The position numbers and the translations under genes were made by a program. Below the pieces are notes generated by a model, which was not told the origin of the DNA, searched no databases, and saw only the letters and a program-made list of their open reading frames with translations. A DNA stretch of 63,957 bases, filler included, from Planctomycetota bacterium (GTDB lineage: Bacteria; Planctomycetota; Planctomycetia; JALXBF01), in assembly GCA_026991575.1 (NCBI GenBank). It is 7 parts of 7 records of this genome, joined end to end, with 100 filler letters (N's around TTAATTAATTAA, not from the genome) between each part and the next. Parts side by side here need not be neighbours in the genome. Positions count along the whole stretch, not along the records: positions 60,395 to 63,957 come from JALXBF010000165.1; 6 more parts are not named here. One strand, 5' to 3'. Of the stretch, positions 1-63,957 are shown piece by piece; positions within the stretch are counted from its first letter, which is position 1, and each line of letters starts with the position of its first letter.

Positions 1-17
1 AGAGAAGGAGCGCAGCG

Positions 18-1322
18 ATGCTGACGATTGTCACCAACCGACGTGCTGGGTGCTGCGATGGGCTGAGCCGCCGTGATTTCATTCGCATCGGGAGCTTTGC
101 TGCAGCGGGCCTCAGCTTGCCAACGCTCTTGCGTGCCCGTGCCCAGGCGGCCGCGCAGGGTAGAGCGACGCGCGACACGGCCGTTGTGTGGCTGTGGCTC
201 GGCGGCGGCGCGACCCATGTCGAGACGTTCGACCCCAAGATGGATGCACCTTCGGAGTATCGCAGCACGGTTGGCGCGGTGAACACGACGATTCCGGGCG
301 TGCAGTTGGGCGGTCTGCTGCCGAAGATGGCCTCGGTTGCCCACTACATGGCGTTCGTCCGATCGTTTTCGCATCGCAATGCGGGTCACGCCGGCGGCAC
401 GCACTGGGTGATGACCGGCTACGATAACCGCCTGGCCGACAACGGCGGACTGCCGACGCATCCGTCGATCGGCTCCATCACTGCGCGCTATCGTGGTCCG
501 AACAATCCCAGGACGGGACTGCCGACCTATGTGAGGCTAAACGGGATTTACGCCGATGGTGCTGCATGGCTGGGCAAGGCGTACGAGCCGTTCGACACGT
601 CAGGTCAGGCGCGGCGGAACATGGACCTGCGTTTGCCTGCAGACCGACTGGTCACCCGCAGGCGTCTGCTGGATTCGCTGGATCGGCTGCGCCGGGACAT
701 CGACGCGGCGGGTTTGATGGAGGGTATGGACAGCTTTGAGCAGCAGGCCTTTGAGCTGATCCTCAGCGACGCGCGCGACGCGTTTGATCTCAACAAAGAG
801 GACCCGCGCGTCGTCGAGCGCTATGGCAACGGGTTGGGGCGCCAGTTGCTCTTGGCGCGGCGTCTGTGCGAGGCCGGGGCAGGCTTCGTCACGATTCACT
901 ACGGTGGCTGGGACATGCACGGCAATATCGCCGCCGCTCTGCGGAACCGTTGCCCGCAGATGGACCACGCCGTGGCAACGTTCGTCCAGGACTGCGTGCA
1001 GCGCGGCCTGAATGAGAAGATCCTACTTGTGATCACCGGCGAGTTCGGCCGGACCCCGCGGGTTAATCGCAACGCCGGCCGCGACCACTGGCCTGCCCTG
1101 TCCACGCTGGCGCTGGCCGGCGGCGGCCTGAGGATGGGCCAGGTGGTGGGCGAATCGAATGCCAAGGCCGAGGTGCCCAAGACCACCCCGATTACGCCAC
1201 AGGACCTGATGGCTACGATCTTCACCGTGCTTGGTCTGCCGCTGGATCTGCACTACTACAACCAGGCGGGCCGGCCGACACCGATGATCACCGACGGGAA
1301 ACCAATCGCCGAGCTTCTCTAG
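18..1322 (+). CDS. DUF1501 domain-containing protein (planctomycete sulfatase-like fold, Tat-like signal)
   Basis: SRRDFI twin-arginine motif, LGGGATHVETFDPK, ARRLCEAG, WDMH, GEFGRTP and GRDHWP motifs; AAGGAG RBS upstream. Confidence 0.9.
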   Translation: MLTIVTNRRAGCCDGLSRRDFIRIGSFAAAGLSLPTLLRARAQAAAQGRATRDTAVVWLWLGGGATHVETFDPKMDAPSEYRSTVGAVNTTIPGVQLGGLLPKMASVAHYMAFVRSFSHRNAGHAGGTHWVMTGYDNRLADNGGLPTHPSIGSITARYRGPNNPRTGLPTYVRLNGIYADGAAWLGKAYEPFDTSGQARRNMDLRLPADRLVTRRRLLDSLDRLRRDIDAAGLMEGMDSFEQQAFELILSDARDAFDLNKEDPRVVERYGNGLGRQLLLARRLCEAGAGFVTIHYGGWDMHGNIAAALRNRCPQMDHAVATFVQDCVQRGLNEKILLVITGEFGRTPRVNRNAGRDHWPALSTLALAGGGLRMGQVVGESNAKAEVPKTTPITPQDLMATIFTVLGLPLDLHYYNQAGRPTPMITDGKPIAELL

Positions 1323-1419
1323 AGGAAAAAGCCAGTCTGCCGTGTGACGCGGAAGCCCAGCGGCAGGCAAGCCCGCACAAGGGGTGACGGTCGCGGGATT
1401 GGCCGCGGCCGGCACCCCG

Positions 1420-2394
1420 TTACAGCGCGGTTGCTTCCAGCAGCTGCAGCAGCTCGTGGCGTGGTTTCTTCTTTGTGTTGACCGCCTCGGTCAGCGGCGT
1501 GAGCGTGCAGTTGCCGTTGACTTCGCCCACGAGCATGCCCGTGGCATCCTGCTCCAGCGCTCGAACCGCATAGCCGCCCAACCTCGTAGCCAGGATCCGA
1601 TCTCGGGCAGTCGGTGGCCCTCCGCGCTGGACGTGGCCCAGGACACAGAGTCGGTAGTTATCCGGTTTGTCCTGGCTGGCAAAGTACTCGGCAATCGCGC
1701 GGCCGTCGCCATGCGGATGCCCTTCTGCAACGACGACGATGCAGCTTGTCTTGCCACGCTCGTGCGCCCGACGAATCTCCGCGAATGCCTCCGCCGGCGA
1801 CTTAGGGGCCTCTGGGATCAGCGCCAGCTCAGCCCCCGCGGCGATGGCAACGTCCAGCGCGTTGAAGCCACTGTCTCGCCCCATCACCTCGACGATGAAC
1901 GTCCGATCCAGTGCTTCGGCCGTGTCCCGCAACCTGTCAATTGCCTCCAGCGCGACGTTAACTGCCGTGTCGTAGCCGATCGTGTAATCGGTGCCCGCCA
2001 GGTCGTTATCGATGGTGCCGGGTAGAACAAGAACATGGCCGTCCCAGTAGCGTTGCAGTTCGATGGCCCCCCGCGCCGTTCCGTTACCACCGATCGCTAC
2101 CAGCGCGTCGATGCGGTGCGCCCGCAGTGCGTCCGCGGCAGCCCGCAACCCCTCAGGCGTGCGAAAGCGGCGACACCGTGAAGTCTTCAGGATCGTGCCA
2201 CCGCGGTGCACTATGCCCGAGACGGATCGAAGCGTCAGCACGCAGAACAACCGCTCAATCAGGCCGGCATAGCCTCGCTCCACACCCAGCACTTCCCAGC
2301 CCTGCCCAATTCCCGTACGGACCACGGCACGTACGGCAGCGTTCATACCGGGCGCATCACCACCGGAGCAGAGTACGGCCAGTCTCTTCGCCAT
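1420..2394 (-). CDS. pfkA: ATP-dependent 6-phosphofructokinase
   Basis: SGGDAPGMN, GGTILKTSR, GGNGT, PGTIDND, VEVMGR and LGHVQRGG motifs. Confidence 0.95.
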   Translation of the reverse strand: MAKRLAVLCSGGDAPGMNAAVRAVVRTGIGQGWEVLGVERGYAGLIERLFCVLTLRSVSGIVHRGGTILKTSRCRRFRTPEGLRAAADALRAHRIDALVAIGGNGTARGAIELQRYWDGHVLVLPGTIDNDLAGTDYTIGYDTAVNVALEAIDRLRDTAEALDRTFIVEVMGRDSGFNALDVAIAAGAELALIPEAPKSPAEAFAEIRRAHERGKTSCIVVVAEGHPHGDGRAIAEYFASQDKPDNYRLCVLGHVQRGGPPTARDRILATRLGGYAVRALEQDATGMLVGEVNGNCTLTPLTEAVNTKKKPRHELLQLLEATAL

Positions 2395-2420
2395 CGACGC
2401 ATTCCCCCACCATGTGATCG

Positions 2421-2723
2421 CTACGGATCCAGGACATCCGGTATGACAAAGACTTTGCCGTCACCGATCCGGCCGGTGCGAGCCGTGCTCACGATTGCCT
2501 GCACCACCCGGCTGACGGCGTGGTCTTCGACCCAGCAGACGATCTCAACCTTCGGCACGAATGCCGGCGACGTGCGATCGCGGGCGTACCGGCGCAGGTG
2601 TCCCTTTTGCCGCCCAAAGCCGCGCGCTTCGCGGACAACGCAGTCTGTAACTCCAAGTTGTCCCAGTCGTTCCAGAACGGCCTGTGCCCGGAAAGGCTTC
2701 ACGATTGCGATGACCTGACGCAC
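2421..2723 (-). CDS. P-II family signal transduction protein (atypical T-loop, short C-terminus)
   Basis: AIVKPF, GFGRQKG, FVPKVEI and TGRIGDGKVFV motifs; GTG start with GGAG RBS. Confidence 0.9.
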   Translation of the reverse strand: MRQVIAIVKPFRAQAVLERLGQLGVTDCVVREARGFGRQKGHLRRYARDRTSPAFVPKVEIVCWVEDHAVSRVVQAIVSTARTGRIGDGKVFVIPDVLDP

Positions 2724-2735
2724 TCCAGCGGCTCC

Positions 2736-5072
2736 CTATGGCTCCGTGCATTCCGTCAGAATCTTCCGGTACACGCGGCGTGCATGCTCGTAAGCAGCCC
2801 TGGCTTCCGCGCGTTCCTCTTTCCGTATCGCTCGCACTTTCTGCTGCCAGCACTGGTCCACGGCCTTCAGACACCACTCGGCCGACCGCCGGCTGGCCCG
2901 CACCGGCTTACCCCCCACTATGACCCAGACCGGATTGGTGTGCGATGAGCCCAGGATCCGAGCCGCGATCCAACTGGACTGCTCCACCGGCACGTCCACG
3001 GCAATCTCATGCCAGCTACCGTCTGCCTCGATCGTCCTCGTCGCTTCCTTGACCGGATAGCCGTTGACCACGATCTCCACGGGCACCTTGCGACTGCTGC
3101 CGACCCTGGCCCGTTCGATGTGCCAGTACGGCTTCTGGTAGTAGGGACGGGCCTTGATAGCACGACCTTCTGGACCCGGCTTTTCCGGCAGCAGCGCGGC
3201 GACCTTTAACGTCACGCGCACCTCGCCCGGCTCGTTCAAGTGAACGTCCCCCTGGCCGTACTCCACACCATTCACGGCAAAGTCGACCAAGTGGCTGTTA
3301 CCCTCGGTCACATAGCTGCGGCCGCGCTTCAGGCCGTCGATCCACTTTGCGTACGTTAGCTCACCGTCGAGCTTCACGTACACACGGCCGATACCCACCC
3401 GCTGCCCGAAGATGCACGGGAAGTCGGTCTCACCGGACAACCTGGTACGGAAGCCGCAGTTCAGCGTGTGGTACCAGATATTCAGCTCCCACACGTACGG
3501 GGTATCGACCGCAGAAATGAAGTCGACGGCATCGTGCGTCACATCAACGATGTACTCGTTTGCGCCGATGCCGTTCATGGGGGGTACCAGGTAATTGGGC
3601 AGTTGGTCGGTGTCAACGTTCAACCCCCACCCTGAGTGGGCGAAACCGACCACGGCGCCCTGCGCCTTGGCCCACTTCAGGATCGGCAAATCCCAGCTCG
3701 GCCATTCCTCGATGCGGCTCGTCTTCCGTCCGTCCGGGTACTCATAGTCGTCCTCCTTCAGGTTCAGCAAGCAGAGATGACCGGCATGAGACGACGGGAA
3801 CCCGGAAACCTCCACGTCGTAGCGCATGATGTAGTTCTTGCGTGACAGCGGGTGAACCCGCCCCTCGAAGAACTGCTTCTGGAAATACCAGCACGGGCCC
3901 CAGGACAGAACGCAGCCCACGTTGAGATCTTCGCCGAGGACGTGCCGCATCATGTCCTTCGGGTACACCCCCTCGGTGGGTGTGTCGTAATGGCTACAGC
4001 CAGCCGCGTGGATGTGATGGTCGCCGGAGTAGTAGCCCAGCTCTTTGAGGTGTACCCATCGCCGCAGGCGGAACGTCAGCGTTACCGCCTCCGTCTCGGG
4101 AATCTCCACCGTCCGCTCCAGGACCACGTACTCCGGGCCCCGGCCATAGCGGATCGTGTACTGACCGGCAGGCAGCTTCACGAACTCACCACTCTGGCGG
4201 TAAACCTGGGGATGGAAGAAGAAATCCGGTGCCAGACGGCGTGCCGGAGCCGGATAGACCCGACCACGGCTGTCGCGGATCTCGAACCGCGCCATCGTCG
4301 GCGAGCCATTATCGTCGAGCACTCGGAAGACGACTTTGGTAGACGGCAAACAGGTAAACAACACGGGCACTTCGTTGCGAAACCCGATATCCTGAGTGCC
4401 CTGCCCCACGTTGAACCCGATCGTCGCTTCGCGTTTTCCAGCGTCACGGCTATACAGCTGCACAATCCTGTACTCAAGTTCCAGCCCGGAGAGCGTGCGC
4501 GTCAGAGGGGGACGGTTGTACACTGCGATGTCCAGGAACCGATGAGGCACGTCGCCGGGGCGCACGACCTGATCCGACCGCTTCGCCTTGCCGGGATCAA
4601 TCTTGCCGAACGGATCCGGCGTGCCACTGGATCGCGTGTACAGCGGCGCCGCATTTGGGCTTTCCGCCTGCAGTTCCGCAGTGACGCCGGCTTCGTTATG
4701 GACCTTCACCAGGAAACTGCGCCAGCCTTGCTCCTGGAGCACCGGCGCTGCGGGTCCGGTTCTCACCTTGACCCGACTCTCCGGATTGATGTTCACGAAG
4801 AACAACACGTGCTTGTCGAGCACGCGCTGGATTGCCCGCACAGCCTCGCTTGGCTTGTCCGATCGGATCAACCGCGCGAGTTGTTCGCGATCGGACTGAG
4901 GCAGGGGGGCACCGATGTAATCTAGCGCCTGAACCAAGCGTGCCACCTGCGCCGCCAGCGGCTGGTACTCAACGTCGGTAATGAGCGGCAGCTCGTCCTG
5001 TGCCTCCGCCGCGGCAACAAGCAAACCGACGACCACCGTAACGAAACCTACCCGTCTGAGATTGTCCGTCAT
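2736..5072 (-). CDS. Secreted CehA/McbA-type PHP-domain metallohydrolase
   Basis: Signal peptide, INPESRVKV, GDHHIHAAGC, HAGHL and SGETDFPC motifs; start moved to ATG 5072 because of GGAGG RBS. Confidence 0.8.
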   Translation of the reverse strand: MTDNLRRVGFVTVVVGLLVAAAEAQDELPLITDVEYQPLAAQVARLVQALDYIGAPLPQSDREQLARLIRSDKPSEAVRAIQRVLDKHVLFFVNINPESRVKVRTGPAAPVLQEQGWRSFLVKVHNEAGVTAELQAESPNAAPLYTRSSGTPDPFGKIDPGKAKRSDQVVRPGDVPHRFLDIAVYNRPPLTRTLSGLELEYRIVQLYSRDAGKREATIGFNVGQGTQDIGFRNEVPVLFTCLPSTKVVFRVLDDNGSPTMARFEIRDSRGRVYPAPARRLAPDFFFHPQVYRQSGEFVKLPAGQYTIRYGRGPEYVVLERTVEIPETEAVTLTFRLRRWVHLKELGYYSGDHHIHAAGCSHYDTPTEGVYPKDMMRHVLGEDLNVGCVLSWGPCWYFQKQFFEGRVHPLSRKNYIMRYDVEVSGFPSSHAGHLCLLNLKEDDYEYPDGRKTSRIEEWPSWDLPILKWAKAQGAVVGFAHSGWGLNVDTDQLPNYLVPPMNGIGANEYIVDVTHDAVDFISAVDTPYVWELNIWYHTLNCGFRTRLSGETDFPCIFGQRVGIGRVYVKLDGELTYAKWIDGLKRGRSYVTEGNSHLVDFAVNGVEYGQGDVHLNEPGEVRVTLKVAALLPEKPGPEGRAIKARPYYQKPYWHIERARVGSSRKVPVEIVVNGYPVKEATRTIEADGSWHEIAVDVPVEQSSWIAARILGSSHTNPVWVIVGGKPVRASRRSAEWCLKAVDQCWQQKVRAIRKEERAEARAAYEHARRVYRKILTECTEP

Positions 5073-5216
5073 GGTTCGCTGTCCTCCCACCCTGAGTCGG
5101 GCCCGGACGAACCGGCGCGGCGGCACCAGGCTGAAGAACTGCGCCGCGATCCGGGCAGGTCGTGAGCCGGCGGCACGCAGATGCTTCGGAGCGCTAGCGT
5201 CTGTCCGGCGAGGCGT

Positions 5217-6539
5217 TCAGTACTGCTGCGGATGCCACGCCATGCTCAGCTGCAACTGCAGTAGCCGTTCACCCCGGCGCACGGTCACCGGCACGCGGTC
5301 TCCTGGGCCGTGGTTGAGCCACAGCTGAGCGAGGAACGCCTCCTCGGTCAGCAGATCCCGACGGCCATCGGCTTCGATGATCACGTCCCCTTTGCGAATG
5401 CCAGCGCGCCGCGCCCGCGGATCCCAGCGAAAGACCATGTCCACCTCTAGGGCCATCCGGCCAGGCGGAATGCCGAGCCGCAAGCGTACCGCCTGGCTGG
5501 CCGGCCGCACCCTCATGCCGGGGCGCAAATGCCAGGCCAGCTCACGCCAGGTCAGGTTACCCCGTCGCCACTGCCCCTGGGGCAACCGCAGCACCGTCTG
5601 AGCCTGGCGTCCGGAACGGGCGTATTCTAGCTCAAGGTGCGTACCGTCGCGGGCTCCGTGCAGAATCCACTGGATGTCCGCCTGCGAAATCAGCGGCTGT
5701 CCGTCCAACCGCACCACGCGATCTCCCCGACGCAACCCGGCTCGATCCGCCGGCGAGCCGGGCTGCACACTGGCGATGACCAGGTCATCGTCCCGACGCA
5801 TCTTCATACCCACTGCTTCCGGCAATGGGTAGGCGAACAGATCTCGTTCCGTTAACTGGCCCCGTTCCCACCGCCAGCGCACCAGCGAGGAACCGACCAT
5901 GTGACAATGCACGCAACGCTTCGTGGCATCGTTCTGCTGCGTCCGTTTCCGCAACCAAGAGAACTGGGCCGCATAGCGAACCGGTACCGGACGCGGCTGC
6001 TTGCCGGACAGGGCCGCACGATTGGCCGGGTAGCGTGCATGTAGCTGAAGGGCCCGCTGCATCGCGTGGGTCAGCCCCGCCACGGAAATGTGCGTCGTGG
6101 ACCGATCACGATTGCCCGCCCGCGTGCCGTAGCGACCATACACGGTGCCGTCCGGGTGCATGAAGAGCACGGCCCAGGTCTGATCGTAGTCGAACTGGAA
6201 ACGAGCAAGGTCAACACCGTTGAACGACACGACACGGACAACGACGAAGCGCGCGTAGAGCCGGCGCTGCGTTTCGCTGTGACGAACAACCTGTTCGTCA
6301 AGGCCCCGGCAGGCCAGTCACGGCACTCACCGAAAAACGACCATCAACGGCTTGCCCAATGCTTCCGCCACCTGCGCCGCGCCAGCCAGGTCGTTGTACC
6401 ACCACTGGTCCGGCACCCGAATGTCCTTCAGCAACTCACGCAGCTTATCCTCACCCAGAACCGCGGATTGCTGAGCCCAGGCTTCCGAAAGGCAGGTCGC
6501 AAGAAACAGGCCGCTGAGTAACGGAACGATTCGTACCAT
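5217..6539 (-). CDS. Exported thioredoxin-like/PDZ (seleno)protein with two in-frame UGA codons (UxxUxxC) and a CxxCH motif
   Basis: ORFs 6327-6566 and 5217-6230 share a frame. Reading through TGA 6327-6329 and TGA 6318-6320 gives GKPLMVVFR-U-VP-U-LAC-RGLDEQVV at the thioredoxin CxxC position. AGAGGAG RBS before ATG 6539, signal peptide, two C-terminal PDZ-like repeats (GSPADRAGLRRGD, ARRAGIRKGD). Confidence 0.85.
6280..6315 (-). promoter_or_regulatory. Candidate bacterial SECIS element(s)
   Basis: Perfect 8-bp stem UGACGAAC-AGGUU-GUUCGUCA (6280-6300) starting 17 nt after the second UGA; smaller GGCCU-GCCG-GGGCC hairpin (6302-6315) starting 11 nt after the first UGA. Confidence 0.7.
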
Positions 6540-6730
6540 GGGCACGCTCCTCTTTGCACGGGTCACTCTTTATTGCTAAGCGCCGCGCTGCGCCGGCGAT
6601 GCACCGGTCCGGCTTGACCTGTGCACTACTGGCCAACAGTTCCCGGATCCGCCCCAGCCCGGCTCGCCGTCTCTTTCCGGCCGGAGCTATCCGCGCGGTG
6701 CCTCTCGCCGCCGCCATCCGGAGGCTCCGT

Positions 6731-7546
6731 TCAAGGTGGCTGCGCGCTCGGTTCAGACCGGGGCGGTTCGGAGCGAACGTTGGCGATGACAAAGCTAAGT
6801 GCACCGACGCCATAGACGGCGACAACGCACTCGGTCGCCACCATGGCGGCGGCACGCGGCAGGAGAAACGACAGCAACCGTAGCAAGCCCGCGGTCGTGA
6901 AGTCCACGAACGTATGCACGGCCAGGGCAGCAAACCACCATTGGCTGTGGATCGTGAAAGCTCGCAGCACCATGAGTGAGAGGGCGATCTGTAGAAGGAG
7001 AGCCCAGAGCCGTTCCCACGCGCCAAGCAACGGTTCCCAACCGGAAAGCGTCGCGAACTGCCTGCGAGCCTGCGCGAATGCGTCGGCCAACTCCGGATAC
7101 TGGTCGACGGACAGAAGGTGGATCACAAGGTACGACAGCAGGGTGCTCACCTGGATCAGCGCCACGAACATGCACTCCAGTCCCCCATGACCTGCCCCCA
7201 GCATCAGCGCCGTGGCAACGGTCCGCTGAGGCGGCTTTACCGCGAAGCGTAGCGCCAACCAGCGTCCCCCTTCCTCGAAGAGTCCCGCCGTCAGTGCAGC
7301 GACAAACAGGAAGACTGTCAGCAAGATCGGATCGTTGAGAGCCTTCTGCACGCTCGGCCGGGTCTGCAGCCACGCCATGGCGGGGATCCGCGTGAGCACC
7401 TGGAAGAGCAGAAAAACCCCCGCGCCCAGAAACCAGTACCGCCAGGACACGTGGCACCGCCGAGCAATGAGCAGCCCCGCCATCACGGGTAACACGGTGC
7501 AGATAATCGCGGCAACGCCTAGGTTGGCCACCAGTAACACGTTCAT
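6731..7546 (-). CDS. YhfC-like (DUF2324/PrsW clan) intramembrane metalloprotease
   Basis: Multiple TM segments, AGLFEEGGR, GAGHGGLE, WER and HTFVD motifs; AAAGGAG RBS before ATG 7546. Confidence 0.8.
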   Translation of the reverse strand: MNVLLVANLGVAAIICTVLPVMAGLLIARRCHVSWRYWFLGAGVFLLFQVLTRIPAMAWLQTRPSVQKALNDPILLTVFLFVAALTAGLFEEGGRWLALRFAVKPPQRTVATALMLGAGHGGLECMFVALIQVSTLLSYLVIHLLSVDQYPELADAFAQARRQFATLSGWEPLLGAWERLWALLLQIALSLMVLRAFTIHSQWWFAALAVHTFVDFTTAGLLRLLSFLLPRAAAMVATECVVAVYGVGALSFVIANVRSEPPRSEPSAQPP

Positions 7547-7790
7547 CCCGGCTCCTTTTCGCGTGGCAGCCGACCGGTCCCTTGCTGACACTGCGAGCGC
7601 AGGCTCAACGCCGGCGGCAGAGCGTGCGGTAGCCCGGGTGCCAGCGGCAGTTCTGGCCATACCCGTACGGCATGCGCCGCGGGATGCAGCGGCCATGGCC
7701 TGGAGCGATCACATCGTAGTCCCGGTGGTCGCCGCCACATCGACGCGGCGCGTCGGTTCTGCGCGCGGGGGGTCCTGGTTGCGGCTACGC

Positions 7791-8752
7791 TCAGGCGCGC
7801 GGCGGCAACCGTCGCCGCCAGTCGTCCAGTACGTCGGCCAGCGTCCGCTCGAACGGAATCTCCGCTTGCCAGGCCGTAGCCGCCCGCAATCGGCTCGGGT
7901 CGGCCACCAGCGACTTCGGGTCTCCTCGTCGCAGCCGGCCGCTGTCCTGCACGACCCGCAGCCGTACCGTGCTCAAGCCCACTAACGCATCGATTAACTC
8001 GGCGACCGTACGGCCCACGCCGCTGCCCACGTTGAACGCAGCGCCCGGCTCTGCTCGGTCCACGACCAGCCGGAACGCGCGGACAACGTCACGCACGTCG
8101 ACGAAGTCCCGCACCGCTCTCGTGTCACCGACATGAATCTCGGGCGGCTGCTCACCGCGCTCAGCGCGCACGATCTGACAGGCCACGTCCGCGGCAACGA
8201 AGCCAAGACGTTGCCTGGGACCGATCTGGTTGAAGCAACGGAGCCGAACGATGTGCAGCTCGTAGTTCACAGCCACCTGAAAGCTCAGCAGGTCTGCCGC
8301 CGCTTTGCTGGCCGCATACGGGCTGGCCGGCGCCAGTTCTGCCGTTTCATCGAGCCTTACGGGGCCGGTCGCGGCGCGGTAGATGCTACCGGTGCTGGCG
8401 AAGACGACGCGCGGTCGCCGGGTCGGCGGCAACGAACAGAGGATCTCGTACAGGGTGCGTGTGCCTTCGAGGTTCATGCGCCACGTATGCGCCGGGTCCT
8501 GAAAGCTGGCGGGCACGCTCGCCTGCGCGGCGATATGGTAGATCACCTCCGGCTGCACCGTCTGGATGACCTCGCGGAGGAACCGCGGGTCCAGCAGATC
8601 ACCCCGGAATACGGTCACTTGCTCGGCCACGGTCCAGTCGGCCGGTGGCCGGCCACTGCGGCTGATGCCCGCGACTTGGTCGCCCGACGAGACCAGGTGC
8701 TCGGCAAGATGGCTGCCAACGAAGCCCGTGATGCCGGTGATCAGTGCGCGCA

Positions 8753-8753
<1 letters not shown>
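7791..8753 (-). CDS. rmd: GDP-4-keto-6-deoxy-D-mannose reductase-like extended SDR
   Basis: ITGITGFVGSHL, AAQASVPASF, YAASK, FNQIGPRQ and RDFVDVRD motifs; ATG overlaps the gmd stop (TGATG). Confidence 0.75.
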
Positions 8754-9769
<1,016 letters not shown>

Positions 9770-9862
9770 TTACTGCTCAGACGCCACGACGCAGGAAGGC
9801 ATGCTCGGTCACCCGGGGGGCCGGGCGTAGGATACGCCCGGCCGGCTGCCGTCGTCGGATGC

Positions 9863-10921
9863 CTAGTGCGGCTGCGACCCGGGCATCTCGGTCGAGGCGC
9901 GCGCCAGCCGATCCCTGTACTGCAGTTCATAGTAGCGGCGGTACTCCCCGCTGCGGACGCGATCGACCCAATCCTGATGTTCCTGGTACCAGCGAATCGT
10001 CTCACGGAGTCCCTCCTCGAACGGCACTTGCGGCCGCCAGCCCAGTTCCCGTTCGATCTTGGAGCAATCGATGGCATAGCGGCGGTCATGGCCGGGCCGG
10101 TCTTCGACGAACCGGATGAGCGACTCGGGCTTGCCGAGCAGCTGGAGGATGGTCCTGGTGACTTCGAGGTTCGTTTTCTCGCAGCGACCGCCGACGTTGT
10201 AGACCTCACCCGGCAGGCCTCGCTGCAGCACGAGGTCGATGGCGTGGCAGTGGTCGAGCACGTGGATCCAGTCGCGCACTTGCAGGCCGTCGCCGTACAA
10301 CGGCAGCGGCTGGTCGTTGAGCGCGTTGGCGATGAACAGCGGGATAAGCTTTTCGGGGAATTGGTACGGGCCGTAGTTGTTGCTGCACCGCGTGATGATG
10401 GCAGGGAAGCCGAAGGTGTGGTGGTAGGCGCGCACGAGCAAGTCGGCGGCTGCCTTGCTTGCCGAGTACGGGCTGTTCGGCGCCAGCGGCGTCTCTTCGG
10501 TGAAATAGCCCGTGGGGCCAAGCGAGCCGTAGACCTCATCGGTCGAAATCTGAATGAACCGACGCACGCCGTGCTTGCGGGCAGCGTCCAGCAGCACCTG
10601 GGTTCCAAGTACGTTGGTGCGGATGAATGGCGTGGAGTCGTGGATTGACCGGTCCACGTGGCTCTCGGCCGCAAAGTTCACCACAGCGTCGATTCCCTGG
10701 CCCATCACCTGCTCGACGGTAGCGCGGTCGGTGATGTCGCCGCGCACGAAGTGGTGGCGTGGGTCGCCTTCGAGATCCTTGAGGTTCTCCAGATTCCCGG
10801 CATAGGTCAGTGCGTCGAGGTTCCAGATTTCCAACTCGGGATGCCGGGAGAGCATGTAGCGAACGAAGTTCGAACCGATGAAGCCACAGCCGCCGGTCAC
10901 CAAGATACGTCGGTACTCCAT
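9863..10921 (-). CDS. rfbB: dTDP-glucose 4,6-dehydratase
   Basis: TGGCGFIGSNF, DALTYAGN, AAESHVDRSI, STDEVYG, SPYSASK, CSNNYGPYQFPEK and DRPGHDRRY motifs. Confidence 0.96.
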   Translation of the reverse strand: MEYRRILVTGGCGFIGSNFVRYMLSRHPELEIWNLDALTYAGNLENLKDLEGDPRHHFVRGDITDRATVEQVMGQGIDAVVNFAAESHVDRSIHDSTPFIRTNVLGTQVLLDAARKHGVRRFIQISTDEVYGSLGPTGYFTEETPLAPNSPYSASKAAADLLVRAYHHTFGFPAIITRCSNNYGPYQFPEKLIPLFIANALNDQPLPLYGDGLQVRDWIHVLDHCHAIDLVLQRGLPGEVYNVGGRCEKTNLEVTRTILQLLGKPESLIRFVEDRPGHDRRYAIDCSKIERELGWRPQVPFEEGLRETIRWYQEHQDWVDRVRSGEYRRYYELQYRDRLARASTEMPGSQPH

Positions 10922-10943
10922 ACTGTTTGCCTCGCGTGCCAGC

Positions 10944-13604
10944 CTAGTCGATGTCTTCCTTGGCGATCTTGGCCACGGACGCGACGTGGTCGCCTTCGTT
11001 GAGCCGGATGATCCGTACGCCCTGCGTGCTGCGTCCCATCACCGGGATGTCACAGACGCGGAGCCGCACGGCCATGCCGTGTTCGGTGGTGACCACGACC
11101 TGATCCTCGTCGCGCACGCTGATAGCCGTCACCACCGGGCCGTTGCGCTTGGTAGTCTTGATGTTGATGATGCCCTTACCACCGCGGCGTTGCCGGCGAT
11201 AGCGGGCCCCGGACCGCAGTGCGGCGCCGTTGCCCTCGGCACCGTCGCCCGCCGCAGCCTCGTCGTCTCCCTCCTCAGCACGGTCTGGCTCGTGCTGTTG
11301 CTCGTCGGGTTCGTGTTCGTCACCGGCCAGTTCGGCCGGTCCGAACGGCGTCCGCTTGCCGTAACCGTTGGCGCAGATGGTCAGTAATGTTCCATCCGGG
11401 TCGACAACCGTCATGGCCACGACTTCATCGCCACTTCGCAGCGCGATTCCCTTCACCCCCTGTGCCACGCGTCCCATTGCCCGGACGTCATCCTCCGCAA
11501 ATCGGATGGCATAGCCGGCACGAGTTGCCAGCAGGATGTCGTCGCCCTCTCGTACGATCGCTGCTCCGATCAGTTCGTCCCCCTCGGTCAACTTCAGCGC
11601 GATGATGCCACCACGCATCGGCCTGGAGTAGTGGCTCAAGGCCGTCTTCTTCACGATGCCGTGGCGTGTAGCCATCATGAGAAATTCGTCCGCGCGGAAC
11701 TCCCGCACGGGGATCAAGCTCGTGATCCGCTCGCCCGGTTGGAGCCGGACCAGGTTCACGATGGCCCGCCCCTTGCTGGCCCGACTCTGCACGGGAATCT
11801 CATACACGCGAAGCCAATGCACCCGGCCCTGGTCGGTGAATAGCAGCAAGTATGCGTGCGTGCTGGCGACGAAGACGTGCTCGAGGAAATCCCCCTCGCG
11901 GGTACCGGCCGCCGTGATCCCTTTGCCTCCCCGCCCCTGAGCACGCCACGCCGTCAGTGGCATCCGCTTGATGTACCCTTCGTGACTGATGGTTACGACA
12001 TTGGGTTCGTCGGGGACGAGGTCCAGCACCGAGTAGCCGGTAGGCTCCTGCTCCGAAATCTCCGTGCGCCGCTCGTCGGCGTACTTCTGCTTCAGCTCGA
12101 TCATGTCCTCACGGATGACCGCCAGGATCTTGCGCTCGTCAGCAAGCAGCTCCCGGTAGCTGCTGATCTTGGCACGCAGATCCCGGTACTCGGAAACCAG
12201 CTTGTCCTGTTCCAGCCGGGTAAGTCGTTGCAGCTGCATCTGCAGGACCGCATCAGCCTGGGCTGTGCTCATGTGGTAGATCTCGGCCGCGCCGTGCTCA
12301 GCTTGGTAGTGAGCAAAGTCTTCAGCCCCCAGCGCACGCCGCAGAATCTCAGCCGGAACATCCAATCCGGTCAGCCGCTGACGTGCTTCGGCAACGTTCT
12401 CCGACGTGCGGATCAATCGGATGATCTCATCAATGTAGCTCAACGCCATCAGGAACCCCTCCACCACGTGCTGCCGCTGAAGCGCCTGCCGCAACAGGTA
12501 GCGCGTGCGACGCCGGATGACGTTGACCCGATGGCGGATGAACTCGTGGATCAGGTCTAGCAGCGACAGGGTTCGAGGCCGACCGTCCACCAACGCGAGC
12601 AGAATGATGGAGAAGGAATCCTGAAGCGGAGAGTACTGGTAGAGCTGGTTGAGCACGACGTCCTTGTCCGCATCCTTCTTCAACTCAATGACGATCCGCA
12701 CCGGGTTCTGGCGGTCACTTTCATCGACTACGTTCTGAATGCCCTTGATCCGATCGTTCGCCGCCAGCTCGGCAATCCGCTGGATGACCCGGTCGCGCGC
12801 CTGCTGGTAGGGGATTTCGGTAACGACCAGTTTCACCCTCCCCCCTTTGCCCTCTTCCTCGTGCACCCGGGCACGCACGACGATGGTCGATCGACCGGTC
12901 CGGTACCCCTCCCGAATCGCATTTCGGCCGCAGATGATGCCGCCGGTCGGAAAGTCGGGTCCCTGCACGATGTCCAGGATCTCGTCCAAGGTCACATCGG
13001 GGTCGTCAATGACCCGTACGACGGCGTCGCAGATTTCGCCCAGGTTGTGCGGGGGAATTGACGTGGCCATGCCAACCGCAATGCCCCCGGAGCCGTTGAC
13101 CAGGAGGTTGGGAAAGCGCGACGGGAGCACGACCGGCTCACGGTTCCGCTCGTCATAGGTGGGCACAAAGTCGACCGTGTCCTTGTCGATGTCGGCAAGC
13201 ATCTCCATGGCAATCGGCGACAGCCGGGCCTCCGTGTACCGCATCGCTGCCGGTGGCATGCCTGCGATGTTGCCGAAGTTACCCTGGCCGTCAACGAGCG
13301 GGTAGCGCATGTTCCAGCTCTGGGCCATGCGCACCAACGTCGGATAGATCGCCTCGTCACCGTGTGGGTGATACTTCTTCATGGTCTCACCCACGATCGC
13401 GGCACACTTGGTGGTCGAGGCGGTCGGGGACAGGCCCAGATCGTTCATCGCCACCAGGATCCGCCGTTGCGACGGCTTCAGGCCGTCGCGCACATCCGGC
13501 AGCGCCCGGCTGACGATAACGCTCATCGCGTACGTGAGGTAGCTTTCCTTAAGCTCCTCTTCGATGTCGGTCGGCAGAATCCGCTCACCTGTCGGACTAG
13601 ACAC
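10944..13604 (-). CDS. gyrA: DNA gyrase subunit A
   Basis: [24 protein letters not shown] (catalytic Tyr), beta-pinwheel CTD with QGRGGKG/QRRGGKG GyrA-box motifs. Confidence 0.96.
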
Positions 13605-13762
13605 GGTCGGACTTCCTCACCAGCTCTGCGGCCAGGTAACGCAACGAACGAACCGTCGTACGCTAATCTTAGCAGCGTGCGCGGCCAGGCCACGGCCAGC
13701 ACCGGTCCGCCAGAACGGGCTAAACTGACATGCAGTGCACGACAGCACCCGAGGAGGCAGCC

Positions 13763-15118
13763 ATGCAACAGGATCGCCCGACTCGTCGCCGCTTCCTGCA
13801 ACAGTCGCTTGCGGCAGCCAGCGCTGCAACCACGCTCACCGCCAAGTCGTACGCGCGGGTCGTTGGCGCCAACGACCGGCTGCACATCGCCGCTGTCGGA
13901 CTCGGTGTCATGGGCACCGGGCACCTGCGCCACCTGGTGCGTTTCCGGGATGAGCGGAAGGCAAACGTCGACGTCACCTGGCTCTGTGACGTGTACCGCC
14001 CCCGGCTCGCGCGGGCCAAATCCGTGGTACAGAATGGCGCCCAGGTGACTATGGACTACCGCCAGGCACTGGACGACAAACACGTAGACATCGTGCTGGT
14101 GGCAACCCCGGATCACTGGCACGCAAAACTGGCCATCGACGCCTGCGAAGCAGGCAAACACGTGTACCTGGAAAAGCCGATGGTGCACACGATCGAGCAG
14201 GCAAAGGAACTGCTGCGGGTCCAGCAGCGCACCGGCCGGATCGTCCAGGTCGGGCCGCAGAGCTGCTCGGCAGACCTGTTCGATAAGATCCGCCAATTTA
14301 TCAAGGAAAACGGCATCGGTAAGGTTGTGCTGGCCAACGCCGCCTACTGCCGCAACAACCGGGCGGGCCAGTGGCGCGACTACGGCGAATTCCACCCCAA
14401 TGCCCGACCCGGTCCTGATCTAGACTGGGATACCTGGTTAGGTCACAAGGTCAAGCTCTGCGGCAAGCCGCTCGCACCGTACCGGGACTGGTACCGTGAA
14501 AACGGCCCCGGACGCTTCTTCCAGTTCCGCTGCTATTGGGACTACTCCGGCGGGGTGGCCACCGACCTGTTCTTCCACCTGCTGGCTCACCTGGCGAAAG
14601 CCATGGACCTGGGCTTTCCCGAACGGGTCGTCGCGGCCGGGGGGATCTGGGTCTTTAACCGCAACCACATCACGCCCCAGGGGTTTCCGGACGACCGCGA
14701 AGTTCCTGACCTGTTCAACATGTTCATCGACTATCCCGGCGGCCCAACCATTACGCTACTGGGCTCGATGGTCAACGACACCAGGATCGAAGAAACGATT
14801 GGCGGCTATGAGGCAACCATCTTCGTGCGTAGCACGACTGAGGCGGTTGTGGTGCCGCAACGCCGCGTGGTCGATGTGAAGACGGATCCACGCTGGAAGG
14901 GGAAGGCCGAGTTGGTGCTGAGAGGCGAACGGACCGGTAACCAGATGGATCACTGGGAGAGCCTGTTCCGTGCGGTCCGCGATGGCACACCGGTGACCGC
15001 CCCCGTTGATCTCTGCTACCGGGTACAGGTGGCCATTACGATGGGAGTTCTCGCCTACCGGAACCGGTGCGTGATGGTATGGGACCCCGACCGGCAGGAG
15101 GCCCGCCCGGCCGCCTGA
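13763..15118 (+). CDS. Tat-exported Gfo/Idh/MocA family oxidoreductase
   Basis: TRRRFL Tat motif, VVGANDRL, ATPDHWH and YLEKP motifs; GAGGAGG RBS before ATG 13763. Confidence 0.9.
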   Translation: MQQDRPTRRRFLQQSLAAASAATTLTAKSYARVVGANDRLHIAAVGLGVMGTGHLRHLVRFRDERKANVDVTWLCDVYRPRLARAKSVVQNGAQVTMDYRQALDDKHVDIVLVATPDHWHAKLAIDACEAGKHVYLEKPMVHTIEQAKELLRVQQRTGRIVQVGPQSCSADLFDKIRQFIKENGIGKVVLANAAYCRNNRAGQWRDYGEFHPNARPGPDLDWDTWLGHKVKLCGKPLAPYRDWYRENGPGRFFQFRCYWDYSGGVATDLFFHLLAHLAKAMDLGFPERVVAAGGIWVFNRNHITPQGFPDDREVPDLFNMFIDYPGGPTITLLGSMVNDTRIEETIGGYEATIFVRSTTEAVVVPQRRVVDVKTDPRWKGKAELVLRGERTGNQMDHWESLFRAVRDGTPVTAPVDLCYRVQVAITMGVLAYRNRCVMVWDPDRQEARPAA

Positions 15119-15235
15119 CCGTCGGCCGGGTGGGGCCATCGTCTGAGCGTGTGCCCTTCCGTGGTGATCGTCGACAGCGCCTGTGGACAGCCCCTGGGCA
15201 GCAGTCAGACCGGTGGATCGGTTTGAAGGGAGACC

Positions 15236-16471
15236 ATGATCAAGCCGAGTGATGTGCTCGTGATGATTCTTGCCGGAGGTAAAGGATCCCGACTCGATCC
15301 GCTCACGCGCGAGCGTGCCAAGCCATCCGTGTCGTTCGGCGGTATCTACCGGATCATCGACTTTACCCTGTCCAACTGCATCAACAGTGGCCTGCGCCGG
15401 ATCTTCGTCCTGACCCAGTACAAAGCCGCCAGTCTCGTCCGGCACCTGAAGCTTGGCTGGAGCTTCTTGTTTTGGGAGTTCGGTGAGTTCATCGACGTGC
15501 TTCCGCCCCAACAGCGGATCGACGAACAGTGGTACAAGGGTACTGCCGATGCCGTCTACCAGAACATCTACTCCATCGAGCCGCTCGATCCCAAGTACGT
15601 GCTCATCCTCGCAGGCGACCACATCTACAAGATGAACTACTGGCCCATGATCCAGTACACCCACGAACTTGACGCCGACGCGGTCGTCGCTTGCTTACCG
15701 GTGCGAATTGAGGAGGCACGGCGTACGTTCGGTGTCCTGGAACTGGACCGCAACCAGCGGATCATCGGCTTCCAGGAAAAGCCCGAGGAACCGAAACCGC
15801 TACCGGAGGATCCGGAACGCTGCATGGCATCCATGGGAATCTACTGCTTCCCGGCCAGCTCCCTCTACGAGGAACTGTTCCGCGACGCCGGCCGACCGGA
15901 CAGCGAACATGACTTTGGCAAGAACGTCATCCCTGCCATGATCGAGGCGGGCCGACGGGTTTACGCCTACCCCTTTGTCGACGAGAACCGCAAGTCCGCA
16001 CTGTACTGGCGCGATGTCGGTACCGTCGACGCTTACTACGAAGCAAACATGGATCTCGTTTCCGTCGATCCGCTGCTGAACCTCTACGACCAGGATTGGC
16101 CGATCCGGACTTATCAGCCGCAGTACCCGCCGGCTAAGTTCGTGTTTGCCGAAGAGGGGCCGCACGCGCGCCGGGGCGAAGCTCACGACAGCATCGTCTC
16201 GCAAGGCTGCATCATCAGCGGTGGGCGTGTGCGACGATCGATCCTGTCCCCATCGGTTCGGATCAACAGCTACGCACAGGTGGAAGATTCGATCCTCTTT
16301 GAGGGCGTCAACGTTGGCAGGCACTGCATCATCCGACGGGCCATTATCGACAAGGGGGTGCAAATCCCGGAGAACACCAGGATCGGGCTGGATCCGGACG
16401 AGGACCGCCGACGCGGCTTCCATGTCAGCCCAGGCGGTGTCGTCGTGCTAGCAAAACACTTCGTCGTCTGA
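15236..16471 (+). CDS. glgC: Glucose-1-phosphate adenylyltransferase
   Basis: ILAGGKGSRL, RAKPSVSFGG, WYKGTADA, LAGDHIYKM, FQEKP, ASMGIY, HDFGK and YWRDVGT motifs. Confidence 0.96.
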   Translation: MIKPSDVLVMILAGGKGSRLDPLTRERAKPSVSFGGIYRIIDFTLSNCINSGLRRIFVLTQYKAASLVRHLKLGWSFLFWEFGEFIDVLPPQQRIDEQWYKGTADAVYQNIYSIEPLDPKYVLILAGDHIYKMNYWPMIQYTHELDADAVVACLPVRIEEARRTFGVLELDRNQRIIGFQEKPEEPKPLPEDPERCMASMGIYCFPASSLYEELFRDAGRPDSEHDFGKNVIPAMIEAGRRVYAYPFVDENRKSALYWRDVGTVDAYYEANMDLVSVDPLLNLYDQDWPIRTYQPQYPPAKFVFAEEGPHARRGEAHDSIVSQGCIISGGRVRRSILSPSVRINSYAQVEDSILFEGVNVGRHCIIRRAIIDKGVQIPENTRIGLDPDEDRRRGFHVSPGGVVVLAKHFVV

Positions 16472-16533
16472 CCGGCACCGGCTACGGTAGCACTGACACC
16501 ACCAGCCCGTCCTATACCGGCTGGCTTACGTGC

Positions 16534-18378
16534 CTACCGGACTGCTGTGGTTGACTCCTCGTCGCGCGCCACGACAGGACAGGAGACGGACCGTGCTTCG
16601 GCGCGGATCTCGATACTTTCCCCGTCGGTCACCACCCCTTCGATCACATATCGTGCGGACTCACCGGGCCGTAGCACGCTGACTAGATCTTCGAGGAAGC
16701 GACCTGTCGAGTCGAGCGCCAACGATCCGCCGTGTACGCGTTCGACCTGCAAGGCACCGCGCCAGCGGCACGCCACCGACACGTCTCGGGCGTCCGCTGT
16801 GCCCGTGTTGGTCACGATCACCACGTACCGCGTGGTCTCGCCAACCATCACCGGATCGTGCGCTTCCTTGATCTCGACGTTCAACGCAGCAACGCCACGT
16901 GCCCTCACGCGGTAATCGATCTTGGTAACGGCGCCGTTCGCGGCCACGACGCAGCACCGCACCAGTCGGGTACCGGGCACCTCAGGTACCAGCTCCAGCG
17001 ACGCCTGCCACGAGCCACCGACAGGCAGCTGACCGATGGGCACCGTCACGGTGCGAAGCGTGCGGTTTGCACGGGCTCCTTCGGGCAGTTTCGCAATCCT
17101 GATGCCAGGAGCGAGGTACAGGAGCAGTTCGGCGTCCTCCGCCGCGACGTCGCCCCGGTTCACGACCCGGACGGTCAGCGCCGCGGACCGGCCTGGAAGC
17201 CAGCGGGCAGGACCGGACAGCTTGGCAACCAACACGGGAGCCCTCACCTTCGCCTCGTAGACCGCCTCCGCCATCTGGCCCCCTTGTGCGACTGCCTGCA
17301 ACTTCAGCCGAATCCGCCCCCCTTTCATGACGAGCACTGGCACGCGCACGGTGCGCTCCGTCCCCGGCGGCACATCGCCCACCGCCAGCTCAAAGCGAGA
17401 CGCCCCCTCGTGGCTTGCCGCCTGTGGTCCCTCGGGCACGTGCCGCACGACGACCCCGCGTGCCACGGCGTTGCCCTCGTTACGCACCTTCAGCACCAGC
17501 TCAATCCGATCACCGTGAGCGACCAGGCGCGGGCCGTCCAGCGAAGCGGCCAACCGCACGCTGCGCACCTCCGTGACCGTCTCGGCCACCGTCGTGCTGC
17601 TCAACCGTGCCGTGCACCGCAGGGGCCCGGCAGCCAGCGGGCGCACGATTAGCCGCAGCTCCTGCTGCGCCCCCGGCTTCAGCCGCGGAACCTGCCATAG
17701 CACTCCGCTGTCAACCGCTTTGCAGTCAGGTCCCGGATTGAGAATCTCTACCGGACCACTGAACCGCGCTTCAACCACCGCCTCCTCCAAAGGATCCTGG
17801 CCCGCATTGCGCACGACGACTCGCTGCACGAAGACATCGCCGGCGCTGGCAATCTGTGGGCCCAGGCAAGCTATCTCGACGTTGGTTGCGGTGATCTCGA
17901 CGGACTGGGCTACGGGCAGGTCGTCCTCCGGCAGCACGTATTCAGCCTGCCTGATGCCAGCATCCCTGCTCTGCTTCGCGGGCGAAACTGCTTCAGGATC
18001 TCCCGCCTCTGGAACCAAGGACCGGCCGCGTCTGGTTCGCATCGCGGTGGCCCGGCTCCGGTCCCTGGGTTGCGTGAGGGGCTGTGTGTCAGCCTGCCGA
18101 ACGGAGCCGCGTCGGCGCGGTTCGGCCGCTGGCACCTGCAGCGATCGGGAACGTTTGCGGCGGACCTTCCGCCACCAGCTACGGAAGCGGTGCCAGAGGC
18201 CGTGGTTGGCTGCTGCTCGGATCACAGGTCGCTCGGCGGCTTCTGTGCGGCTGGTGCGCGGCGCGTCGGCGCACTGGACGGGCGCAGCCAGAAACATGAT
18301 GATCGCCACGGCCAGCAGCGGGACGGTTCGGTAGACCGCTCGTTGCGACCGGCGGCAGCTCCAGCGGGTACCGATCAT
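16534..18378 (-). CDS. Secreted DUF11/CARDB-repeat protein (OmcB-like Ig-domain array of PVC bacteria)
   Basis: Repeated V-x-N-x-G ... V-x-V ... L-x-PG modules, DPVMVGETTRYVIVVTNTG, C-terminal EESTT; start uncertain (GGAGG before ATG 18378). Confidence 0.7.
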   Translation of the reverse strand: MIGTRWSCRRSQRAVYRTVPLLAVAIIMFLAAPVQCADAPRTSRTEAAERPVIRAAANHGLWHRFRSWWRKVRRKRSRSLQVPAAEPRRRGSVRQADTQPLTQPRDRSRATAMRTRRGRSLVPEAGDPEAVSPAKQSRDAGIRQAEYVLPEDDLPVAQSVEITATNVEIACLGPQIASAGDVFVQRVVVRNAGQDPLEEAVVEARFSGPVEILNPGPDCKAVDSGVLWQVPRLKPGAQQELRLIVRPLAAGPLRCTARLSSTTVAETVTEVRSVRLAASLDGPRLVAHGDRIELVLKVRNEGNAVARGVVVRHVPEGPQAASHEGASRFELAVGDVPPGTERTVRVPVLVMKGGRIRLKLQAVAQGGQMAEAVYEAKVRAPVLVAKLSGPARWLPGRSAALTVRVVNRGDVAAEDAELLLYLAPGIRIAKLPEGARANRTLRTVTVPIGQLPVGGSWQASLELVPEVPGTRLVRCCVVAANGAVTKIDYRVRARGVAALNVEIKEAHDPVMVGETTRYVVIVTNTGTADARDVSVACRWRGALQVERVHGGSLALDSTGRFLEDLVSVLRPGESARYVIEGVVTDGESIEIRAEARSVSCPVVARDEESTTAVR

Positions 18379-18663
18379 GGTCGTCCAGCCTCCGCCCTGG
18401 GGACATGAGGACATGTGGCGACGCCAGACTGGCAACGGGCTCCGCGATGTGAAAAAAGGCGCAAGGCCACCCCGCAGGCGAGCCTTACGCCTGAGCTCTG
18501 CATCCGTGCAGCAGCATTGCCAGCATCCTTCTGGCGAGGCGTCGCGTCGTGCCTCAGTCTGAAGCACGTTCGTCGTTTTCTTCTGTCCCTTAGTTGCTAT
18601 CGACCGGTGGGCCGGGGAGCTTTAGCGGAATCGGAAAAACCGGCACCATCCGACCTGCTCGAG

Positions 18664-19770
18664 CTACACCGGAACATCGAACCGGTAAACCGGCACCGGT
18701 CGCCCGGGGCGGAGCCAGCGACAGGTGAGCGGCTCGACGGCATAGCCGTCTCGGCCAAGCATCTCGCACACTCTCTGCCACTGTTCGGCCAGTGTCTCCG
18801 GTGCAACGAATGCTCGGATGTTTACCACGACCTCGGCCGACGCTGCCCGTGCCAGACTACTGCGTGACAGCACCGGCCCGTCGCTGAGCGACACGCAGTT
18901 TGCCAGCGCGGTCGCACCGCTGCCGAGCGCGAGTACTTTCAGGTGCGCGATCTCCGCGCCGGCAATCTCCGCAATCGCCTCAGCCATCGCACCGCAGACG
19001 CGCTGGACTAATTCATCCAACCGCACCGTGCCTTCGGGCCGGCTGACGCGGCAAACGGCGTTCATCCAGCCCAGCTCCGCCTCGCCAGCCGCGTACACGT
19101 CGTAATCCACCTCCGGAATCCTCTGACTCGCTGCCGCGGCGTTCTGTTCCATCCACGAGAGCAACTCCGGCACACCTTCGCCCGTGCGCGCGGAAATCTC
19201 GAACAGCGGCGCATGCGCGAACCGTTCCCGCAGGATCACCCGAAGATGCTCGCGGCTCTGTCGATCAAGGCGGTCGATCTTGTTGACCACGATCGCATCG
19301 GCTTCCTCCAGCTGCTTCTTGTAGATGTAGGCTGCCCGCGGTGAGAACCCCCCCTTTGGCATGTTCGTCAGGATCCGCAACGCACGCCGTGGATCGACCA
19401 GGACCGCCAGAGGCAGCACGACGAATTCCTCAGCGTACAGCCGCTTCAACGGCTGCAAGACCGTCGCGGATAGATCCGTGCAGCTGCCAACCGGCTCAGC
19501 CAGGATGACATCCGGCAAGGCGCTGCGGCGTAAACCGCGCAGACGCTCCAGGAGCTCGTCAAACGAACAGCAGAAGCATGCGCCGGCCACTTCCGCCACC
19601 GGTAGACCTTCTGCGGCCACGGCCTGAGTGTCGACCAGGCCAGGAGACTGGTCGTTCAGCACGGCAGCTACCCTGCGGCCACGTTCGAGAAGCTCCCGTG
19701 CTGCGCGGCTCAGTAGCGTCGTCTTACCTGCGCCAAGGAAACCACCGAAGATGTACACCGACACAGCCAT
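18664..19770 (-). CDS. COG0523/CobW-family G3E GTPase (metallochaperone)
   Basis: GGFLGAGKTT Walker A, GACFCC metal motif, EPVG and NKID motifs. Confidence 0.88.
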   Translation of the reverse strand: MAVSVYIFGGFLGAGKTTLLSRAARELLERGRRVAAVLNDQSPGLVDTQAVAAEGLPVAEVAGACFCCSFDELLERLRGLRRSALPDVILAEPVGSCTDLSATVLQPLKRLYAEEFVVLPLAVLVDPRRALRILTNMPKGGFSPRAAYIYKKQLEEADAIVVNKIDRLDRQSREHLRVILRERFAHAPLFEISARTGEGVPELLSWMEQNAAAASQRIPEVDYDVYAAGEAELGWMNAVCRVSRPEGTVRLDELVQRVCGAMAEAIAEIAGAEIAHLKVLALGSGATALANCVSLSDGPVLSRSSLARAASAEVVVNIRAFVAPETLAEQWQRVCEMLGRDGYAVEPLTCRWLRPGRPVPVYRFDVPV

Positions 19771-19808
19771 CGCGCCCGCTCCAGAGTTCGGTCCGTTGGG
19801 AGTCAGTC

Positions 19809-20231
19809 TCACCGTTGTGCGCCTTGCTCTGCGTTGCCGAGCCGCTCCAGCAAGCGGTCAATGAACGGTCGCTGGTCTGGATGCAGCAGTTCGCGGGCTC
19901 GGTCGACCGGCACGAATTCGGCCCGATCCACCTCCCATGAGGCCGTGGTTGGCTCGGCATTCTCTGGTGCCGGCCCGGCGAAACAGTGCACCCGTTTACG
20001 GCTGCGGCGGTAGTCGATCGATCCCAGGTACTCGAGCGGTCCCGGCCGAACGCCGGTCTCCTCCTCCGTCTCGCGCCGCGCCGTGCTCTCCAAGTCGGTG
20101 TCCCCCTCGAGCTCCCCTTTGGGAATGCTCCAAGGGGCCCGCCGGTTATACGCCCCGGAGGGATGCACAATGAGCACTTCCAGTCCTTGCGGACCGTAGC
20201 GGTACAGCAACGTTCCCGCGGACTGCTTCAT
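19809..20231 (-). CDS. NUDIX hydrolase
   Basis: WSIPKG-x-ARRETEEETG Nudix box. Confidence 0.9.
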   Translation of the reverse strand: MKQSAGTLLYRYGPQGLEVLIVHPSGAYNRRAPWSIPKGELEGDTDLESTARRETEEETGVRPGPLEYLGSIDYRRSRKRVHCFAGPAPENAEPTTASWEVDRAEFVPVDRARELLHPDQRPFIDRLLERLGNAEQGAQR

Positions 20232-21382
20232 GAGTCCTCGTCGTCATCCAGCGTGGCTGCAGTCACCGGCCGATCCGGACGGAACGGCCAAAGCGGCACT
20301 TCTGGCTCCTCGCCCACGATCAACTGCTTCATCACCAGACCCGTAGCCGGCCCAGTCACAAAGCCGCTACGCAAGTGCCCCGCTGCGATGAAAAGACGCT
20401 CGTAGCCAGGCACCGGACCAATGAACGGCTTGCCATCCGGATTACCCGGCCGTAGACCAGCCCACGTGCGATGAAGCTTCGCGTCCGCAAGCGGCGGGCA
20501 CAAGGCACAGGCAAAGGCCAGCAGATGCCCGACCCCGTGAGCGGTCACGGAACCGTCGTACCCGACCCGCTCCTGGGTCGAGCCAACAAGGTAAAGCCCG
20601 TCGAAGCGGGGCACGATGTAGCGGCGTCCTACCATGAGAATGTGCCGCACTAGCCCCACGGGACCGGCCAGCAAGCAAACTTGGCCACGCACCGGTTCGG
20701 TGTCGAACCGCAAGCCCAACCGTGATAGCAGCGGTCCGCTCCAGGCTCCAGCGGCAACCACGGTCGCCTCCGCGTAGACCGGCCCGGTCACGGTGACCAC
20801 GCCGTCGACTCGTTCGCCGTGCACGAGAAACCCCACGACCGTACCGGAGGGGGTAAAGAAGGTGGCGCCCAGCATGGAACAGGCAACACGGAGCGCGGCC
20901 AGCACAGCGGGCGGCCGAGCCTGCGCTGTGGCCGGCACCAGGTAGGCGGACACATAGTCGTGCTGAACGGCCGGCTCAAGTTCCGCGAGGCGCTGCGGAC
21001 TAAGCTCCTGCCAGTCTATGCCGTGCGCTCGGTAGTGGCCGGCCGCCGACCGAAGAGCGTGAGCTTCCGTTTCGTCGCGTGCGAACTCAATCAGGCCGCA
21101 GCGGCGGTAACCGACGTCGATGCCTGTTAGCTCGCGCAGCTCCTGGGCCCAGATCGCGTGCAGTTTTCCGCCCAGCCCGAGCAACCTTGTAAACGGCGTC
21201 TTCGCCTGCTCGAACGGCTGCGCCCCGATGATGCCCGCCGTCGCCCAGGAAGCTTTCCTGTGGTCGTCCCCTTCGTCGAGCACGACAACCCGCAGGCCGG
21301 CCTTCGCGCAGCAGTATGCGATCGACAGGCCCACGATGCCACCGCCGACCACAGCCACGTCGTAGACAGTGCTCTCAGGCAT
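20228..21382 (-). CDS. thiO: Glycine oxidase ThiO / DAO-family FAD oxidoreductase
   Basis: VVGGGIVG, ASWATAG, AAGAWS, PVRGQ, YIVPR, WAGLRP and AGHLRSG motifs; GGAG RBS favours ATG 21382. Confidence 0.8.
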   Translation of the reverse strand: MPESTVYDVAVVGGGIVGLSIAYCCAKAGLRVVVLDEGDDHRKASWATAGIIGAQPFEQAKTPFTRLLGLGGKLHAIWAQELRELTGIDVGYRRCGLIEFARDETEAHALRSAAGHYRAHGIDWQELSPQRLAELEPAVQHDYVSAYLVPATAQARPPAVLAALRVACSMLGATFFTPSGTVVGFLVHGERVDGVVTVTGPVYAEATVVAAGAWSGPLLSRLGLRFDTEPVRGQVCLLAGPVGLVRHILMVGRRYIVPRFDGLYLVGSTQERVGYDGSVTAHGVGHLLAFACALCPPLADAKLHRTWAGLRPGNPDGKPFIGPVPGYERLFIAAGHLRSGFVTGPATGLVMKQLIVGEEPEVPLWPFRPDRPVTAATLDDDEDS

Positions 21383-21716
21383 GGGCATCTCCCGGCGGTC
21401 TCTCTTGATAGTACGGCGGGGTCCATCCGCCGGCATGCAACCGGTCAGGCTTCCCAGCGCCGACGAACGCCATACGGCTGCCTTGCAGGCGTCGCCCTGG
21501 CCGCCGTGTGATTCGGTCTAAGAGCCTGCCGGCGGACAACGGCAGCGAGTAGCTACCTTCCGGCCGGCGTGGCACTGGTCCAGCCCCTGCGGGGCCACGC
21601 CACCGGTGCAGCGGGCCGTCGGCTTCTGGCGTTGGCCGCGACCCCTTGCAATCGGCGGGCCAAGGCGCTAAGCTAGGCGGTACAACCACTGGGACGCGAC
21701 GCGCGGAGCCGGGAGG

Positions 21717-22681
21717 ATGTCCAGCGTGGACTCGACCGCCAACATCCGCATGCCGCCTGCGGGGCCGGCCTGGCGCTGGCCTGTGTGGTTTGTGCTCTTT
21801 GCCGTCTTCCCGCCCGCAGCTCTCCTATGGCTTCTGTTCGACCGCACGTGGCGCCGTCCGGTGCGCGTGGCCGGTTCAGTGGTCAGTGCCCTGTGGACCG
21901 CCGGCTGGCTACACTTCGTCGTTGGTGTTTCGCTGGACTTCTCCGGTGATACCAGCTCGTGGCGGCTCGTGTTGCGGAATCCCTGGGTCGAAAGCTGGCG
22001 GTTCGCACGGGCCCAGCGAGCGGTACGTGGGCCGGCAGCTGCAGCGGTAGCCCGGCCGGTGCCCGAACGGGGCTCGGCCGCGACGCAGCTGCTGTGGCCT
22101 GAGTTCCGGGGACCAGGTCGGACCGGCATGGTCACCTCCCCCCCGACGCTGCCGCCCTGGCCGCGTGAGGGCCTACCGCTGGTGTGGAAGACCAGCGTAG
22201 GTGGCGGCTATGCGTCGATGGTTCTCGGACTCGGCCGACTGTACACGATCGAGCAGCGTGGCTATGAGGAGGCGGTAACCTGCTACGACGCCCTGACCGG
22301 AGAAGAACTCTGGGCGTATCGGTACCGGGCCCGGTTTGAGGAGGCGCTCGGGGGACCGGGGCCGCGAGCAACCCCCACACTGACGGCCGACGGCCGGCTG
22401 TATGCGCTCGGGGCCGAGGGGCACCTCAGCTGCCTGGATGCCCGCACCGGTCGGCTGCTCTGGCAGCGGCATATTCTGGAAGACAGCGGCGGCGAGAACC
22501 TCCGCTGGGGTATGGCCGGCTCCCCACTTGTGCTGGACGACCTGGTTATCGTCACCCCGGGCGGTCCGGGTAACTGGCTGCTGGCCGCATATGATCGCTA
22601 CAGCGGCGAGTTGCGGTGGCACAATGGCGATGACCAACCAGGGTATAGCTCCCCGCTCGTGGCCACGCTGGCCGGCCAGCA
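21717..22681 (+). CDS. Membrane-anchored PQQ-like beta-propeller repeat protein (3' truncated by contig end)
   Basis: WPEFRGPGRTG, GPRATPT, CLDARTGRLLW and GYSSP motifs typical of planctomycete BamB-like repeats. Confidence 0.85.
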
Positions 22682-22781
22682 NNNNNNNNNNNNNNNNNNN
22701 NNNNNNNNNNNNNNNNNNNNNNNNNTTAATTAATTAANNNNNNNNNNNNNNNNNNNNNNNNNNNNNNNNNNNNNNNNNNNN
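22682..22781. other. Artificial contig linker
   Basis: N-run with central TTAATTAATTAA (stops in all frames). Confidence 0.99.
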
Positions 22782-22783
22782 AC

Positions 22784-22942
22784 AACTACCTGTTGATCGA
22801 TCAGGGGGTTCATCTCGCAGAGTTTCACTACCTGGAGGATCTTGCTCGGGACCGCGTCTACGAGTTCTGCTACATCTGCTGCACGAATAAGATCAAAGGC
22901 ACGACGGCTGGATTCACGCTGCGCCCCATCGCGATCAAGTGA
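22784..22942 (+). CDS. C-terminal fragment of a cyclase family (kynurenine formamidase-like) protein; not in ORF track
   Basis: Manual translation NYLLIDQGVHLAEFHYLEDLARDRVYEFCYICCTNKIKGTTAGFTLRPIAIK* resembles cyclase C-termini. Confidence 0.7.
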   Translation, partial: NYLLIDQGVHLAEFHYLEDLARDRVYEFCYICCTNKIKGTTAGFTLRPIAIK

Positions 22943-22963
22943 CGTCTCTCAGGAGCAAGGCGG

Positions 22964-23752
22964 ATGGAAACGGCAGCGGGCTTACGTGTTCTGGTTGTCG
23001 GGGCGGCCGGGTCGATCGGCCCGTTCATCGCACGGCGATTTGTGGAGGACGGTGCGGATGTGGTGATCGCGGACATCAATGAGGAGCGGCTCGAAGGCGT
23101 CTACCAGGATCTGCTGGCGTACGCCGGGCGAACCGAACAGCACGTAGTCGACGTGCGCTCGGAGAGCTCGGTGGAGCAGCTGTACCGGTTCGTTCATCAA
23201 ACGCTCGGCGGATTGGATGTGCTGGTCAACTCGTTTGCCGTGCTTGAGGAGCCCGCGCCTGCGTGGCAACTGCCGGTCCAAACATGGCGCGAGACGCTCG
23301 AGGTTGAGTTGACCGGAGTGTTCTTGTGCTCGACTGCTGCCGTACGTTTGATGCAAAGCCAGCGCCAGGGAACGATCATCACGATCTCTTCGATTGCCGG
23401 AAAAATGCCGTACCGGTTGCGAGCTGCGTATGCTGTCGCGAAAGCGGCCGTGAACGCGTTCACCCGCTGCCTGGCGCTGGAGGTAGCCGAGTTCGGCATT
23501 ACGGTCAATGCAATCTGCCCCGGGCCCGTGCACGGGCCACGGATTCAGCGTGTCGTGGAGAAGCGTGCGGAGGTAACCGGACAGCCAGTAGCGGAGGTCG
23601 AACGCCAGTACCTGGAGCACTGTCCGCTCGGCGAGTTCGTGCATCCGGTAGAGATTGCCGAGCTGTGTGCTTTCTTAGCTTCGCCACACGCGCGACACAT
23701 CACCGGGCAGCTAATCGACGTCGACTCAGGCTACCTGCTCAAGTTGAGCTAA
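22964..23752 (+). CDS. SDR family oxidoreductase
   Basis: VVGAAGSIG, ISSIAG, YAVAK, VNAICPG and ITGQLIDVD motifs; AGGAG RBS. Confidence 0.92.
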   Translation: METAAGLRVLVVGAAGSIGPFIARRFVEDGADVVIADINEERLEGVYQDLLAYAGRTEQHVVDVRSESSVEQLYRFVHQTLGGLDVLVNSFAVLEEPAPAWQLPVQTWRETLEVELTGVFLCSTAAVRLMQSQRQGTIITISSIAGKMPYRLRAAYAVAKAAVNAFTRCLALEVAEFGITVNAICPGPVHGPRIQRVVEKRAEVTGQPVAEVERQYLEHCPLGEFVHPVEIAELCAFLASPHARHITGQLIDVDSGYLLKLS

Positions 23753-23763
23753 CCAACTGCCGG

Positions 23764-24543
23764 TCAGCGCGGCTGTCGCGTCGTCGGCATCCGGGCGCCG
23801 CTGCGCCGGCTTCGGTCCATGCGCGAAACATAAACCTGCCAGTCCCGCGGTGGACGCAGCGGCTGGAGATCACGCTGGGAGACCGGCGGGGTTGGGTTGA
23901 TTTCCAGGCTGGTGATGTCGTACAGATACTGATCGCCGATGGGTTCCTTGATCAGCACGGCCCGGGGAAGGTACGTCTTCTTGCTGAGCACAAGTTTTAC
24001 TTCGCTGAAGTCCTGCTTGTCTTCCTCGTATTTGGGCAGGATCTGGACCCAGGCGTAGTCGTCGGTTTCCTTGTACAGCTTTAAGTGGAAGCGCTGGCGT
24101 ATCTCGCGCGCCGAGATGCCGAACAAGAACGGCAAGGCGGTGCGTGCCGCCTCCTCACCGTCAGCTTTGCTCGGCAGGATGTGCCGGATGTATTCCTTGG
24201 TCTCGAAGATGTACTGGTGGATAATGTTGCCGTCGCAGATGTAGATCTCGCTGCGCTGTAGCCGGTCACGCCCCTTCGCATCCCGGACCCGACGGTACAG
24301 ATCCATCCGGCCTCGGTTGGGGCGGACGTAGACGGCGCGACCGTATTCCTCGATGTCGTCCGGATACGCCTGCTGGCGAACTCGCCGCCGAAACTCGCAG
24401 CGTAACGAGGTCATGGTCCGCATCCGTGCTTCCCAGCCCTGGAGCAATTGCTCCAGCCGGGGATCCCCTAGGCCGCCTGGCGCAGAGCTCTGGCTGAACA
24501 GAACCAGACCACAGAGGACAGCGAGATGAGTCGTTGGGCACAT
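23764..24543 (-). CDS. Planctomycete LolA-like protein (TIGR03009-like)
   Basis: Signal-like N-terminus, LQGWEARM, EIYICDG and LPFLFGISA motifs; GAGGAGG RBS. Confidence 0.7.
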   Translation of the reverse strand: MCPTTHLAVLCGLVLFSQSSAPGGLGDPRLEQLLQGWEARMRTMTSLRCEFRRRVRQQAYPDDIEEYGRAVYVRPNRGRMDLYRRVRDAKGRDRLQRSEIYICDGNIIHQYIFETKEYIRHILPSKADGEEAARTALPFLFGISAREIRQRFHLKLYKETDDYAWVQILPKYEEDKQDFSEVKLVLSKKTYLPRAVLIKEPIGDQYLYDITSLEINPTPPVSQRDLQPLRPPRDWQVYVSRMDRSRRSGARMPTTRQPR

Positions 24544-24587
24544 CCTTGCGCGACCTCCTCTTTCGGCGACGCCGGGTCAGCCCCCGT

Positions 24588-24616
24588 AGCATAGTGCGGG
24601 CGTCCGGCTCAGTCTA
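24588..24616 (-). promoter_or_regulatory. Possible sigma70 promoter for the LolA-like gene
   Basis: TAGACT-N17-TATGCT on the minus strand, about 45 nt upstream of ATG 24543. Confidence 0.3.
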
Positions 24617-24872
24617 GCTCGATTCATGAACCGGGCGCGTCCGGCAACAACCGACCGTCCGCTCGCACCCACCGGGCAGGACAAGGATGCCTGAACAGCA
24701 AACGCTGGATCGAGCCGTTGTGGGGCACGGTTCAGCTCTTCGGCGGGCTACCACCCTGGGGGACCTCACACGCGCAATCATCCCACTTACTAACGTCGGC
24801 CGCACCGGGCGACCGCCAGGGCTGACCGGTCGGCCGAGGTGGGGGAACAACTCACGTGGGGCCACTGAGCGG

Positions 24873-24962
24873 CTAGCGCTTGCGGTGCCGGATCTTGGAA
24901 CGCATCTTCCTCTTCTTACGGCCGATCTTGCGCCTGCCTTTGCCGCGTCGTTTGCTGCCCAT
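24873..24962 (-). CDS. 29-aa Arg/Lys-rich small protein (candidate small ribosomal protein)
   Basis: MGSKRRGKGRRKIGRKKRKMRSKIRHRKR*, with GGAGG 5 nt before the ATG. Confidence 0.7.
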   Translation of the reverse strand: MGSKRRGKGRRKIGRKKRKMRSKIRHRKR

Positions 24963-25296
24963 GGGATCCTCCGCATGCCACGGGACGTCGTGAACACCTC
25001 GTCGCTGTGCATCAAGAAGTCTAGGCACTGGCCGCCGGTTTCGCAACGGCCCTTTGCCCCTAACGGCCCGAGTCGGCCGTGCTCGTCCGATGGCCGAGCG
25101 GCTCGCGCCAGAATGTCCGCAGTGGTCGCGTTCACACCCCGGGCAACTGCCATCCCCTGATGGCCCGCTGCACCTGGAGTGAACGCAGGGGGGGCTGAGC
25201 GGGGCGAAATGCCGGGAGCTATCCGTCCCACGCAGGCCATGATACGCCGCGGCCAGCCGCCCTGGTCGGCCGCGATACCGCGGACTCCGATGTCGT

Positions 25297-26664
25297 TCAC
25301 CGGACCAGGCGGGCACGGCCGTACCAGAGCCGGTTGCCGCCGGCCTGGACCGTGCCGAAAACGTCGATCACGTCCGCCGGCCAACTGCCACCACGGGGTG
25401 CTGCGGTGAAAAACGTCTGGAACGGTCGATCCCATGGCAACTCGTGGAGCTCAAGCGGAGCTGAGCTGGCCTCAATGGCTGCCCAGTAGTTTCGAGCAAT
25501 CGCCTGGCCCGCGCGGCGGTCAACGGCAGCAACCAGCACGTATAGCTGGCCGGGACGCGACACGACAAACCTGGCATACGTAACGTCCACGCCGGACGTT
25601 CCGGCCTCGAACCGAACCAGACTTCTACGGCACAGAACCTGACCGTTCCGCACCACTACGTACTCCAACGTCTTAACCTCACGCTGCCCCGGAAAGAACC
25701 GCTCCTGGATGAAACGATACTGGAAGCGGCGCCGCAGATAGAGCACGTGGCCGTTGCCCGTCTCGTCCAGGTGAAGATCTAGGTTTGTGATGTGGCCGCA
25801 CGTCGAGTCTACGTTGTCTATCTCTATAGGGGGGCGGAATGGCTCTGAGGAGACGTCCGGAGTCCAGGTGTAAAACAGTCTGCGGAAGACATAGTCCCAG
25901 TTTCGCTTGAGCACTTCCCGCTTGTACGCCCGCCATGCAGCCACCGGCTCGATGATGTCGCCGATTGCCAGTACGGCGGCGCGGCGGTTGCGCAACGCGA
26001 CCTGAGGGTAACACGCTCGGATCGGAAAACGGATCCTGCCGCACGGTTGCCAACGGCCGTGCGCGTCGCGGAAAGAAACGTACTGCTCACCAGTCCGGGC
26101 GTCGATGTTGAGCAGCAGCAGTTCGCCACGTGTCGCGTCTGCCGCAATGCCCCGATACGAATGATCCGTAAACGTCGGCTGGTTCGACCATCGTGGTAGC
26201 TCCCGGCGGTGGACCAGTCGGTTGCCGACGCGCTCGAAGAGGTGGAGGGTCGGTTGGCAGCGGCCGTACCTGGTACCCGGGGGTTCGAGCGAGGGGTTTG
26301 CCGACAAGGCGAGCTTGCCAGGGCCGAGTCGGACGAGGGGACAAGGCTCTCGTTCGCGGTACTCTCGCTCCTCTGCCACCACCTGCCAAGCACCGCCCGT
26401 GCGGGCAAGTAGTTGCCACCGGGTGTTACACAGCGGGGGCACGTCCTTGCCGGTCTCGGCGAACGACACGTACACGTTCTCACCGTCGCGCACGATCAAC
26501 GGTGCGCCATAGCACCACAGCGGACCTGCTCCGTTGTTGGGGGGCACCATTTCGACGACCGGTTCCTGCAGCTCGGGCACGAGCTGCCCGTCGGCCCACA
26601 CGGTCGCAGTTCCCAGGCAGGCGCACGTGATCCAGATCGACAGTAGCACACCGTCTCGTTTCAT
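25297..26664 (-). CDS. Secreted hypothetical protein (possible beta-propeller)
   Basis: 455-aa ORF, signal peptide, GAGG RBS, PNNGAGPLWCYG N-terminal motif. Confidence 0.65.
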   Translation of the reverse strand: MKRDGVLLSIWITCACLGTATVWADGQLVPELQEPVVEMVPPNNGAGPLWCYGAPLIVRDGENVYVSFAETGKDVPPLCNTRWQLLARTGGAWQVVAEEREYREREPCPLVRLGPGKLALSANPSLEPPGTRYGRCQPTLHLFERVGNRLVHRRELPRWSNQPTFTDHSYRGIAADATRGELLLLNIDARTGEQYVSFRDAHGRWQPCGRIRFPIRACYPQVALRNRRAAVLAIGDIIEPVAAWRAYKREVLKRNWDYVFRRLFYTWTPDVSSEPFRPPIEIDNVDSTCGHITNLDLHLDETGNGHVLYLRRRFQYRFIQERFFPGQREVKTLEYVVVRNGQVLCRRSLVRFEAGTSGVDVTYARFVVSRPGQLYVLVAAVDRRAGQAIARNYWAAIEASSAPLELHELPWDRPFQTFFTAAPRGGSWPADVIDVFGTVQAGGNRLWYGRARLVR

Positions 26665-26801
26665 CGTGCGACCTCACAGTGTGGCGGGGCCATTAGAATG
26701 GAACCCGCTCATTCTAGGCGGTTCCGGTGCGACCACGTGGCGAGCGTCCACCCTGGCGGCGCAACAGCTGATCGGTCAAGCTACTTGATGAGGAGACCAC
26801 G

Positions 26802-29324
26802 ATGGTTTCCTGGTTACGCATGCTTTTCTTGAGCCTGATGCTGGCGCTGGCCGGTGCCTGCGCTGCAGCAGCCGGTCAGAATCGACCGACGACGCGAGTC
26901 GAGCGGATCACGAATACGTCCGAGGAGGAGGACTATCCGGCGATTTGTGCCGACCGCTCCGGGCGCTTGTGGCTGGTCTACGTTGCCTACAAGAAAGCCG
27001 CTCCGATAGACAGGCAGGCGATCCAGAAGCACGAATTCGACAGCTTGATTGCTCGTGGCAACGGAGACCGCCTTCTGCTTCGCAGCTCGAGCGACGGTAG
27101 GCGGTGGAGCGACCCTGTGGAGGTCGTCCCCGGCCTGCGCGATGTCTGGCGTCCGGCGGTCACAGCGGTTGAGACCGGGCCGGTGGTGGTGCTCTGGTCC
27201 GAGCAGCAGGCTGGCGATTGGGAGGTGTACGCTCGCGTGTTTTGGCGGCCTGCGCAGGACTTGAGTGATCGAAGTGCCGTGATGCGGATCAGCCACAACC
27301 GGGGGCCTGACTTCCACGTCGTCGCCACCGCTCGTGGTAAGCGGGTCTGGATGGCGTGGCAAAGTTGGAACGGGCACGACTTCGACATCCGAGCCGCGTC
27401 GCTTGAGTTGGACAGTGATACCCGGACTGTCCGTGTGCGCCCGGTATCCGTGCCCGGCTGCACAGCGGCTAACGAATGGTCGCCGGCGATTACCTCTGAC
27501 CTGGCTGGCGCCGTTTGGGTTGCGTGGGATAGCTACGCAGCGGGCAACTACGATGTTCTTGCCGCGCGGCTCAACGGCCAGCGGCCGCGTGCCATTACCG
27601 TGGCCAATTCCGCCCGTTTTGAGGCTCGGCCAGCACTTGCCCCGGACCCGCGCGGGGGGCTTTGGATCGCCTACGAGGTGGGTGACGAACAGTGGGGAAA
27701 GGATTTCACGATACCCGAGTCCTGGGGGCGGAACCGTGGTGAGGTGGACCCGGGCAGGGGACTGTACGAGGAGCGAATGATCGAGCTTCGCCGCATCGTG
27801 GACGATCGGGTCTGGACGGTCGAGCCGCAGCCATATGAGGCCTTGCGCACGGCATTTGGTGACCGGCCTGCCGGGCGGTGGAGCCTGCCCAGGCTGGCGG
27901 TGGATTCGGCGGGCGGTCTGTGGCTGACGTTCCGCCGTCACCCTGACCCGGACAACATCGGAGGGGGTGAGGTGTGGCACAGCTACGTGACGCGATTCCG
28001 CGGTGATGACTGGTCCCGGCCGGTCGAATTACCGGAAACGGCGTTCACGCTCGACAGCCGCCCAGCGGTCTGGTCGCCCAGAGCCGGCCGCTTTGCGGCC
28101 GTGTTCGCGGGGGATCAGCGCCAGCGGACCCAGCGGCGCCGCAATGCGGAGCTGTATTGGGCTGAGGTTACCGATGGCGGTGACGTGGTGCGTGCCAGGC
28201 TGATGGTTCCCATCACGCCCAGGCCGCAACGGGAGCCGGTGCACCCGAACGAACGCGAGGACCTGGCGCGGTTCCGACAATGGCACGTGACGATTGGTGA
28301 CCAGGTGCTACGGTTGTATCGCGGTGAGTTCCACCGGCACACTGAGTTGACGGCCCACCGCGACGGCGACGGACTACTGGAGGACATGTGGCGGTACGCG
28401 CTCGATGCGGCGCAGCTGGACTGGATGGGCAACGGCGACCATGACAACGGCTTCGGCGTCGAGTATCACTGGTGGCAGGTTCAGAAGACCACGGATCTTT
28501 TCCACGTGCCGCCGCGGTTCGTTTCCGTGTACTCCTACGAGCGCAGCAACCCGTGGCCGAACGGACACAGGAACGTGATCCTGCCGATGCGCGGCGTGCG
28601 GCCTCTGCCCCGCGGTGATCTCAGGGGTACACCCGAGACCGGCAGCCCGGATACAAAGATGTTGTACGCCTACGTCAAACGCTTCGGCGGCATCTGCGCC
28701 GCTCACACCAGCGCCACCAGCATGGGGACCGACTGGCGTGACAATGATCCGCTGGCCGAGCCGGTCGTGGAGATCTTTCAGGGGGCACGACAGCCATATC
28801 AGAGTTACGAGCATCTCGGCGCACCACGCGCCGCGCCACGGACCAGTAAGCCATTCCGGTACCGGGCCGGCTTCGTCTGGCAGGCGCTAGCGAAGGGTTA
28901 CCGGCTTGGCTTCCAGTGTTCCAGCGATCACTTCAGCACGCACATCGCGTACGCTGTCATCATCGCCCCTCGGTGTACCAGGGAATCGATTCTGGACGCT
29001 TTCCGTCGTCGTCATTGCTATGGCGCCAACGACGCCATCGTTCTGTCGGTCCGGTGCGGCGACCAGATCATGGGTGACGAGTTTGTCTGGCACGGTAGGC
29101 CCCGACTGGAGATCGAAGTGCACGGGACCGCGCCTATCCGGGCGGTGCACGTGATTCGCAACAACCGCTATGTCTACGTCAGCAGACCGGGTAGTCCTGT
29201 GTGCAAACTGTCGTTTACGGACGATGACGTGGTGCCGGGGAAGATGTACTACTACTATGTGCGGGTCGAGCAGCAGAACGGCGCGATGGCGTGGTCGTCG
29301 CCGATGTGGATCCACATCCGTTAA
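26802..29324 (+). CDS. Secreted protein with N-terminal propeller-like repeats and C-terminal PHP-type metallohydrolase domain
   Basis: Signal peptide, GEFHRHTE, GDHD, GHRNV, AHTS and SSDH metal ligands, terminal AWSSPMW; GAGGAG RBS. Confidence 0.75.
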   Translation: MVSWLRMLFLSLMLALAGACAAAAGQNRPTTRVERITNTSEEEDYPAICADRSGRLWLVYVAYKKAAPIDRQAIQKHEFDSLIARGNGDRLLLRSSSDGRRWSDPVEVVPGLRDVWRPAVTAVETGPVVVLWSEQQAGDWEVYARVFWRPAQDLSDRSAVMRISHNRGPDFHVVATARGKRVWMAWQSWNGHDFDIRAASLELDSDTRTVRVRPVSVPGCTAANEWSPAITSDLAGAVWVAWDSYAAGNYDVLAARLNGQRPRAITVANSARFEARPALAPDPRGGLWIAYEVGDEQWGKDFTIPESWGRNRGEVDPGRGLYEERMIELRRIVDDRVWTVEPQPYEALRTAFGDRPAGRWSLPRLAVDSAGGLWLTFRRHPDPDNIGGGEVWHSYVTRFRGDDWSRPVELPETAFTLDSRPAVWSPRAGRFAAVFAGDQRQRTQRRRNAELYWAEVTDGGDVVRARLMVPITPRPQREPVHPNEREDLARFRQWHVTIGDQVLRLYRGEFHRHTELTAHRDGDGLLEDMWRYALDAAQLDWMGNGDHDNGFGVEYHWWQVQKTTDLFHVPPRFVSVYSYERSNPWPNGHRNVILPMRGVRPLPRGDLRGTPETGSPDTKMLYAYVKRFGGICAAHTSATSMGTDWRDNDPLAEPVVEIFQGARQPYQSYEHLGAPRAAPRTSKPFRYRAGFVWQALAKGYRLGFQCSSDHFSTHIAYAVIIAPRCTRESILDAFRRRHCYGANDAIVLSVRCGDQIMGDEFVWHGRPRLEIEVHGTAPIRAVHVIRNNRYVYVSRPGSPVCKLSFTDDDVVPGKMYYYYVRVEQQNGAMAWSSPMWIHIR

Positions 29325-29395
29325 GGTCGAGACAGCTCGCCAGCCCGCTCGACGGGCCACTACCGAGAAAGCACTCCGACGCGGCGCGGCCGTGG

Positions 29396-30514
29396 TCAAT
29401 CATCCCTCGAGACTGGATCGGCTAAGGGAGGCCTGGCCTTGGTCCCGTCTGAAGCGCATCGCTTACAGTCCGCGAAACCGTAGTAGTGTGCCTTCAGCAG
29501 GTCCACAAAATGCCGGTCGACCAGGCCCGGCGGGTAGCCCAGGCGATCGGCCGGCACCGGCAGCCCATGGTCTGCCCGGAACCGGTCGACTGCTGCGGCC
29601 GTTTCAGCGTCGTACGTCGAGCCTTCCGGTCCGGACAACACTTCGGTAAGCGATTGGTCGGCTTTCCAGTAGCCGACCGCGTGGAGCATTCTTTTCAGTT
29701 GGCGGACGTCCGGTCCACGGATCACGGAGAATGTCCGATAGCCGAGCACTCGGTAGATGGTTTCGTACTGACGGCGCAGCTCAAGCACAGGTGTTGGGTG
29801 TTCAGCCACGCGAATGTCGACCGTGATTTCTGAACCGGTCCAGAACGTTCGTCCCGGTTCGGCCACGACCAGTGCCGCCGATTGCTTTCTGCCCTTGCGC
29901 TTATCGCCGCCGGCGCGCTGGCCGGCAAGGAGTGCTCGAATCAGCCGTTCGGCCAGCGGCATCGTTGAACCTTCCGTTCGCTCGAACTCTCTAGCCACGG
30001 CGTCGATGACTTCTGGCCCAACCAGCAGGTTGCCCTGCACAACGTAGTGCTTACCCTGGCGGTGACCGGCGTAAGGCTGACACTGCTTGCCGGTGAACAC
30101 TGCCGATCGGCCGCGCGCGTCGACGAGCCCCACCTGACGCACCTCGCGCCGTGGATCCGCCGCCGTGGCCTGGGCAAGTGCTTCCTCGGGTGTCTTACCC
30201 TGCTCCAGCAGCGCAAGCAGCTCCGGGCCGTAGGCCACCCGGGCCGACGCTTGCGTGGCCACGGCACCCACGCCAGCCCGCACGAACGGCACAACTCGCC
30301 CCACGTGCGGCACTCGACTGGTGACGGCCACGCCCAGCGCCCCAGTCCTGGGATCGTAGGCGCAGATTGAGAAGGTGCCCGTTGTTCGGCCCGCAGTGGA
30401 GCTGGTGGCCCTGGGCCGGTCCGTTTCGCTCGTGTGTTGCGGGAGATAGCGGGTGGCAACCGCAGCGCAGGCAATCAGCACCAGCTGTGTCAGCAACGTC
30501 GTCCGGGACGGCAT
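29396..30514 (-). CDS. DUF1028 (Ntn-hydrolase-like) protein with peptidoglycan-binding-like C-terminal domain
   Basis: TFSICAYD nucleophile motif, GAVATQA, QGNLL and AGGDKRKGRKQSAAL motifs; YDAETAAAVDRF...GLVD tail. Confidence 0.85.
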   Translation of the reverse strand: MPSRTTLLTQLVLIACAAVATRYLPQHTSETDRPRATSSTAGRTTGTFSICAYDPRTGALGVAVTSRVPHVGRVVPFVRAGVGAVATQASARVAYGPELLALLEQGKTPEEALAQATAADPRREVRQVGLVDARGRSAVFTGKQCQPYAGHRQGKHYVVQGNLLVGPEVIDAVAREFERTEGSTMPLAERLIRALLAGQRAGGDKRKGRKQSAALVVAEPGRTFWTGSEITVDIRVAEHPTPVLELRRQYETIYRVLGYRTFSVIRGPDVRQLKRMLHAVGYWKADQSLTEVLSGPEGSTYDAETAAAVDRFRADHGLPVPADRLGYPPGLVDRHFVDLLKAHYYGFADCKRCASDGTKARPPLADPVSRDD

Positions 30515-30603
30515 TGGCTTCTCCAGCACAGAACACGCTCGTTCGGTGGTAACATCATAGCGTCCTGCGTGCGTTGAGAACCGGACGTGCCGGAGTGAGG
30601 TCT

Positions 30604-31962
30604 ATGGGCAGCGATGCACGCGTGTTGGGCTGGGCGATTGCCGTGCTATTAACGGCGGTTTCGCTTGGTCGGGCCGCCGAGCGGCCGGATATCATCCTGA
30701 TCCTGTCGGACGATCAGGGAGTGGTGGACATTGGGGCCCTGGGAGCACGTGACTTGCGGACGCCGACGCTGGATCGGTTCGTGCGCGAGGGGGTTTTCTT
30801 TGAGAATGCTTACGTCGCTGCGCCCGTCTGTTCGCCGTCGCGTGCCGCGTTGCTGACGGGTCGCTATCCGATTCGTGCCGGCGTGCCCTCCAATGCACCA
30901 TCGCGCCCGGGCCATCCAGGAATGCCTACCAATGAGGTGACGATTGCCGAGGTGCTTCGCTCGGCGGGCTACCGCACTGCGCTCTTCGGCAAGTGGCACT
31001 TGGGTACGGCGCCGGGCTATGTGCCGAACGATCAGGGTTTTGAACAGTTTTTCGGGTTCCACGCTGGCTGCGTGGACTACTGGAGCCACTACTTCTACTG
31101 GGCAACGCCGCACTTCCACGACCTCTGGCACAATCGTCGTCCGGTCCACCGCGATGGCCGGTACCTGACGGATTTGATCGCTGAGGCGGCCATCGACTTC
31201 GTGCGGAGACTACCGCGCACGCAACCCTTCTTCATGTACCTCGCGTTCAACGCGCCACACTATCCGATGCAGGCCCCTCAACGGGACGTGGCCAAGTTCA
31301 TGCATTTGGACGAGCCGCGGCGCACCTACGCGGCAATGCTGCATGCGATGGACCGGGCCATCGGCGATCTGCTTGACGTGCTGGACGGACTGGGCCGTCT
31401 GGACAACACGGTCGTCTTCTTCCTGAGCGACCACGGCGCGACGCTCGAAGCACGAGCCGGCGGAGGCGGTGGCGATAACGGGCCGTATCGGGGCCATAAG
31501 TTCAGCCTTTTCGACGGGGGCATTCGCACGCCACTCGTGGCTTGGTCACCACGTCGGTTCGCCCGCGGCGTTCGCCGCAGAAGCGTGGTGATAAGCATGG
31601 ACCTGTATCCGACGATTGCTGCCCTGGCCGGCGCGCCGCTACCCCGCAGCGTGAAGATCGACGGCAAGGCGATTGTCGACCTGCTCGCGCCGGGGGGGGC
31701 GGACCGCACGGTGCACGAGGTGTTGTTCTGGGAGCTTGGCCCGCAGAAAGCGGTGCGGCGAGGTCCCTGGAAACTGGTCGTGCGCGGCAGGACCGATGCG
31801 GGCAAGCTGCTGGATGGTCCCGATGAGCGGTTCTTGAGCAATTTGGTCGACGATCCGGGCGAGCGGCGCAACCTGGCGGCCCAGTATCCAGAGCTGGTTC
31901 AAGAGCTGCTTCGATTGCATGCTGCGTGGGCCAGGGACGTTCGAGGGACCGTGGCGGATTAG
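30604..31962 (+). CDS. Formylglycine-dependent (S1) sulfatase
   Basis: SDDQG, CSPSRAALLTG, GKWHLG, NAPHYP, SDHG and GGIRTP motifs. Confidence 0.93.
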   Translation: MGSDARVLGWAIAVLLTAVSLGRAAERPDIILILSDDQGVVDIGALGARDLRTPTLDRFVREGVFFENAYVAAPVCSPSRAALLTGRYPIRAGVPSNAPSRPGHPGMPTNEVTIAEVLRSAGYRTALFGKWHLGTAPGYVPNDQGFEQFFGFHAGCVDYWSHYFYWATPHFHDLWHNRRPVHRDGRYLTDLIAEAAIDFVRRLPRTQPFFMYLAFNAPHYPMQAPQRDVAKFMHLDEPRRTYAAMLHAMDRAIGDLLDVLDGLGRLDNTVVFFLSDHGATLEARAGGGGGDNGPYRGHKFSLFDGGIRTPLVAWSPRRFARGVRRRSVVISMDLYPTIAALAGAPLPRSVKIDGKAIVDLLAPGGADRTVHEVLFWELGPQKAVRRGPWKLVVRGRTDAGKLLDGPDERFLSNLVDDPGERRNLAAQYPELVQELLRLHAAWARDVRGTVAD

Positions 31963-32972
31963 AGCCGCACAGCCTGACCGATCTCGGAAGAGCGCACGGC
32001 CGCTTCGATCAGGGCAACGACGTCGCGCGATTCTTCCGGGGTGATCCAATCGGGCGGCTGACCTGAACGGATCCGTCCGGCGAAATAGCGGAGCTCCTGT
32101 TGCAGGGCGCCAAAACGGCCACCGAACATCTTAGGCCAGTAAATCGTGTCCGGCAGACGTACGCCGTCAGCGTCGTGGATCTCAACTCCCGCCTCGCCTG
32201 TGTTGATGTACACCGCTCCCTCCGTTCCGATCACTTCCATGCGGGCATCGATCTGGTACGGCGTCGTTTCCGGCAGGCACCAGACCGATTCTACGACACC
32301 CACTGCGCCGTTATCGAGCCGGAACATGGCCCAGCCAATGTCCGGATAGCGATGCCGGCCTACCTGCACCTGCTCAGCATAGACCTGTTGCGGGCGCGCG
32401 CCGGTGAACCACAGCATCAGATCCGCGTCGTGAATACCATCGCCCAAGAGCGCAGAAATCTTGTCCAGCACCATCCGACCAATCCGTTTGCTCAGATTGC
32501 GCCGGGCGTGCATGGACACGATTCGGCCCAGCCGCCCTTCGTCGATTGCTCGCTTGGCCAGTACCACGCGGGGGTCAAACCGGCAGATGTGGCCGACCAT
32601 AAGGTAGCCCGAGGCGGCCCGGGCGGCTTCAAGGATGCGATCGCACTCGGCAGTGGTGGCCGCCATTGGCTTTTCCAACAGCACGTGCTTGCCGGCAGCC
32701 AGCGCATCGATGGCAATCTGCGCGTGATCGTGTACATGCGTCGTGATGCTGACGGCCTCAACCAACGGGTCATCCAGAAGTTGGCGGTAATCGGTGTAGC
32801 GGCGCGCGACGCCGAACTGATCGGCCAACTTGTTAAGCCGCTCCGGCCGACGGGTGCACAGGGCGATCAGATCGATATCGGGCATGCCGGCAATCGTCTC
32901 TGCATGCACCTCTCCGAAGAACCCCAAGCCGATGATCCCCCAACGTAACGGTTCGATGCTCCTGGTGGTCAT
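31959..32972 (-). CDS. Gfo/Idh/MocA family oxidoreductase
   Basis: IIGLGFFG, HVLLEKP and GIHDAD motifs; GGAGG RBS before ATG 32972. Confidence 0.9.
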   Translation of the reverse strand: MTTRSIEPLRWGIIGLGFFGEVHAETIAGMPDIDLIALCTRRPERLNKLADQFGVARRYTDYRQLLDDPLVEAVSITTHVHDHAQIAIDALAAGKHVLLEKPMAATTAECDRILEAARAASGYLMVGHICRFDPRVVLAKRAIDEGRLGRIVSMHARRNLSKRIGRMVLDKISALLGDGIHDADLMLWFTGARPQQVYAEQVQVGRHRYPDIGWAMFRLDNGAVGVVESVWCLPETTPYQIDARMEVIGTEGAVYINTGEAGVEIHDADGVRLPDTIYWPKMFGGRFGALQQELRYFAGRIRSGQPPDWITPEESRDVVALIEAAVRSSEIGQAVRL

Positions 32973-33155
32973 GGCCCTGTCCTCCGGTTGGCCCCCGATT
33001 GCCACGGGCCCTTGGCTACTAGCATAGCGAATAGCTTCGTTGACGGGGCCAATGACAAGCGGACCTTGGGGCGAGCTCGCCTGTGAGCGTGCCGGCACCA
33101 TCGGGATGGGCAAGCGGGCGGCTGTGTCCTGGACCGAGCGGCGACGATGTGCTGG

Positions 33156-34394
33156 CTAACGCGCAGGTACCACCGGTTGTACCCAGGCCTTCTCCCGATC
33201 GTGCGGATGGATTGGATAGTCCGGCGGCTGATTGGATGTGATCCGCGCACGCACGTACAACTCGTTGCCCCGGAAGCGGTACGTTGCTTTCACGCCGGCG
33301 ACACGCTTGAGGACCTCCGCCTGCGGCCGCTGCGTCGAATCGGTTGGTTTCACTGCTCCGATGAACTCGATCACGTACCTCGCATTCGCTTCGGGCTGCA
33401 CCTCAACAACGATCGCTTCGTCGGAATGATCGACGCGCGCCAACGTTACTCCCGTGGAAGCATAGAAGTCTCCCGTCTTGATGGCCCGGACAATGGCCCA
33501 CGGGGTCAAGTAGGCAGCTCGCACCATGATCCACCCTCGACCCGGAATCGGACGCTGCCGGTCGGCGTTCTGGTACCAGTGAGCGTCGTCGGTGGCCAAC
33601 CCGTAGAGCACTGCCTGTGGGTCCTCCAGCAGCCGGCCGATCAGGGCCTCATCCCACATCTGTTCCGTACTGATATGCTGTTCGTCTCCTTCGTTGTGGA
33701 CGCCCGGGTGCCCGTTGAACACTTCAAAGAACCGTTCCTCCGTTACCTCAATCAGATCTTCCGTCCGCACCGCCCAGCCGTAGTTCGGATGGTTCAGATG
33801 AACCAGGATCGGCCGCCGCAGCAGTCGTGCCTGGTGCCGAACAGCCCGCACGTTGTTGCGAATCGCCTCGGCAACCGTCTGACCCCCCTGAGGTAGGACA
33901 AGGTCCTTAAGGTTGGTTGCATTCAAGTGAACTGGCCTTCCGCCACAACGGTCGGTAATCTCCTCACCCGCGATAAGCAGGAACCGATCTGGTTCTTCGA
34001 ACCGTGTGCGCAATTCCGCCAGCGTCTTCAACCGGACCTGAAGCCGACCATTCTTCCGCCGGGTCTCCACCCACTCTGGCCCGAACTCGTCGCGATACAC
34101 GGTCAGCGCCCACTGCTGCCAGCCGTCCGATGGCACCGTCACCCACCGCTCTCCCTCCTGAAGCACGTTGTGGTCCGACAATGCCAGGAAGTGATACCCG
34201 TGCCGCTTGTACCAGGAAACGACCGTCTCCGGGAACGCTCGCCCATCGCTCCAGAGCGAGTGCGTGTGAAGGTTGCCTTTCCACCAGCGATCGGGGGGCG
34301 GATGCGGGGCTGGCAAAGGCACGAGCCCGCTGGCTGCCGCGATTGCCGCGGTGCTCGTCAACAAGGCAACCGCTTTCACGAGGCGCTCACGCAC
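33156..34394 (-). CDS. Secreted PHP-domain (CehA/McbA-like) phosphoesterase
   Basis: KGNLHTHSLWSDG, LSDHN, GEEIT, NHPN, EVFNGH, ATDDAH and AWVQP motifs. Confidence 0.85.
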   Translation of the reverse strand: MRERLVKAVALLTSTAAIAAASGLVPLPAPHPPPDRWWKGNLHTHSLWSDGRAFPETVVSWYKRHGYHFLALSDHNVLQEGERWVTVPSDGWQQWALTVYRDEFGPEWVETRRKNGRLQVRLKTLAELRTRFEEPDRFLLIAGEEITDRCGGRPVHLNATNLKDLVLPQGGQTVAEAIRNNVRAVRHQARLLRRPILVHLNHPNYGWAVRTEDLIEVTEERFFEVFNGHPGVHNEGDEQHISTEQMWDEALIGRLLEDPQAVLYGLATDDAHWYQNADRQRPIPGRGWIMVRAAYLTPWAIVRAIKTGDFYASTGVTLARVDHSDEAIVVEVQPEANARYVIEFIGAVKPTDSTQRPQAEVLKRVAGVKATYRFRGNELYVRARITSNQPPDYPIHPHDREKAWVQPVVPAR

Positions 34395-34580
34395 GGGAGG
34401 TTCTCCAGCCTGGAGTGGTCGGGTGGAGCCAGGCCACAGCTGGTAAACTGAAACCGGCTCGCGGTAGCTGCCTCAATCTTAGCGCGCGCCACGGGCCGAG
34501 GGGCCAGGACGGAGACGGGGCGAGCCGTGGCCTGGGACAGAGGCGGCGCAGGGGGAACTGCCACCGGGGGGAGCATAACG

Positions 34581-35471
34581 ATGGCCGACGCCGTGGCTTC
34601 GGTCGCTCAGCGGCTGCGTGAAGCGCGCAAGCGCTATAGCGAGCAGAAACACGCGTTCGCACCGATACGAGCGCGGTTCCTCGAGCTTACGGCAGAGCAG
34701 GATCGGTTGCGTCGACAGGTTCGGCGGCTCCATCGTCGAGCCCGATTGTACCGGACATTGACAAGATGGATCTTTCCGAACGGCTGGGTGACCATCGGTT
34801 CTGCGGCGGCTGCCGGGGCCGCCGTGCACGTGGCTTTGGGTCGCGGTTTCGAATGGCCCGCCGCCGTACTGGTCAGCATGGTCGCGGGGGCGGCAAGCGC
34901 GGCGGCTATTGGCTGGTGGTTCTCCCGGGCGCAGCACGCCTCTGAGGAGCTCCGCGACACGGAACGGCAGCTAGAGGTCGTGAGGACTGCCCTGCAAGGC
35001 CTCACGCCGCTTTATCAGCAGCGCCAACAAGCCGTCCGTGAGGCCGAGGCGGCAGTCCGGGACCTGGAGGCGGCCCTGGGCCGGGAGGTGGCCGAGCTGC
35101 TGGCAACGCCCTGGCAGCAGCTCGCAGGACGTTCTTTCGAACGGTTTCTGCAACGTGCCTTTCAGGTCCACGGCTACCGGGCTGAGCTCACGACCGCCGC
35201 ACGCGACCAGGGGGTGGACCTGATCGTGTGGACTCCCGATGGCCGCAAGATTGCCGTCGAGGCGAAAGGCTATCCGGCAGGCGGATCGGTGGGAAACGAC
35301 GTGGTGCTGAAAGTGGTGGGAGGGGCCCAGTACTACAACTGCGCGGGCGCGGTGGTCATCACCAACAGCCGCTTCACGGCCGACGCCCGACAGGCCGCGC
35401 AGCGGACTGGCTGCGTGTTGATCGATAGAGAGTCCATGGAGAGCTTTCTACAGGGAGCCATACGCCTGTGA
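34581..35471 (+). CDS. Membrane-anchored Mrr-family (type IV-like) restriction endonuclease
   Basis: Coiled coil plus two TM helices, then FERFL...DQGVDL...VEAKGY...VVITNSRFT. Confidence 0.8.
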   Translation: MADAVASVAQRLREARKRYSEQKHAFAPIRARFLELTAEQDRLRRQVRRLHRRARLYRTLTRWIFPNGWVTIGSAAAAGAAVHVALGRGFEWPAAVLVSMVAGAASAAAIGWWFSRAQHASEELRDTERQLEVVRTALQGLTPLYQQRQQAVREAEAAVRDLEAALGREVAELLATPWQQLAGRSFERFLQRAFQVHGYRAELTTAARDQGVDLIVWTPDGRKIAVEAKGYPAGGSVGNDVVLKVVGGAQYYNCAGAVVITNSRFTADARQAAQRTGCVLIDRESMESFLQGAIRL

Positions 35472-36976
35472 TGCAGCGGTCCAAGAGACTGTTCCTGTTG
35501 CTGGCCATACCAGCGGTCTATTTCGTCGGTGCCACGCTTCGGGCTGAGAACCGCCCGGTCGCGCCTCCTCGCCTGCGGGTCGCATCCTCTGGCCGTCATC
35601 TGGAGACCGACGGCGGCGAACCGTTTTTCTGGATGGGCGATACCGCGTGGCGCATGGTGCTGAAGTTCGCGCGCACGGACCGGCCAGACCAACCCAGCGT
35701 GCTGCGCTATCTGGATGCCCGAGCGGCTCTGGGATTCAACGTCGTCCAGACGGTGATCGCCGGACACGGCGGCGAGGTCAACATCAGGGGCCATCGTGCG
35801 TTCCAGAACGGCGATTGGTCGCGGCCGATCGTTGTGCCCGGCGAAGGGAATGACTACTGGGATGACCTCGATTGGCTGGTTCGGGCAGCTGCCGCCCGCG
35901 GTCTCTACCTTGCCCTGTTGCCCTATTGGCTCAACAGCCTTCCCTATCCGAGCGCGCCGGACAACGATCCTTCGATTGCGTATCGATACGGGCATTTCCT
36001 GGGTAGTCGATTCGGCCGATACGGCAATGTGATCTGGATCCTTGGTGGGGACGCGTACCGCCCGCGCCGGAACGTCGAGAACCCCGACCGACTGGCACTA
36101 ACGCGCGCCCTGGCAGAGGGCATCGCGGACGGTACAAACGGTGTCGATCACTTCGACGGTCTGGCCGACTGGAGCACGACGCTGATGTCGTTCCACCCAC
36201 CCGGTGGCAACCGGTCCTCCTCAGAGTGGCTCCACCGGGAAAGATGGCTGGATTTCAACATGATCCAGACTACGACAAGGTTCCGTTTTGAGAACTACCG
36301 TACCGTGACACGTGACTACCGCCTGCGGCCTCCGAAGCCGACGCTGGATGGAGAGGTGGCGTACGAGGGGTCCTTGTCGCTGCGGCGCAACGAGCCGCGT
36401 GATCGCAGGATCTCGCCGTGGGAAGTGCGGCGGGCAGCCTACTGGGCCGTGCTTGCCGGTGCCTGCGGACATACCTACGGTCACCGTAGCTTTATCGAGT
36501 GGATCCGAGCCGGCGAACGAGGACGTCACGGGGCCCACCTGCCGTGGTTCGAGGCCATCGACGCACCAGGGGCGAAACAGGTCGTGCTGGTGCGTCGGCT
36601 TGTTGAGTCGCTGCCCGGCTACGATCGTGAGCCGGCTCAGGAGCTGCTTCTGGTGGACGAGGGCCGGGGCACGGATCATGTTCAGGTTGCTCGGGATCGC
36701 AGGGGGCGGTTCGTCGTCGCGTACATGGCCACCGGCCGAACCATCGCGATCGACCTGGCCGGCGCGCACCTTGTTGACGAGCTCGTGTGGGCCTGGTGGG
36801 TAGATCCGCGGAGCGGATCCCTGAGTGGACCGACCGGGTTGACGGCACGCGGCCAGGTGCGTCTCGAGCCTCCGTCGACAGGCGAAGGGCAGGACTGGCT
36901 CATCGTAATCCACGCAGACCGCGCATGGGCTGACCGCTGGCGACGGTGGCGGCCCGGGGCACGTCAGGGCCGCTAG
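35468..36976 (+). CDS. DUF4038/GH140 (apiosidase-like) glycoside hydrolase with C-terminal collagen-binding-like domain
   Basis: PFFWMGDTAW, GFNVVQ, WILGGD, WLDFNMIQ, KPTLDGEVAYE, GHTYG and WWVDPRSG motifs. Confidence 0.85.
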   Translation: MMQRSKRLFLLLAIPAVYFVGATLRAENRPVAPPRLRVASSGRHLETDGGEPFFWMGDTAWRMVLKFARTDRPDQPSVLRYLDARAALGFNVVQTVIAGHGGEVNIRGHRAFQNGDWSRPIVVPGEGNDYWDDLDWLVRAAAARGLYLALLPYWLNSLPYPSAPDNDPSIAYRYGHFLGSRFGRYGNVIWILGGDAYRPRRNVENPDRLALTRALAEGIADGTNGVDHFDGLADWSTTLMSFHPPGGNRSSSEWLHRERWLDFNMIQTTTRFRFENYRTVTRDYRLRPPKPTLDGEVAYEGSLSLRRNEPRDRRISPWEVRRAAYWAVLAGACGHTYGHRSFIEWIRAGERGRHGAHLPWFEAIDAPGAKQVVLVRRLVESLPGYDREPAQELLLVDEGRGTDHVQVARDRRGRFVVAYMATGRTIAIDLAGAHLVDELVWAWWVDPRSGSLSGPTGLTARGQVRLEPPSTGEGQDWLIVIHADRAWADRWRRWRPGARQGR

Positions 36977-37070
36977 CACCGGCTTGGACGCTCACGGTGG
37001 GTTGGCGGGGACACGGCCGGTCGGCGGCGGTAAACTGACAGTAGCAGGGCCGGATCCCGGAGTAGAGACG

Positions 37071-38561
37071 ATGAGTCGCAGGCGGATCGGTTGCGTAGGG
37101 TACGAGAATCCGACGCTTTGGACTCGGCGCGAATGGCTGGCCCGGGCAGGCGGCGGGTTGGGCATCATCGCGCTGGCTCACCTGCTGCGCTGCGAGGGGC
37201 TGCTGGCCCAGGGGGCCGAGCTCGATCGCAGCGTGAACCCCATGGCACCCCGCCCACCTCACTTCCGCGCTCGTGCGACCCGCGTCATCTGGATCTTCAT
37301 CAATGGCGGGCCCAGTCACGTGGACACGTGGGACTACAAGCCGGCTTTGGAGAAGTGGGATGGCAAGAGCATCAAGCTCTTCGATCCCTCCTTCAAGGAT
37401 ACCACGGGGTTTTTCCGCAACCAGGTCGGCGGTTTGATGAAGAGCCCTTTCAAGTTCCGGCCCCGCGGGCAGTGCGGCAAGATGGTTTCGGAGATCTTTC
37501 CGTATCTGGGCGAACACGTCGACAAGATGGCGTTTATCCACTCCGGCTATACCGAGTCGAACAACCACTCGCCGGCCCTGTTCATGATGAACACCGGCTT
37601 CACCCGCATGGGCTTCCCCTGTGTCGGTTCCTGGGTGGTCTACGGCCTTGGAACTGAGAGCCAGAGTCTGCCAGCGTTCATCGTGATGAGCGATCCGAAG
37701 GGCAGGGGGTTGCCAAAAGGCCACGCGGCCAACTGGAGTGCCGGCTTCCTGCCAGGCATCTACCAGGGCACGCACCTGAAACCAAAAGGGGACCCAATCG
37801 ACAACTTGCGTTTGGGACGGGGCTTGACGCTAGCCGGCCAGCGTCGTCAGCTCGATCTCCTGAAAGAGCTCAACGAGAGCTTTGCCCGGCGGTACGAAGC
37901 TGAGTCCGACCTGACGGCGCGGGTCGAAAGCTTCGAGCTTGCGTTCCGTATGCAGATGGCCGCACCGGAGGCGCTGGACCTGAGTCAAGAGCCTGCCTAC
38001 ATCCATCGGCTCTACGGCATGGATAACCCGAAGTGTGCCCACTTCGCACGCCAGTGCCTTATCGCGCGGCGACTCGTGGAGCGTGGCGTGCGGTTCGTGC
38101 AGATCTACTCCGGCGGCATGGAGAACCAACGCTCCTGGGACGGTCACCAGGACATCAAAGGCAACCATGCCCAGTTCGCCGGTGAAACGGACCAGCCGGT
38201 TGCCGGGCTGCTGGCCGACTTGGCCCAACGTGGGCTGCTGGACGAGACGCTGGTGATCTGGGGCGGTGAATTCGGGCGACTACCCGTTGCGCAGACCGGC
38301 AAGAAACCCGGCCGCGACCACAACCCGCACTGCTTTACGTTTTGGTTGGCCGGGGGGGGAGTCAAGGGAGGTGTTAGCTACGGCGAGTCGGATGAGGTGG
38401 GTTTCAAGGCGGCGGTCAACCGCGTCAGCGTGCACGACCTACACGCCACGATCCTCTACCTGCTTGGCCTGGACCATGAGCGGCTAACTTACCGGTACCA
38501 GGGGCGCGACTTCCGGCTAACGGATGTGGCCGGCCGGGTCATCCATGAGATCATCGCGTGA
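37071..38561 (+). CDS. DUF1501 domain-containing protein
   Basis: TRREWL, GGPSHVDTWDYKP, ARRLVERGVRFVQ, WDGH, GEFGR and GRDHNP motifs. Confidence 0.92.
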   Translation: MSRRRIGCVGYENPTLWTRREWLARAGGGLGIIALAHLLRCEGLLAQGAELDRSVNPMAPRPPHFRARATRVIWIFINGGPSHVDTWDYKPALEKWDGKSIKLFDPSFKDTTGFFRNQVGGLMKSPFKFRPRGQCGKMVSEIFPYLGEHVDKMAFIHSGYTESNNHSPALFMMNTGFTRMGFPCVGSWVVYGLGTESQSLPAFIVMSDPKGRGLPKGHAANWSAGFLPGIYQGTHLKPKGDPIDNLRLGRGLTLAGQRRQLDLLKELNESFARRYEAESDLTARVESFELAFRMQMAAPEALDLSQEPAYIHRLYGMDNPKCAHFARQCLIARRLVERGVRFVQIYSGGMENQRSWDGHQDIKGNHAQFAGETDQPVAGLLADLAQRGLLDETLVIWGGEFGRLPVAQTGKKPGRDHNPHCFTFWLAGGGVKGGVSYGESDEVGFKAAVNRVSVHDLHATILYLLGLDHERLTYRYQGRDFRLTDVAGRVIHEIIA

Positions 38562-38576
38562 ACGGCGCGAGTGCCT

Positions 38577-39131
38577 TCAGCGGAGCGGTGGGTGGCCATG
38601 TCGGGCGCGGATCGCGTTGGCCGCCTGCCATAGACTGGTGTGACGCTTCAAGAAAGCGACAAGCCGCGCTGTGTTGCAGCCCAGGAGTCCCGCAGCTTCG
38701 GCAACTCTCCCCTCGGCCACGTCCAGCGCATCGAGTGCCAGGCCGGCCATCAGGGGATAGAGCGGGTTACCTTCGCGGATCCGGATCGGGCCGCTGGCCT
38801 GCAGGAGTCGCCGCACCTCGGGCAGGCGGATTCGCAGAGCGAGCGTGCTCCGGTCGCGGACCGTCAGGGCTAAACGCTCGCGAAGGCGACGCAGTGCCGT
38901 CTTGCGATTATCCAGCTGCGACCTGCTTTCCGCGGCAACGACGGTCACTCCGGTGGCTCTGTGGACGATGCGCACCGCCGATCGAGTACGATTCCTCTTC
39001 TGACCGCCCGGTCCGCTGGCCTGGTACGGCTGCACGTCGCAGTCGGCAAGCAATGCTTCGTCAGGCAGGAGGTAAGGCAAGGCGAGCGGCGGTTCCGGAT
39101 CCGTGCCCGACTTGCTCTGGTGTGCGGACAC
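38577..39131 (-). CDS. Peptide chain release factor-like protein (GGQ domain only, ArfB/PrfH-like)
   Basis: ASGPGGQKRNRTRSAVRIVH...ESRSQLDNR; start uncertain (GTG 39131 after GAGGAG, or ATG 39167). Confidence 0.8.
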   Translation of the reverse strand: MSAHQSKSGTDPEPPLALPYLLPDEALLADCDVQPYQASGPGGQKRNRTRSAVRIVHRATGVTVVAAESRSQLDNRKTALRRLRERLALTVRDRSTLALRIRLPEVRRLLQASGPIRIREGNPLYPLMAGLALDALDVAEGRVAEAAGLLGCNTARLVAFLKRHTSLWQAANAIRARHGHPPLR

Positions 39132-39622
39132 TCGGAACGATTTCTCCTCAAGCTTAACCCTTCGCATGCATCGCCCGTCGGCATCGATCGATACCGTCAG
39201 CTTACTGACCAAGCCGCGAACACACAACCGCGCCGTACGCTGCGAGTGTCATTCAACGGTCGCGGACCCGACCGCCTGGTGGGGCACGTTCCGCACCAGC
39301 TCGATCGGATCCAATCGCGCACACCGGACAGATAACCTGATCGGTTGTCCCGCGCGAAGCGGTCTGGACCGAAGGCCCCGTGCAGGTCGGCAGTCACGGG
39401 GCCAAGTGAGCGCTGCGGCAAAGATTGAGCGGAAGCGTTGGTTGCACTGTCGGAAGGCGGTCACCGTGGCTGGCTGCAACGCCTCCGACAGCCCAACGAG
39501 GGAAGGCGGATACGCGCGGGAACGCGGCTACCCGGCAGGCGCGCGTCCGACGATGGTACGCTGCCGCAGTCCGTGCCAGGGCCGAATCGCCCCAGCAGAG
39601 CGCGGGGGGCGATCAGGTCCTA

Positions 39623-41080
39623 TTAGGGGGCCGGGACCGCGCGAAGCAGCTCCACGAGCGTTTCCGTCACGATACGGGCTACCTGCACGCCACAGGAGTT
39701 GATTTCGCCGTACGTCTCACTGGGCTGGTTGTTCAGCCACGGGGCACGGTTGTCCCATTCACAACGAGGGATGATGTAGCCCAGTTCGTCGTTGCCCAGG
39801 CCGATGATGACCTTGTACTTGCGCGTCATGTGTTCCCGGATCACCGGCTCGAACGGAGCGTCCGGATAGTCTGCTCCGGGGTAGCGCACGTAGCCGCCAT
39901 TGGCCAACTCCGGGTACAGCTCCCCAGGAACCGTTACCATCTGAACCGGGCCAAAGGTAACGACGTTCAGCTCGGTGCGCAGCGCCTGGCCCAGCGCGAC
40001 GGGTAACTTCACCCCGCCCAATTCCGGCAACTTCCGCACTTCGCGTCTTCGGTCCGGTTTGCCGTTCGTATACAGCGGTCGGTCGATGATACCGGCCGCA
40101 GCCAGAGCGCGAAACCGGATGTTCTCCAGCGGAATGTAGGTCTGTTTGACACGCAGGTCGATCCGGCTGGTGTCCGCAATCGGCTCGGCATTCTGGAGGG
40201 CATCCTGGGCGTACTTAGCGACCCATAGTCCGATTGCCTCGGCCTGCTCGAAACTACGCGGCCGTGTGATCTGGCCGGTCTTCGGATGTCGCACCGGGAC
40301 ATGGATGTCCAGCGGGCCCAACAAACCACCGATCGCGCCGTTGGCGTATACGGCCACCCCGCCGTAACGCTCCTCGAGCTCACTACACAGAGCGCCACAG
40401 TAGTCCGCGGTGATCAGTCGGTTCTTACCACCGAGTGTCTCGGGATGGTCCGACCACTGGACGAAGGTGAAGATCGTCTTGTCCGTTTCCTTTTCGGTGG
40501 CTTGCATCACGAACAGCTGGGGATCCTTGACGAACGGGATCCGGCCATCACCCTGCAGATCCGCCAGGTGCCGGTTGGTGATGGCGGCGACCCGCAGTCG
40601 TGCCGGTCGCAGTTGGCGGACCGATTCGACGACTGCGTCGGCGATCTGCTGTCGCAACCACTGTTGGTACTGGGGGTTGATCCCCGAGATCAGCGGAGCA
40701 GGTCCCCAGAGGCCCATCGTGTCCGGGCTGTTGTGGTTGTGTGTACTGGCCACGATCACGTGAACGCCCGGGGTTCTTGCCGCCACCAGCTGTCTGATGC
40801 GAACGATGTCCGGCTCGTAGAACAGCCCGATGACGTCGGCAACTACCAGGGCGATCGTTCGCTGGCCATCACTGATTGCGAACGCCCGTGCCCAGATCGG
40901 ATCGTGGATGCCGGTAGCGGTCCGATTGTTCCCGAAGCCGGCGACGTAGACCACCTTGCCCGGCTCGATGTTGGGCGTAATATCTCGTTTCGCAGCCCCG
41001 GCGCGCCAGTCGGCGTGAGCCGCGGTAGGGAGCGATGTCAGCAAAACGGCGAACGTGAACAGGACGACGCGTCGGATCAT
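39623..41080 (-). CDS. Secreted neutral/alkaline ceramidase-like protein
   Basis: AGAAKRDITP, HDPIWARA, STHNHNSPD, HPE, PGELYPE and GLGNDELGY motifs; GAGGAG RBS. Confidence 0.8.
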   Translation of the reverse strand: MIRRVVLFTFAVLLTSLPTAAHADWRAGAAKRDITPNIEPGKVVYVAGFGNNRTATGIHDPIWARAFAISDGQRTIALVVADVIGLFYEPDIVRIRQLVAARTPGVHVIVASTHNHNSPDTMGLWGPAPLISGINPQYQQWLRQQIADAVVESVRQLRPARLRVAAITNRHLADLQGDGRIPFVKDPQLFVMQATEKETDKTIFTFVQWSDHPETLGGKNRLITADYCGALCSELEERYGGVAVYANGAIGGLLGPLDIHVPVRHPKTGQITRPRSFEQAEAIGLWVAKYAQDALQNAEPIADTSRIDLRVKQTYIPLENIRFRALAAAGIIDRPLYTNGKPDRRREVRKLPELGGVKLPVALGQALRTELNVVTFGPVQMVTVPGELYPELANGGYVRYPGADYPDAPFEPVIREHMTRKYKVIIGLGNDELGYIIPRCEWDNRAPWLNNQPSETYGEINSCGVQVARIVTETLVELLRAVPAP

Positions 41081-41217
41081 GGCGGGACTCCTCGCGGTGT
41101 TGTAGTCAGCCTGGGGTGCCGGGATTGATTCTACGGCACCGGCCACGTGCGGTGGCTAGAATGCCATGGGAACTGCCGTATCCATCTCACTCGCCGGTCC
41201 CGAAGGGGAGCGCTCCA

Positions 41218-42597
41218 ATGAACGGCTCACGCCGCAGGCTTGTCTTGATCGCGATCGCCGTGGCAGTTGCGGCTGTGGCGGGGCCAGCGCTGGTCGTCTG
41301 GTCGGTCCACGTGGCGCGGAGCCGTTGTCAGCCGCTGCTCGATATCGAACCGTACATTCGGCGTCAACCGGGTGACGACACCCTGCTGGCGGCGCGGTAC
41401 GTCACGTTCTGGCAGGCACATGGCGCGGACAGCCTCGTGGTAGACGCGGCCAGACGCTGGCTTCGTGAGGGACCGCCCGGTTCGCCGCCGCCGGCGGCGG
41501 CGGTGCGCGAGTATCAGGCAATGCGTTCGGAGCTTCGCCGGCTGTTGCAAGAGGGAGTGCCGAAGCGAGCGCGGTTTGTCAACGATGTGACTTGTTGGAC
41601 GATTGTTGAGTACGCAGCAGAAGCCACGCGCGTGGCTGCACTGTGCGTCGCGTATGCCGCGGATGCCTGGCAGCGGGGGAGGCGGGCGGAGGCTATCGAG
41701 GTGCTACGCGTCCCGCTGGTTTTCGCTGAGGTTCTCAGTTATCGGCCGTGTCTGGTGGAAGCCGTGTGCGCGGCCGCGATGCGCTGGATGGTCCTGCGCG
41801 GGATCGAGCTGGCGATGCTCGGGGAAGTTCCGCCGGAACCGTTCGAGTGTGAACGTCTCATCGCCCTGCTGGCTCCTGAGCGGGAAAAAGCGAGGAGGCT
41901 GCTAAAAAGGGCGCTGGTGGTGTCATACGCAGTCACGTGGAACTCCATTGAGAAGCTTACGGAGGATCCAGCGCTGGCGCGTACGTTGTGCGCCCAGATT
42001 TCGGGCGAACGATGTCCGAGGTTGCCGCCGTTGACGGGCAGGTGGGGGCCCTTTATCCGCCACTACTTCGGCAGGCACTTCACCGCCGACCCGTACGAGA
42101 TGATGTTGGAAACGAACAGATGGTACAGGCGAATTCTCAGCGCGGTGGACGAAGCGGACACACCATGTGAAGTGGTTGCCACGTTGGGACGCGTCGTTGG
42201 CGACGCAAAGCAGTCGCCATGGGCCGGGTACATGCTTGCGCGCTACGATGCCTGCGCTGTCACAATCTTTGATGTGGATGCCCGAATCGAAGCGACGCTG
42301 GCTGCGTTGGCATGGTTACGGTATCGAAAACTACGTGGCACGGAGCCACCGTCGTTGGACGTTGCTGCGCGGGACGCGGGCATTGAGCCGTTGCCAGTCG
42401 ACATCTACACAGGTGAACCGCTCCGCGTGACTCGGGCGCGCGACGCCGTGCTGATCTACTCAGTGGGCTCAGACGGGCAAGACGACGGCGGGTTACCGCG
42501 ACCGGGCAAATTGCCCCGGACCGGGAACCAGACTGTGCGGTGGGATGTGGTCGTTCGCCTGGGTGGTAGCGGTGATCCTTCGTCGGTTGCGCCCTGA
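41218..42597 (+). CDS. Hypothetical membrane-anchored protein with pseudopilin/T2SS-G-like C-terminal motif
   Basis: N-terminal TM; C-terminal DIYTGEPL...YSVGSDGQDDGG motif common in PVC hypothetical proteins. Confidence 0.6.
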   Translation: MNGSRRRLVLIAIAVAVAAVAGPALVVWSVHVARSRCQPLLDIEPYIRRQPGDDTLLAARYVTFWQAHGADSLVVDAARRWLREGPPGSPPPAAAVREYQAMRSELRRLLQEGVPKRARFVNDVTCWTIVEYAAEATRVAALCVAYAADAWQRGRRAEAIEVLRVPLVFAEVLSYRPCLVEAVCAAAMRWMVLRGIELAMLGEVPPEPFECERLIALLAPEREKARRLLKRALVVSYAVTWNSIEKLTEDPALARTLCAQISGERCPRLPPLTGRWGPFIRHYFGRHFTADPYEMMLETNRWYRRILSAVDEADTPCEVVATLGRVVGDAKQSPWAGYMLARYDACAVTIFDVDARIEATLAALAWLRYRKLRGTEPPSLDVAARDAGIEPLPVDIYTGEPLRVTRARDAVLIYSVGSDGQDDGGLPRPGKLPRTGNQTVRWDVVVRLGGSGDPSSVAP

Positions 42598-42676
42598 GCG
42601 GGGGTGATCGTTGTGGTGGCGTGTGGGTGGGTGGTTGGCTGAGCGGTGGTGGTGCTTGGGGGGTTTGGCGCAGCAG

Positions 42677-42712
42677 AAAAGCCACGTGGCGTTATGGTGC
42701 CACGTGGCTTTT
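42677..42712. terminator. Bidirectional intrinsic terminator downstream of the 16S rRNA gene
   Basis: Perfect inverted repeat AAAAGCCACGTGGC-N8-GCCACGTGGCTTTT between convergent units. Confidence 0.85.
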
Positions 42713-42847
42713 GGGTTGACTGCTTCTTTGGCGGACTCGGGCGGTGGGGTGATGGAGTGAGGGTGAGGCGGGGGAGGCTGGGTCGAGGTATGACACCGGG
42801 GCTTGGCCCCGCGCTGGCCCACGGTGCCCGGAGCAAGCTGCTCCTTA

Positions 42848-44415
<1,568 letters not shown>

Positions 44416-44579
44416 AAAGCTGCCTCCGCTCCAACAGGCATCCACCCGCCAGAGCGGTCCGCTAACTCGTCAAAGGGCGGAGAGCGCCCCAGAAACTACG
44501 CCCACAGGCTCTCGCCCGCAGAACGTAGCCCCAGAGCTCGGCCGCACTTCCAGCCTACTCACGCTCCTCCAATCACTCG

Positions 44580-44605
44580 CCACCACCCGAATTGCCAAAG
44601 AGCAA
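44580..44605 (-). promoter_or_regulatory. boxA-like leader and 5' arm of the 16S processing stem
   Basis: TGCTCTTTGGCAATTCGGGTGGTGG pairs with CCACCGCCCGAGTCCGCCAAAGAAGCA at 42721-42747. Confidence 0.7.
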
Positions 44606-44665
44606 ACCGCCTCAAACAGCCTCACCAGCTGCCCAAGGCTCGCCACCCTCACGGTGGCCATCACC

Positions 44666-44693
44666 ATTCTAGCCCAGTACCCGCCGCCGTCAA
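44666..44693 (-). promoter_or_regulatory. sigma70 rrn promoter
   Basis: TTGACG-N16-TAGAAT about 250 nt upstream of the 16S 5' end. Confidence 0.75.
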
Positions 44694-44887
44694 GAGCCTC
44701 AAACCACTCCCTGCCACCTCCCGCAGAAATCAACAACCTCCTAACAACAAACCACTTCCGTACGGCAGCGGCCACCAGGCCTCCCAACCTGCCTGCTTGC
44801 CACTCCATCTGACTACTATCGGCCCAAAAACGTTCCCACTCCACACACCAACCACCACCTCCCAGCCCCCACCAGCTGCCTGCGGCC

Positions 44888-44987
44888 NNNNNNNNNNNNN
44901 NNNNNNNNNNNNNNNNNNNNNNNNNNNNNNNTTAATTAATTAANNNNNNNNNNNNNNNNNNNNNNNNNNNNNNNNNNNNNNNNNNNN
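44888..44987. other. Artificial contig linker
   Basis: N-run with TTAATTAATTAA. Confidence 0.99.
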
Positions 44988-44988
44988 G

Positions 44989-45216
44989 GCGTACGAGGCG
45001 GTCGCGGGCGTCCCAGGTGTAGACGGTGCGGGCGCCGGTGGTCTTGTGGCGTCTTTCGATGAGGTTGCCGCGGGGGTCGTAGGTGTAGGTGTATTCGGTG
45101 TCCTCGGTGAGGCGGTTGGCGGCGTCGTAGGCGAAGCGCACCGTCTGGGCCAGGGGGTCGGTGATGGCGGTGACGCGGTCGAGAGCGTCGTAATCGTGGA
45201 GAGGTATCAAAGGCAT
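44989..45216 (-). pseudogene. Start of the next orphan Rhs/YD-repeat fragment (runs off contig)
   Basis: DYDALDRVTAITDPL, YDAANRL, YTYDPRGNL and YTWDARDRL repeats with no Rhs N-terminus. Confidence 0.8.
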
Positions 45217-45221
45217 GGATT

Positions 45222-45806
45222 CTAGCGATCCCGAACTTGGGAGCGCGGCGGCGGCGAGCCTCGACGCCAAGATGCGATGGCTTGGGCGATCCATGGTATC
45301 AGCTTGAACCACTGCACATAACCGATGGCATAGAAAGCGATCCAAAAGAGAGCGAATTCGGCCGGTGCAGCAGGGCGTTCGGAAAGAAAGACCATGCTGT
45401 ATAGGTAAACGAATACCAATGCGATAAGCCCAGTTGGAGCGCTGAGCGATAGCATCGATAGAACGAGAATCGTGTCAGCCGCCTTTTGGGCATCGGCTTC
45501 TGGTCGCAAGGCAATGTAAAGGGAGAATCCGAAGGCGAAGATTGCGGCGCTATGCCATGCGCGCTGTGCTACGAGGAGGGTACTTCGCTCTCCCCACTGA
45601 GCGAGAAGCAGAGCAAGACTTACCAAAGCGCTCGCTGGCATGAGGGCCAGCGCAAGGTTTGCTCGTATAGTCCCGCCGGTGGCCATTCCGATGGTTGGAA
45701 GGGCTATAAGAATGAGCCCCGCCATGCTCAGAAGAGCAAGTACGATCCGGCGCAAGCAGCGCGGAAGTCGCGCAGACGCTGCCGTGAAGTTTAACGCCCT
45801 TCGCAT
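45222..45806 (-). CDS. Putative Rhs immunity protein (about 5 TM helices)
   Basis: Directly downstream of the toxin, lower GC, hydrophobic segments, GYVQWFKLIP; start uncertain. Confidence 0.65.
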   Translation of the reverse strand: MRRALNFTAASARLPRCLRRIVLALLSMAGLILIALPTIGMATGGTIRANLALALMPASALVSLALLLAQWGERSTLLVAQRAWHSAAIFAFGFSLYIALRPEADAQKAADTILVLSMLSLSAPTGLIALVFVYLYSMVFLSERPAAPAEFALFWIAFYAIGYVQWFKLIPWIAQAIASWRRGSPPPRSQVRDR

Positions 45807-46651
45807 CGGGCCATGCATTCCCTAAAGGTGTCAGTGGCCCACTCTTGACAATTAGTGCCGGGGCCAATCAACCCATAGAACGGTCGACTGGGATATTTGA
45901 TTTTCTCGATCAGGCAGCGATCGACACAGGGGCGATCATCAACTTTCTCGCAGCGAGCACTATTGTAATAGCCGCGGCTCGGCTTGCCCGGGCTATAGGA
46001 CCCTCCAGTGCGGTCCTGGCCGCCGCATATGGTACGCCCGCCAGCCTTCACACAGGTGTATTGGTGGTAGAGCAATGGGGCACCCAGGTCGTAGGCCCAG
46101 TTACCTAGGTCGCCAAGCGCGTCGAGAGGCTTTGTGCACATATAAGCATCGAGCCCCAAGGGGTCGATGAACTGGTTTGGACGAGCCTCGCCATAGAGGT
46201 ATAGGTTGGTGCCACCATGGAAGTGGACGGGATCCTCGCTGAGGAACCTCTCCACGGTGGGATCATAGTACCGCGCCCGGTAGTAGTAGAGGTCCTCGGC
46301 CTCGTATTCGCGGCCGGTGTGGCGGAAGTCGTTGGGGGTGGTGCCGGCCGCGGTGGTGATCCCGTAGGGGCTGTAGCGGTAGGTGTCGGTGGTTGCGGAG
46401 CCGTCCTCGAGGGCCATGACGGAGGCCTGGTGGTTGGCGCGGTACCAGAGGCGGCGGCCGGCGGCGTCCTCGCGCCCGAGGGGCTCGTCGATGGCGGGAC
46501 CGAAGGTGACCCATTCGAGGAGGGCGCCCGAGGGGTCGAGGGTGGCGATGCGGTCGAGGCCGTCGTAGAGGAAGCGCTGGGTGGTGCCGGCGCGGGTGCG
46601 GGACCAGCGGCGGCCGAGGGGGCCGTAGGCGTATTCGATGACGTCGGTGGG
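45791..46651 (-). CDS. Rhs-associated core plus Cys-rich C-terminal toxin (5' truncated by contig end)
   Basis: Frame open from the contig edge; TGREYE, YYYRARYYDP, RFLSEDP, NLYLY and PNQFIDPLG motifs, then a 120-aa variable tip. Confidence 0.92.
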   Translation of the reverse strand, partial: PTDVIEYAYGPLGRRWSRTRAGTTQRFLYDGLDRIATLDPSGALLEWVTFGPAIDEPLGREDAAGRRLWYRANHQASVMALEDGSATTDTYRYSPYGITTAAGTTPNDFRHTGREYEAEDLYYYRARYYDPTVERFLSEDPVHFHGGTNLYLYGEARPNQFIDPLGLDAYMCTKPLDALGDLGNWAYDLGAPLLYHQYTCVKAGGRTICGGQDRTGGSYSPGKPSRGYYNSARCEKVDDRPCVDRCLIEKIKYPSRPFYGLIGPGTNCQEWATDTFRECMARCEGR

Positions 46652-46652
46652 T

Positions 46653-46752
46653 NNNNNNNNNNNNNNNNNNNNNNNNNNNNNNNNNNNNNNNNNNNNTTAA
46701 TTAATTAANNNNNNNNNNNNNNNNNNNNNNNNNNNNNNNNNNNNNNNNNNNN
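46653..46752. other. Artificial contig linker
   Basis: N-run with TTAATTAATTAA. Confidence 0.99.
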
Positions 46753-47525
46753 ACGGGCAGTGCCAGGTGTGGTCGGCTGAACCGGTCAGCGACCGTGTGG
46801 TAAAACCAATCATTTGGCCCGAGTAACGACGGCTCGCAGTTGACAACCTTCAGTGCGTAGCGCTCTGGCTCAGACAAGACACGACCTACGGCAAGCACGT
46901 TGTAGAATCCGATGTAGTAATTGGTGCCGTCCTTCGTGAAGAAGAATCTCCGTAACACGGGTGGGGGCTGAGGTTCTATGCCGCTGGCCTCCATCCTTGC
47001 AAGGAGTGCCGGACTGTATCGGCGCTCCACCGGGGCGAATTCGCGTTCCAGATGGTACTGGACAACCCCCCCAGCCACCTCTGCAAGTTGCGATACCGTA
47101 CCGCGGACAAGGATGGAGACGCTGCCCTCGGCAGCGCTCGCGTATAAGCCGAACTGCCTACGATCCCGTTCCTCACGGAACCGGAAGAAGCTCGTCACGA
47201 AGTCAGGTTCCCTGCCTTCTGCCTGTGCGCGTTCGATAGCGGCCTCGTCGATCAAATCGTGAATGCGGATGCAGTCCTCGCCCACAACCGTGGCTCTGAT
47301 ATGGCAAACGTGATCCTCTTCCGGTAGCGGCATTCGGCGGATGGCTTGAAACAGGAGGTCATCTGGATCCAGTGGCTGCTTATCGAAGTTTACCAGCACG
47401 AGCTCAGCACATGAGGGGAATACCTGAAGTGATTCTTCAATAGCTTCATGGGTATACAGCGATATCCGGTAGTTGCTGCCGGTGTCGTCAACGAAGAAGA
47501 ACCTAAGTGCTCTCGCGCTAATCAT
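46753..47525 (-). CDS. Putative Rhs immunity protein with internal domain duplication (3' truncated)
   Basis: ATGA overlap with the Rhs stop, lower GC, two similar LRxFF...GxNYxIxxY...VN...LxPxD units. Confidence 0.7.
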
Positions 47526-50500
47526 CGCTTTCTCTTCGGGCGGTCGTAACCGATGATGTTGCCATCGTCATCGAATGTCACACCGTGCTCCTTCAAAATC
47601 TCGCGAAAAGCTTCGAGTTCAACCTTGTGTCTCTCCAATTCTTCAAAAGGTCGTCCGGGCTCGGCACGCTGTTCGTGTTCCTTTATTAGATCCTGTTTGT
47701 CCACGTACTGTTTTTTCTGCTCATCCAATGGCTGCCTCGCGAATCTCTTCACCGTCTTCTCGATCGACTTCCACCACTCCGCGTACTTCTGTTGTATCCT
47801 CTTGAGGGCCTCGCGTTCGGCTTTAGGGAGCGCGCGGTGGACCTTTGACAGATGGCGACGCCAGTACTTGGCGTACCGTCCGAATCCTAGGCCGATCATT
47901 TCCTCCGCCATAACGCGGACCAGCTTGCGGTACTCACCTTCCATGGTGTAGAGGACCGCGCTGGTGGTTAGCCCGACGGGGCCTAGCATTTCCAAGGCGT
48001 CGTGCGCCTTGTCCTTGAGCCTGTCGTACGTGGCGCCAGCCGCCTCCATGGCTGCCTGGCGCATCTCGTCCGTTGGGTTGGTCGTCCGTGTGTAGAGCCA
48101 GTCCAGGAAGTTCTGGATGATGCGGTGGAACCACGTGCCGCGAGGATCGACGTAGGAAGTCGGTTTGTTCCCTGCATAGGTGAAGGGATTGAAGGAGCCG
48201 CCGGCCAGACCGAGAGGGTCTGGCGACAAGAAGCGACCTGTGTCCGGGGAGTAGGCGCGCGCCCGAAGGTGCAGTGTTTCAGCCGTCTCGGACCATTCCC
48301 GGCCTGTGAAGCGAAACCTACCCCTGGACGCCGGAGAAGTGGTCAGGGCATTGCCAAACGCGTCATAGCGGTATGCGGGCGCGATGCTGCCGTCTACCTG
48401 CACCCGGTGCCGGACAGAACCGAGAAGGTCAGTAAGAACAAGGTCAACGGTGCCGTTCGTCTGCTGTTCCGCGAGGAGGGCATCGACAGCTAGGGTGTAA
48501 AGGCGACGGTTGTCGACAGTTGGCGTGATGCCGTCGGACGTGTCCGCATCCGTGAAGTCAACAATCGGGTTGGCCGCGAAGATCGCGCTTGAGTAGATGC
48601 CATCCACATACGGGGCTAGGCCGCCCTGGGCAACCTGCTCGGCCGACGGCGGCTGAGCCAGGTCATGCAGCACAAACGTGAACCGCTCCGGCTCAGGGCC
48701 AGCCGGGCCGTCGGGGTCCTCGTAGAACGCAATCCGACGGTTGAACGCGTCGTAGACGTACGTCTCACTCCACAGCACATTCCCCTGGCCATCCTTGTGC
48801 ACCACCGCCGTCAGCCGGTTGCGGTAGTCCCAGCTGTACTCCGTCACCTCGCCGGTCACCGTGTTCGTCTTGCGAATCAGGTTCCCTTCGTTGTCGTACT
48901 CGTAGTCGTTGGTTCCATCCGACAGCAACCGGTTGTCCGCTCCGGTCACATAGCCGGTGCCGTGCAGGTGCGACTCCGTTCGATTGCCATTGGGCGTGTA
49001 GCGGTAGTACTCGATCAGGTTCCCCTGGCCATCCCACACGTCCGTCAGCTGACCCTGCGGGTCGTACGCATACGTGCGCGTCCCTTCCGGACCGCTGTAC
49101 GCCACAATCTGACCGGCCGCATCCCACGTGTACGCGAAGTCCGCCAGCGGCGTCGCATTGCCCTGCGAATCCACGTAGTCATGGTCAATCAACGTCACCC
49201 GCGAGGCAGCATCATAGCTGTAGCTGGTGACGATCTGGGGATCCTGACCCCAGCCACCGCCGGAGCCGGGCTCAAAGCGGACCATCCGCACCAGCCGGCT
49301 GGCCGCATCGTAGGCGAACTGCGCGGTTGCCTTCGGCGTGCCGTTGACCACCAACTCCGCCTGCGTCATCCGCGACAGGCTGTCGTACTGGTACCGCCAC
49401 TCGGTGCCGTAGTTGTCGGTGAGGCGGATGCGGTTGCCGGCATCGTCGTAGGTGTTGGTGAGCTGGATGGCCGGGTAGATCGAGGGGCTGCCGGTGTTGT
49501 CCAGACTGATGATGCGGCCGGCGTCGTCGTAGGCAAGCGTGTAGGTCTGGTTCGGGTCGGAGACGCCGATCAACTGGTTAGCGGCGTCCCAGGTGTAGTT
49601 GATCTGGAAGATGATCTGGCCCTGGCCGTCGAGCCACTTCTCCGCGGTGCGGCGGCCGTCGAGGTCGTAGTCGAACTCACGCCGCCGCCCGTTGCGGTCG
49701 ACGACCGCCGTCAGCTGTCCGGCGGCATCGTGCTCGAAGAAGCGGCTCAGGCCCAGCGCGTTGATCTCTTCGATGACCCGATCCACGGCATCCAACCGCC
49801 ACTGGGTCGTGTTCCCGTCGGCATCGGTCAGCGAGATGAGATTGCCTTCCTCATCATAGCCAAAAGTGATCTCCGGGTTGTTGTTCGGGTCGCTGTCGCC
49901 ATCGGGCAAGATGATGGCCGTCCGCCAGTCGCGGGCGTTGTAGCGGTACCGCGTCGTGCGGCCCAAGGGATCGGTGACCGCGGCGACCATGCCGGTGAGG
50001 GTGTAGGCGATCGTGGTCTGATTGCCCAGCGGATCGCGGGTGGCGATCACTCGGTTGCGTGCATCGTAATCCCATTCGTAGCGGTTCCCCAGCGGATCGA
50101 TCGCCGCGATCCGGTTGCCCACCAAGTCATACTCCCACTTCCAGCGGTTTCCCTCCGCGTCGACCAGCTCGATGAGTCGGTCGAGGTTGTCGTACTGATA
50201 GTCGGTCTGGCTGGTTTCCAGGCCTGCCAGCGGGTCAGTGCGCCGGACGAGCCGGTCGACGGCATCCCAGGCGAAGGTGCTCTTGGCGCCGGTTGGATCG
50301 GTGATGGAGATCACCCGTCCGCGTGCGTCGCGTTCGTAGCTGGTGGTCCGGCCCAGCGGGTCGGTGACCGACAGGAGCCGCTGCTCGGCGTCGTAGCCGT
50401 AGCTGGTGACAAAGTCCATTGGCGTGGTCACGGTGACCAGCGTTCCGAGGGCATCGTAGCCGTAGGTGGTCTGGCGGCCCAGCGGATCGATGGTCGCGAT

Positions 50501-50668
50501 CACTTCGTCGGCTGCGTTGTAGAGCGTCTGCCAGACGGGGTTGTTTGTCGGGTCGGTGTCCTCATCGGGATCGATCACCTTCACCTGCCGGTGCAGCACG
50601 TCGTACTCATAGCGCACCGTGTGGCCGGTGGTAGCTGCGTGCTTGAGAGGGGGGGCGGAGAGCAGCAC
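47522..50668 (-). CDS. Rhs/YD-repeat polymorphic toxin lacking its N-terminus (orphan), with unrecognised C-terminal domain
   Basis: Many YD/DPLG repeats, FTGREW, LRARAYSPDTGRFLSPDP and PTSYVDPRG motifs; ORF begins inside the repeats. Confidence 0.92.
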   Translation of the reverse strand: MLLSAPPLKHAATTGHTVRYEYDVLHRQVKVIDPDEDTDPTNNPVWQTLYNAADEVIATIDPLGRQTTYGYDALGTLVTVTTPMDFVTSYGYDAEQRLLSVTDPLGRTTSYERDARGRVISITDPTGAKSTFAWDAVDRLVRRTDPLAGLETSQTDYQYDNLDRLIELVDAEGNRWKWEYDLVGNRIAAIDPLGNRYEWDYDARNRVIATRDPLGNQTTIAYTLTGMVAAVTDPLGRTTRYRYNARDWRTAIILPDGDSDPNNNPEITFGYDEEGNLISLTDADGNTTQWRLDAVDRVIEEINALGLSRFFEHDAAGQLTAVVDRNGRRREFDYDLDGRRTAEKWLDGQGQIIFQINYTWDAANQLIGVSDPNQTYTLAYDDAGRIISLDNTGSPSIYPAIQLTNTYDDAGNRIRLTDNYGTEWRYQYDSLSRMTQAELVVNGTPKATAQFAYDAASRLVRMVRFEPGSGGGWGQDPQIVTSYSYDAASRVTLIDHDYVDSQGNATPLADFAYTWDAAGQIVAYSGPEGTRTYAYDPQGQLTDVWDGQGNLIEYYRYTPNGNRTESHLHGTGYVTGADNRLLSDGTNDYEYDNEGNLIRKTNTVTGEVTEYSWDYRNRLTAVVHKDGQGNVLWSETYVYDAFNRRIAFYEDPDGPAGPEPERFTFVLHDLAQPPSAEQVAQGGLAPYVDGIYSSAIFAANPIVDFTDADTSDGITPTVDNRRLYTLAVDALLAEQQTNGTVDLVLTDLLGSVRHRVQVDGSIAPAYRYDAFGNALTTSPASRGRFRFTGREWSETAETLHLRARAYSPDTGRFLSPDPLGLAGGSFNPFTYAGNKPTSYVDPRGTWFHRIIQNFLDWLYTRTTNPTDEMRQAAMEAAGATYDRLKDKAHDALEMLGPVGLTTSAVLYTMEGEYRKLVRVMAEEMIGLGFGRYAKYWRRHLSKVHRALPKAEREALKRIQQKYAEWWKSIEKTVKRFARQPLDEQKKQYVDKQDLIKEHEQRAEPGRPFEELERHKVELEAFREILKEHGVTFDDDGNIIGYDRPKRKR

Positions 50669-50683
50669 GCTGCCGCGGGGATG

Positions 50684-51066
50684 GCCGGATCAACCCGGGA
50701 CGTGCTTCAATGGGCGGCGGGGGGGCTTTATGCCCCCCTGCCGCTGTGTTGATGGGTAGCGCGGGCGGTACGGGCTTTGTTCGTTTTTCTACCCCCGTGA
50801 AAGATGGCCCGACGCCGCGGACCGTGGTCCGCGGCGTCGGCGCGGTGGCATAGCGCTGCTGCCGCGACGACGGCGCAATCACTCTGTGCACAGCGCCCGG
50901 CCAAGGGAATCCCACCGCCCGGGCCGCGGGTGGGGTCGACCCGCCCGCGGCCCGGAAGGGAAAAAATCTCTTGGAGATCTGCCCGCGCTATCCATCAACG
51001 TTGCGGGCGGGGGGCCATAAAGCCCCCCCGACCGCCGATTGAAGCAGGCTGCCGGGTTGATTTGGC
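50684..51066. repeat. REPIN/MITE-like element: about 85-bp imperfect inverted repeats (50684-50766 and 50981-51066) enclosing two more hairpins
   Basis: Arms share ATCAACCCGG..TGCTTCAAT..GGGGGGCTTTATG.CCCCC..GTTGATGG.TAGCGCGGGC; internal palindromes at 50809-50840 and 50921-50953. Confidence 0.8.
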
Positions 51067-51259
51067 AATTCCGGACGCAGCATCCGGGCCGTTCGTCGTC
51101 GAGCGCCGTGGCGTGCACGGCTGAACCATGCGCCGGTCGCCACAAGCGCAGGTCCTGCGCTTCGCCGCAACCACACCGCCCGCGAGGCTCTCCGCAGCTG
51201 TCGCCGCGATACCGATCTCCTCGCCTCACGGCTGGCGGTCCCGCGAAGCCGCCCGGGCG

Positions 51260-51343
51260 CGGGTTTGGTCCTCCCGCGTCCGAGAACCTTCAGCCGCCAG
51301 TTACCGTGAACTCGCGGGAGGGGGCTTTATCGCCCCCCTCCCG
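51260..51343 (+). repeat. Third copy of the REP-like hairpin
   Basis: CGGGAGGGGGC-TTTATC-GCCCCCCTCCCG at 51315-51343; its left flank resembles 61290-61345. Confidence 0.75.
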
Positions 51344-51474
51344 GTGCGCGTCGGAGCGGGCTCGTTCGGTGAGGTGGAAGTCCTCGCCAGGGATTGGTCT
51401 GGACCCTGTAGCCGAAGTGACTGTATCGTCGAGCGGGGCGTAGATAGCAACAACCCCGATGAGGGGATGGTCGA

Positions 51475-51660
51475 ACCAACCCGCCAGCTTGCTTGGAGGG
51501 GGGCGGGAGGGGGGCTTTATGCCCCCCTCCCGGAGGCCTGATGGATAGCACGGGTGTAACCCCAAGAGATTTTTTCATTCGGGGCCGCGGGCGGGATCGA
51601 CCCGCCCGCGGCCCGGCGGGGAAGAAATTTCTGGATGATGGACCTCGCTACCCAATCAAC
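51475..51660 (+). repeat. Fourth copy of the repeat, including the second hairpin type
   Basis: CGGGAGGGGGGC-TTTAT-GCCCCCCTCCCG, TGATGGATAGC, CCAAGAGATTTTTTC and GGGCCGCGGGCGGG-ATCGA-CCCGCCCGCGGCCC; matches the reverse complement of about 50915-51060. Confidence 0.8.
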
Positions 51661-51975
51661 CTTGCCGGTGTGGGGCGTGAACCCCCCACATCCACCCGTC
51701 CAGGCTAGCGGGCTGATCTGTCAGCTTCCGGCTACGTGAACTGCTGCACTGACGTAGCGAGCGTCTCCATCGCTACCTCTCCGGCACATGCAGCCAATGA
51801 CCTACCGGAAGAGTGGCCGCAGAAGCCGCAGCAGACCCCGGGTCGTCAGCCCAGCTGCTCCTGGGAGGGGCTGGTTTGTACACTTCACCGGGAGGCTACT
51901 TCGTCAGTCGGAAGGAAAACGCTTTTCGGCGTGAAACGGTTCACTGCTAGGCAGAACAGCTGGTCGAAGCGAGCG

Positions 51976-52715
51976 ATGGTGCGTTGGTTCCGGGAAGTCT
52001 GTGGGCTGCGCCGCTGTCTGACACTACTGATGGTAGCCATTGTTGGCCTGTGGTGCGCGGGCCAGGACGAGTTCGAGTGGGGGCACGCTGATGAGTGGGA
52101 GGGAAGGGGGCCCAGGGCAAGCAGGCGTTACGCTGGGAGCGGAGACTCCCAGGCAGAGGGTGTGCAGGAGAGCCGCGCAGGGAACGGTTGGCGCACACCC
52201 ATCGTTATCGGGCCGAGCCGACCGGATCGGCTCGAGCGGCTTGCCGTGGACGAGTTGGTCCGATACCTGCAAGTCGCCGGTGCCCGGGTGATGCAAGAAA
52301 CAGGCTCGACCCCATCGGTGCCGCGCGGACGTGTCCTCGTGCTCGGGCGGCCAGAGTCCAATCCGCTGCTCCAGCGCCTCCTGAAAGCAACCGGTACGGA
52401 ACCACCGCGCCAGCCGCAGGCGTTCCGCATTCGAGCGGTTCGTAACCCGGCAGACGCTGCAGGTGAGATCGTGCTCCTCTGCGGGGCGGATCCTCTGGGA
52501 GTCCTCTACGCCGTGCGCGACTTTGCCCACTACATGCTCTATCGCTCCGATCACGGGATCGAGGTCAAGAAGGCTGACATCCGCGTGAACCCGCCACTGA
52601 AGGTTCGGATGCTGTCAGAATCCGGGTGCAACTTGTTCTCGGCGGATAACGACCACGAAGGGTTCATGCGCTACCCACGGCTGAACCGCTTTAGCAGGAA
52701 CGTCGTGTTCGACAA
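51976..52715 (+). CDS. Secreted protein with GH20/GH67-type N-terminal domain (3' truncated)
   Basis: ERLAVDELVRYL...QAFRI...LCGADPLGVLYAVRDF pattern; start uncertain. Confidence 0.6.
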
Positions 52716-52815
52716 NNNNNNNNNNNNNNNNNNNNNNNNNNNNNNNNNNNNNNNNNNNNTTAATTAATTAANNNNNNNNNNNNNNNNNNNNNNNNNNNNN
52801 NNNNNNNNNNNNNNN
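52716..52815. other. Artificial contig linker
   Basis: N-run with TTAATTAATTAA. Confidence 0.99.
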
Positions 52816-53258
52816 CCCAGACCCCGCCCACCCAGGGCCAACAGATGCAGTTCGGGCCGGCCAATTCCCAGCCTGCCGAGTACCACTACGGCCCCAGCAG
52901 CTCGCAGGGGGTGGCTCCCGCCGGTGCAATCCAGGGTACCCAGCCGACACCGGCCCAGGGCATGCCTAGCGGCTCGTCCTACGCCGAACCATCCCACGCG
53001 CCGGACTACTCCTGGATCCGCGGCCGGCTGGAACGGTCCCACATCGGCGGTGGCGCGTGGATTATCCGCTATGGGGATGTCTCGCAAGAGGATCCCTATG
53101 GCGGAGCGGTTGTGCTGCAGGGAATTGACCCGAGCAGCTACGGGTTGCGGCCTGGCGACAAGGTGATCGTCCAGGGGTCAATCGTCGAGAACACGACGTT
53201 CCCGATCCTGCCCAATCCGGGGTACCGCGTCCAGAGTATTCAGCGGGCCGGTCGCTGA
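52816..53258 (+). CDS. C-terminal part of a planctomycete hypothetical protein (5' truncated)
   Basis: HAPDYSWIRGRLE...WIIRY...DPYGGAVVL...GDKVIVQG small beta-domain. Confidence 0.6.
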
Positions 53259-53277
53259 CACCAGGCACCACGGTGCG

Positions 53278-55206
53278 ATGGTGGCCAGAACCGTTCCGGT
53301 AGCGCCGTTCGAGCAGCGCAGGTTACTGGCGCCGCTGTCCGGTTGCACAGCCGCCGTTGTTCTGGCCCGGTTCTGGATCGTCTGGCTCGCGGAACGAGCC
53401 GTGCCGGCATCCCAGGGCCTCTGGTGGTACGCGCCGCTTGCCCCCGCCCAGGACCTGGCAGTCCTTGCAATCCTGTGGCTGACCGCCACAGCAGTTCACA
53501 ACCGCATCGGCAACCCGCGGACGCGACGGATCGTGCGAGTCGTCCTCTGGGTGGTCGTGCTCGTCACGCTGGTGTACACGGCCGTCAACGTGGAGCTGTA
53601 CCGGTTCGTGCGCAGCCCACTGACCTACCGCCTCTGGGCTCTGTCGGATCGGCTCAAGGGAGTGCGTGCCTCACTGGATGCGGCCCTCGACATCGAGCGG
53701 TGCGTTACGCTGTTGATTGTTCCCCTGGTTGGCGTGGGCGTTGCTATCGCCGTGGCAGTGCTTCTGCGCCGCCGGCCTCAGCTCGGTCGCTGGCTAAGCA
53801 CCAGCCCGTACGTGGCACTCCTCTACGGCTTGGCTGGCAGCATGCTTCTGATGCCGCTGTGTCCGGACCGGACCGCTTTCGCCAACCCATACGCAGCGCT
53901 GGTCGGTTCGCTCATCGTCCGCGACGACCCTTTCATCGAAGGCCAGGTCCAAGCGGAGTGCCTGGATGAGTTCGATCCGGCACGACGACGACATCCCGGG
54001 CTGACCCGCGGCACCGACCGGCTTGATGCGTTTGGCCCGGGCAAGCTGGTTGGACACAACGTTGTGCTGGTTGTGCTTGAGTCGGTCGGTGCACGGTACC
54101 TGTCGCTCTACGGCGCACCGTGGCCCACAACGCCCGTGCTGGAGCGATTGGCGAGCCGGTATGGTCTGGTCTTCACCCGTGCCTACGCTCACGCCCCGTG
54201 GACGTCTTCGGCCATGGCATCGATGTTCTGCTCGCTGCTGCCCCGGCACGGTTGGCGAGCGATTCCGGGTAAGTACCCGCGGCTGACAGTCCCGGGATTA
54301 GGCGATGTGCTCCGCCGGGCCGGCTACCGCACTGCCCTGTTCCACAGCGGCGACTTGACGTTCGACGACGAGGACAGGTTCCTGAAGAACCACGGGTTCG
54401 ATCTGGTCGAGGATTATCGGACGTTGGCCCGGCACTGCAACGACCCCGGTCGTCGCGCGGAGAAGGGGGGCAAATGGCAGTTACCCGACCAGGTCCTGCT
54501 GGCAGCAGCTCGAGACTGGCTCCGCGACGCGCGCGATCAACCCTGGTTGCTCGTGCTGTGGACGATCCAACCACACCATCCCTACGTACCGTTGGGCCCG
54601 GTGCCGGCGTACACGGGCAATGCGGATCTGAACCGGTACCTCGCCGCCATCACCGAGAACGATCGTCTCGTCGGTGAACTGTGGGAAATGCTCCACGAGG
54701 AGGGACTGGCGGACCGGACGCTTCTGGTTGTTACCGGCGACCACGGTGAGGCGTTCGGACAGCACGGTCACATCGCCCACGGGCAGACGCTCTTTGAGGA
54801 AGAGGTGCGCGTGCCGCTGATCTTCATCCATCGTGCCTTCCGCCCCGACCGACTACCGCATATGACCGGCCAGATCGACCTGGCGCCAACGCTTGTGTCG
54901 CTGCTAGGCCTTTCGCCGGCCCCGGAATGGCAAGGGCAACCTCTACACGGTGCACCGGCAGACCGACCGGTGTACCTCTTCACTGCGTACAACCACTACC
55001 TGTTCGGGCTGGTAACCCGGCGGACCAAGTATGTGCTGGATGCGACTACCGGGGAGCTGGTCCGCTACGACCTCGCTGCCGACCCCTGGGAACGCCAGGC
55101 GACCGTTCCTGGCCAGACCGAAGCCGACCGGATACGGCGACGTCTGGCGACCTGGCTGCATTTCCAGAACCCGTTTCTGGAAGGTCATCGCAGTACGGTG
55201 CGCTGA
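53278..55206 (+). CDS. LtaS/MdoB-like membrane sulfatase-fold transferase
   Basis: Five N-terminal TMs, VVLES, PWTSSA (Thr nucleophile), PHHPY, TGDHGEAFGQHG and QIDLAPT motifs. Confidence 0.85.
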   Translation: MVARTVPVAPFEQRRLLAPLSGCTAAVVLARFWIVWLAERAVPASQGLWWYAPLAPAQDLAVLAILWLTATAVHNRIGNPRTRRIVRVVLWVVVLVTLVYTAVNVELYRFVRSPLTYRLWALSDRLKGVRASLDAALDIERCVTLLIVPLVGVGVAIAVAVLLRRRPQLGRWLSTSPYVALLYGLAGSMLLMPLCPDRTAFANPYAALVGSLIVRDDPFIEGQVQAECLDEFDPARRRHPGLTRGTDRLDAFGPGKLVGHNVVLVVLESVGARYLSLYGAPWPTTPVLERLASRYGLVFTRAYAHAPWTSSAMASMFCSLLPRHGWRAIPGKYPRLTVPGLGDVLRRAGYRTALFHSGDLTFDDEDRFLKNHGFDLVEDYRTLARHCNDPGRRAEKGGKWQLPDQVLLAAARDWLRDARDQPWLLVLWTIQPHHPYVPLGPVPAYTGNADLNRYLAAITENDRLVGELWEMLHEEGLADRTLLVVTGDHGEAFGQHGHIAHGQTLFEEEVRVPLIFIHRAFRPDRLPHMTGQIDLAPTLVSLLGLSPAPEWQGQPLHGAPADRPVYLFTAYNHYLFGLVTRRTKYVLDATTGELVRYDLAADPWERQATVPGQTEADRIRRRLATWLHFQNPFLEGHRSTVR

Positions 55207-55268
55207 CGGAGCCAGCTGGTGACTCCCCCCCGAAGGTGTGGTCCGCGTGCTGTCGGCTCCGTGGCGGT

Positions 55269-55892
55269 TCAGTCCATGAACACTTTCGGGTAATGCTCGT
55301 AGACGCGGGTCAAGAGCTGAAGCCCTTCAGGCGTCACCCGATACAGCCTGTAGTTACCGTGGTCTTCCGGTTCTGGGTGGCAGATGCGGAACGGTGTCTC
55401 GCCGTTGGTTGCCCAGACGGGCTGCGTGAAGTAGTCGATGACACGTTGCCTGAGCTCGTCCGTTGGCCGCACGCGAATTTCCTCGTTCAGGTACAGCACG
55501 TAGCCGAACTCTTCGATCTCATCCCACGGCATGTCCTCCTGTTTCTCGCCGCGGTAGTATGGCTCCAGGACGATGACGTCCTTCTTCTGGGCGGGGTTGT
55601 ACAGCATGTCGATGGCGTTCCACGGGCAGACGGTCAGGGTGAAGAAGTCGGTGCTCTCGCTGGGGACCCGGTAGCAGAGCTGACAGCCGATGCAGCGGGT
55701 GGTGTCGATCTGGTGGTAGCTTTCAGAGGGGAGCACACCGGGCACTTCGTAGATGCAGTCCACAGGGCAGACCGAGGCGCAGGAGTTGCATGAGGTACAC
55801 GAGTTGCGGTTGATGACCGCGATGTAGCGCGGCTCCTTCTTGCGTTCGGCCTTCTTGCGTTTGGCGAAGTACTCGCTGACGCTGATCGTCAT
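55269..55892 (-). CDS. 2x[4Fe-4S] ferredoxin-domain protein with C-terminal extension
   Basis: CTSCNSCASVCP and CIGCQLC-x15-CP motifs. Confidence 0.85.
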   Translation of the reverse strand: MTISVSEYFAKRKKAERKKEPRYIAVINRNSCTSCNSCASVCPVDCIYEVPGVLPSESYHQIDTTRCIGCQLCYRVPSESTDFFTLTVCPWNAIDMLYNPAQKKDVIVLEPYYRGEKQEDMPWDEIEEFGYVLYLNEEIRVRPTDELRQRVIDYFTQPVWATNGETPFRICHPEPEDHGNYRLYRVTPEGLQLLTRVYEHYPKVFMD

Positions 55893-55928
55893 TGTTTTCA
55901 AACCTCGGTTACCGTTCGATTCCCGAGC

Positions 55929-56402
55929 TCAGGGCGCTTTGCCAATTCTTCCGGCAAGCACATCCTTTTCAAGTTGGGCGAGTTGGTCAAGACGTCGGCG
56001 GTGGCGGGGCAGTTCGTCGAATCGGGCTGTTAGGAACGTCTGCACGAGGATGCGGGCCAGACCCGGGCCAACGACGCGTGCGCCAAGGCAGAGCACGTTC
56101 ATGTGGTCGTGCTCGACGCCCTGCCGGGCACTGTATGTGTCGTGGCAGACGCACGCTCGCACCCCGGGCACCTTGTTGGCGGCGAGGCACATGCCGACGC
56201 CACTGCCGCACAGCAGGATGCCACGTTCCGCTTGCCCGTCGACCACGGCCAGAGCCACCTTGCGAGCGTACTCCGGGTAGTCGCACGGCTCGGGCCGGTC
56301 GGTGCCGAAGTCCAGCACCTGGCAGCTCAGGTCGCGGCACGTTTGCAACACCACGGCCCGCAGCGGAAAACCACCGTGGTCTGTTGCGAAAGCGACGATC
56401 AC
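55929..56402 (-). CDS. rpiB: Ribose-5-phosphate isomerase B
   Basis: DHGG, DYP, LCGSGVG, ANKVPGVRA, NVLCLGAR and RHRRRL motifs. Confidence 0.95.
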   Translation of the reverse strand: MIVAFATDHGGFPLRAVVLQTCRDLSCQVLDFGTDRPEPCDYPEYARKVALAVVDGQAERGILLCGSGVGMCLAANKVPGVRACVCHDTYSARQGVEHDHMNVLCLGARVVGPGLARILVQTFLTARFDELPRHRRRLDQLAQLEKDVLAGRIGKAP

Positions 56403-56409
56403 CGTCCAA

Positions 56410-57645
56410 TCACTCGCTACGGTTCCAGTAGATCTTCACGTTTCGGGTTGCGCGCCCGACGGCGACAATGTCCAGTCGGCCGTCGCCGTCCAGGTCTGCC
56501 ACACCCACGTCCTCGCATGCCATGCCACCGCGATCCAGGTCCATGCTTTCCCAGTGCGTGGCTTGCTTGTTGGCAGCCCGGTACAGCCGCACGCCGTATG
56601 GGACGTCCTTCGAGTAGGGGGCCCGGAACCCGGCTACGATCTCATCGTTGCCGTCGCCGTCCAGGTCCGCGCACCAGACGGCGTGTCCTTGGCGCAGCCG
56701 CCGGTCCACCACCACGCGGCGAAAACGGTACTTCTGCCCGCGCTGCTGAACGTACACCACGACCTTGTCCCCGTGCCAAGGTTCGATCGTGGCCACGATC
56801 CGTCTGCCGTCCCGGAGCCGCCCAGTCTTCACCTCACTGCAGCCGCGTTCCCGGTCCGGGTTCGACTGGTCACCTTCACCGAGCTGGTGGCGGTGCCACT
56901 TACCGTCACGGTACTCGTAGCAGAAGAGGCCCTCGTAGCTGGCCGTCAGGACCTCAGAGCGGCCGTCGCCGTCCAGGTCGTCGATCCAGGCGTTGTGCAT
57001 CACGTGCAGGTTCTGGTCGTCGATAACGCGGCGCGGCCAGGCCTGCTGCGGCTCAGCGGTCGGCTCGTAGTAGAGCAGCGGCACGGGCCGCTCCATGAAA
57101 TTGTTCCGCCGCGTCGTGCCTTCGCCCAACAGCGGCGCGGACAGCAGCTCAGCGGCGCCGTCACCGTCGATGTCACCGACGCGGATGCGATGGATGCTGA
57201 TGAAGCGGTCGATCGGATGAATCGACCACTGTGCACCGGGCCGAGCTGGATTGCGCAGCCACTGCAGGGTGCCTGGATCGCGCGTGTTGAACCCGCGCCA
57301 GCCGGCGCCGAGCACCAGATCGAGCCAACCGTCGCGGTCAACATCCAGCGGGGCGATGCAGACGTTGTCCGGTTTCGTGCTGCCTTCTGGCAAGATGGTG
57401 CGCAGCCGCCAGCTCGGGTTCTCGAAGAAAATCAGCCGCCGGCTGTCCACGACGATGATATCGGGGCGGTGGTCACCGGTGATATCTGCCAGAAGCACGG
57501 CGTAGCCCACAGTCAGGGAGCGGTCGATTTCGACCGCTTCAAAGCGGGGCCAGGGGCGGGAGGATTGACCACGGGCGCCAGTGACCGGTAGCGACAGAAG
57601 CAGCGCAGTCAGCATTAGTTGACAGGTGGTTGCAATGCGTTTCAT
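56410..57645 (-). CDS. Secreted FG-GAP/VCBS beta-propeller protein (aldos-2-ulose dehydratase propeller-like)
   Basis: Signal peptide, repeated DxDGDG motifs, IHRIR, IEPWHGD and GHAVWCAD. Confidence 0.75.
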   Translation of the reverse strand: MKRIATTCQLMLTALLLSLPVTGARGQSSRPWPRFEAVEIDRSLTVGYAVLLADITGDHRPDIIVVDSRRLIFFENPSWRLRTILPEGSTKPDNVCIAPLDVDRDGWLDLVLGAGWRGFNTRDPGTLQWLRNPARPGAQWSIHPIDRFISIHRIRVGDIDGDGAAELLSAPLLGEGTTRRNNFMERPVPLLYYEPTAEPQQAWPRRVIDDQNLHVMHNAWIDDLDGDGRSEVLTASYEGLFCYEYRDGKWHRHQLGEGDQSNPDRERGCSEVKTGRLRDGRRIVATIEPWHGDKVVVYVQQRGQKYRFRRVVVDRRLRQGHAVWCADLDGDGNDEIVAGFRAPYSKDVPYGVRLYRAANKQATHWESMDLDRGGMACEDVGVADLDGDGRLDIVAVGRATRNVKIYWNRSE

Positions 57646-57670
57646 GGCGGCGGTTCCGTTGGTAGGCGTC

Positions 57671-58312
57671 TTAGTCGGATGGTTCACCCCAGCGGCTGAC
57701 CAGGGCGTTCTGGACTCCGAGGTGGTCGAGCACCCGGCCAACGATGAAGTCCACCAGGTCAGCCAGTGTCCTGGGTCGATGATACCAGCCCGGCGAGGCT
57801 GGCAGCACGACAGCCCCGGCTCGGGCACAGCGGTGCAGGTTCTCGAGCTGGATGGCGCTCAGCGGTGTCTCCCGCGGCACAAGGACCAGCGTCCGCCGCT
57901 CCTTCAAATGCACATCGGCAGCGCGGTGGATCAGGTTGGTGGCCAGCCCGTGGGCAATGGCTGCGACGGTGCTCATCGAGCAAGGGCAGATGGCCATGCC
58001 AGCAGTGCGGTATGAACCGCTGGCGATGCCAGCAGACCAGTCGTCAATCCGGTGGTAGATCAGCTTCCCGGCCAACGTCGCGTCCTGTGGCCGAAAGCCG
58101 TAGCCGTCCAGTACATCACGCACTTCGTTCAGGAAGGCATGCTCCTCAAACTGATCCACCACCAGGTCCAGCTCGTCGCGCAGCACCTGCTCGGCGGCCG
58201 AGCTGATCAGCAGGTGGACTTCGCGGTCGGCTGCCAGCAGCCGCTCGAGCAGGCGGATGCCGTAGACGGCACCGCTGCCGCCGCTCATTGCCAGCACGAT
58301 CCGCTTGGTCAC
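57671..58312 (-). CDS. ubiX: Flavin prenyltransferase
   Basis: AMSGGSGAVYG, IASGS, PCSM, RAADVHLKERR, PRETPL and PGWYHRP motifs. Confidence 0.95.
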   Translation of the reverse strand: MTKRIVLAMSGGSGAVYGIRLLERLLAADREVHLLISSAAEQVLRDELDLVVDQFEEHAFLNEVRDVLDGYGFRPQDATLAGKLIYHRIDDWSAGIASGSYRTAGMAICPCSMSTVAAIAHGLATNLIHRAADVHLKERRTLVLVPRETPLSAIQLENLHRCARAGAVVLPASPGWYHRPRTLADLVDFIVGRVLDHLGVQNALVSRWGEPSD

Positions 58313-58605
58313 GGTGCGGTCCCGTTATGCCGGTACCCGACGGCCGCGGTGGCCGCTGTTGTCGCCTGCGGCCGGCAGCGGCCCGGTGAGCCCGCCGGGC
58401 GTACGCCCACGTAGAGATTGGCGATCCCGAAGGTGAACGGGATGGCTTGCGTGTCGCGCAGCCCGTGGGCTTGCATGAAGGCCAGCATCTGCTCGTCGGT
58501 GTAGAACTCCAGCACACTCTCCGGCAGATACTCGTAGGCACGGAATCGATTCGGGGCGATCGCCTGTCCAACAGCCGGCAGAACCCGGCGGAAGTAGACG
58601 TAGTA
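58309..58605 (-). CDS. menG: C-terminal fragment of demethylmenaquinone/ubiquinone methyltransferase (5' truncated)
   Basis: Manual translation YFRRVLPAVGQAIA...AYEYLPESVLEF...FTFGIANLYVG. Confidence 0.85.
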   Translation of the reverse strand, partial: YYVYFRRVLPAVGQAIAPNRFRAYEYLPESVLEFYTDEQMLAFMQAHGLRDTQAIPFTFGIANLYVGVRPAGSPGRCRPQATTAATAAVGYRHNGTAP

Positions 58606-58607
58606 GG

Positions 58608-58707
58608 NNNNNNNNNNNNNNNNNNNNNNNNNNNNNNNNNNNNNNNNNNNNTTAATTAATTAANNNNNNNNNNNNNNNNNNNNNNNNNNNNNNNNNNNNN
58701 NNNNNNN
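58608..58707. other. Artificial contig linker
   Basis: N-run with TTAATTAATTAA. Confidence 0.99.
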
Positions 58708-59137
58708 GCAACCGTTGCTTACGCACGCGCTGCCCCGCTTCACGCACGTGCCGTCTGCCGGCGGCAACCTGCCGCTCACGCCGTTCCCTGCGCAGCCGGC
58801 GTGCTGCCCGTGGTAGTGGTCCGACCAGCTGACCTAGTTCCATGTTCAGTTCACGGGCGGCGAACGGCTGACCCGAGTCCAACAGCCACTCCACCTCGTC
58901 GGCCATCTCCTCAGCACGCCTGAACTGCTCGGGGACGTACCGGTCCAGTCCCTGCGCGCGCATGTCTTCCAGAATCTCGCGGTACCGCATCAAGAACTCC
59001 TCCGTGCGCCGGGCCACCCTGCGGGCATGCTCCGCCCGCCTGCTCCCGCCCGCACGTTGCTGCCGCGTGGCACTGTAGACTGCCGCCGCACCGGCCGCTG
59101 CAAAGGCTGAGATCGTGAAAAGCCCGAACTCGCTCAT
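58708..59137 (-). CDS. Hypothetical coiled-coil protein (3' truncated)
   Basis: Helical, charged ORF with coding-like codon usage. Confidence 0.6.
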
Positions 59138-59707
59138 CGGTCAAGCCACCCGCTACCGAGCCTCTTTCCCGGTCTGGACCTTTCCTACCTACGTTCTTAA
59201 CGCGACCGGCACGCTGAGTCTGACACGGACTCCGTGCCGGCCAATCGTCTGCCAAAGAGATGTAGCTGGTGCGGCCCCCTGAGCGTCTGGGTTCGCTTCG
59301 GCGTGTGCAGACCTGGTGGTCGTGTGACCGGGCGCGGGAAAGCGTTGCCGACGGCGGGCCGCCGCCAGCGAGAAGAGCTGCACCGCCGGGGAAAGGGGCA
59401 GGGCCTTGAATGCGACCGCTAGGGTCGACCTGGCGAGGATGCAGTCCTGCACCCCCCGGCTGCCAGTTCGTGGCGCCTGCCGGGTTGAACCGACCTCACC
59501 AGGCCGAACACCGCCCGTTGCGAAATGGTCCGCTAGCCAGGCGCGTTTCCACGGTTGGCTACGTTGCGGTCCCGATCGCCTGCCGGCAGGAAAGCTGCGT
59601 TGGACCAGGCAACGAGATGGGGGTTACAAAGGAATGCCCACTGACGGACCATGACACACCGCTGGGAACAGCGAGGCAACGTGCGGGTGGAAAAGCGGAG
59701 GTGTCCG

Positions 59708-60091
59708 ATGTCGTTTTGTGCTGCCATCAACTGTATGGATGGCCGAGTGCAACTGCCCGTGATCCGGTATCTCCAACAACGGTTCGATGTTGCGTTCGTC
59801 GATATGATCACCGAGCCCGGACCTTGCCGGATCCTGGCCGAAGGTTCGGACGACAGCCGGCGGCAGGCCATCTTCGAGCGTTGCGACCTGTCGGTAGCTA
59901 AGCACCGAGCGGTGGCGATAGCCGTCGTCGCTCACCACGACTGCGCGGGCAATCCCGTCCACGAAGCGGTGCAGCGACGGCAGCTGGCAAAGTCACTGGA
60001 GACGCTTCGAGGCCGGTACAACCACCTGACGCTGATCGCCCTCTGCGTCGATGAGCGGCTGGTTGTGCACGAGGTGCCTGTCGAAGCATGA
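59708..60091 (+). CDS. Small beta-class-like carbonic anhydrase
   Basis: NCMDGR and HHDCAGNP Zn ligands, DMITEPG; GGAGG RBS before ATG 59708. Confidence 0.85.
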   Translation: MSFCAAINCMDGRVQLPVIRYLQQRFDVAFVDMITEPGPCRILAEGSDDSRRQAIFERCDLSVAKHRAVAIAVVAHHDCAGNPVHEAVQRRQLAKSLETLRGRYNHLTLIALCVDERLVVHEVPVEA

Positions 60092-60294
60092 CCAACGCGC
60101 GGCCTGCCGTCCGTGCTGGGGACCGCGGTCACCTCGGAAGTTTCAGCGCGTGCCGGGTTCGGGCCCAGACGGCGTACGCTCCAGCAGGATCGACCACGCC
60201 AGCGGACGGCGCTCACCGGGCAGACGCGCATCGAAGCGAAATTCGCGCAGTGCCACGAATCGGAACGGACCGCTGAAATCTTCCCGAATCTCTG

Positions 60295-60394
60295 NNNNNN
60301 NNNNNNNNNNNNNNNNNNNNNNNNNNNNNNNNNNNNNNTTAATTAATTAANNNNNNNNNNNNNNNNNNNNNNNNNNNNNNNNNNNNNNNNNNNN
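60295..60394. other. Artificial contig linker
   Basis: N-run with TTAATTAATTAA. Confidence 0.99.
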
Positions 60395-60701
60395 GCTCCC
60401 GCCTCACCGACCGCCACGCCAGCACCATGTACTCCATCATGCGGCCCAGCATGTCCTGCTCCACGGTGCGGGTGAACTCAAACACCACCACCACGTACCG
60501 CCCCTCCACCTCCGCAACCCACACCAGGTCCGCCAGACGCGATCGGTCCGCACGCCGACTCACGTGGCCTTCCGCTGCGCGATAGAGGTTCTGAATCGGC
60601 ACCGGCCGGTCCCACAGGAGGCGGAAGAGGACCGACAGCAGTTCCATGACCACTTCGGGGTTGGCGAACAACTGTCTGTAGGCTTTGTCATGCATGCCCA
60701 T
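60395..60701 (-). CDS. Rpn-family (YhgA-like PD-(D/E)XK) nuclease, N-terminal part
   Basis: HDKAYRQLF, RLADLVW and VVFEF...DM..RMMEY motifs. Confidence 0.8.
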
Positions 60702-60878
60702 CGTCCGCCACCGTCAGTTGTCTTGTAACAGTGAGTTGTAGCCGTATCGCAGACTCCTGCTGGTGACCTGGTCGGTGCAGCCGTGGCTACGGTTGGCCGG
60801 CCGCAGGCGGCTCTGTTCCCGCGCCCGGTGTACAGTTGGGCGTGGGGCGGGGTTGGTGGTTGTCATGGTGAGTGCTTA

Positions 60879-60895
60879 TGGCACATGCCGTGCCA
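60879..60895. promoter_or_regulatory. Palindromic sigma54-like (-24/-12) or transcription factor site
   Basis: TGGCAC-ATGCC-GTGCCA reads TGGCAC-N5-GTGC on both strands, with correct GG-N10-GC spacing. Confidence 0.45.
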
Positions 60896-61289
60896 AAGTG
60901 GGCGGCAGGTGCGAGGCATGGATGCATGTCGTGGTGTGGTAAGGCGTTATGGTAAACGCTGTGGCGGCGTTAGTCGGGAAATGACGGTGAGCGCGCGCCG
61001 CGCGCGCGGCGCTGGTCGGACAGGATGAGGCTCGGTTGTGCTGCGTAGGGATGGCACGGCGGGCGGTTGGGCTGGTGGGCCGATCGTTTCGATCGGCCGT
61101 AATTCCGTTTGGCCGGTCGGCTCGAGACCGGCTGTGAAGCCCAGTGTGCGTGGGCGCTGCCGGAGATGATCTGAGCCTACGGGGATGCGCGTACACCCGA
61201 CGAGAGGGGTGTATCTTACCCCGTGCGTGAGGGAGGTGGTTGCCTTTTTCGTCTTTCGCGTTGGCGGGTCGGTTTCGGGTGCGCTGGCA

Positions 61290-61457
61290 GCTGGTTTTGC
61301 CGGCGTCGGAGGACGGTTCACCTCGCCAGCTACCGCGAACTCGCGGCAGGGGGGCTTCATGCCCCCGACCGCGCTGTTGATGGGTAGCGCGGGCGGTACG
61401 AGCCTTGTTTGTTCTTCCGCCATGAGAACCCCCCTGACGCCGCGGACGGCGATCCGC
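61290..61457 (+). repeat. Fifth copy of the REP-like repeat, on a different contig
   Basis: GGGGGGCTTCATGCCCCC then TGTTGATGGGTAGCGCGGGCGGTACG (identical to 50747-50772) and GACGCCGCGGAC. Confidence 0.8.
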
Positions 61458-62103
61458 ATGGTGCTGGGCGGACTGGAGCGAACCAGAGCACTCAACCGAC
61501 AGGAGAAGCGACCGCTCAGGAGTCCGCGAGGCAGAAGCAAGCGAGGAAGCGGGGTAATGCCTGTGGAGCAAAAGGACGCAGGAAGGCGGAGATGACAGGA
61601 AAGCGGAACGGCGGGTGGTCCCTACGGTGATTGGCCGGCGAGGGTTAGGGAAGGTAAAGACGCTGGAGCGAGGTACTGGCGGAAGCCATGGAGCTAGAGG
61701 TTTGTCTGCCGGCTGCCCTGGTGACGGGATGTGGGACGGTTAGGTCCCATCCTCGAGTGGGTTGGCGCGCCTGGATGCAGCCCGAGCAGAAGGTCTATCG
61801 GTCCTCTTTGGGGCAGGGCCGCCAATCGGAAAGCAGGATGCCGATGAACCACGCCGAGGGGGCAGGTTGCGGGCAACCGGGCCTTGTCACCCTGCATGTT
61901 CGAAGCAGGCTGCGCGAAAAGTTCATCTTCTTTCTTCGCCTGTCACCGAGGGCACGGCGGGTACCGCCCCAACTGTTGACGCGGCGCCGAAGCACCGCAT
62001 CGGCTGGTCCGGTGTGCCGCAAAGGCTGAAGCGTACCCGGATGCAAGAGCCGAAAGGAACCTGTGTGGAGCAGGGGCGGTACTCCGGTGCCACTGCTTGC
62101 CTG

Positions 62104-63545
62104 TTAGCGGAACGTGGCGAAGACCTGGAAGCGGCGCTCCCCGACCACGTTGGTAAAGAATGGGCTGATACCGATACGTACATAGCGGCGGTCGTGAGAG
62201 ACAACGGCGCTGACGGCCATGCCGGCACCGTCGAAGACGGGGGCAGGGATCGGTTGGTAAGCAATCGCGCTGCCGAGCGCGACCTGGTACAGGTGTCGGG
62301 CCCCGCGGTAGCGGCCGCCGTATCGCTTCAGGAAGCGGTCTAGTTTGGCCAGAGGCATGACCAGGTGCGTGGCCCACCGGCCAGTGTGCGGGTCCATTTC
62401 CAACTGAATGTGCGGAACGTTTGCCAGCTCCGAGCGGCGGCCGCGCGGCAGCTTCACAAGCACAGGTTCTTGCTGGTCCACGATGGCATAGTGCACTTCC
62501 GTCTGCTCCGCCTCGGTGCCCTGCCAGCGGGTTACCTCGATCCGCACGCGATTGCCGAGCACATTGCCCCAGACTTTCTTGCAGAAGACCTGGTACACAC
62601 CCGGGAACGCTCTCGGGCAGATGTAGATTTCCTCGGGGCGCTGCCCCATGCCGTCCTGAACCAGGACGCCGCCGGCAGCCGTGCGACGGTTTCGTATCGA
62701 GCACTCCGTGCCGATCGGTTCCAGCACCCGGACGTCGACGTCGGCCTCGCCCTGCCAGGTCACGCGGATGACCAGGTCTCGCTGGTCAGCCTCACGCACA
62801 GCCATTCGCAGCTGAGTGGCACGTTCCAGGTCGCCGTTGCGTTCGAGCTTGCGCACCATTTCCTCCACGGCCGCGTATGCCAGCCGGTGGAGCCGGAAGT
62901 GATCTTCGCGCCACGCGCGGCTAAGCAGATTGGTGGCTGCCCACTCCAAGGCATCCGGATCGTCCAATTGCAATGCCAACACGAGAGCTTTCTCGTACGG
63001 CTGGGCGACGTCGGGCGCGAGGGCCGCAGCGCGGCGCAACAGGTTCAGGGCGGCCCGATGGTGTCCGAACTTGGCCAGTTGCTCGGCTACACGGTAGAGC
63101 GACAGCGGTGAGTCGGAAATCGAGTCCGCCGCGCTCAAGAGCGCCTCCTCCACCTCACGGTCCGGATGTCCTGCTAGCCGCAGGACCATGGCCAGGGCCT
63201 CGTACATCCACGGCTTGGCCTTACCCTCACGGATGGCCGTGCGAAGTAGCTCTACCGCATGCCCGTACGCTTTGTGCCGCACGAGCGTCTGGAGCAGGAT
63301 GCGGACCGTGCTTTCGGTGATCCGGTTGCCGTGTCGCTGGAAGAAGCGCGGCCAGAACGTGCGCGGGTCGCTGCGGAGCATTGCCTCGATGGCCGCCTTG
63401 CGTCGCTCGGCAGACACTTTGCGCGGCGATCCCGGCCGAGCGGGCTCGGCCGGGCCAGACGACTTGGGCTGCTTGGGCGCTTGGGCATCCTGCCGCCGGG
63501 GTCGATCCTGCGCCCCCTGGTCTCGGGGACCGACCCCGGCTGCTA
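62104..63545 (-). CDS. TPR-like plus YfaP/DUF2135-like domain with secretin-like beta-hairpin; probably the -1-frame C-terminal part of the upstream gene
   Basis: KPWMYEAL, DLVIRVTWQGEADVDV...EP.GT.CS and YQPI...SAVVSHDRRYVRI motifs; frame stays open to about 63738 with no ATG/GTG upstream of the GTG at 63417, which has no clear RBS. Confidence 0.8.
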
Positions 63546-63552
63546 AGGGTTT
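63475..63552 (-). promoter_or_regulatory. Candidate programmed -1 ribosomal frameshift signal (slippery heptamer plus pseudoknot)
   Basis: A_AAC_CCU (63552-63546) then UAG; stem GCCGGGGUCGGUCC/GGAUCGACCCCGGC (63540-63527/63508-63495); loop GGGCGC (63515-63510) complementary to GCGCCC (63480-63475). Confidence 0.7.
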
Positions 63553-63956
63553 ACGTTGGCCAGCGTGCGCACTCGTTCGCCAGAGCCGCGTGCGTCGCTG
63601 CGCAGGCCATCCAGCGTCTCTTTCACCTTGCTGTGACCTTCCTCGCTCTGGCGGATGATCAGGGCTGGAGGATTCGGGTAGTACCGGATGGTCCCTTTCC
63701 CCCCGTTCTTTTCCCAGCTTTCCGGCTCAACGACCTCCTCAATCAACTCGATCAGCTCGTCGCTCAGGTCGTCGCCCTGAGCTGCTCCCGGGGCGGCCGG
63801 GCCGGCACCGGTTGGCGCACCGCCGGCCGGCATGTTCCGGAAGCCAAAGCCACCCAGACCGCCAAAACCACCACCAAGGCCGCCCAGACCACCAAAGCCG
63901 CCGCCAAGACCACCGAGCCCGCCCAGGCCACCAAAGCCGCCGCCAAAACCACCACC
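63543..63956 (-). CDS. C-terminal (zero-frame) part of a large planctomycete protein: Gly/Phe-rich linker plus secretin N-domain (NolW-like) segment; 5' truncated by window
   Basis: GGGFGGGFGGLGG repeats, then LIELIEEVVEPESWEKNGGKGTIRYY...LIIRQSEEGHSKV..TLDGLR. Confidence 0.8.
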   Translation of the reverse strand, partial: GGGFGGGFGGLGGLGGLGGGFGGLGGLGGGFGGLGGFGFRNMPAGGAPTGAGPAAPGAAQGDDLSDELIELIEEVVEPESWEKNGGKGTIRYYPNPPALIIRQSEEGHSKVKETLDGLRSDARGSGERVRTLANVNP

Positions 63957-63957
63957 C

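Follow-up and report, generated by a model that had tools for sequence, protein, structure and literature searches.

A diselenide within a thioredoxin-like fold was reportedly described for SelL by Shchedrina et al. in 2007. The gene described here resembles SelL and Prx-like UxxU proteins in specifying two putative selenocysteines (Sec, U) at a three-residue spacing within a thioredoxin-type fold. It differs from them in that its UxxU precedes the canonical CxxC register by three residues and is combined with a signal peptide, a CxxCH motif and two PDZ domains. Against the SelL-related family NF040769, the product scores 22.3 bits, below the cut-off of 120.

The closest described relatives belong to the Trx7/PDZ (seleno)protein family NF041199, which two reviews list as CxxU (available text of PMC13188914 and PMC9312934), the one of 2026 giving one Sec, and which is given as 'CxxC/U' in PMC9402790. 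Sequences of this type appeared earlier as a 'putative secreted serine protease MucD' with the motifs RCEPU and RCLPU, each with one U (Zhang and Gladyshev, 2008; available text of PMC2398784). The present protein has the same architecture, and the Sec of 2008 corresponds to its position 74; a further Sec is predicted at position 71. A pair of UGAs is also found in the UXXU form of Group 4 [NiFeSe] hydrogenases. As far as the available text of PMC13582414 goes, CXXC, CXXU and UXXU form a mosaic on the hydrogenase tree with no clear stepwise order, the SECIS core is conserved and tRNA-ReC is enriched. For the decoding by SelB of two UGAs three codons apart, the same source proposes one SECIS for both and allows that additional factors may act. 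The present family is likewise a mosaic, but its protein is unrelated, UxxC is absent (0/157), tRNA-Sec is single, and an extra hairpin is specific to the UxxU genes. Sec occurs together with haem c in MccSep, a polysulfide reductase with five haems and a single Sec, and in ExtKL (available text of PMC13510729); Sec and the CxxCH haem motif are shared with these proteins, haem being predicted here. With regard to the PDZ-plus-haem proteins MamP and MamE, the MamP PDZ matches at Z 11.4, and the matches cover the PDZ part only.

Neither a two-Sec form of the NF041199 family nor a helper hairpin was found in the literature outside subscription papers. The main text and one supplement of BSepDB, and the main text of deep-Sep, contain no mention of PDZ, UxxU or Trx7, although the records in BSepDB and NCBI may hold two-Sec sequences. 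The family is known with one Sec; a form with two, and its helper hairpin, appear to be new in print.

Reading frame and domain layout

The window, that is, the whole stretch of DNA analysed, spans 63,957 nucleotides, filler included, from a genome that is 97.8% complete. The contig that carries the gene (C52) occupies positions 1-22681; beyond 22682, the window consists of other contigs joined via N runs. The gene and all features located below by window position lie on the minus strand. When TGA is translated as U, the frame from 6539 to 5217 encodes a single protein of 440 residues, with TGA at codons 71 (6327-6329) and 74 (6318-6320) in the order GKPLMVVFR-U71-V-P-U74-L-A-C77. A protein split by two in-frame TGA codons had been proposed from the sequence alone, with the strand left out, and the frame agrees with that proposal. 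The double Sec of that sequence-only reading is retained in the present list of features, to which the SECIS, a second hairpin and an invariant CxxCH, all missing before, are added. ORF calling with table 11 yields just the 337-residue downstream piece (5217-6230), and a plus-strand reading was dropped on account of several stops.

Upstream of the frame, a ribosome-binding site, AGAGGAG (6547-6553), is followed 7 nt further by the ATG. Residues 1-22 (6474-6539) form a predicted Sec-pathway signal peptide, identified by a hydropathy heuristic, with a putative cleavage site after AWA. By the same heuristic, the N-terminus is hydrophobic in 66/69 full-length sequences, the present one included. 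Both the ribosome-binding site and the export signal had been anticipated. The signal peptide precedes a Thioredoxin_7 domain (PF13899; residues 46-129; 6153-6404), assigned by Pfam and by thioredoxin-fold matches to 3f9u, 3ira, 3ph9 and 2lst at Z 8.5-9.1. A conserved CxxCH, C209-V-H-C212-H213 (5901-5915), is a candidate c-type haem or metal site. PF13180 matches the C-terminal part in two stretches and defines the first PDZ domain (residues ~245-314; 5598-5807); the second (residues ~336-437; 5229-5534) rests on a structure match to the DegQ PDZ 4yo1 (Z 13.0, rmsd 2.6, 95 aligned). The AlphaFold2 model of the read-through protein, with U modelled as C, has a pLDDT of 94.3, its N-terminal part matching thioredoxins and its C-terminal part PDZ domains.

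The frame closes on a further TGA (5217-5219). A 778-residue CehA/McbA-family metallohydrolase (NF038032) lies at 2736-5219, also on the minus strand, in the frame of this last TGA and with no stop between. Read-through into this gene was considered and rejected: homologues terminate there with TAA, TAG or TGA alike. A search 3' of the last TGA found no AGGUU-type hairpin. The last TGA thus looks like an ordinary stop, so that two recoded UGAs and one terminating UGA would occur on one mRNA region. The upstream gene on the same strand (6731-7543) encodes a YhfC intramembrane metalloprotease (PF10086) and is not a conserved neighbour; across the family, no conserved neighbours were found, the largest gene cluster comprising 15/157 loci. 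From translation and family comparison, the interval from 6539 to 5217 is very likely one gene with two Sec codons.

Family membership and the active-site columns

As the sequence-only reading had suspected, the protein belongs to a known planctomycete Trx/PDZ (seleno)protein family. It scores 401.1 bits against NF041199 (cut-off 300), covering profile positions 2-389 of 390, and the family architecture is present, Thioredoxin_7 followed by PDZ. The Sec column of NF041199, the second motif position, coincides with TGA codon 74, and codon 71 is TGA in addition. Matches above the cut-off occur in 119/401 genomes of the phylum. The homologue set comprised 149 NF041199 matches among the matches listed, 9 further loci and the gene in the window (159 in all), and was reduced to 157 sequences by removal of two identical ones; 1801 lower matches were left out.

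All 157/157 sequences have Cys or Sec (TGA) at both 71 and 74, which is the outcome expected of homologues if the double TGA is correctly read. The present gene included, 81 sequences are UU at the two columns, 45 CU, 31 CC and none UC; column 71 is thus Cys in 76/157 and column 74 in 31/157, and column 77 is never TGA. Proteins with two Sec in one UxxU motif had been called rare; within this family the opposite holds, UxxU being the commonest state. Because 80 other members carry TGA at both columns and 76 carry Cys at one or both, the double TGA is not a matter of chance. When columns 71 and 74 are masked for tree building, the tree requires 20 changes between UU and CU, 13-14 of them forced by well-supported branches, and 4 changes for CC. 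The direction of UU/CU change is unreadable, since the tree has no root.

Paralogues occur together in several genomes. Tandem or nearby pairs are represented by L123 (in G229), L139 (G305) and L068 (G104); L123 and L139 are UU+UU pairs adjoining an ORF that, from its motif, we take to be an HDAC-type deacetylase. All-Cys and Sec paralogues are found together in genomes G003, G128, G200, G204 and G297, and 12 other genomes carry CU and UU paralogues.

In a set of 120 database hits, names such as 'serine protease Do' or DegP are frequent, yet a protease domain is lacking. The present protein is no HtrA/DegP/MucD serine protease despite such names: Pfam gives no trypsin match, hence no trypsin-like protease domain, and HtrA-family matches cover the PDZ region only and lie far under their cut-offs. 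Among the same 120 hits, 52 are shorter than 400 residues or have no motif near the N-terminus, and these most likely represent Sec genes that gene callers truncated. The other 68 are full-length Cys proteins: 37 read CxxCxxC, 11 read CxxCxC, and the third Cys is absent from the remaining 20.

When the protein is aligned with thioredoxins of solved structure (2lst, ERp18), U74-L-A-C77 falls on the canonical CxxC, so that U74 takes the place of the canonical nucleophile, Cys77 (TGC, 6309-6311) that of the resolving residue, and U71 an extra position three residues upstream. Two equivalent redox pairs, UxxU and UxxC, had been envisaged, a symmetry that the homologues do not support. Position 77 is non-Cys in 13/126 Sec forms, where it is Ala, Ser, Gly, Asn or Phe. 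Since Cys77 is dispensable in the family, 71 and 74 form the core pair. On these alignments, Cys77 would be at most an accessory, an optional helper thiol, and a U71/U74 diselenide is plausible. Taken together, the locus is real and intact, and probably a double-Sec member of NF041199.

Selenocysteine machinery, SECIS and helper hairpin

The Sec machinery whose presence had been put forward as a check is complete in this genome. Clustered within 5 kb of contig C184 are selD (itself with one TGA), selB, selA and the tRNA-Sec gene (selC), each scoring above its cut-off. The tRNA-Sec has a UCA anticodon and a G discriminator and is the one strong match in the genome; the 16 other Rfam matches coincide with ordinary tRNAs (150/744 candidates scored). 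Of the 93 genomes that carry a TGA-containing member, 89 have a selA match over the cut-off and 1 has a partial match; selA was not found in 3, which are 67-92% complete and of which two have tRNA-Sec. Among 24 Cys-only genomes, selA is over the cut-off in 7, below it in 1 and not found in 16; the latter are not independent, because all come from one family. A tRNA-Sec search of 80 of these 117 genomes, with 46 candidates scored per genome, gave a match in 71, single in 69 and double in 2. A genome-wide selenoprotein scan proved too strict, missing both the present gene and selD, and therefore serves as a source of examples only. Its candidates with SECIS-like hairpins lie on the minus strand at C65:16230, C14:45056 and C118:72586, with motifs TPGU, CEYU and CVPAGU and the loop at 25, 29 and 23, respectively. 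From the motifs, we take the first to be peroxiredoxin-like, the second AhpD-like and the third a protein with FG-GAP-like repeats.

A bacterial SECIS candidate lies at 6280-6300, where positions 22-28 pair with 34-40, counted from the U of UGA74 as 1. Its stem of 8-9 bp and its loop, AGGUU, identical to the loop in the selD of the genome, agree with the bSECIS model, which comprises a stem of 4-16 bp, a G within the first two positions of the loop and a distance of 16-37 nt from the UGA (available text of PMC13188914). The spacing is 25 nt from UGA74 and 34 nt from UGA71 (31 nt in selD), each value falling in that range, so that one SECIS can serve both UGAs, a single SECIS also fitting the absence of UxxC (0/157). 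Stem positions pair in 85-97% of UU, 60-91% of CU and 0-35% of CC genes. Stem pairs, out of 7, number 6.37 in UU genes versus 4.54 in synonymous shuffles, 5.22 versus 3.80 in CU and 1.23 versus 1.45 in CC. The pair 26:36 covaries (GC 45, AT 13, CG 11, TA 4), and the loop G is found in UU 81/81, CU 42/45 and CC 8/31. A greater strength of the main SECIS in UU than in CU genes was also considered, and dropped when only 0.6 independent pairs spoke for it and 0.9 against.

Between UGA74 and the SECIS lies a second element, a helper hairpin of 5 bp with a 4-nt loop (6302-6315), with the Cys77 codon in its loop region. Over the 18 nt after UGA74, the folding energy is -5.60 kcal/mol in UU genes, -1.88 in CU and -1.43 in CC, versus -2.40, -2.01 and -1.38 kcal/mol in family-wide synonymous shuffles of the same 18 nt. 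Taken relative to the synonymous shuffles of each gene itself, the energies are -3.21 kcal/mol for UU, +0.14 for CU and -0.40 for CC; this residual is negative in 79/81 UU genes, and it falls below -2 in 58 UU, 3/45 CU and 0/31 CC genes. Gene G+C is near equal in UU (0.646) and CU (0.641). A first, binary tree test (threshold -2 kcal/mol, starred branches) gave 5.6 pairs for and 1.5 against, with a median p of 0.22. The continuous test, run with our own pairing code and chosen after the binary one, found the UU helper more stable in 17.3/20 independent pairs on the tree, at a median p of 0.003; once branches under 95 were collapsed, the figure was 21.6/25. The helper register varies among genes, and hence no fixed-column covariation is shown. 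The helper of the present gene is among the most stable 1% of the 18-mers tested in that gene, and it folds side by side with the SECIS at -19.8 kcal/mol (z -2.7). The helper hairpin is specific to UxxU genes.

The ribosome unwinds mRNA at roughly +11 to +13, counted from the P-site codon. With UGA71 in the A site, the helper would stay folded just outside the mRNA entry channel and absorb ~14 nt of spacer, bringing the SECIS within reach of UGA71. Three codons on, the ribosome would have melted the helper, and the same SECIS would be correctly spaced for UGA74. Both UGAs would then be decoded as Sec by the ordinary SelB/tRNA-Sec system through one in-frame SECIS (6280-6300). Going by hairpin positions and spacings, the helper has about an even chance of being such a removable spacer-shortener.

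The UU-specificity of the helper would also be expected if it were a second SECIS for UGA71, or a pause element that lets SelB reload. Such a function is conceivable but doubtful: as regards a second SECIS, the loop G is forced by the Cys77 codon, UU genes without Cys77 keep the hairpin although its loop then varies (AACG and UCCC, for example), and the helper loop has no GG/GU like that of the main SECIS and selD. Reading of one or both UGAs as Cys by tRNA-ReC (SelC*), which would leave no diselenide protein, has a precedent in about 56% of UXXU genomes among the hydrogenases (available text of PMC13582414), and the ~20 switches of position 71 between TGC/TGT and TGA could be taken in the same sense. 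It is nevertheless very improbable here, given, among the candidates scored, the single strong tRNA-Sec of this genome and the one copy only in 69/71 matching genomes, and the fetched tRNAs, 30/30 of which are tRNA-SeC(UCA), 29 with a visible G discriminator. That two nonsense mutations reflect a pseudogene or an assembly error is scarcely credible. Only the possible source run has both codons within one contig, the contigs of three other runs being indecisive, but 80 homologues carry TGA at the same two Cys columns together with a conserved SECIS and intact frames. Decoding of both UGAs through one SECIS, in an exported redox protein, can be put forward with good confidence as the overall best explanation.

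The CxxCH motif and the role of the protein

C209, C212 and H213 are present in 157/157 sequences and H211 in 156/157, never as Sec/TGA, and CxxCH recurs in 119/120 database hits. By default, an exported CxxCH is read as a haem attachment site. Cytochrome c maturation of the system II type is suggested, with two CcsA/ResC-type matches above the Pfam cut-off; CcmE was not found in the genome, and CcsB equivalog scores are below the cut-off. A 93-residue model of the CxxCH segment (pLDDT 90, pTM 0.62) matched no cytochrome or solved fold (best Z 2.9) and had no Foldseek match at E<=0.001, which is not evidence of a new fold. Across the 157 sequences, no invariant distal Met or His ligand was found, the best His being H167 (131/157). 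On motif conservation, the CxxCH probably carries a c-type haem that exchanges electrons with the U71/U74 pair; some probability falls to a non-haem metal site, because there is neither a fold match nor an invariant distal ligand.

Exported by the Sec pathway, the protein would carry out redox chemistry in the periplasm, with U71/U74 as its working pair, in the form of a diselenide or of selenolates. In its relatives, this pair would be a CxxU selenenylsulfide or a CxxC disulfide. Judging from the domain type, both PDZ domains most likely serve to bind clients by the C-termini of these proteins, and any role beyond that of a periplasmic redox protein with PDZ-bound clients would be conjecture. 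A metal or metalloid sensor, in which U71/U74(/C77) form the chelating site for a soft ion and CxHCH is a Zn or Fe site instead of a haem site, is an unlikely alternative reading of the same residues. Ser, Ala or Gly often replaces the third Cys, as it does in monothiol redox proteins; the thioredoxin fold sets U74 at the nucleophile position, and where a genome has genes for cytochrome c assembly, the CxxCH of an exported protein is normally a haem ligand. These points stand against the CxxCxxC or CxxCxC spacing, the invariant H211 inside the CxxCH, the lack of a cytochrome-like fold match and the occurrence of UxxU in metal-binding families such as NF041115 (available text of PMC13188914), all of which fit a sensor. 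The periplasmic redox role with a U71/U74 pair is thus preferred here. A joint reading, in which the helper, as a synonymously encoded hairpin, resets the SECIS distance for the first UGA and is melted for the second, nine bases on, in the gene of a haem c-bearing periplasmic thioredoxin with a diselenide active site, is somewhat unlikely to hold in full; on that reading, the helper would have been gained and lost alongside the first UGA many times in the family.

The commonest form of a widespread protein of the planctomycete phylum is one that gene callers cut and databases mislabel as a protease. With CxxU and UxxU interchanging ~20 times and an RNA element accompanying the additional UGA, the family offers a natural experiment in which two-UGA decoding in bacteria becomes directly testable. 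The protein may pair a diselenide with haem in the periplasm.

Follow-up and report, generated by a model that had tools for sequence, protein, structure and literature searches.

Comparative analysis of the studied locus indicates that two open reading frames, termed U and D, are very probably the halves of a single gene, which would encode an exported, secretin-related envelope protein of ~1,445 residues and whose parts appear to be joined by a −1 ribosomal frameshift. The window, i.e. the whole analysed stretch of 63,957 nucleotides, consists of seven N-joined contigs of the genome G000, and the site is carried by the 3,563-bp contig G000:C165 (window 60395–63957). All feature coordinates given below were checked on, and refer to, the minus strand. 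The 3′ end of U (63543–63956; 137 codons plus TAG) comprises a Gly-rich repeat followed by a small secretin-N-like domain and terminates with GTA AAC CCT TAG; the ORF is truncated by the contig end within the repeat, and its N-terminal ~830 residues are found on G000:C181:62-2563. An open −1 frame extends from 63726 to a TAA at 62106–62104, which amounts to 482 codons counted from the slippery heptamer. Past the heptamer it encompasses a low-complexity linker (63418–63545), devoid of ATG, GTG or TTG in that frame and alignable with the linker of single-frame orthologues, and the conserved D module (62104–63417; 437 codons plus TAA) with a TPR superhelix, a beta-sandwich, a low-confidence stretch and a secretin-like hairpin. 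The elements on which the original prediction was built, namely the end of the upstream ORF, the heptamer A_AAC_CCU at 63552–63546 and the open −1 frame, were all recovered at re-checked coordinates.

The assignment as a programmed −1 frameshift is supported by comparison with related sequences. An orthologue is present in 60 of the 61 Planctomycetia genomes searched, and aligning the orthologous loci, as the original prediction had suggested, revealed that the gene is fused in some lineages and split in others: among 58 assessable junctions, 28 are in one open frame, and the C-terminal part is displaced to −1 in 29 and to +1 in one. For the +1 arrangement (G004), no other genome was found in the same order. 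In G003 the junction was not found; the contig begins inside D, and the sole U-like match is a secretin paralogue. The one-frame orthologues span 1,229–1,621 residues, of which D forms the C-terminal ~430. Sixteen proteins align colinearly over the junction, and in the fused forms of families f7 and f8 both the small domain and the linker are traversed without interruption. The window’s own lineage is represented by five distinct junction sequences (G000, G001, G002, L075 and L076) from two related families, all MAGs or metagenomes; heptamer and 3′ hairpin occur in each of them, and D is also in the −1 frame in both added metagenome junctions, L075 and L076. A sequence-pattern scan of genome contigs yielded 24 matches, two corresponding to the gene itself (contigs of G001 and G002) and 22 to chance occurrences in unrelated taxa. 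A literature search found no description of this frameshifted gene. Given its presence in 60 of 61 genomes, annotation of roughly half the class probably splits the gene or marks it as broken.

The nucleotide differences between L075 and L076, which align without gaps, follow the reading frames on either side of the junction. Upstream, 20 of 29 differences fall on third positions of the U frame, and downstream, 63 of 89 fall on third positions of the D frame. In these aligned sequences, the coding constraint thus switches frame at the junction.

The slippery heptamer A_AAC_CCU (63546–63552) is made up of U’s final two sense codons; no other X_XXY_YYZ heptamer lies in phase within the 184-nt frame overlap. 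The heptamer is directly followed by the 0-frame stop UAG (63543–63545), which would end the short isoform and is TAG in all five junction sequences, and by a spacer UAGCA of 5 nt (63541–63545, including the stop) between heptamer and stem, the length of which is likewise kept in all five. Each of the five overlaps contains a single in-phase heptamer, always coinciding with the final pair of sense codons, at a background of 5 in-phase heptamers per 1,047 codons, three of which are the junction sites themselves. The heptamer is identical in G001, L075 and L076 and replaced at the same place by C_CCU_UUU in G002. With its Y=C, A_AAC_CCU is a non-canonical motif. Transcriptional slippage would be expected at an A or T run of ~8–9 or more at the junction; the longest A run in the window’s overlap is 4 and no homopolymer is present, so that polymerase slippage is unlikely at this site.

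The proposed stimulator is a hairpin at 63495–63540, composed of a 5′ arm (63540–63527), an 18-nt loop (63526–63509) and a 3′ arm (63508–63495). Its 14-bp stem, consisting of 13 Watson-Crick pairs and one G-U pair and beginning five nucleotides downstream of the heptamer, agrees with the stem originally described, and a hairpin of 13–14 bp follows the 5-nt spacer in 5/5 junctions. The local 66-nt fold is more stable than all of its shuffles (z = −3.89; 0/200 equally stable), and the corresponding z-scores across the five junctions range from −1.8 to −3.9; the fold of a 106-nt context does not stand out from its shuffles (z = −0.85; 39/200 equally stable). Read from the alignment of the five sequences, compensatory changes of the stem occur at four positions (G-C/C-G; C-G/U-A; U-A/G-C/C-G; C-G/G-C/U-A). 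As the hairpin arms also code in the D frame, part of their conservation may reflect protein constraint. An Rfam scan of 63380–63620 with E-values up to 1 returned no family match.

A viral-style pseudoknot had also been predicted, and the complementarity required for it is indeed present: the loop segment GGGCGC (63515–63510), separated from the stem by a single A, can pair with GCGCCC (63480–63475) located 14 nt past the stem, giving a possible stem 2 at 63475–63515. However, when the 60 nt downstream were shuffled 2,000 times, a helix of at least 6 bp between the loop and this region was obtained in 1,302 cases, and stem 2 of G000 is therefore not beyond chance and kept as a candidate only. 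The numbers of shuffles per 2,000 that match the observed stem-2 length are 35 for G001, 65 for G002, 333 for L075 and 594 for L076. The nearest relative G001 possesses a 7-bp equivalent, also at a distance of 14 nt, which is suggestive of a retained stem 2; register and distance differ between the two families.

On this basis we propose the following scenario. Most ribosomes would terminate at the UAG (63545–63543) and release a short isoform of ~965 residues comprising the VWA, TPR, STN, Gly-rich and secretin-N-like domains. The 14-bp hairpin, which begins 5 nt past the heptamer and would be positioned at the mRNA entry channel when the P site is occupied by AAC and the A site by CCU, would pause the ribosome, and a fraction of the ribosomes would slip back by one base on A_AAC_CCU to add 480 residues, i.e. 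the linker, TPR, beta-sandwich and secretin-like hairpin. In the A site, tRNA-Pro would shift from CCU to CCC. The tRNA genes of G000 comprise Pro(GGG), two copies of Pro(UGG), Pro(CGG) and Asn(GUU), and with tRNA-Pro(GGG) the G-U wobble pair would become a G-C pair after the slip. A point against the tandem slip is the P site, where tRNA-Asn(GUU) would face AAA, so that G would stand opposite A in the wobble pair. In E. coli, in combination with the IS3 pseudoknot, the tetramer C_CCU is prone to frameshifting, 61 of 64 heptamers passed, and the class H_HHU_UUY, to which C_CCU_UUU of G002 belongs, ranked among the efficient ones; three heptamers fell below threshold despite this pseudoknot, among them the sister motif A_AAC_CCA (available part of PMC4066793). 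The ribosomal and tandem nature of the shift, as well as its efficiency, is inferred.

A non-tandem ribosomal slip would dispense with the poor re-pairing of tRNA-Asn from AAC to AAA. Here, peptidyl-tRNA-Pro on CCU (tRNA-Phe on UUU in G002) would slip by −1 while a slowly decoded UAG occupies the A site, which is compatible with the position of the stop immediately behind the last sense codon in 5/5 junctions and with its constant identity as TAG. Moreover, the tetramers C_CCU and U_UUU are frameshift-prone in E. coli (PMC4066793, available part). With CCU in the P site, however, no more than 2 nt would separate the A-site codon from the stem, which, given the general geometry of −1 frameshifting, would already be partly unwound. 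The spacer, measured from the last sense codon, is a constant 5 nt with both motif types, which fits a tandem slip. We consider the non-tandem route unlikely, albeit the most serious competitor of the tandem −1 frameshift.

More improbable is an arrangement of two separate genes, in which D would have its own start (the GTG at 63417 or else some non-standard codon), the forms in one frame would be fusions, and the hairpin would serve as an intergenic regulatory or stabilising element. The original prediction had seen no convincing start for the downstream ORF. This holds insofar as the start is not conserved in position among relatives, but the first ATG/GTG/TTG of the −1 frame, the GTG at 63417, does lie directly before the conserved D domain. 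The linker of G001 contains an ATG and a GTG, and some independent initiation may thus occur in these genomes. On the metagenome contig L078, a D-like gene stands by itself, with an ATG of its own and a beginning that resembles a signal peptide, which indicates that D can exist alone. Planctomycetes often lack Shine-Dalgarno sequences, and a weak start context is therefore not telling. Against two genes, candidate starts vary in position, and in 9 of 27 split loci no ATG, GTG or TTG at all is found between the site and the D domain; such starts are absent from L003, L075, L076 and six A9 loci (see below). D is offset by −1 in 29 of the 30 split genomes of the first sample, whereas about one third would be expected for independent genes, and the slippery site always lies at the end of the overlap. 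In the linker past the hairpin, 7 of the 12 differences between L075 and L076 are on third positions of the D frame.

That the split merely reflects a defect, i.e. an indel introduced by assembly or sequencing, or a pseudogene in decay, has next to no probability and is largely refuted: the short contig of a 191-contig MAG ending within a repeat, an additional frame anomaly in the relative G211 and an indel in the Gly-rich repeat of G213 speak for it, but the same junction recurs in five independent sequences, D contains no stops and has 15 invariant columns in an alignment of 26 sequences, the third-position bias extends over both sides of the junction, and, as regards the single-base error that the original prediction wished to see checked, an independent assembly of run X1 (a Logan contig of 1,302 nt, depth 31, spanning 62654–63955) displays one substitution and no indel. 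Run X1, which may be the source sample, is the only run covering the junction; runs X2–X4 contribute short parts that do not reach it, and no RNA run is among the sequencing runs listed as carrying the stretch. The 30-nt junction is identical in G001, whose D is only 60% identical.

Together, U and D would form one protein of ~1,350–1,600 residues with a signal peptide-like N-terminus, VWA, TPR, STN and Gly-rich segments, followed by TPR, beta-sandwich and secretin-like hairpin. In D, the TPR superhelix extends over residues 3–210 and the beta-sandwich over 213–323, followed by the low-confidence stretch and the C-terminal hairpin (376–435). Neither D nor the U fragment matched any Pfam or NCBIfam family at the cut-offs; the U fragment gave a weak match to Pfam Secretin_N (E 0.24). 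The Secretin domain (PF00263) was found neither in D nor in the U fragment nor in seven U or fused orthologues, and a full secretin domain is thus lacking in these proteins. A VWA_3/VWA domain is located at residues ~60–250 of U in G001, G002 and G017 and is common to three fused proteins (E 1.3e-7 to 3.9e-19); a VWA scan of the f5 U protein of G031 gave none. For G000, a VWA domain is predicted from the match of the N-terminal part on C181 with U of G001 (58% identity). A Foldseek search with the whole D model retrieved generic TPR proteins only. The gene neighbourhood differs between G001 and G017 and hence offers no functional clue.

The relationship to secretins became apparent from the paralogue G000:C43, a 1,773-aa open frame sharing STN, the motif ‘VYPVADLV’, the Gly-rich segment and the small N-domain with the studied protein (39% identity to residues 419–945 of G001 U). 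The small C-terminal domain of U is homologous to the region preceding the Secretin domain of this paralogue, and a 60-residue stretch at the C-terminus of D is 58% identical to part of that Secretin domain. The domains guessed in the original prediction are borne out, D being composed of TPR, beta-sandwich and this secretin-related stretch. The paralogue contains a complete Secretin domain (E 4.2e-19) and is encoded in one frame; in contrast, the studied gene is probably recoded, retains only the 60-residue secretin piece, and carries VWA in front and TPR plus beta-sandwich in D. We presume that the protein acts in the envelope and that the ratio of short to long isoform matters for an envelope or secretin-associated assembly, whose stoichiometry might be set by a fixed ratio.

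The original prediction did not include a second form of recoding of the same gene. In two sister families (f5 and f6) the junction is situated at a poly-A run; of 78 genomes, 77 have A9 at this place and one has A10. In two genomes, G245 and G277, D lies in the +1 frame, which would imply the use of A8 transcripts. Downstream of these A9 runs no hairpin at a fixed distance was detected, and 18 of 24 z-scores are above −1.5. Recoding at the A9 run is most likely due to RNA-polymerase slippage. Considering all lineages, the balance tips slightly towards a core Planctomycetia envelope gene that has evolved at least two, perhaps three, recoding devices at one domain boundary: an A9 run with polymerase slippage in either direction, A_AAC_CCU-UAG plus hairpin, and, in a single lineage, possibly CCC_UUU_UGA as a +1 site.

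The coexistence of in-frame, A9-run and heptamer-plus-hairpin forms in one gene offers a natural system for the origin and replacement of recoding signals, and the link to a secretin paralogue, the VWA domain and the exported N-terminus provide a lead to an unstudied planctomycete envelope component. If the gene has indeed evolved several such devices, with other families keeping it in one frame, a set short-to-long ratio of a secretin-associated protein would have been selected repeatedly, and A_AAC_CCU would represent an efficient Y=C heptamer that occurs naturally in bacteria. Few non-mobile bacterial genes are known for a conserved programmed frameshift, among them dnaX, prfB, cdd, copA and chlD.

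The organization of the junction resembles that of orfA-orfB of IS3/IS911 transposases: in either case an X_XXZ_ZZN heptamer lies close to where the upstream frame ends, a 0-frame stop is nearby, and a strong 3′ hairpin or pseudoknot follows after a short spacer (the IS3 pseudoknot and IS911 stimulators are described in the available part of PMC4066793). The IS genes give a short and a fusion product, as the studied gene would. However, the IS genes belong to mobile elements and usually employ A_AAA_AAG, whereas the studied gene is a single-copy chromosomal envelope gene present class-wide, with A_AAC_CCU or C_CCU_UUU and a stop immediately after. The A9 families resemble the frameshifted chlD (‘magnesium chelatase’ fs-gene cluster), a non-mobile gene in which a −1 shift at a poly-A run joins modules in many genera, with efficiencies of 10% at A7, 40% at A9 and 63% at A11 (PMC3711429, available part, which mentions no hairpin-type variant of this cluster); chlD differs in family and by a ChlI-type ATPase followed by VWA; in the studied gene VWA is N-terminal within the upstream part. 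dnaX is likewise a chromosomal bacterial gene that provides a full-length and a truncated subunit (tau/gamma), and different lineages use, in dnaX and presumably in the studied gene, either ribosomal frameshifting or A9 polymerase slippage, dnaX reaching the same end by −1 frameshifting on A_AAA_AAG in E. coli and by A9 transcriptional slippage in Thermus thermophilus (PMC3711429, available part). The protein families are unrelated; the proposed ribosomal variant of the studied gene would operate without the A/U-rich motif of dnaX, and its shift would extend the product by 480 residues, whereas the shifted frame truncates that of dnaX.

The -1 programmed ribosomal frameshift that the original prediction placed in window 62104..63956 (minus strand) is well supported by comparative evidence, and the sequences make it very probable that such a shift operates at this junction. 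The junction lies on the last of the seven contigs (C52, C56, C85, C86, C89, C91 and C165) which, linked by pairs of 44-N runs, make up the window. C165 has 3,563 bp (window 60395-63957) in a 4.96 Mb assembly (G000) of 191 contigs; window 22682-60394 is a multi-contig composite, not one genomic stretch. On the minus strand, the upstream ORF U ends with the codons GTA AAC CCT TAG (TAG at 63545-63543), while the frame of the downstream part D, displaced by -1, is open from 63726 to a TAA at 62106-62104, its first ATG/GTG/TTG being a GTG at 63417. U is truncated by the end of C165 within a Gly-rich repeat, and its N-terminus is found on contig C181:62-2563 (58% identity to U of G001, a relative of the same family). 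Rechecking of the minus strand recovered, as originally described, the heptamer A_AAC_CCT (63552-63546), the 5-nt spacer TAGCA, a 14-bp stem defined by sequence pairing of 63540-63527 with 63508-63495 (one G-U pair, 18-nt loop), and the complementarity of the loop segment GGGCGC to GCGCCC 14 nt beyond the stem. The hairpin has a z-score of -3.89 as a 66-nt local fold (0 of 200 shuffles equally stable) and of only -0.85 in a 106-nt context. A U-frame ATG just past the hairpin (GGCAGGATGCC), kept in G000 and G001, opens a 78-aa ORF (window 63252-63488, minus strand), which most likely arises incidentally from the conserved RRQDA stretch, at the coding or RNA level, and is not a gene.

U and D are one gene, not two. 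When G000 and 60 other members of its class were searched for D, 60 of the 61 Planctomycetia genomes gave a full-length match; in the remaining one (G025, family f4, 99% complete) only a 46-residue secretin-like piece was matched. The open frame enclosing the match is bimodal in length (~450-600 aa or 1,229-1,621 aa), and D constitutes the C-terminal ~430 residues of the long forms. An alignment of 16 proteins, with split genes joined by an X at the break, is colinear from 'VYPVADLVIP' through the Gly-rich region, an optional small domain (DLSDELIELI..., present in f1, f2, f7 and f8) and a linker to D, and the one-frame proteins of f7 and f8 run uninterrupted where those of f1 and f2, the lineage of the window, require a shift. 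After omission of two genomes with contig ends (G003 and G046), 58 junctions were assessed. U and D share one frame in 28 genomes (f4 8, f7 12, f8 5, f9 2, f10 1), D lies in -1 in 29 (f1 2, f2 1, f5 13, f6 13) and in +1 in one (G004, f3); these genomes include kin and are not independent, the junction sequences being nonetheless very different between families. The gene is fused in some planctomycetes and split with a -1 overlap, heptamer and 3' structure in the lineage of the window, a positive outcome of the check proposed with the original prediction. The +1 case (L071/L105, G004:C71:1-600) comes from a single MAG, the sole representative of its order. Here U terminates in CGT CCC TTT TGA and D resumes seven codons on, which may mean that UUU_UGA is prone to a +1 shift or that a one-base homopolymer error interrupts a truly one-frame gene.

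Within f1/f2, the 30 nt around the junction are identical between G000 and G001 (D 60% identical), and G002, of the same order, carries GTA AGC CCT TTT TAG, i.e. C_CCU_UUU. A metagenome scan recovered the G001 and G002 contigs again as copies and added two new junctions with GTA AAC CCT TAG (L075 and L076; D 42-43% identical). All five distinct junctions have a single in-phase heptamer in the overlap, formed by the last two sense codons and directly followed by TAG, a 5-nt spacer, and a 13-14-bp hairpin as the minimum free energy structure (z from -1.8 to -3.9). Stem pairs 1-6 do not vary; pair 7 alternates between G-C, G-U and C-G (an A-A mismatch in L076), pair 9 C-G or U-A, pair 12 U-A, G-C or C-G, and pair 13 C-G, G-C or U-A, and f2-type stems contain a 2-nt bulge. 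Since the 5' arm doubles as D-frame coding sequence (LAAGVG/LAAGLG), protein constraint could be part of the cause of this conservation. The viral-style pseudoknot proposed for the window is unproven. The G000 sequence alone gives no support for it, because a loop-to-downstream helix of at least 6 bp is reached by 1,302 of 2,000 shuffles. G001 offers a 7-bp equivalent of stem 2, also 14 nt away (matched by 35 of 2,000 shuffles), and f2-type sequences could form other 6-bp helices 24 or 41 nt away (65, 333 and 594 of 2,000); these equivalents are suggestive of a possible second stem.

As to the slip itself, the available part of Sharma et al. 2014 (PMC4066793) reports, for the IS3 pseudoknot in E. 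coli, 61 of 64 heptamers as positive, H_HHU_UUY as belonging to the efficient class, and the tetramer ranking A_AAG >> U_UUC > U_UUU > C_CCU = C_CCC > A_AAA; the three failing heptamers include A_AAC_CCA, not A_AAC_CCU. The tRNA genes of G000 include tRNA-Pro(GGG) and tRNA-Asn(GUU). Under standard wobble rules, pairing is improved by the CCU-to-CCC slip in the A site and weakened by the AAC-to-AAA slip in the P site, and slippage of a single tRNA at the UAG, instead of a tandem slip, is a live alternative. Candidate D-frame starts (ATG/GTG/TTG between shift site and D domain) are scattered and not aligned among 18 of 27 split loci and lacking in the other 9; by eye, L075 and L076 have none in this interval. 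In a gapless comparison of these two loci, 20 of 29 differences 5' of the stop fall on U-frame third positions and 63 of 89 differences 3' of it on D-frame third positions; in the linker past the hairpin, first, second and third D-frame positions carry 4, 1 and 7 differences, which are small numbers. A single-base assembly error, the original prediction's own potential refutation, is contradicted by an independent assembly of sequencing run X1 (possibly the source sample of G000), whose 1,302-nt contig (depth 31) spans 62654-63955, differs only by a substitution at 63771, shows no indel and ends, like C165, in the Gly-rich repeat.

In the sister families f5 and f6, exactly A9 is found 0-27 nt ahead of the U stop in 26 of 26 genomes of the first sample, and also in two metagenome contigs. 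A second sample comprised 30 f5 and 30 f6 loci, 8 of which repeat first-sample genomes. A9 with D in -1 was recorded at 56 of these loci (53 by script; L119, L123 and L128 by eye), L123 (G213) having an additional indel within a Gly-Met repeat. One locus (L145, G254) has A10 with D in -1, a C-to-A change adjoining the run leaving the frame unchanged; two f6 loci (L164, G277:C33; L167, G245:C25) have A9 with D in +1 and one base fewer just past the run; and one (L141, from the 74%-complete MAG G211) has A9 and needs a second shift between run and D. Altogether, 77 of 78 distinct f5/f6 genomes carry A9 and one A10, and D lies in -1 in 75. Every codon phase is represented among the runs (phase 1 in f5; phases 0, 2 and once 1 in f6), and no fixed-distance hairpin was found 3' of it, 18 of 24 z-scores being above -1.5. 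Because the run length is fixed whatever the phase, is used in both directions and has no stimulator, we infer that recoding in f5/f6 would proceed by slippage of RNA polymerase, not of the ribosome. The two D-in-+1 loci fit polymerase slippage, which can add as well as remove an A, and not a -1 ribosomal slip.

In a rapid IQ-TREE analysis that covered 55 D domains (SH-aLRT support only; G003 labelled by family), f1 and f2 form the hairpin-type clade (support 96), which is placed with f3 and one-frame f7+f8 (94), apart from f6 (A9), f5 (A9) and one-frame f4+f9+f10. The hairpin site lies 3' of the small domain and the A9 sites before that position, directly after the Gly-rich region; because of these different places, the two devices most simply arose independently.

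The protein is probably an exported, secretin-associated envelope component. In Pfam scans, U of G001, G002 and G017 and three of the long proteins show a VWA domain at the N-terminus; of 7 scanned proteins, 4 have TPR matches and 2 have sub-threshold STN matches. U proteins start, as judged by eye, with a signal-peptide-like stretch. The predicted structure of D (26-sequence alignment; pLDDT 85.4, pTM 0.72) begins with twelve helices over residues 3-210, followed by a beta-sandwich (213-323), a stretch of low confidence (338-395) and a hairpin (398-421), and Foldseek relates it to TPR proteins such as MamA. A G000 paralogue with a 1,773-aa open frame (G000:C43:7878-13199), whose N-terminus is a long helical repeat region, contains a Pfam Secretin domain (E 4.2e-19); it is 39% identical to U residues 419-945, and D residues 376-435 align within its Secretin domain (58% identity, E 5e-20). 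A second U paralogue (G000:C45:15231-15977) has a 624-aa open frame matching U residues 692-945. The gene is rare beyond Planctomycetia: of 144 other Planctomycetota genomes, only 3 gave a match at E up to 1e-15. On one metagenome contig (L078, Ga0194132_10022604, ~90-460), a D-like gene (35% identity) stands by itself, starts at an ATG of its own and has an N-terminus resembling a signal peptide; no U was found in the 460 nt upstream.

No account of this gene's recoding was encountered in the main texts of the papers found on frameshifting or transcriptional slippage in Planctomycetes, or in those on planctomycete crateriform structures/secretin and on frameshifting in four planctomycete genera, nor in the available parts of PMC3711429, PMC5009743 and bioRxiv 10.1101/2025.10.02.679949. 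As far as its available part tells, PMC3711429 covered only 2 Planctomycetes genomes, and its GeneTack cluster tables could in principle list the gene. The same part describes precedents for the A9 families in the A9 of Thermus dnaX and in the chlD cluster. The mechanism is of an already known kind; the gene family is new and unusually informative for recoding.
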